Shown here: positions 1-33,823 of the stretch, one piece after another | How positions within the stretch are numbered: position 1 is the stretch's first letter | Layout: each line of letters begins with the position of its first letter | DNA from: Jimgerdemannia flammicorona | Taxonomy: Eukaryota | Assembly (NCBI GenBank): GCA_003990765.1 | Contig: RBNJ01000299.1 | Span: forward strand, 1-33,823 | DNA: 33,823 nt | Direction of reading: 5' to 3' | Translations under genes and position numbers: made by a program | Notes under the pieces: generated by a model | Told to the model about the DNA's origin: nothing | Databases searched by the model: none | The model's input: only the letters and a program-made list of their open reading frames with translations

Positions 1-494
1 TCCTCCAGCCCTCCACTTCTACCTCGCAGTCCTCTTCCCCCATCAGTCCTATCCACCACATTATCACGCACCATATTGAAGTCACCCCCCAGACAGTCAA
101 TCCCAGCTTCCCCCAAGACCCCTGCCTTGCACAAGTCCTTGATCCAGCCTATGCGCTCCCCTCTCTCAGCTGGGCAATAGCATGACCCAACAGTCAAAGC
201 ATTCCAACCAGGCCTCCTCCACACTCCCCATACCAGCCTACTCCCCCAATGTCCATTGTCCCCAATGTCCCCCATCCCTTTTCTAACCAGGATGCCCACC
301 TGCCCCGTCCATATAGCCGCCCCACCCCATTCCCAAGTCCAGTCCAGTAGGTCCATGTCCGGCTCATACCGCACATCCTGCAATAGGAAGAGATCCGCCT
401 CCAGACCCTTCAACCAGCTAAAAATGTTTCTACGCCGTTTTGCCCCCCTTAGCCCATTGACGTTCAAAGAAAAGATTTTAGTTATACTGTTCAT
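1..494 (-). CDS. LINE ORF2 N-terminus, APE endonuclease domain (partial, open to the window edge)
   Basis: From ATG at 494 it reads MNSITKIFSLNVNGLRG...DLFLLQD...QVGILV...CYCP...LGGDFN with no stop to position 1. These match the NVNGL, Q(E/D), YxP and GDFN APE motifs. Confidence 0.93.
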   Translation of the reverse strand, partial: MNSITKIFSLNVNGLRGAKRRRNIFSWLKGLEADLFLLQDVRYEPDMDLLDWTWEWGGAAIWTGQVGILVRKGMGDIGDNGHWGSRLVWGVWRRPGWNALTVGSCYCPAERGERIGWIKDLCKAGVLGEAGIDCLGGDFNMVRDNVVDRTDGGRGLRGRSGGLE

Positions 495-524
495 ATTGAA
501 TAATGTTGGTAGGGATATCACAAT

Positions 525-2444
525 CTAGAACTCCATGCTCCTCCTGTCCCCCTCCAGATCCTGGCACCGCTCAGCCTCCAACTCATCCTCCATCACCTCC
601 TGTGCATCCAGTGCCTCCAAGATTTCCTGGCACTCTACTCCATCAACTACTTCGAATTCGGTCCGATACTCCCTGCACACTACTCCCCATTTCTCCAACC
701 CTTTCTTCAAGTTCCACAGGTAAGCTGCTCGGTCATTCGCAATCACTCGAAGTTCCTCCTCCTGCTGATCATCGACTTGATACTCCACCGACTCCAGGAG
801 CACCGCCAGAATTTCATTCCGGACCTTCATTGGCACCTCCTCACCACGCAGAATTTCCTCCCAGTGCCTATCACTCATAACCCGGAAGTCCTCACCCCCC
901 AGCTCCTCAGCTGCCACCCCTTCCAGAGTCTTCCACAGCCACTTCTCCTCCTCTACCACTGCCTTGGCACCCTGGGCACTCCCTTCCCCCCCAACCACTG
1001 GGTCCACCACTGCGATCCTCCTTCCCGACTCATCCCACTCCTCCTCCAGGACATCAAGAAGCTCCTCCTCACCTCCGACACCTCCCGGGACCCCGTACTG
1101 TGGCTGTACTTCTATGCTCATCTCAGCATCCTCCACCATGCCACCCTGCCCTTCTTCCCCATGAACCTCTTGGGCCACCCTTCGATCCACTCTGGGCTCC
1201 CCAGCCCAGTCACTTTCCCTCGATCCTACGCCACTTCCTCCCTCTCCACCTTCCACCACGCCTCCTCCCAATTTCTCCAGCAGCTCCTTCTGAATACGCC
1301 TCCCCTGCATCTTCTCCCAAGTTCCTCGATCCATCCTGATCTTCTTCCCTTCTACAATTTCCACCACCGTCCTGGCCTCATACTCCTTCCAAGCCAATCA
1401 TCTCCTCTTGACAGCTCCCATCAGATCCTCAAGAGCCTCCAGCAAATCCTCCTCTTCCTCCAGCGTCCCTTTCACCCGAGAGACCCTGCACTCCAGTGAT
1501 CCCCACTTCAATGTCACCGGCCAGTCCCTCGCCTTCCCCGTGTTCTCCCGACCAAACAAGCATACCCTTACATCAACGTCTCCAGTCCTAAGTTCCGTAC
1601 CCTCCCAGACTTTGAACCCGATATCGACGACATTCCCATACTCCTTCACCACCTCAACAATCAACTCCCTAGCCCTCTCCCGCGACACCGTAGGAAGATC
1701 CAGCACCGTCAACTGCACCACTCTCGGGTCCCAGTGTATGTACCTCGCCATAGGAACTACCACTCCACCCACCACTACCCCTTTCTCCATAGCCTCCAGC
1801 ATCGACACCTCTTCTTCAAACTCAACCTCAATCCCTTCCTTCCCCTTCATGAACTTGACCATAGCTGCCCCCTTCACCTCTTGCGCCACCAGCCCCAGGA
1901 TCATCCTCGCAGTCACTGCCAAGCCTCTGAAACACAATGTGACCGTGAATTCTGACCTCAACTTTTTGAGTAACGGTGCCGACACCATGCCTGTCACTCC
2001 ATCAGCCAGGTCCCCGGGCCTCGTGTCCTCCTTCCGTCCGGATCCGCCAACCACTGTCACATCTGGATTTTTTTCCAGATTCCCCATCACAGCCCCATCA
2101 GCAGTCACATCTCCAGCCCCTACTCCCCCTCCCCCCATACCGACTGAGGCTCCCATGGGGGATCCTCCCTGCCCTCCTTCTGAACCCGACATCACCTTCC
2201 CCAGTCCCAACCAACCATCCAGCCCTGTGGCCATCTTCCCCATCCTGACCTTGTTGGCAAATGTCACCCTCCCCCCACCTCTCTGCCTCAGTCCACCTCT
2301 CCCTCCACCTCCAGTGCCACTGCCCACCACAGATGGCCCTGGCATCCCCAAACCATCTCCTCGTTTCCTCCCAACCTGCTGCCAGTCGAAGGCCCGGCTG
2401 CCCCCCTGGCCGACCTGCCCACCAGTTTGCTCATTGCTCGCCAT
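525..2444 (-). pseudogene. LINE ORF1 (~639 codons) with a single in-frame TGA at 1398-1400
   Basis: ORFs 1398..2444 and 525..1397 abut in frame. Copy 2 reads through this position (ERRRLTWKKY vs KRR*LAWKEY). Gly-rich N-terminus, RRM-like middle, Glu-rich C-terminus. Confidence 0.85.
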
Positions 2445-2529
2445 GTTGATAGTAGCTTTTCACCAAAAACTTCGCAGAAAGTGTTGTCCAAATCTTGTGT
2501 CACCTGAATGTTACTGGTGAAAGGTGTAT

Positions 2530-3714
2530 GTTGTACACAATCCTTTCTCCACTACCTTACCAGTCACAGGGTTTGGTAGGTGACCTTCTGAGTCCCCTTT
2601 CCCCTAATATTACCCCCTCTACCTCAGGTTGGTTTGCTGTGCCTGCAGGGGCATAGTGGAAGGAGGGCAATGGTGATGAGTTGCCCCTTTATTAGTGTCA
2701 GATCAGTACTTCCTCCACTTTTTGCAGATTCTGGTACCTTCAGCTGCATCTGGGGTATACTCATTTTGGTGCAGTGCCTTCTTCCTTTTGCTGTCGCCAA
2801 CAAGGAGTTGTCTTGGTATGTCTCGGGCTACATAGAGAGTTGGCCGACCTTGGGCGTCAAGTGCTCAGTGTAGGTTACCTGCAGGTCCTCGGTGCCTATG
2901 GTGGGGCCCTCTGGCTTTGGTGAGCTTCCCGGTAAGCACAGTTCTGGCATAGGTGACTGTTTTTCTGGTGATGTTGGGATGGAAGGGAAGATGGCCATCA
3001 TAGATAGGAGGAAGGACGATTACAGTGAACCAGTAGGGTGCCAGGCTGGGGGTGGTCATCAGGGCTAGGGCAGGTACTACTTTGGTGGGGCCTTTTGATT
3101 GGTGCGGTGCAGTTAGGTAGTAGGTCTCACTCTCAGCTTCTTTTGGTGATTCGTGGAGTTGGGCCCCGGTCATCAGGGGGGGTCGGGGGGTCCAAGGCTA
3201 TCCATTTCAGATGTCTTGGCTGCACTCAACTGGAACCGGGAGCTGATATGGCAATGTGATCAAGGCCCGCAGGCTTGAGTAGTGGGGTATTGGGGGTTTC
3301 CTCCTGCCTCATGTGTAAGTCCTCTACTCATCTCGACTGAAAGAACCAGGCCCTACCCACCATATTGTACTTTGATGAGGGTTTTTTCTTTATCTGTCAT
3401 TCTCTTTGGGGTGGTAGGGGCTATTCTATTCAGCTCGGGCATGGTCTTGTACATATGTTGGGTTCTCAGGCATGTGCTTTCGGTTATTGGTATATGGCTG
3501 GGTTTCTCCTGGTAGTAGGGAGAGCATGGTGTGCAGAATGAGGTATGGGCTATTTTGCCCTGCTGCACCTGGTATGGTTGAGCTGCTGGACAATAGCTAG
3601 TTTAGGTTAATGGGGGGGCAGTGCTTGATGGGTGGTGGGGGAGGGTTTTGGCCTATATAGTCTAGGTTCCCTTCCAATAAAAATCCGCAGGACATAGAAT
3701 CTGTAAAACAAAAA
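2530..3714. other. Unassigned strand-skewed segment, probably a degenerate retroelement remnant
   Basis: Lies between the LINE 5' end and the truncated LTR. It is G/T-rich on the + strand and partly CpG-depleted, with no recognisable domain. Confidence 0.35.
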
Positions 3715-4328
3715 TGAAATGCATAACCTATGTGATGAGACAGATGAAATGTTCACAGATCTCATCTTCTTCAATTATGATGAGGATGAAGCCTCCATGG
3801 TTCTGAACATCCTACTTTAAAGTTCTTGGTGACATTGAATTCTGTCAGCATTCTTTTTCCATGTAACAGTTAATCCTTCTACTAGTATTCTGATCTTATG
3901 TGACTCAGAATTCTTTCAGCATCCTTTTTCTGTACTACTGAATTCTACCAGCACTCTGAACTTATGTAACCATCTGTACCAATACTGGAATCTGTACTGA
4001 CAACTGTAGTTTTCTGTATTTCAGTATTTTATTTGGTTATTGGAATTTATATTTAGCTTTATATCTTAGTAACTATTGAATTATATTTTATATAAATACC
4101 CCTCTTATTTCCTTTGAAATAAAGTCAGTTCCAGTTCACTTACTCTCAATTCCACACAAGCAATCTAAGAGATAATAAGACAATTTAAAGATAAGAAGTT
4201 TGAGGACTATAAGATCTTAGGAAGGCACTCCAATAAGAACTTGCTTATAACAAACTTGAGTTAGTCTAAGAGATATACTTTGAAGAGAATCTGACATATT
4301 TAAAGGACTCAGCAACCACTATGTGACA
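3715..4328 (+). repeat. 5' LTR (first ~70 bp missing)
   Basis: Gap-free match to 16576-17189 at about 90% identity. Ends ...GTGACA. TATAAATA at 4091 and AATAAA at 4118. Confidence 0.95.
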
Positions 4329-4331
4329 ACT

Positions 4332-4349
4332 TGGTGCCTATTGGCTGGT
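4332..4349 (+). promoter_or_regulatory. Putative primer binding site
   Basis: TGGTGCC... starts 3 nt after the terminal CA of the LTR. The priming tRNA was not identified. Confidence 0.65.
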
Positions 4350-4384
4350 AATTTAAGACAAATCCCTCACTTTCAAGCTGAAAA

Positions 4385-5250
4385 ATGAACAACTACCATA
4401 TCAACTACCCTGACTACAAGAGTCACCCCTGTAAGAATTCAAGATAAAATAGAAATACATCCCTCTACATTCTATAGATATACTACTGAAGAGTCAATCC
4501 TGACCTTCATTGAAGACTTTGAACAATTTGCTGCTATACAAGTTCTTAATATGGATGCACAATTGGCTCTTCTATTAGTCAGCCTCAGAGGACCTGCCAG
4601 AGACAAGTTCAATGTAGCCACCATTACTGATACTAGTGCAGCTAGACTTGTCAATATGAAGACCTTCCTCAGAACTACATACTATACCAAAGAGATCAAG
4701 CAAGCTCTCAAGGATCAACTCAATACTATCTGCCAGAGACTCAGTGAAGATCCCAACTCATTCTATATCTGAATCTGCCACCAGATTGTCTTGGCTGACT
4801 ATGATAACTACCTCAAGGAATAAATAGTGGATTCAATCTTTCTCAAAGAAGTTCACCCTGAAATTGCCCTAGCAATCTGGTCTACCCCAGCTGCACTGAT
4901 CTTTGATCAGAAAGTAGTCTTTGCACAGATATATTGGACTACCAGACACTCTGCTGAATACTCAATGGAGAAAATAACTAGCATCAAAATAGAGCCATCA
5001 AAGCCAACTAGTATTACATCCACCACAGTTGTAAATAGACAACCATCCCCACTTACCCCCAAGGCAACCAAAGGAGGAACTCATCAAGCAGTTTGCCAAA
5101 ATGACTGTATATCTTGGTAATGTTGTTAGAGAAGTCTGAAGTACCAACAGGAGATCAGTACAGAGATTTGCAGCTATTACAGAAGAATGCAATATCATAT
5201 ATTTCAGATATAGAGAAGAAGGCCACTATGCAAAAAGTTGCATAACTGAA
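4385..5250 (+). pseudogene. Gypsy gag with decayed CCHC knuckle
   Basis: PSTFYRYTTEESILTFIEDFEQFA...LLVSLRGPARDKF is capsid-like. YFRYREEGHYAKSC at 5200-5241 is CX2CX4HX4C with two Cys>Tyr changes. Boundaries approximate. Confidence 0.8.
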
Positions 5251-5819
5251 ATAAGATGTAAAGTCCAACCAAGTAATGCTACTAGAACTAGAGAAAAAAC
5301 TAATACAGTAGTCATCGAGGAGATTGGTGATACTGATAATGAAGAATACTATGAAGAGCCTAAATTCTACCCTGTTACTAAAGGTACCAGAACCTGGTCC
5401 AAGCCCTATAACAAGAAGAGCAATAGTAAGCCAGTTAGAAGACTGAAGAAGACTCCAGCTATTACTATCCAAAGCAAGACTCAATCTGAGGAGATTGATC
5501 AAGATATAGAGTTAGATGAAGCTGCCTACCAAATCATTGAAGGTACTACTCCAGTCTCAGAAAAAAGTGAAAGCAAGAAGAAACAGAAGCTGTGCAAGAT
5601 CAAGATCCACCAGTATGATATCTATAAGAACCTTAAGGAATAGAAGGTCAATGCTACTTTTGGACAACTAGCCAAAGTCCCTGCCTTCAGACAGTAGTTA
5701 AGAGTAGAACTTACAACCACTATTAAGAACCAAGAATACAAGATCATAGAAGCTCACAATGTACAAGAAGATGATCAAGAAGACTCAGATAAAGAATCTG
5801 AAGACCAGCACAAAACATC

Positions 5820-6170
5820 AGCCTATACCCCATATCAGATCAAAGATTGTATCTTTGATGCCATCATTGATACTGGTGCTGGAGAATACCTCATGAGTAA
5901 GAAGGCAATTGACTGCCTAGGCTGAGACATTGAAGAGTCTACCAGGATGGTCTATATCACAGAAGATAGTACACAAGCTACTCTCTTTGGCAAAATCCAA
6001 GAAGTCCCCATCAAGATAGAAGAAGCTACTATCCTAGTAGATGTAATTGTTACAAGCACCACCAACTATGACATTCTCATTAGCAACCAATGACTTCACA
6101 AGATCAAGACCATTATTGACCTCAATGCTCAGAAGATACAGATCAACTATAGAAGAAGAAAGGTACAAGT
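5820..6170 (+). pseudogene. Gypsy aspartic protease domain
   Basis: DAIIDTGAG, with DTGA at 5869-5880. Confidence 0.85.
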
Positions 6171-6534
6171 CTCTATCAATATCTACAAAGGAGTTCTACC
6201 AGATATGGAGAAAGGAGATGAAGAGGACACAGAAGTCTTCATGTACTCAGTGAACAAGAACAAGAATAAGACACCCTAGCTTACAGATGAGCAGTGGTAC
6301 AACAAGATCATCAATGGCTATGCCTCTCAAGAAAGATACCCCTATGATACTAGGATGTACTGCTCTGAACACCTGAATGACTGCTGGTTCTATATCAGTG
6401 AAGTCAGAAAAATCTGTCAACAGAAGCATGAGCAAGAAACTGCTGAAGTAAAAAGGAAAGCCAAAGAAGATAACCAGCCCCCAGAGCTTCAAGCTGATAG
6501 TGATGATGAGGAGGAACAAGAACCAGACATTACT

Positions 6535-6945
6535 CTCAAGGTCAAGAAGTTTTACCCTGAAGCCAAGATCCCAGAATACAAGACTGAAGGAGCTATAGAA
6601 ATAGACCTTGCCAGCATTCAAGATGCTATCCTCAAACCATAGACCACCACTCTACTTGGCACCAGAATTGGAGTCAAGTTGTCAGAGAACTATGCCAGAA
6701 TTATCAAGACCAGGAGCAGTCTGGCCAAAAGCAAAATCTCAGTTGAAGGAGAAGTAATTAATTCTGATTACACTGGTGAGATCTTCCTCATAGTCAGGAA
6801 TTACAACCCCACCACTCCATTTGAAGTCAAGAAGTATGACAGGATTGGCCAGATGCTGATCTATAAAATCAAGAAGCCCAAGATCATCAAAGCCATTGAA
6901 CTCATCAATACCAAGAGAGGAGAACAAGGCTTTAGATCTACTGGA
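6535..6945 (+). pseudogene. dUTPase domain within pol
   Basis: All five trimeric dUTPase motifs are recognisable: GAIEIDL, RSSLA, VINSDYTGE, DRIGQ, RGEQGFRSTG. One TAG at 6640-6642. Confidence 0.93.
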
Positions 6946-7059
6946 AGAGGAGCCTATACTGCTATCAAGATTATCAAACTTGAGCATAAAAAAGACAAGG
7001 ACTAGAACAAGTATATATATACCATTGGAGAAAACTTTCCTCTAAAAGAACAACTTCTC

Positions 7060-8250
7060 AAGATCCTATACCAGAATGAAGAAGTACTTGCTACGGACTT
7101 CAGGGATATCCACAATTAAGAACTCAAGTACTACCATAAAGTTGATACCAGCAATACCAAGCCCATCTACCAGAAAGCCAGACCTATACCACCTGCCTAC
7201 AGAGAATGGCTGTAAGCAGAACTCAAGAAAATGGAAGAAGCCAGAATCATCAAGCAAGCTATCAGTCTCTGGACTTCACCCATTATCCTTGTCTCAAAGA
7301 AAGGAAGCAAGCCTAGAGAGTTTGCCCCAAGACTCTGTATTGACTACAGGAAGCTCAATGCAATCACCAAGAAGGATAGGCAGCTCTTGCCAAATATTCA
7401 AGAAATCCTTACCACTCTTGGAAGTGAAGCCAAATACTACACCACCTTGAATCTGTTCTCAGACTTCCATCAGATTGATCTCACTCAAGATACCAGTGAG
7501 AAATCAGCCTTCATTACATCTAATGCCACCTATATCTACCTGTAAATACTATTTAGAATGTGTAATGCCCTAGTAAGTTTTCAGTGAATGATGAATAGAG
7601 TCTTCAGCAATGAGATCAGAAAATGGCTCGACACAGACTCCATGAATATTGAGGCTGTTGCAGCCTACCCAAGATCCAGAACAACTACAGAAGTCCATGC
7701 CTTCCTTGGACTGGCCTCCTACTACAGAAGATTCATCAAAAAATACTCTAACATTGCAGTACCTATCTACAAGCTACTGAAGAAGGAGACCAAATTTGAA
7801 TAGACCAAGAAATATCAAGAAACCTTCAATGAACTCAAGATCAGATTGACCCAAGCACTCATTCTCAGAAGACCAGATTGGAACCTAGAGTTTATCCTAC
7901 AGACAGATGCAAGTACTATAGGACTTAGAGCAGTCTTAGCTCAGATAAAAGATGGATATGAATATGTCATCTCCTATATAAACTGAGGTACCTGCAAAGT
8001 AGAACAGAACTATAAGTCATATAAGCTTGAATACTTAGCAGTAGTTTGGACAGTAGACAAGTTCCACTACTATCTAGCTGGGAAACACTTCACTATTCAA
8101 ACAGACCATTCTGCTCTTGCCTGACTATTCCACACTCTGAACCCCAAAGGAATATATGCCAGATAGATCTATAGGCTACAAGAGTATAACTGTACTGTCA
8201 AGCACCACTCAGAGAGAACCAATGCTAATGCTGATACACTCTCAAGAACA
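7060..8250 (+). pseudogene. Reverse transcriptase (YxDD core deleted) and RNase H
   Basis: RT motifs WTSPIILVSKK, RLCIDYRKLN and FLGLASYYRRFI. RNase H motifs FILQTDAS, LEYLAVVW, QTDHSAL and NANADTLSR. Confidence 0.93.
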
Positions 8251-8399
8251 CTCTGAAATATCTCCATTAAGACTATTCAACATAAATAAGAAGTTATATT
8301 ATAGATTAATCAGCCACCTCAGATAGTAGAAGATGCCCAACCACCTTGAACTCTGGACAATCACCATTATCAACTAGACTTGGAAACAGTTTGAACTAG

Positions 8400-9480
8400 A
8401 TAATACTATACTCAGAAAAGGAGAAAAGCTTGTAATACCCAAATACAAAAAGTATCAAGTAATGAAGGAAGTACATGAACTAGGACACCTAGGAGAAACC
8501 AATATATATGATAAGGTAAGAAAAACTATGTAGTGGCCTAAGATGGAAGAAGACCTGTGCCAATTTGTCAAAGGGTATGATAAGTACCAAAAACAGAAAC
8601 AATATCATCAAGACCAGACATCTGGGTCATCAAGAATTGAGCCTATCCCCTTCCATCATATCACAATAGATATCATTGGGCCACTACTAGTAACACTATC
8701 AGGAAACCACTATATTATAGTTATTGTAGATCTCTTTACCAAATGGATAAAAGCAAGAGCATTACAAGAAGCCAATGCCCTCTCTATAGCTGATTTCCTA
8801 CACTGAGAAATCATCTGCTGCTACAAGATACCAAAGCAAATCACTACAGACTGCAGCACAGAATTTGTCAATGGATTTCATAAGATAATATATCAGAAAT
8901 ACAAGATTCAGCATATCAAGACTACTGCATACCACCCTTAAGAAAATAGACAGACAGAGAGAACCAACAAGACCCTCAAGAATATTCTGGCAAAGATCTC
9001 AGACATATATAAGAATTGGGATAACTACTTCCCAACTGCTCTCTCTATCCTATAAGATATATGGTCACAGAGTATACACTTTACCCTAAGAGAACTGCTC
9101 TTTGGAGAAGAAGATTCCAATGGAACCTCAGCCACAAATCTAGACCTAACTTGGAGACAAGTTGACTCAGAAATCCAGAGACTATACCAAATCAGGAAGA
9201 AGGCTGAAGATTATATCATCAAGTTACAAGTGCTGATAAAAAAGAATACAGAAAAGAATTACGAGACCCTAGAACCCATCCAAATTGGAGAAAAGGTCCT
9301 ACTGTATCAAAATATAGTAGAAACCTCATGGTCATGAAAACTGGAGCCCAAATGGGAAGGACCCTTCTATGTACAAGATATTAAGTAACTACCTTCTGGC
9401 TTAGAAAACTCTCAGAGATCATACTGTCTACCATGGTATATAGAAATAGACTCAAAAAGTACTATGAACCTATACAAGAG
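8400..9480 (+). pseudogene. Integrase (HHCC, DDE and GPY/F regions)
   Basis: HELGHLG...YDKYQ (Cys>Tyr), IDIIGPL, VDLFTKW, TTDCSTEF, TTAYHP*ENRQTERTN, KLEPKWEGPF. Confidence 0.92.
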
Positions 9481-10125
9481 AAGCAAAACATGATGACTAC
9501 CCACAAGGTTCTAGTCTGCAAATTATAACAGCATGTCCCATGACCAGCAGGCAATCTGTCTGGACCATTCTCTAAGGGATATAGTACCAGTAACTACTTA
9601 TCTGTGAGACTTTCAAAGTCAGAAGAGTTCAAACCATCAACTGATTGATCAAGATCAGAATCAGGTCCTTACTCTATATGAAGGGAGCAACTCTTCACTA
9701 TCATGCCAAAATACATAAGTCCATAAATACCACTTTTCAACCCCCTGCCAGAGGTTATGAGATCAGCAAATTTTCAGAACTAGACTAATGAATAAGGATA
9801 TTCAAGAAGATCCTTATTCAGGAGAAAGATGTAACAGTGATCTCAGAATGATGACATTAGCATAAGAGACAGCCTTTCCTTGCAAGCCACTAGATCAGAG
9901 CACAAGAAGATTATATGGTATGACTCACCCAGGCTACAAGATAAGTAATAATGACTAACTATAAGTCATTGAGACCACAATACAGATATCTCAAGAAATA
10001 TAAAAGAAGGATCAAGGAACCACAGTAGCAGCAATCCAACAAGACCTACTAATCCCAAAATAGCTCAAAGACTTAGCACAAACAAAATGCCTACTACTCG
10101 CCAAACCTCAAGATCAAGGAACTAC

Positions 10126-10141
10126 CAAGACCTCTCAGCCC
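10126..10141 (+). repeat. Target-site duplication, left copy
   Basis: CAAGACCTCTCAGCCC versus CAAGGCCCCTCAGTCC at 15924-15939: 13/16 identical, and all mismatches are transitions. Confidence 0.85.
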
Positions 10142-10299
10142 TTTTTTTTTTTTTTTTTTATAGTCACTCAGACTTCTATTTATTACCACTCAATCTATAA
10201 ATAATAATACACATGTATCTACAACCCCTCAGCTAATATCCCTCAGATCTCTCTTTCCACTCTCTATCTCTCTCTGCTGAAGGACAAACTACCCACCTG

Positions 10300-13200
10300 C
10301 TACCTGGACCCTCTCTCCACTCTTCTTGCAAATACAGTTCACCAGATACTGATGGCTCCCCCCCCCCCAGTCTCTATCCTCTCTACTAACTATTCAAAAT
10401 GTCAAGTATTAACCATTCCCAATGTACTACCCTAGCTCCAACTTCAACCTACTGGCTCTTCTCAAAGATATAAAGCCAATGACTGGCCAGCCCTATCCAA
10501 ATTGCCAGGGCCCACTCCAAGGTCAACCATTCATTCCCAACCCCACCCACTAACCTACACCAGAGGTCCCCCCATCTCTCTCCTTCCCCTCCCACCAGGG
10601 GCTGCAATCTCAGTCTACTAGTAATACCATGCCAAAACTCCCACAAAACTTCATACTCTCCTAGCCAATGTTCAGATGTTTGTACCACTCCCCCCTCCTG
10701 GCCAATGTCTATGCATTCCTCATACTCAAACATGCTGTCCACCACCAAGTGCCCTGACTAATAGTTCAGCATCACATTCCATCTTAAGAATCTCCACCAT
10801 ATTACCCAGAACTTAGAAGAAAGCTACTGTATCACTTGCTTGCTCCAAAGCCAAATATCATTCTAGTCCCACTCCTTGCCAATCTCCACCCTTTGCCATA
10901 CCTCAGGCCACATGTCTCCCCTGAGCCTCTGCATACATTCTATTTCATCACTAAGCAGAAAATCCTCCACCAATATACCTCTCAGCAGTAGCTGGTCCCA
11001 TCTTCACATCTATGGTCCCCAGTCCTCCTCCTCCTCATCACCACTCCACTGAAGTCCAATTCTCCTTGCACTATCCACCACTCCCCACCAAAAGCCTTTG
11101 TAATACATCCTTCTGCTCCCATCCATGGCCACCATCACAAGTAGGTCACCAGTTACTCCATGAGGGGAGTATCAGACTTCTCACACCCTCTGCATGAGTG
11201 GCACCCACTCCTGGCCTCTTAACTTGCTTGCTCTCTTTAGCCACCATGCTCTTAGACAATATAGACACTTGGTAAAGTCTACTAAGCCCAGCCCACCTCT
11301 ATCAACAGGCAGAGTTAGAACCTTCCAGCCTATCTGACTATACTGCCCAGCCCAAATTCATGATCTTGCTATCTTTAGAAGTCACCTGACCACTCATGCC
11401 AGGAAGTCCAGATAATACCCCATATACCATAGCTTTGACAGCCAATATACATTCAGCACTATCACCCTTCCTACCAAGGATATATGCTGACTATCCTACC
11501 TCAAGAGAACATTCCCCCATACTAGTAGCCACTATTCCCACTATGCATAGAGCAGAAGGGACCCATATACTGAAAAGTAGATCCCCAAGTACTGGACTAG
11601 TTCTTCTGCTGGAACCATTGTTCCAATCACATTACCACCAACTATTCTGCTGCCTAGCACCAGAGTCTCACATTTGTGCTAGTTAAGTTTAGCACCTGAG
11701 CCCCTCTCATACCATTCTACAGTTCTCCTTAATTCCTCCATATCCTCTAATGAACCCAGTCCAACCACTATGTCATCTGCAAAAGCCCCCACCTTCCAGT
11801 TAATTCCCAAAATGTCCAAACTCCCAATTTGATGCCAGATCCTATCCAATAGGGGCTCTAAGGAAAGGGTATATATGTAGGATGGGTGACAAAGGATCCC
11901 CTTGTGGCACCCTATGACCTAGCAGAAAAGTCAAACCCCTGTGCCTATTTACTACCAATATTACTTGAATGTTTTCCAATTGACTGATTAATGACCTCCT
12001 GAACTCTGGGGAAACTTTCACATATTTCAGCACTCCCTCTAGCCAGACTCTCTTCACCCTATTATATACTTTCTTCTAATCCAAAAACACTAACCAGCCA
12101 TCAACCCTAGCTGCCTGAGCCCCTTCAATCACTCCATAGACTCAGGCAGTTCCATCTTGGATCAACTGACCACTAATAAATCCCCTCTGCTCCACTCCTA
12201 GTATCTGCTGAGCAATTCTCTGCAGCCTAGTCACTAAGATCTTCATCACCAGCTTGCAGTCTATGTTCAGGAGCATGATTAGCTATCAATTCTTCCAATC
12301 TTCTCTTCTCCCCTTATCCTTATAGAGCAAGAAGACCAGCCCTAGATGCTGCTCCCCAATTTAAGTTCCAGATTGAAGGACCTTATCACTCATCACTGTC
12401 ATCTCCTTCAATACCACCTCCACCCCAGCCATCTTCTTCCAAAAATCCCAGGGAAGCCTATCCTCTCCTGGAGTTGTCCCCTTACTTGTTGAAGCCAAGA
12501 CCACATATACTTCATCTCCCTGCACTGGGTCTCCTAGTGTCCCCAGGCCCAGGGCTGGGTCTGGATGCCAATTCTCCAACTGCCATTCAATGTTCTGGGC
12601 ATTCTCACTCTCTTCTTTGTCACTCCATAAATTCCCCCATTGAGTCCTCAGTAATCCCAAAATCTTAGAAGTCCCTGTCACCATCTCTCTATCCTCATCA
12701 AAAATACCATTCCACTGCTGTCTGATTCTCTGAGCTTAGAGAAATTATAAAAGAAATCTAGTGGGTCTCTCCCTCTCCTCCAACCCCTGCTACTGCAATC
12801 TCACCACCATCCCCTTCAGCTGAACCTCTTTCTTCATTTGTAACACTTTCTTTAGCTCATTGACTTCTTTTTATATCTGCAGAATTCACCAATCAGCTGC
12901 CCCCCAATCCTCCAGCAACCCTGCCCACCTCCCCAGAAGTGCCACCAATCTCTGTGAAGTCTACAGTACTTGCTACTATCACTGAACACTCCTTCCTTTC
13001 TCTGCCTCCCTTCAGTACCTCTGAGTACTTAATTTCAGCCATCACCAGTGATTCCCAATCACCAATCCCTGTTCTCTCTATCTACCAATCTTTGCAATAA
13101 CTTCCACCTCCCAGTCCATCTATAAGGAATCATCCTCTAATAAAGAAGAGTTCAGTTACCAATGTCCAGGCCCATCCCCACTTCCCCCAAATCTCCCACT

Positions 13201-13900
13201 TCCTATCAGACTCCAATTATCTGACCATGGGCACCAAACCACCTCCAATATATCTCAGACATTCACTCCCTAGCACTCTGCCATCAACATCCAGTTGATC
13301 CTAAAGCCCAGACCTGTCATCTAGTGAGTATAAATTCAGTACTCCACCCAAAACTATTGCCCTGAGTCAACTAAGGAGCTCAACCTCTCAATCTCTATTC
13401 AATCATCTAACCCACCACTTCTGTCTCTCATTCCTCTCCCACTATCAGTTCTATCTACCCTATTATTACATACTACATATGTTAAAATCATCCCCCAGGT
13501 AATCAATTCCTACCTCACCCATAACACTAGCCTCTCTCAAGTCTCTGATCCAATCTATATATTTCTCTCTCTCAGCTGGGCAATAATATGACTCAATAGT
13601 CAAAGAGTTCCACCCAGGTCTCTTCTATACTCCCTATACCAACCTACTCTCCCAATGTCCAATATCCCCAATGTCCCTCATCTCCTTTTGAACCAGAATG
13701 CCCACCTGCCCAGTCCATATAGCTGCCCCACCCCATTCTCTAGTCTAGTCCTGTAAGTCTATGTCTATCTCATATTGCACATCCTATAGTAAGAAGAGAT
13801 CTGCATCCAGTCCCTTCAACCAGCCAAATATATTCCTGCACCATACTGCTCCCCTCAACCCATTCACATTCAAAGAAAAGATTCTAGTTGTACTGTTCAT
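10300..13900 (-). pseudogene. LINE copy 2 ORF2 (APE-RT-CCHC), many stops
   Basis: ATG at 13900. Motifs: GERPTRF, PGEDRLPWDFW, LLNIDCKL, VPQGDPLSP, GAFADD (~11773-11790). FEYEEC...QTSEHWLGEY is a decayed CCHC finger (~10650-10730). 3' end approximate. Confidence 0.9.
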
Positions 13901-13931
13901 ATTAAATAATGTTTAATATTGAGAACCCAGT

Positions 13932-15836
13932 CTAGAATTCTATACTTATGTATCTCATCACCAGTAAGATCCAAGCACTACTCTGCCTCCAACTCACTCT
14001 CTGCTACAGCCTGAGTATCTAGTGCTTCCAAGATTTCCTGACACTCCACCCCATCCACAACCTCCATTTCTGCTCAATAATCCATACATACCACTCTCTA
14101 CTTCTCCAACCCCTTTCTTGAATTCCATAAGTATACTATCTAGTCATTTGTAATCTCTTGAAAGATCTCCTCCTTCTGATCATCTACTTGATATTCCTCT
14201 GACTCCAAGAGCACCACCAGGATCTCATTTCTAATCTTCCTCGGCACCTTCTCCCTATGGAGAATTTCCTCCCAATGCCTATCACTTAGGACCTGGAAGT
14301 TCTCTCTCCCTAGCTCCTCAGCCACCACCTCCTTCAGAGTCTTCTATAGCTACTTCTCTTCATCCACTACCTCAGCAACACTCTGAGCAACTTCTTTGAT
14401 CTCCACCACAGAGTCCACCAAGGTGCTCCTCCTCCCCGACTCATCCCACTCCTCCTCCAATATATCTAGTAATTTCTCCTCCCCACCTGCCCTGCTCAGG
14501 ATACCATACTGAGGGTGGACTTTCTTACCCATTTCAGTATTCTCCACCATGCTGCCCAGTCCCTCCTCACTCGATCCATCCTGGGCTACATCCTGAGTCA
14601 TCCCATGCTCCTCTGCCCAAGCACTCTCTATCAGTCTGGCACCCCCTTCTCCTGCACTACTGCCTGCCACACCCCCTCCCAACTTCTCCAACAGCTCCTT
14701 CTAGATTCATCTCTCCTGCACCTTCTCCCAGGTCACCTAGTCCATCCTGATCTTCTTTCCATCCACAATCTCTACCACCATCTTGGCTTCATACTTCTTC
14801 CAAGTCAATCTCCTCCTCTCTACTACTCCTGCCAGATCCTCAAGAGCCTCCAGTAAGTCCTTCTCTTCCTCTGGTATCTTCTTCACCTGTGAAACCTTGC
14901 ATTCAACTGATCCCCACTTAAGGGTTACTGGCCAATCCCTTGTCTTCCCAGTATTCTCTCTCTCAGTCAGTCTCATCCTGATGTTGACATCTCTCATCTG
15001 GAGTTCAGTATCCTCCCAGACTCTGAACCTGATGTCCATGATTTCTCCATATTCCTTGACCACCTCCACAATCAACTCTCTGCCCTTCTCTCTTGACACT
15101 ATAGGAAGATTCAACACCATCAACTACACCACTCAGAAGTTCCAGCACATGCACCTGGCCATAGGGACTACTACTTCACCCACTACTACTCTCTTCTCCA
15201 CAGTCTCCAACAATGATGCCTCTTCCTTAAATCCAACCTCAATCCCTTCTTTCCCCTTCAAGAACTTTACTGTAGCTGCCCCCTTCACCTCCTGCACCAC
15301 TAGCCCCAAAATCATCCTTGCAGTTATCACTAAGCCTCAGAAGCACAATGTGATGGTGAATTCTGACCTTGACTTTTTGAGTAATAGTGCTGACACCATA
15401 CCAGTCATACTATCTGCCAGGTCCCCAGGCCTCATATCCTCCCCCTGTCCTGATCTGCCAACAACTATCACATTTGGATTTTTTTCCAGATCTCCAGTTA
15501 CAGCTCCATCAGCAGTCACATACTTAGCCTCTACTCCCCCCCCCCTATGGGGGCCCCTCTCTGTCCTCCAACTGAAGCCATTGATGCCTTCTCCAGTCCC
15601 AACCAACTATCCAGACCAGATGCCATTCTCCCCATCTTGACCTTGTCAGCAAGGGTCATCCTTCTCTCTCCTTGTTGCCTCAATCTGCCCCTTCCTCTAC
15701 CACCAATACTATGGCCAACCATAGAAGGCTCTGGCATCCCCAAACCATCTCCCTGCCTCCTCCCTACATACTGCCAGTTGAAGGCACTACTGTTCCCCTG
15801 GCCAATATACTTACTAGCATATTCATTGCTGTCTAT
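13932..15836 (-). pseudogene. LINE copy 2 ORF1, disrupted
   Basis: Fragments align with 525-2444. The start codon is mutated ATG>ATA and there are multiple stops. Confidence 0.9.
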
Positions 15837-15923
15837 ATTGATAGTCTCCTTTTACCAAAAACATTGCAGAAAGTGTTGTCTAAATCTTGTATTACCTAAA
15901 TGTTATCAGTGAAAGTTATAATA

Positions 15924-15939
15924 CAAGGCCCCTCAGTCC
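15924..15939 (+). repeat. Target-site duplication, right copy
   Basis: Matches 10126-10141 and sits immediately after the point where similarity to LINE copy 1 ends. Confidence 0.85.
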
Positions 15940-16495
15940 AGGAAAGGATATTCCAAGACATCTAAAGAGCCATAAGGACCTGTACCACAAGGACTCCTAG
16001 TGTCAATCTGGATACTAGTAATCCTTATCATTATATTCTCTACCATCATGAGATAGAAACAAGAATCACCATTACTACTAAATGTCTCCAGATGTGGCAA
16101 TAATATGAAATAGGAAACCTCCTCTGCCAGAAATTCCCTCAAGCCAGCTCTCAAGAGCTACAAGATACCACTCCCATAGATATATGTGAAATAAAGACAG
16201 CTAAGAAGATTCATCAAATCTTCAGGCATACACCATGATCAATCCCCAACTTGGAGTATATCAGAGTCTCAGACTTCAGGGATCTGTCAGCCTATTGTAT
16301 CAATGCACTAGAAGCTATAGTAGCTATAGAGGTCCAGTCTACTATCACTCTCAATAGTGATGAGATAGAAGAGTTCTGGTATCTCATTCTCCAGAATAAC
16401 CCAGATCAGTTCCTATAAGGATTAATCTCAGCATTCCAAGGCCCCAGCATCCAGATTAGACCTCTCCAAGACCCCACATTTGTCTCTTATTTTAT

Positions 16496-16504
16496 GGAAG
16501 AGAA
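16496..16504 (+). promoter_or_regulatory. Polypurine tract
   Basis: GGAAGAGAA lies directly before the TG start of the 3' LTR. Confidence 0.7.
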
Positions 16505-17189
16505 TGTTATAGATTGGAGAGCACTGCCAAATGTGATGATATCATTGGCGATAACATCATCTCATATGACATATGTAAAATGTGTGACCTATATGATGAG
16601 ACAGATGAAACATTCATAGATCTCATCTCCTTCAGTAATGATGAGGATGAAGTCCCCATAGTCCTGAACATCCTGCTTTAAAGTTCTTAGTGATACTAAA
16701 TTCTGCCAGCATTCTTTTTCCATATAACAGTTAATCCTTCCACTGGTATTCTGATCTTGTATAACTCAGAATTCTTCCAGTATCCTTTTCCTGTATCACC
16801 AAATTCTACCAGCACCCTGAACTTGTGCAACTATCTGTACCAATACTAGAATCTGTACTGACAACTGTAGTTTTCTGTGTTCCAGTATTTTATTTGGTTA
16901 TTGGAATTTATATTTGGCTTTATATCTTAGCAACCATTGAATTATATTTTGTATAAATACCCCTCTTATTTCCTTAAAAATAAAGTCAGTTCTAGTTCAC
17001 TTACCCTCAATTCCACACAAGCAATCTAAGAGATAATAAGACAGTTTAAAGATAAGGAGTTTGAGGACTATAAGACCTTAGGAAGACACTCCAATAAGAA
17101 CTTGCTTATAACAAACTTGAGTTAGTCTAAGAGATATACTTTAAAGAGAATCTGATATATTTGAAGAACTCAGTGACCACTACATGACA
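16505..17189 (+). repeat. 3' LTR (685 bp)
   Basis: TGTTATA...CATGACA is consistent with an ancestral TGTCACG...CGTGACA inverted terminus. It follows the PPT and matches the 5' LTR from 16576. Confidence 0.92.
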
Positions 17190-17487
17190 ATACTTATGAC
17201 ATGGTGATTTTGTATATTGGAGATCCTAGGATGTGTTCCCTTAACACATATTTTTGAGTGTCACACCAATATTTATTCAGCAGTACTTTAAACGGTTTAC
17301 TTTTTATTCAGAAGTATGTGCTCTGTTATTAATAAAATTTGTCTATAGGAGGCAATAGGAACTCAGTTTTGTGAACCCATAGTAAAGCAAATCTGATTTC
17401 CTGTCCTCATTTGGCAGTAGGCCATCAATGTGCCTTTTAATTCCGGCCTAGCTTACCCTCATAACAATCTCCATTACTCCATCGCAG

Positions 17488-17899
17488 GCATCTCCGCTGC
17501 CCTTATCCAATCACCTTCAGCAGAATGGACATCCTTCAAGATCACCTCAAGTTGGAAACTCACGACAGCCTCATCAAATGGCACCTAGTACAAAACGACA
17601 CATTGATCGATGGAAGCACATCCCACCACACAACCACCCTTCAATCTTATTGTAACCCGCGGCTTCATGAAAATATACACACCCCCTTCGATGTCCTCCA
17701 AGCGTTCACCAACATAGAAACCATTCCCGGCGTACACGCAGATGACGACGTCATTGACCAAAGAATGTTCAATCCAGGGCCGACTTCTCCGTATCCTAGT
17801 CAACATCTCCCTGCTTCTCATGCCGACGGTGCGTCACAACCGCTGACCACAAACACCACCCTCACACCAATAGCTGCACGCGGCACGTATACGTCGTGA
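17488..17899 (+). CDS. Probable terminal exon of a C2H2-type zinc-finger gene; 5' part not identifiable
   Basis: After a CAG acceptor at 17485-17487 the frame reads HLRCPYPITFSRMDILQDHLKLETH (C..FSRxDxLxxHx5H), then a Pro/Thr-rich tail to TGA at 17899. Confidence 0.4.
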
Positions 17900-18329
17900 G
17901 TTGTCCACCCACAGAACCTGTCCGGTGAGCCTATCGTGTGCGCCACCCTGGTAGGGAGTCCCTGTGCGCCGGTGTCGGATCATGCGAACTTCGAGATCTT
18001 GCATTGGCCAGCTTTCCTCTTTTTCTTGGTTGTATTTTATGAAGTAAACTGTAGGTTCACATATGGGCAACTACAAACAATTCATAAACAACTTTTCACA
18101 ACAAAAAAACACCTACTTCTGATGTGAATGGTATCTGCAGAGAATGCATGGGTCCGAGTGTCGACGGGGTTAACACCGACAAGGGTTCTGGTGTGAAACT
18201 TTGATGAGGGGCGGTGAAAGAAGATAACAGCGGTGGCGATCTCGTATTACGACAGGATGCCGCATTTCTTGGCTGTCGGTCGGAGTGCGGTGGGCACGTC
18301 CTTCGATGGGATCTTGTAGGCGGCTGGCA

Positions 18330-19513
18330 TCGCTTAGTTCTAAGTCGAGGTTGGAGTCGGTGTCGTTTCAGTCCTTTAAGAATAAAATGAGCTCGTTGCG
18401 ATAACCTAAGGAAGAGCATAGGTCTTCTGGATACCATCGTGCTCCTTTAGATATTGCAGATAGCGGTCGACTCCATAGCGCTTTCCGTCCCTGACAATAT
18501 AGTAAAGCTGCTCGAGAGCCTTCCCTATGACCTCCTCTGAGTCGGACTGATCATTGCATAAACCGTCGATGATAGTAGAATAGGTATTGTCTCCGAGACA
18601 AACCATATTATATTTTTTGCAACGAGCGCACGGGACACCCCCATGACATCCCTTGGCTCTCATTTTGCACCAACTGCATGCCTTGCCCCGGCGCAACCCT
18701 TTCCATTTTCTTCATGGAGATGTGGCGAGGACACCGCCTCTTTCCGCGCCGACAATCCGAGCTTTATTATATTTAGGCGGCGTTTCGACGGATAATGTGG
18801 TCGATTCTTGCGTCGCATCAATTTTAGGAGAAAGTGCTGAGGGAGTATTTTCGATTGCGATAGTTGGTAATTGACTTTGTGTAACTTCGTCGACTTGACA
18901 GACCATTCAAGGCATAGCAGCAAAAAGGTCTTTGCCAAATATACTGGAGTTAAGGGCATCCTCCACGGTTGTGCTGCTGAAATTGGGATCTCCGTGGTTG
19001 TGTTGATTGATTCCCTCCATATAAATCTCACTGAGAGCGACGCTGTCACCGGGTATGTCGAAATGGAGGTCGAGTTCATCTTTGTCGAAGATCTTCGCCG
19101 AAGAATTAGAATAAATTGGTATCTCCGTGGTGGCATTGGTTGGATGCCTCACCGAGTGCGCTTAGTGAGAAATCGATGTTGGGATCAGATTCAGCGATGT
19201 CGTGACTGAGTATGTCGGAGGGATCTTCATGATGATATTAGTTGAATTCCTCACCGAGTACGCTTGGTGAGTTGTCGATGTTGGATCAGAGTCTGGTATG
19301 TCGGAATGTGAGTCGGTTTTATCTTTGTCAAAATTGTCGAAATCGGAGAACGTGTTGAGGTCCACTTCGCCAGTGTTCATCAAAGGTGCCGTAAATTTTA
19401 CCATCCAGGATGCTGAGATCTAGCTCGATGTCTGATTGGGCTTGGATATGAGTTGCGTCGCTAGTATGTTGGGCTTGGAGGACGTCCTCAGTGCCGAAGA
19501 GAGCTAGACACAC
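18330..19513 (-). pseudogene. Zn2Cys6/acidic-repeat family paralogue A (frameshifts and a stop)
   Basis: Fragments align with the intact copy. The cluster CSWCKMRAKGCHGGVPCARCKKYNMVC is intact. The start position is GTG. Confidence 0.88.
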
Positions 19514-20643
19514 CGGACAGGTGCAGAGGATGCAGGAGGTTTTGAAATGAGAAGACGTTGTTTTGATAGAGGGATCAAATGGAGGAAAGATATGAATTGT
19601 TGGCGAGGTACACTCCTCCTGGCGCTCAAAGTCCAAGTGCGAGCTTCTCAAGTATCTCGTGTGCGCCATAAACACCTGCGACTTTATGTCTCGGCATGCG
19701 CTATCGACAAATAAATGAATGCATTAAATAGATGAATTTCGGTGATTAATACAAAGAAGATAAAAGAAAAGAAACACGGTGAATCTCGCATTTGATCGCT
19801 CTCCAGTATTGTTTGACATAATGAATCTCCATCTTCTATGTTTTGAATTCAAAGCATCTACTTTTTCGCTTAAGCAAAAAAAAAAAAAAAAAAAAAAGCT
19901 GATCATGTATAACCTCACCATTTCTGTCCGATACAAGATTTCCTGTTAAATTATTGTAGTTCCAAGCCGAGATTCGACAAAATTGTGGTTCTAAACTGGA
20001 ATTCGACAAATCCCATGACCTGCAGCCAAGTACGTGGTCGTATTTATTACTACTACTAAGCAAATTTTGATCACAGTTCAGGCAACACCTTCGAGCTTTC
20101 GTGTGCGCCACAAACACCTGCGATTTATGAATTTGTGTCAGCTCATTAGTCTATACCCACCCTGGCAACCCAGGCCTTTGGGCTGATTACAAGATCCCAG
20201 ACTTGTTTACGATCACATGGTGAGCGCCCTCATTGGATCATCCTAGCCCAAAACTGGACCGCGGGTTTCATCAAGGCCGCGGTACGCGCACTGCACTTGG
20301 AACCCAGTGATCCGATGTAATTACCCCACCCCGTCTCGATGAACGCTGCTGCGGCATGCGTACTTTTCCGGTCAGCGAATGGCCAATACCATAACCTCGA
20401 CTTCCATGCCCGGCGTAACTGAGAAGTGATAGACGCCAGCCAAGCCAGCATCTAACAATACTCTCGGCTCCAACAAACATACTCTCCCGCCTCTAACATG
20501 CTCTCCCACCCTGCACATGACCGGTGCGTCATTTAAGGAATTCGCACAAATCGCTCTTCATGCGTCATTGCTTTGGAACATACTATTTATTGGAAAATAT
20601 TTATCAACATCTTGCACATCGCCGTCAAAGGGTATAGAAAAAG

Positions 20644-20688
<45 letters not shown>

Positions 20689-20756
20689 AGAAAAGAAAAG
20701 AAAACTACACACACGACACTCAAAAAAATGAATAATTTCTTTCAAGGGGATAAATC

Positions 20757-21737
20757 CTAGACCTTAGCAACGTCGTTTTCAATGCTTGAATAAATTTTCC
20801 TAACGTGAACCACGGTGGCCATGGCTGGCAACCACAACCTTTTCGCATACCCCTCATATGTTTCATCTTCGAGTATATCCATGACCGTATTCCCGTCGGC
20901 AACCGGATGTTTGTTCAAGTGTTCATGTAAGCGGCGCAAGGCGCGGGTGGCGGACTCGCTGGGACTGGAGGCTGTTTGCTTAAGATCGCGAAGAAACGTG
21001 TCGATGAGTTCCACCAAGCCGAGCCAGTAGTCGCTAAAGAGGACGAGCTCGTCGGTCAGGGTTTGCAGACTGCTCGTGATATTGCCAACGATTTGGGTTG
21101 CACCGTCGTAGTCCACGTTTTGGATATCGATACACTCAGCCTGGAACCCGTTGACACCTGCACCGATCCCGGTTCCGATGGAGACGGCGGAGCTGACGCC
21201 GAATACAACCATAGACAGGCCAAAGGTGAAGGGAGCGGCGATGAGGGAAGCAGCCGCGACGCCGGCGAAGGTACCGGCAACGATAGACTGATCCTTGTTG
21301 GCTTGCCTGTGGTGATTCTTCGCCTCGATGTCGTTCTTGAGCTCGCTCGCTTTGTGATGGAAATCAGTCTTGATAGCATTGAGCTCGGCAAAGAAGGACT
21401 TGAAGTGGTCGTTCGACCACTTGGCTTTCAGTTCATCCTCCAACCGACGTCCTTGTGTGATGAGGTCATCGAGAACATGAAGGCTTCTATGGATGGGATC
21501 CCCTGGCTGGAACGGTGTCAAATTTTCGATAACACTTTTGGCGTAGCATGCGCAGCGAGTGGCAACCGTGTCCGTTTCCGATAGCAAAGGAGAGAGACGG
21601 GACAAAGCAGGGCCGTGTTCGATATGGGCATTGTTGTAAAACGAATTGAGTTCGCTACAGCCATTGTAGAAGGCGGTGCGGGCCACCCTGATTCTTGCGA
21701 TATCAACTCCTGGGTCCGCGTTAGTCGAGAGTTTCAT
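20757..21737 (-). CDS. 326-aa intronless helical protein with a central Gly/Ala hydrophobic hairpin; Hbl/Nhe/ClyA- or ApoL-like pore-former candidate
   Basis: Clean ATG-to-stop ORF. A coiled coil precedes IVAGTFAGVAAASLIAAPFTFGLSMVVFGVSSAVSIGTGIGAGV, followed by an amphipathic helix ending FSDYWLGL. The gene call is strong; the family assignment is inference. Confidence 0.75.
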   Translation of the reverse strand: MKLSTNADPGVDIARIRVARTAFYNGCSELNSFYNNAHIEHGPALSRLSPLLSETDTVATRCACYAKSVIENLTPFQPGDPIHRSLHVLDDLITQGRRLEDELKAKWSNDHFKSFFAELNAIKTDFHHKASELKNDIEAKNHHRQANKDQSIVAGTFAGVAAASLIAAPFTFGLSMVVFGVSSAVSIGTGIGAGVNGFQAECIDIQNVDYDGATQIVGNITSSLQTLTDELVLFSDYWLGLVELIDTFLRDLKQTASSPSESATRALRRLHEHLNKHPVADGNTVMDILEDETYEGYAKRLWLPAMATVVHVRKIYSSIENDVAKV

Positions 21738-21999
21738 GGTAAAAGTGAAAGAGTGAAAGAAGGGTTAGTAATAGCCGAGATAGCGATAAACATTTCATCA
21801 TGTGACACTTCGTCAAAACGGTCATAATAATTAATTACTTGTAGCCACACTCGTAAGCTATAATTACTGTGCTTATGATTAGAAGATATGAGATAAGATA
21901 ATTATTATCCAACTTAATACTGACAAGTATGACGAAATAGACAAGATCATCGAGACATATTGATGCTTGACATCACCAGTGGCTTGGTGATTGAACTAC

Positions 22000-23273
22000 G
22001 TCTTTATATTGCAGATAGCGGTAGACCCCATACGTATTCCGTCACTGACATGCAATAAAGCTGTTCAAGAGCCTTCCATGTGATCTTCTTATCCGAGTCG
22101 GACAGTTTATTGCGCAAACCGTCGATGACAGCAGGATAGGTATTGTCACCGAGACAAGCCCTGCCATGTTTTTTGCAACGAGTACACGGGACGCTCCAAA
22201 ACATCCTTTGGCTTTCCATCTTGTACCAACCGCATGCCTGCCCGGCCCAACTCTTTCCACTTTCTTCAAGGAGACATAGCTAGGACAGCGCTTCTTCCTA
22301 CGCGGAAATCCGGACATTGAATGTATTTAGGCGGTGTTGCGATGGATGGTATAGTCGAAATCTATGTCGCATCAATTTTAGGAGAAAGTACCGAGAGAGC
22401 ACTTCCGGTTGCGATATTTGGTGATTGACATTGCGTAACTTCGCAGATCATCCAAGGCATAGCAACAAGAAGGTCTTCACCAAATATACTGGAGTTGAGG
22501 TCATTCTCCACGGTTGTGCTGCTGAAATTGGGATCTTCGTGATTGTGTTGATTGAATCCCTCCATAGAAATTTCATTGAGAACGGCACTGTCATTGCGTA
22601 TGGTCGAGATTGTCTTTTTCAATGTCCATGTGCTGAACAATTGGATAAAATTAAGATCTCTGTGGTGGTATTGATTGGATTCCTTACCGAGCGTGCTTAG
22701 TGAGAAGCTGATGCTGAAATCGGAGTCGAGATTAACTTGGAGAGATTCAGCGATGGTATGTCGAAACAGAAGTCGAGTTTATATTTGTCCACGTCCATAT
22801 GAAAGCCTTCGCTGAATAATGGGATAAAATTGGGATCTTCAGTGGCATTGGTTGGATTCCTCGCCGAGTGTGCTTGGTGAGTAGTCGATGTTGGGATCAG
22901 AGCCGAGGTTAATAACTTAGAGAAGTTCAGCGATGCCGTTGCCGGGTATTTCAAACCGGAAGTCGAGTCCATCTTTGTCGATGTCCATGTGAAGGTTTTC
23001 GTAGTGGTATTGGTTGAATTCCTCACCGAATCGCTTGGCGGGTAATCGATAGTCAATTTTATCTTTGTTGAAATTGTCGAAGTCAAAGAACGTGTTGAGG
23101 TCCTCTTCGACAGTGTTCATGCGCTGTAATCGAGGATGTCATAAATTTCACCATCCAGAATGCTGCGATCCAACTCGGTGTCGGATTGGCCATGACGGAT
23201 TTGAGTTGCGTCGATAGCATGGCGACTATAGTTGGGCTTGGAGAGCGTCACCATTAAAGAGGGTCAGACACAT
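22000..23273 (-). pseudogene. Zn2Cys6/acidic-repeat family paralogue B (frameshifted, 3'-truncated)
   Basis: ATG at 23273. Contains RRKKRCP, PCTRCKKHGRAC and VIDGLRNKLSDSDKKITWKALEQL. Similarity stops at ~22000. Confidence 0.88.
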
Positions 23274-23288
23274 CTAGCACATTGTAGA

Positions 23289-24700
23289 AAACACCACGCG
23301 GGAAACCCAACGGGCGATGACGGCGGGCGAATAGATAGTAAACCATTGGCCTTCACACGTCACTTGTTTTATACACAATGCGCGACGTTTCAAACCCATA
23401 TTGTTGTGGAATTTTGCACCTCTTTTTTTCAATTTGAAATATAAGACCACAATAACAAAAATGGTGATGGTGACCATTTGAGTTACTGTCGAAAGCTATA
23501 CAAAAATAAATGAAATGCAAGAGATAAGGGAGGGAGGCTACATTTATCCACAAGTGGTAACAAACGTATCAAGTGAAAGCACGAAGGATGTGCACGAGTT
23601 GTTATGGCGGCGCGCGCTGATGTGTGCGACTAGTGCTTACGAAAATTCAATGTTGCGCGATATTAAGACACCGGTAATTCAGCGAGATGATGTTGATGGT
23701 GAGTGTAGATTCACCATCTTGTTTTTTTACTGCTATCACTTTATAACACCGTTTTGACATATTTTATTTCATAAACGGTTTTCCTGTGTGCTCTGTGAAT
23801 TAAAGAAAAATTGACGTCCGAATCTACAAATCTCTTGTGATATGAAAGCCATTCCTTGTCTCATCCCACTCAAGGTTATCGACTGCCCAGCTTTTGTTCG
23901 ACATTATCCTTAAGTTCGACGTGATTTCCACAACTTTGACTGCGTCTTTCTTTTTTTTTGACCTTATTAAAACCCCGGCTGGTAATACCCGACAAATATG
24001 CCTTGTGCACCTGTGCGTATCTTGACAATTTTGCTGGCTTAAGGTTATCGGCGACACAGTCCTCCATCGCGTGCCTTGGTTCCTGCACGCTGTACTGGAG
24101 GTTGACAACCACGACCTTGGGCAGTAGTCGAACGACGCTATGCACAAGTACTTGAGCATGACAAAGCCGTAATAAATGTCCGTCACCGTGACGAACTGTC
24201 CTGCGTGCCGCTACCAAACAGGACTGCAAAATACTCGCTGCGGGCGGCGAGGAAACCCGTGCGAATGTGGGAGCTCCCGGTCGTCGATTTCGAAGGCGGA
24301 CGTCGCGGTTTGGAGGAAGTTCAATAATTGATATGTATGACAGAATGGACTCTATAGCTAATTACATATTAACAACTAGCCTCCGTGTAACGAGGTCTCT
24401 GGGTTACAAAGCTAACTTCCATGAAACCCAAGAAGCGTGGCCTTGTTCGAAAACATGAATAAAGCGCAAATTCAACAACGAAGTATTCATCTCGATGTAA
24501 TCCATTTCAAAGTCAAGTTGACGTAGACCAACGAATCCGTTGCCAAAGGCAATTCGCTTTTGCGGTAATTAGAAATGATTTGCGAACGTCTGATAGTAAC
24601 AGCCGTGACATCTAAAGCTTGTTGACATAGTTTATTTTGACGTAAAGGCGTCACCGCAGGCAAAACGGATATTGTACAGGTAGAAAACAGCTTGATGAAA
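23289..24700. repeat. Duplicated upstream segment of paralogue B, homologous to ~30271-31570
   Basis: Colinear shared blocks include GATGTGTGCGACTAGTG, AAGTACTTGAGCATGAC, GTCGATTTCGAAGGCG, CGTGTAACGAGGTCTC and TAGACCAACGAATC. Confidence 0.85.
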
Positions 24701-26074
24701 GGCATAGAAGACCCATAGGCGACGTTTTGAAATGTTCGGAGCCAGATCCTCGTTAGTCAAAGGGCATAACAAAGTCGAACTTTTAGACATCATTATTGTA
24801 GAGTAATGTGCACGTTAGGAAGCAGTTTGTTTCGAGATTTTAAATACGGTATTTGCATTAGGAGGGTTAGCGGATCATCTGCCTCCAGATCACGCCAGGC
24901 TGCGGAACGGGTTCCAGCCATGCTTAGGGGTTGGCTTTTTTTTTTTTTTTTTTTTTTTTAATCACTGCATATCTATTTCACGTCCACTCCCCTTCAACCA
25001 CAATGCAGACTCCAAAAATATCATCGACAGCAAATTTAAATATGTCTCAGGAAGGCTGGGACTTATGTAATTTGAGCTATGTTTTTTCACGGGTTAAATT
25101 GTAACTTGAATACCGTGAGTAAATGTCAGTGAACTTTAAGGTTTTATACTTTGGAGAGAGTAACAATTATATTGATCGGTTGATTTGTACTGTGTTAAAT
25201 GATCAAATCTGTATTGATATGTATATTGTTTGTGGCTTTTCAATTGCCTCCACCTCATATGCGCAAAGCTTCTAAATGAATGATTCGCTATTACGGTACG
25301 GTCACGCCAGGCACCACGCCCCTCAGGTCGTCTTCAGGCTGTTCCGCTGCTTTTACTCGGCGGCTTCATGGGATGTGCGTCGAAATTCGAATGTCTGCAA
25401 TGATGCCCACCGCGCTGGAGGGAAGGAATGTTAGACTGGAGTAAATGGCAATATTGATTCTCGCATTCCCAGCATACATACGCCGTTTATCCATCCGCCA
25501 TGATACGATAATTGCTTTTGCTTGCCAGTAGCTCTGCAACCTCCATCGATGAAACATGTTTTGTGAAGTTCCCATTTGACAGAATAAGAAGATCATGATT
25601 CAATCTTTCGTTTATGCCAACTTGCAATGTTCGCCGACCACCCGCAATCGCACCGCCAGTCGCATTGTGTCTGGGTCACGCTGTAATAAGATTACATGAT
25701 CGAACGTGAGGAACAGGCAGAGATTGGTCACGTGATGTGGTTTATAGAATCGTCACGCTTTCCACGTGCGATTGTCGTCACACGGTGCTAAGAGGACTCC
25801 TCCAGGAAAGGCATGCAAGTGGTGCAGAATCGACAAGAAGTGATGACAACGCAACCCTTGTATTCGTTGCCTTTATCACAACAGGTTTTGTTTCAGGAGC
25901 AGTATCTATCCTATTGTGATTAGTTGGCCCCAACAATAGCCTCCATTACAGATTAATGAGCTTTGCTCAAATTATGACAACTTATATTATTAGGGTAAAT
26001 AAATAACTGGTTTATTAGCTTGAAACTACTATCATTACTTCAATCCAACATAACCAGCATTGTGGAGTATAAAA

Positions 26075-26310
26075 TATTACAGATCAAAATGCTAAAATAA
26101 GGAACTTAGAGTCTAAAAAAGGTCATAAAAGTAGTCTTAGAGATATATATTCTCAGATTTGATTCAGATTTAGTAATAACTGAATATGAGGTCAATTTTG
26201 GTGAAGTACTTGATATTTTTGAGCATATTAAAGATTTGGTCAATAGGTGATAGAGAATATTAGTTTTTAATGATAAGCTTGTTGAGAGCTTAGTAGTTTA
26301 TATATAAAGG
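26075..26310 (-). pseudogene. Highly decayed Ty3/Gypsy RT fragment within an AT-rich, CpG-poor relic (~25910-26790)
   Basis: Translates as LYINY*ALNKLIIKN*YSLSPIDQIFNMLKNIKYFTKIDLIFSYY*I*I...KTTFMT, matching the Gypsy RT consensus LCIDYRALN...YPLPRID...YFTKIDL.SGYHQI...KTAF. Confidence 0.85.
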
Positions 26311-26992
26311 CTCTTTTTTTTTTTTTTTTTTTTTTTAATAAATAAAATTAGTGAATTAAAGAGAGACTTGTTAGATTAAATAGTTTTATATATAAGTAAT
26401 TTTCTAATTCTTTCTTAACTATTTCAATTTTGAGTAGTAATATTTCTAAAAATAGGGTTCAAATCAGACCCTCAATTCAATTTGAATTTGATTCAATTCA
26501 AAATTTATTTGAATTGAAAAATCCCCAATTCAATTTATTTGGGAATACTAAATATAATACATAATAATAATAATAACTTTTTGCAAGATTGATTCATTTG
26601 TTAAGCTATTTCTATAAATAAATAATAAATAAAGTATATTTGAGATTATTTTTATTTCATTTTATTTCATTTTATTTATTTTTTTAATAATATTTTTATT
26701 TTCTTCAAATAGTGTATAAAGATAGTATTTGAATATTTTTCAAATCTGTCGTATCAAATTTAAAAGACTGTTTTGTTTGCAGAATACTAAAAAAAAAAAA
26801 AAAAACTCAGACAGTTTCGAGTGTAAAAGAAATGAAACTTTCTTATAAATGCAAAGAAACTATGTCAACATTTATTTAGATATCTTGCTTGGCCAGCAAC
26901 GGTTGACATTAAAGGTAAAACGCCAGTTACATATGTAAAGATCCTAGGCATGATATACAGCACTATCCTTTACATCCTGAATAGGGTCCTAG

Positions 26993-27861
26993 CTAAACTT
27001 TTAAAACCTGTTGGAAAAAATCAGCCGAAAGCTGCAAGGCCTCCGTGGCACGCTGCTTGTTCAATGGGTCCGTGAAGTTACCACGCGCAGCTACCCAACC
27101 ATGATGCATGTCATCAAACCTATGGTGGTACGAGTGCGCGCCGAAAGGTTTGCTCTTGATAATGTCAAAGAATTCTGACAGGTCGGCTTCATCCTTGGAT
27201 GGTAGAAGCAGGATAGGTCCCTGGGCCTTTTGAGCATCTTCAAGGATCAGCTGAGACGGATGGATCAGCGCAGCGCCAGCATACCAGCTGTCTTTACCGG
27301 TGGCTGTGATGGCGATTTTGGCGCCCCAGCAAAAGCCTACAATGCCGACGGATTGAAACCCGGAGGAGGTGAGGTATTGTTTGACCTTGGCGAGGTCAGG
27401 AGAAATCTGGAAAATGTCGTGCATGCACCATATACACTAATCAGTAATGCATTGAATTGTGACGCCTTCTTAATCGCTCCGAATGACCACTTACCACATC
27501 CCAGTTTCCGACTGTGCCTATCCACTCCATCAATTTGTCCCTTCCGAGAGCCATCTTCTCAGGGGTGCACGGTTTGCCACGAAAGAAATCGGGCATGACA
27601 ACCCTGAATCCATGCGTGTTGGCCAGAATATCGGCGAACTGCTTGGTGTTTTGGCTGAATACATGATAATAAATAATAAATATGGATAATAACAAAAAGG
27701 GAGTGGAACAAAGAGAGTAATTGACCAAGATGTAATCAACAACGCCATGACTTACTGGAAGCCCATTATGTCGTAGACGACGATGACGGCACGCTTGGAA
27801 TCCTAAATAAAGGAAGAGGTTCGGTTAATATATATATATATATTTCTGGCAGTACTAAATC

Positions 27862-27905
<44 letters not shown>

Positions 27906-28032
27906 CATCAAGTACCTTTGGGCCAACGGTATAGACAGGAAGATCATCGATTTGCTCAAGCAGGCCCACAGGCGCATAATCCGATTCGACGGGTGGGACA
28001 GCGCAACAAACAGGAGGTAGGATGGCAGCCAT
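26993..28032 (-). CDS. Dienelactone hydrolase family (alpha/beta hydrolase, AIM2-like), 4 exons, 245 aa
   Basis: Exons 28032-27916, 27802-27756, 27654-27495 and 27406-26993, all with GT-AG introns, total 738 nt in frame. Motifs YDIMGF, VMPDFFRG, GFCWG (nucleophile), PSKDE and MHHGW. Confidence 0.93.
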
Positions 28033-29091
28033 GGGTATGGTGGATATGGAGTGTTATTGGGATGTTAAGAGAGAAGGAGAAGGTGCGTGAGAAATATATA
28101 CGCGACGCAACGTGACGATTCTTTCGGTATTTTACCGGTGTTTAATGTGATTGGTCGACGTTGTGGCACGGCAACGGAAAAATTGTTCCCGTGATTATAC
28201 CTAGTGGGGAGGTTGCGTGGCCCCTGCTTATAAAGCAATGCTATCTAGCAATATCATGCAGTCACGGTCGTGTGATCAGCTTGCCATAATTGACGATCAT
28301 CAGGGCCACAAAGATTGTGACAACTATGGCATACAGCAGTGTATATATACAGGAAGAAGCCCACAACATCGTCGTCCGACCGCAACCCTTATGCCGTCCA
28401 CAGCAGCGAGGACGACGAGGACTGGCACCTCATCAACGACGCCCGCCTCAAGAGAAACTTTTTCGCTTCATTCTGAACCCAGGAGAAAAAGCAACTGGAA
28501 GCAGATCTTGCCATCTATTTCGTAGCCAAGTTGACGTAGACCAACCAATCCATTGTCAAGGGGCATTCGCTTTTATGGTAAGTTTGAGATAATGTTAACG
28601 GGAGGCAAAGCCATAGTCAGGTTGGTAGACCATCTGATCCATTATCAATGGCCATTCGCTTTACGGTAAGTTTGAAATGACAAAGCAGTAACATCCGTGA
28701 CGTCTAAAGCTTAGTATAATTTATTTTTGACATAAAGTACGCCGACCGAGTATAAGCGTATGTAATATAGCATAGAGAGTTGGAGCTCGGGAAGAAATGG
28801 GAGGACCAAGAATGAACTATATACGTGTAAGCACGTTCATAAGTGATGTTAGATTCAAATATGCTCAAGCATAATTTCGCTTGTATGTTCAACTCAATTA
28901 TTAAAACATTTGTAATAAGAATTTTTTTAACCCCCGGTTAATCTGGTCATAGCCCCGCTCTGAGCTTCAATAACACTATGACCCATAACAATGGTGGCAA
29001 TCTCGCGTTACGACGGGACATCACATTTTCTTGGTTGCCGGCCGAGTGTGGTTAGCATGCTCTACGGGATCTTGCAGGTGGCCGATATTGC

Positions 29092-30108
29092 TTAGTTCTG
29101 TATCGAAGCCGAGGTTGGAGTTGGTTTTGTCGCGTTAATCAAAAAATCGCGGTAAAATGAGGATACGCTGTATTCTTGGCAATTGATAGCATAGATCTTC
29201 TGGATGCCGCCATGCTCCTTTGGATATTGCAGATAGCGGTCGATTCCATAGTGCTTTCCTTCACTGACAATGCTCGAGAGTCTGTCCGGTGATATTCTCA
29301 TCCGAGTCGGACAGCTTATTGCACAAATCGTCGATGATGGTAGGATAGGTATTGTCTCCGAGACAAGTCGTGCCACGTTTTTTGCAACGAGTACACGGGA
29401 TGGCTCCAAGACATCTCTTGGCTTTCGTCTTGCACCAAATTCATGCCTTGCCCCGCCCAACTCGTTCCACTTTCTTCAAGGAGACGGGCATTGATTGTAT
29501 TTAGGCGGTGTTACAATGGATGTAGTCGACTCTTGTGTCGCATTAATTTTAGGGGAAGGTATCGAAAGAGAATTTTCGGTTGTGGTAGTTGGCGATTAAC
29601 TTCGTCGACTTGACAGGCCATCCAAGGCGTAGCAACATGAAAATCTTCGCCGAATATGCTGGAGTTGAGATCATCCTCTATAATTGCTTCGGGGAATGAT
29701 TGAAAATCAACCACCATAGTTATACAGCTGGAATTGGGATCTTCGTGGTAACATCGATTGAATCCCTCCATATTAATCTCACTGGGAGTGAGGCTGTGAC
29801 CAGGTATGTCGATTGTCGATGTCCATGTGAAGGTTCTCGCTGGATAATCGGATGAAATTGGGTTATTCGTAGTGGTATTGGTTGAGTTCGTCACCGAGTG
29901 TGCTTAGTAAGTAGTCGATGTTGGGATCAGTGTCGGGTGTGTCGGAATGCGAGTCGACTTTATCTTTGTTGAAATTGTCGAAGTGTTCATGCTGCCGCCA
30001 TAGATTTCACAATCCAGGATGCTGAAATCTAGCTCGATCGCTAGCATGGTACTCCGATCCGAGTTGGCTTTGGAGGGCGTCCTCACCGTTAAAAAGTGTT
30101 AGACTCAT
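29092..30108 (-). pseudogene. Zn2Cys6/acidic-repeat family paralogue C (frameshifts; first cluster Cys is TGA)
   Basis: ATG at 30108. Contains GKA*IWCKTKAKRCLGAIPCTRCKKRGTTC and YGIDRYLQYPKEHGGIQKIYAIN. Confidence 0.88.
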
Positions 30109-30270
30109 CGGAATGGTGCAGAGGATGTTTGAATGGTTTGATAGAGTACGTTTTATAGGCCAAAAGAAAAAGGCAGTCCTAAGTCTGAAAAGTGACACCA
30201 CTTTTTACGGAACCGCTCAAAGGGGACACACAATTTTCTCTGGGCACGTGACAATGTCACACAATGTAGA

Positions 30271-31570
30271 AAATACCACGTGGGAAGGTTGGAACGGCAC
30301 ACCTACCCAACGAGCAAAGGATGAATGGATAGCCTCCACACGTCGCTTTGTTTTATTCTCCGCTATACAAAGTTGCGACGTTTCAAACATGGAACCGCAA
30401 CAACATTACTATCAAAAAAAAAAAAAAAAAAAAAAAATACGAGGTAGAGAGAGAGAGAGACTACATTTATACACAAGTACAAACATATCGAACGAACCGG
30501 TGATGTGTGCGACTAGTGAAAATTTAATGTCGCACGATGTTGAGGCACCGGAACCTCAGGAATCGGGAAGAGAGGTGATGATGTGAGTGTAGAATCACCA
30601 TCTTGTTTTTAGTGCTACAACTTTTGACACTTTTTTATTTCATTAAAGAGTTGTTCAGTAGATATTGTTTCTTTCCACTATCCTGTGTGTGTCGTAAAGT
30701 AAAGGTAACTGACGTCCACCTCTCCAAATATCTTGTGATATAACAATCATTTCCTGTATCATCCCGCTCGAGGTTAAACTACCCAGCTTTTTGCTTCACG
30801 TCATCTTTCGCAAGTGCGTCACAATCTCGTCAGTTAATGTCTCCTATTCCACAATATCGATCTCTTGACCTCACCAAAGTTTTTGCCGACATATCTTGCG
30901 CAGGGACAGGCACCTGTGCGATAATTGTGCTGACGGTTACCGGCGACACAGCCCTCCATCGTGTACTGGAGGTCGACAGCCTCGACCTTGAGCAGTAATC
31001 GAACGACCCCATGTATAAGTACTTGAGCATGACGAAGCCGTAATCAAAGTCCGTCGCCGTGACAAACTGTCCTGCTACCATGGCATGCCGCTGTCAAACA
31101 GGACTGCTGCAGGCGGCGAGTGCGGTCGTCGATTTCGAAGGCGTGCGTCGTTGTACTTTGGGATTTGGAGGAAGATTCAATAATTGATATGACAGAATAG
31201 ACTTTAATAACTACAGTAACGTAACTGGCCGAGTCAACTTCTAAAGGTCTGTAGGTTTACAACTAGCTCTCGTGTAACGAGGTCTCCGGGTGGTTCTATG
31301 AAACCCAAAAAACTCTGGCCACGTGGCTTTCGAACACATGGTAATAAAGCGCAAATATAACAACGCAGTATTCACCTTTATGCAACCCTTTGCAAATATA
31401 GACCAACGAATCTATGCCAAGGGCCATTCGCTTTTATGTTAAGTTAGAAATATTTTTAGCGAAAAGCAAAGCTCCGACTATTAGTAACATCAAAAGCTTG
31501 TTGGCATGGTTTATTTTTTTACATAAAGTCATGATCGTAGACAATGCATATGTCAACTGATAGAATGGAT
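30271..31570. repeat. Duplicated upstream segment of paralogue C, homologous to ~23289-24700
   Basis: Same colinear blocks as 23289-24700. In addition, 31400-31880 is echoed at 28530-28980. Confidence 0.85.
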
Positions 31571-31909
31571 ATATGGGAAATACAGTAAGAAATAAAGGAA
31601 GTATATAATCCGGAGTTAAAAAGACAAAGAATTGACCATAATTTGTGTAACCGCGTTTTTTGAGTGATGTTATCAAATAATTGGATTCGAATATGCTCGA
31701 GCATACACTCAGCTCAATAAATGAAGGGAAATTATATATATTAGGAAAGGGTATATAATGTTTTAATTGCACGTAATAGAAATTCTAAACTGGTTAATCT
31801 GCCGTGCACTGGTCATGGCCGCATCAGAGTTTGTGCCGTTATGCTCTGAGCCGACTCCTTCAATAAATGTTATGGACTGGCAATTCTGTATCACGATGAG
31901 ATGTGGTTT

Positions 31910-33337
31910 TCAGTCAGCATGTCCTTGATCACTTAGTTCTGTGTCGACATTGGAGTCGGTGCTGTTGCAATCCCGCAAGTATGAGACAAGTTTGGCATGA
32001 TAAAATGATAAAAGTTTTGGACGATTAATTGCATAAATCTTCTGGATGCCGCCATGCTCCTTTAGATATTGTAGGTAGTGGTTAACTCCATAGCGCCTTA
32101 TATCCCTGACAATGTAATAAAGCTGCTCGATTGCCTTCCTTGCGGTATTCTCATCTGAGTTGAACAGACTATTGCACAAACTGTCGATGATAGTAGGACA
32201 GAGGCAAAGCACGTTATCTTTTTTGCAACGAGCACACGGGGCGCCCCCAAAACATTTTTTGGCTTTCATCTTGCACCAACAGCACGCCTTGCCCGGCCCA
32301 ATTCTTTCCATTTTCTTTAAGGAGACGTGACGGGGACAGCGCTTCTTCCTTCTCGAACAGTCCAGGCATTGATTGTATTTAGGCGGCGTTGCGATGGATG
32401 ATGTAGTCGATTCTTGCGTCGCATCAATTTTAGGGGAAGGTACCAAGGGAGCATTTTCGGTTGCAATAGTTGGTGATTGACTGTGTGAAACTTCGGCGAC
32501 TTGACAGACTATCCGAGGCATAGCAGCAAGGCCTTCTCCAAATATACTGAAGTTGAGACCATTCTCTACGGTTGTGCTGTTGAAATTGGGATCTCCGTGG
32601 TTGTGTTGATTGAATCCCTCTATATCAATTTCACTGAGAGCGACACTGTCACCAGGTATGTCGAAACGGAAGTCGAGTTCATCTTTGTCGATATTCATGT
32701 GAAGGTCTTTGCTGAATAATTGGAATAAATTGGGATCTCCATGGTGGTATTGGTTGAATTCCTCACCAAGTGCGCTTAGTGAGAAGTCGATGTTGGGATC
32801 GGAAGAACGGGTGTCGAGTTTATCTTTGTCGACGTCCATGCGAAAGTCTTCGCTGAACAGTTGGATGAAATTGGGATCTTCGCCGTTGTATTGGTTGAAT
32901 TCCTCACCGAGTGCATTTGATGAGTAGTCGATGTTGGGATCAGAGTCGAGGTTAACTTGGAGAGGTTCAGCGATGCTGTCACCAGGTGTGTCAAAACGGG
33001 AGTCGAGTTCATCTTCGTGACGGCATTGGTTGAATTCGTCACCGATTGCGTTTGGTGGGTAGTCGATGTTAGGATCAGAGTCGGGTATATCGGAATGCGA
33101 GTCGATTTTTGCTTTGTTGAAATTGTCGAAGTCAAAGTACGTATCGAGGTCTTCTTCGACAGTGTTCATGCTGCTGTCATCGAGGATGGCATAAATTTCA
33201 CCATCCAGGATGCTGGGATCTAGCTCGAAGTCGAATTGATCTTGCTGGATGTGAGTTGCGTCGCTAGCATGGTACTCCGGTTGCGATTCGAGTTGGGCTT
33301 GGAGGACGTCCCCACCGTTAAAAAGAGCTAGACACAT
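31910..33337 (-). CDS. Intact Zn2Cys6 protein, paralogue D (~475 aa): acidic repeats, half-cluster, Zn2Cys6 cluster and importin-alpha-like C-terminal segment
   Basis: Uninterrupted ORF; the ATG at 33337 is also present in copies B and C. CCWCKMKAKKCFGGAPCARCKKDNVLC at 32204-32284 fits CX2CX6CX5CX2CX6C. Confidence 0.9.
   Translation of the reverse strand: MCLALFNGGDVLQAQLESQPEYHASDATHIQQDQFDFELDPSILDGEIYAILDDSSMNTVEEDLDTYFDFDNFNKAKIDSHSDIPDSDPNIDYPPNAIGDEFNQCRHEDELDSRFDTPGDSIAEPLQVNLDSDPNIDYSSNALGEEFNQYNGEDPNFIQLFSEDFRMDVDKDKLDTRSSDPNIDFSLSALGEEFNQYHHGDPNLFQLFSKDLHMNIDKDELDFRFDIPGDSVALSEIDIEGFNQHNHGDPNFNSTTVENGLNFSIFGEGLAAMPRIVCQVAEVSHSQSPTIATENAPLVPSPKIDATQESTTSSIATPPKYNQCLDCSRRKKRCPRHVSLKKMERIGPGKACCWCKMKAKKCFGGAPCARCKKDNVLCLCPTIIDSLCNSLFNSDENTARKAIEQLYYIVRDIRRYGVNHYLQYLKEHGGIQKIYAINRPKLLSFYHAKLVSYLRDCNSTDSNVDTELSDQGHAD

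Positions 33338-33823: not shown

Follow-up and report, generated by a model that had tools for sequence, protein, structure and literature searches.

Organization of the locus

The window, the whole 33,823 nt stretch of DNA that was analysed, carries four copies of a gene, and only one of these, designated P0001, is preserved as an unbroken frame, as deduced from the stop-to-stop frames and tblastn (Table 1). Frameshifts or stops occur in the three other copies, which share 75–82% DNA sequence identity with the intact one (81% for copy 1, blastn). The region around the locus is rich in retroelement copies. A neighbouring gene has a single relative in the databases.

Table 1 Features of the intact gene and its paralogues, given as positions in the window.
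Feature	Position	Strand	Description	Basis
Paralogue copy 1	18329..19513	-	Frameshifted; tail frame 18409-18711 still readable	tblastn (two frames), stop-to-stop frames, blastn
Paralogue copy 2	22055..23273	-	Broken; tail readable only to ...KALEQLY	tblastn, blastn, stop-to-stop frames, paralogue alignment
Paralogue copy 3	29134..30108	-	Broken; tail split over frames 29264-29440 and 29095-29277	tblastn, blastn, stop-to-stop frames, paralogue alignment
P0001	31910..33337	-	Intact single-exon ORF, 475 aa and stop codon; holds the features below	ORF listing and translation
N-terminal acidic region	32438..33337	-	Residues 1-300, net charge -53	Composition, motif positions
Half cluster	32336..32368	-	Residues 324-334, CX2CX6C, CLDCSRRKKRC	Regular expression on P0001
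Complete Zn2Cys6-type cluster	32204..32284	-	Residues 352-378, CX2CX6CX5CX2CX6C	Regular expression
Tail, whole	31913..32197	-	Residues 381-475, 95 residues behind the cluster	Unit used in the tests
Tail, ARM9-aligned part	32099..32191	-	Residues 383-413, aligned to importin-alpha ARM9 helices 2 and 3	BLASTP, HMM, hhalign
Tail, ARM10-aligned part	31952..32089	-	Residues 417-462, aligned to importin-alpha ARM10	BLASTP, HMM, hhalign

The N-terminal acidic region of the predicted protein contains three repeat units of 135–141 nt (45–47 aa) each, with the motifs DPNIDY, EEFNQY and GDPNF-QLF; at the DNA level they correspond to repeat families D1-D3 and D9, spaced 141 and 135 nt apart. No family was found in a Pfam scan of this region, which may be of the activation type.

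The zinc cluster

Gal4-type Zn(2)-Cys(6) clusters hold two zinc ions and, mostly as dimers, recognize DNA sites of the CGG type. In the protein they are usually followed by a linker and a coiled coil. The six-cysteine sequence of P0001, CCWCKMKAKKCFGGAPCARCKKDNVLC, has the spacing CX2CX6CX5-12CX2CX6-8C expected of such a cluster, and the half cluster upstream of it encloses a basic RRKKR run. Against Pfam Zn_clus (PF00172) the intact copy scored 11.5 bits (E 0.35) and copy 1 scored 18.4 bits (E 0.0023), both below the gathering cut-off of 21 bits; when scanned in full at E up to 10, the protein matched neither Zn_clus nor any other family. The best sequence matches of the whole protein in the PDB (phmmer) were PUT3 (E 0.05) and GAL4 (E 1.1).

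A phmmer search against 1.84 billion representative proteins gave four matches, all of them via the cysteine cluster and none to an importin. Three of the matched proteins, P0003, P0004 and P0005 (E 3.6e-4 to 6.2e-4), pass Pfam Zn_clus at 40–59 bits, so that the likeness of the cluster to proven members of this family is significant. The database relatives of the 475 aa protein are Zn_clus proteins only. In a homologue search of the whole protein over 5.8 billion proteins, none of 2734 candidates (lengths 261–832) reached E 0.01 or better.

Targeted comparison of the tail with importin-alpha

In the armadillo fold, repeats of three helices each stack to form a right-handed superhelix, and in importin-alpha the last repeat, ARM10, is covered by the atypical C-terminal repeat Arm_3 (PF16186). 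The initial annotation placed a likeness to importin-alpha ARM9-10 in residues 383–438, and its coordinates proved exact, with residue 383 at 32189–32191 and residue 438 at 32024–32026 on the minus strand of the 475 aa ORF, directly behind the canonical six-cysteine cluster. The sequence quoted there for the segment is the consensus of the four paralogues, but the intact copy differs and reads IIDSLCNSLFNSDENTARKAIEQLYYIVRDIRRYGVNHYLQYLKEHGGIQKIYAIN. The pattern said to be shared with importin-alpha holds at 16 of its 21 specified positions in the intact copy, while K, I, L, G and R positions are found in the broken copies only. The importin-alpha C-terminus quoted there is close to real fungal sequences fetched for this work, for example ...INRYALFIEECGGMEKI.

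For the comparison, 52 importin-alpha C-termini were fetched; the three that were checked all carry Pfam Arm and Arm_3 and are thus true importin-alpha, scoring 71–86 bits on Arm_3. BLASTP of the tail against this set gave HSPs at E<10 with 42 of the 52 sequences, in one register throughout (ARM9 helix 2 to ARM10), the best HSP having 34.3 bits and 26–27% identity over 92 residues. The ARM9-aligned part of the tail reads CIKPLCDLL...D.KII.VALEGLENILK and the ARM10-aligned part N.YA..IEE.GG..KI ... IY.KA, the last helix being weakly aligned. A BLAST extension back through the zinc cluster (query 350–382 against KEACWAISNATSGG...) was treated as spurious because it arises solely without composition correction.

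An HMM built from the 52 C-termini scored the tail at 11.5 bits and the reversed tail at 1.0 bit; none of 5000 shuffled tails reached 11.5 bits, the maximum being 7.8. With an HMM of full-length importin (28 sequences) a single match was obtained, between positions 415–498 of 531 and tail residues 3–82. By hhalign the single tail sequence gave a score of 32.2 (probability 64.9%), which rose to 39–40 (88.6%; 87.3% in a second run) when paralogue fragments were added, against null maxima of 24.6 for 300 shuffles and 22.8 for 365 natural windows of 95 aa, none of which reached 25. Against the full-length importin profile ARM9-10 scored 39.9 and the next alternative 12.2, which is the null level. 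The P values of 9.4e-6 for the HMM and about 3e-6 for hhalign refer to single comparisons and overstate the significance, since the likeness had been seen before the hypothesis was formed. A generic ARM repeat was rejected as the sole explanation because Pfam Arm was not matched and importin repeats 1–8 were not aligned above the null level.

At the level of single columns, there are 30 importin-alpha positions with at least 90% conservation, and the intact copy has the identical residue at 11 of them (14 of 30 counting the paralogues), with an overall identity of 26%. The intact copy lacks the importin invariants P71, L95, G98 and Q128 as well as the E92-N93 pair; retained are the nearly invariant K within GG..KI and the acidic residue that precedes GG. 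These last two may correspond to residues named in the literature.

Unbiased searches

When the tail and its paralogues were used as a profile against the PDB, importin-alpha was the top family (E 0.062, 16.6 bits), only 1.5 bits above the best unrelated protein (E 0.17, 15.1 bits). Importin-alpha accounted for 39 of the 45 matches listed, and the alignment contained one 1-residue gap over 68 columns; KPNA2-type sequences alone reached E 10, and importin-alpha of yeast, Neurospora and plants did not. As a single sequence (phmmer, PDB) the tail ranked importin-alpha third, at E 1.8 and over tail residues 3–93, behind two unrelated families; these chance matches, RBL1 and phosphoserine aminotransferase, vanished once the paralogues joined the profile. 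With the whole protein as query, no importin was found in the PDB by phmmer at E up to 10.

Comparison with Pfam Arm and Arm_3, proposed in the initial annotation as a check, yielded no match to either at E up to 10, nor to IBB, whether the query was the complete protein, its C-terminal 156 residues, the 56-residue segment or copy 1, and ESM Atlas gave no usable match for residues 320–475 or 381–475. When all 671 stop-to-stop frames in the window were scanned with the importin HMM, P0001 came first, but with only 8.2 bits (E 0.065), meaningless frames following at 7.0 and 6.4 bits; copy 1 scored only 3.4 bits.

As judged from sequence comparison, the resemblance to importin-alpha is real but weak, and whether it appears to exceed chance depends on the test: it does so in the targeted ones, and in the unbiased searches the excess is borderline or absent.

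Predicted structure of the tail

A first AlphaFold model of the tail (model 1) had low confidence (pLDDT 53) and contained helices at residues 381–393, 396–416, 419–427, 430–435 and 445–462. These five fall where the aligned ARM helices should lie, with reference to the helix limits that we take to apply to importin-alpha. A wide VIA search with model 1 returned generic solenoid matches, ARM and HEAT proteins alike at Z 8–9.7 for a model of pLDDT 53, with HEAT/ARM solenoids scoring as well as importin-alpha. In a second look by VIA, 27 of the 50 matches listed were importin-alpha, all superposed on the C-terminal repeats (for example 411–497 in mouse and human alpha1, 416–510 in Kap60, 410–507 in Neurospora) with Z 8.7–9.5 and rmsd 2.0–2.5 Å over 76–84 residues. 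Model 1 is not fully independent evidence, as AlphaFold may itself have picked up the sequence likeness.

Addition of the paralogue rows (model 2) did not improve the confidence, which stayed low (pLDDT 59.8), and the 13 matches listed for this model included no ARM protein, only coiled-coil-like entries at E 5–10. Prediction of a homodimer from two copies of the tail gave a score of 0.01, compared with a mark of 0.32, and counts neither way.

Origin of the tail

The initial annotation interpreted the protein as a fusion of a Zn2Cys6 protein to importin-alpha ARM9-10. In favour of this are the hhalign probability of 87–89%, the restriction of the match to ARM9-10 and the first rank of importin-alpha in the PDB profile search, though at an E value of only 0.06; the case is suggestive. 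Two outcomes had been named as counting against the fusion, and measured against them the result is mixed: Pfam and phmmer gave no significant importin-alpha match, and generic ARM and HEAT proteins fit the predicted structure equally well (Z 8–9.7).

The tail of about 90 residues probably descends from a 3' fragment of an importin-alpha gene, acquired by gene-fragment fusion. Taken as a whole, the explanation that we favour, with moderate confidence, is that of a lineage-restricted Gal4-type (Zn2Cys6) DNA-binding protein of unusual layout whose captured ARM9-10 tail diverged and was copied locally. The 3' fragment would have been joined behind the zinc-cluster exon, leaving a tail that runs collinear with ARM9 helix 2 to ARM10 helix 3, the C-terminal 1.7 armadillo repeats. 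The chimera would then have diverged strongly, to 26–27% identity, before being copied four times locally, three of the copies having since decayed. Downstream of the stop codon, where a poly(A) trace of a 5'-truncated retrocopy was sought, there was no more than a short run of A some 400 bases distant, and for this reason no claim of such an origin is made.

It is unlikely, though the likelihood is still appreciable, that the resemblance arose by chance or convergence, the amphipathic helices of a lineage-specific helical region, for example a linker or dimerization element as in Gal4-type proteins after the cluster, happening to match ARM9-10. This reading would account for the unbiased searches lying at or below the usual line of significance (E 0.06 at best, E 1.8 for the single sequence, nothing in Pfam or among the 1.84 billion proteins), for random window frames reaching 7.0 bits next to the 8.2 bits of P0001 with the same importin HMM, for the long helices and exclusively coiled-coil-like matches of model 2, and for the loss of about half of the conserved importin columns. 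It also draws on P0005, the nearest database protein reaching into the tail, which is an ordinary protein with an N-terminal Zn_clus and aligns with 27% identity over 113 residues, including DS.C..L and RR...NHY. On the other hand, hhalign scores of 32–40 are far outside the null maxima of 24.6 and 22.8, and the paralogues raise the importin score while other chance matches vanish. The match is moreover collinear over 65–90 residues, C-terminal in both proteins and specific to ARM9-10 among the ten importin repeats, all of which argues against this reading.

Whatever the origin of the tail, it may have no present function, the intact ORF being simply the last unbroken copy of a decaying family. 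The frameshifts or stops in three of four copies are consistent with such decay, as are dN/dS values near 1 (1.15 and 0.90) in two of the four frame comparisons, the lack of relatives among 5.8 billion and 1.84 billion proteins and the retroelement-rich surroundings. Yet the 475-codon frame has stayed open while all paralogues, at 75–82% DNA identity, are broken, and the frames that cover the tail give dN/dS values of 0.38 (96 codons) and 0.36 (44 codons) against the intact copy. The absence of relatives is weak evidence because the lineage is poorly sampled, as seen from the one database relative of a neighbouring gene. We regard this reading as distinctly unlikely.

Possible function of the tail

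In the favoured explanation, that of a captured ARM9-10 tail, the cluster would bind DNA, the acidic repeats would act as an activation region and the tail would keep a two-repeat ARM-type fold and serve as a protein-docking surface. In importin-alpha this surface accommodates Cse1/CAS-RanGTP, Nup2/Nup50 and certain cargoes. That the fold has been retained is more likely than that binding to Cse1 has been. The initial annotation went further and proposed a nuclear export handle or a decoy for nuclear transport. The tail would then still bind Cse1/CAS-RanGTP or Nup2/Nup50. In importin-alpha, CAS and RanGTP wrap around ARM9-10, an autonomous docking platform that also serves Nup50, pSTAT1 and Ebola VP24, according to PMC13648615, where the region is named the S1B domain; on the C-terminal region Nup2 and RanGTP overlap, according to PMC7891619. 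The K of GG..KI and the acidic residue before GG, both kept in the tail, point in the same direction. The proposal is nonetheless weakened by the lack of an IBB domain and the loss of conserved residues: the export complex relies also on the IBB, the contact of Cse1 Asp220 with importin-alpha Arg44 being described as central (PMC7891619) and three salt bridges to the IBB being reported (PMC13648615), CAS contacts ARM8 as well, which the 475 aa protein lacks like the IBB, and of the 30 conserved columns the protein retains just 11. Such binding by the putative handle or decoy is improbable.

It is just as doubtful that P0001 encodes a sequence-specific DNA-binding protein with a captured and still-used ARM9-10 platform, whose residence or activity in the nucleus would be set directly by the importin-alpha recycling machinery (Cse1/CAS-RanGTP, Nup2/Nup50) or which would titrate these factors as a decoy. 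If so, a transcription factor would have been wired to nuclear transport by domain theft and not by short NLS/NES signals. Should the fusion prove real, it would mean that ARM9-10 of importin-alpha can be transplanted and put to use in proteins other than the transport adaptor. Recent work portrays these two repeats as a distinct platform on which CAS, Nup50, STAT1 and a viral antagonist bind. A real fusion would also offer a straightforward way of asking, with a single small protein and its tail-less version, if ARM9-10 alone can recruit an exportin. It would further add a domain combination for zinc-cluster proteins that was not met with in the literature: judged by titles and abstract openings, no paper came up on such a protein carrying an importin or ARM domain, in agreement with the initial annotation, which knew of no family of this architecture. 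Were the likeness due to chance, the locus would simply hold an orphan family of zinc-cluster genes in decay, set in a region rich in repeats.

Comparison with known proteins

With Gal4/Put3-type factors (PF00172) the protein shares the exact CX2CX6CX5CX2CX6C spacing and the basic residues between the second and third cysteines. It differs in that the cluster lies at residues 352–378 of 475 and not near the N-terminus, an additional half cluster stands 18 residues upstream of the full one, the fungal-specific middle homology domain is not matched in Pfam and the Zn_clus score is under the gathering cut-off. An ARM-like tail takes the place of the usual linker and coiled coil.

The 475 aa protein is not a member of the importin-alpha family (Srp1/Kap60, KPNA) and is at most the carrier of a fragment. 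The IBB domain of importin-alpha is basic; here the N-terminal 300 residues are acidic and no Pfam family, IBB included, was found at E up to 10. Of the ten ARM repeats (Pfam Arm, PF00514) ARM1-8 are lacking, and with them the NLS-binding groove; Arm was not matched, and the importin HMM found only its positions 415–498 of 531. For Arm_3, Pfam gave no match, hhalign 87–89% on the ARM9-10 columns and the PDB profile E 0.062. In the tail the ARM9-ARM10 loop falls 4–9 residues short of its length in fungal importin-alpha, the intact copy departs from importin-alpha at 19 of 30 nearly invariant columns, and identity is 26–27%. What is common to both is a collinear likeness over 65–90 residues that spans ARM9 helix 2 to ARM10 helix 3, lies C-terminally in either protein and includes the motifs I..LC..L...D, A[LI]..L..I, N.Y...[IL].E.GG..KI and [FI]Y.

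A structural parallel is the C-terminus of KPNA5 in complex with Ebola VP24 (PDB 4u2x), which shows that the last ARM repeats can stand as a separate folded binding module. Residues 418–506 of this fragment (4u2x_D) superpose on model 1 with Z 8.5 and rmsd 2.2 Å over 76 residues at 21% identity. The KPNA5 fragment is a laboratory construct of 170 residues with more repeats, whereas the tail described here would comprise about 1.7 repeats in a putative natural fusion to a DNA-binding cluster.

Organization of the zinc-cluster gene and its surroundings

An unbroken 475-codon ORF (window 31910-33337, minus strand) encodes P0001. This protein lies outside the importin-alpha family; it belongs to the zinc-cluster proteins and ends in a tail that is unusual for them. 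Its acidic region includes three repeat units of 45–47 residues each, marked by the motifs DPNIDY, EEFNQY and GDPNF-QLF. The Pfam scan of whole P0001 reported neither Zn_clus nor the fungal middle-homology domain, and Zn_clus scored 11.5 bits with the C-terminal 156 residues and 18.4 bits with the frame of copy 1, both below the cut-off of 21. Residues 352-378 are nevertheless accepted as a predicted Gal4-type cluster, because the cysteine spacing is canonical, the PDB sequences most similar to P0001 are those of PUT3 (E 0.05) and GAL4 (E 1.1), and proteins found by phmmer pass Zn_clus (3/3 checked). The latter come from a search of 1.84 billion representatives that returned four proteins at E 0.001, each through the cysteine motif. 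Gal4-type proteins usually carry the cluster near the N-terminus, whereas in P0001 it comes roughly three quarters of the way along the chain. A half cluster sits 18 residues upstream of the complete one; as two of the four matches, P0003 and P0004, have two full Zn_clus domains in tandem, it may be a relic of cluster duplication. The top match, P0002, is a giant protein of 3486 aa in which the cysteine motif is matched at 32 separate places; as read from its sequence, it is a long array of zinc-cluster-like repeats.

Features of the contig and of P0001 (contig positions on the forward strand; P0001 positions as residues)
Feature	Position	Strand	Remarks
Acidic region	residues 1-300	-	net charge -53
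Half cluster CX2CX6C (CLDCSRRKKRC)	residues 324-334; 32336-32368	-	in basic stretch
Complete cluster CX2CX6CX5CX2CX6C	residues 352-378	-	
Tail	residues 381-475	-	last 95 residues
Broken paralogue copies 1-3	~18329-19513; 22055-23273; 29134-30108	-	same strand as intact copy
Intact 326-aa ORF	20757-21737	-	between copies 1 and 2; hydrophobic glycine/alanine-rich stretch
GC-rich element, two diverged copies	9-2523; 13411-15915		75.6% identity over ~2.5 kb
Second repeat pair, 613 bases	3717-4329; 16578-17190		90% identity
123-base repeat	24082-24204; 30953-31075		85% identity; beside BTB/POZ frame and between copies 3 and 4
Short frame, sub-threshold BTB/POZ match	24183-24320	-	E 0.025, 15.2 bits
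AT-rich island	26001-27000		GC 0.238 vs 0.42-0.49 around; just upstream of hydrolase ORF
ORF matching C-terminal two thirds of dienelactone hydrolase family	26993-27424	-	E 4.3e-11

The three broken copies share 75-82% DNA identity with the intact copy, and all contain frameshifts or stops. When the intact copy was compared with the frames still readable in the broken copies, dN/dS was 0.38 over cluster and tail (96 codons), 0.36 over the second half of the tail (44 codons), and 1.15 and 0.90 in two frames of shorter length; these values are a weak sign of past constraint. That the family is functionally dead, which would be compatible with the other readings, appears unlikely. No relatives of P0001 were found in the collections searched, the four matches among the 1.84 billion representatives being due to the cysteine motif only. 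The neighbouring 326-aa ORF has no Pfam family and a single relative among 5.8 billion proteins (40% identity, 321 aa). Since this intact gene too has just one relative, the lineage is poorly sampled, and therefore the orphan status of P0001 says little about the age of the family.

Diverged retroelement copies surround the zinc-cluster genes. Among the ORFs of the GC-rich element is a weak endonuclease/exonuclease/phosphatase match (E 4e-4), which suggests a LINE-like retroelement. The dienelactone hydrolase ORF probably represents a single exon within a larger gene. Recurrence of the 123-base repeat between copies 3 and 4 suggests that small neighbouring pieces were co-duplicated with the zinc-cluster genes. 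Runs of A or T of 20-40 bases occur between genes (19860-19900, 20629-20688, 27880-27925, 30415-30440 and the window end).

Likeness of the tail to importin-alpha

The initial annotation had noted an importin-alpha-like segment directly after the zinc cluster; this observation is confirmed, and translation placed it (32024-32191, minus strand) at residues 383-438, as described. The string quoted for it is the consensus of the copies in the window, and the intact gene matches 16/21 of the specified pattern positions by our own count.

Several of the unbiased searches showed no link to importin-alpha. At E up to 10, Pfam matched none of Arm, Arm_3 and IBB to any of four queries: whole P0001, the 156 residues at its C-terminus, the 56-residue segment and copy 1. 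No importin was listed by phmmer with whole P0001 against PDB or found in the exhaustive search of the 1.84 billion representatives, and ESM Atlas returned nothing for the C-terminal region. In PDB, importin-alpha ranked third for the tail alone (E 1.8; alignment spanning 91/95 tail residues), behind RBL1 (E 0.062) and phosphoserine aminotransferase (E 0.13). When the query was a profile built from all four paralogue tails (A1), RBL1 and the aminotransferase vanished and importin-alpha became the top family (E 0.062, 16.6 bits; 39/45 listed rows). The alignment pairs profile positions 3-70 with residues 421-489 of mouse importin alpha-2 (full length), and its only gap is one residue long. The importin-alphas reaching E 10 were KPNA2-type sequences only, and an archaeal virus protein, the best unrelated match, followed closely (15.1 bits, E 0.17). 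A targeted importin HMM, run across the 671 stop-to-stop frames that the window contains, tempers the likeness: the P0001 ORF ranked first at only 8.2 bits (E 0.065), with meaningless frames at 7.0 and 6.4 bits and copy 1 at 3.4 bits.

For targeted comparison, importin-alpha genes were taken from metagenome contigs by a degenerate pattern for a motif that we take to be conserved in the family. Of 118 loci, 52 were intron-free from motif to stop codon (170-210 residues) and were used, and the remaining 66, truncated or interrupted, were left out; Arm and Arm_3 were present in 3/3 pieces checked. BLASTP of P0001 gave HSPs with E<10 (for a 9,888-residue database) for 42/52, in a single register: residues 383/384 on CIKPLC and 418-435 on N.YA..IEE.GG..KI. 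The best HSP (34.3 bits, 26-27% identity over 92 residues) extends to the IY.KA helix. The HMM of the 52 C-termini scored the tail at 11.5 bits (P 9.4e-6), a value reached by 0/5000 shuffles (maximum 7.8), and the reversed tail at 1.0 bit; the HMM of 28 full-length importin-alphas matched solely at positions 415-498 of 531. By hhalign, the single tail sequence gave a probability of 64.9% (score 32.2), and inclusion of the paralogue fragments 88.6% (score 40.3, P 2.7e-6) and, in a second run, 87.3%. Against the full-length importin profile, the ARM9-10 columns alone rose above the null (39.9; next alternative 12.2), established from 300 shuffles (mean 12.2, maximum 24.6) and from 365 natural 95-residue windows of other ORFs of the fetched loci (mean 11.3, maximum 22.8). 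Among 30 importin columns conserved at >=90%, 24 fall within the aligned span and 11 are identical in P0001, 14 counting paralogues. The E92-N93 pair and four invariant importin residues (P71, L95, G98 and Q128) are absent from the intact copy, in which the acidic residue preceding GG and the almost invariant lysine of GG..KI are retained.

Structure models

Model 1, which AlphaFold predicted for the last 156 residues from the single sequence, has a low confidence (pLDDT 53). Its predicted helices (381-393, 396-416, 419-427, 430-435 and 445-462) coincide with the aligned helices 2-3 of ARM9 and 1-3 of ARM10, given the importin helix limits that we assume. Foldseek found no match at E 0.001; 10/42 rows shown were importin-alpha and 9/42 beta-catenin, further ARM proteins being present too. 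In VIA, 27/50 rows were importin-alpha, every superposition falling at the C-terminus of the importin (for example mouse and human alpha1, 411-497; Kap60, 416-510; Neurospora, 410-507), with rmsd 2.0-2.5 A over 76-84 residues and Z 8.7-9.5, in a range (below ~13) common among helical repeats. Proteasome, SARM1, APC, transportin and cohesin subunits scored the same, so that equally good generic ARM/HEAT matches, named at the outset as an outcome that would tell against importin-alpha, were found for model 1. For model 2 (pLDDT 59.8), built from the tail alone plus paralogue rows, the 13 matches listed were weak and included no ARM protein. Model 1 is thus consistent with the alignment and model 2 silent, and this structural evidence is not independent of the sequence signal.

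Origin and putative role of the tail

Because the hypothesis followed the likeness, the single-comparison P values (1e-5 to 3e-6) need setting against at least about ten thousand families; the effective E is then roughly 0.03 to 0.3, in rough agreement with E 0.06 from the unbiased PDB search. The proposed fusion is partly supported: the hhalign signal specific to ARM9-10 speaks for it, and the Pfam and phmmer results without importin, together with E 0.06 at best, speak against it and leave room for a likeness by chance or convergence, which we consider possible but rather unlikely. On the alignments, we lean towards a diverged importin-alpha gene fragment fused behind the zinc cluster. The titles and abstract openings covered by the literature search describe no such architecture.

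The suggestion that the tail acts as a Cse1/CAS export handle or nuclear-transport decoy, a sub-case of the fusion reading, is highly doubtful. In a 2026 preprint (PMC13648615), ARM9-10 is described as a separate docking platform, wrapped by CAS and RanGTP and bound by Nup50, phosphorylated STAT1 and Ebola VP24; CAS contacts ARM8 and the IBB domain as well, with three salt bridges to the latter. Another paper (PMC7891619) presents the contact of Cse1 Asp220 with importin-alpha Arg44 (IBB) as central to the complex, and the Nup2 and RanGTP sites as overlapping on the C-terminal region. Importin-alpha has an IBB domain and ARM1-8, whereas P0001 lacks both and about half of the conserved columns, and for this reason its tail would more likely have kept the fold as a putative docking surface than exportin binding.
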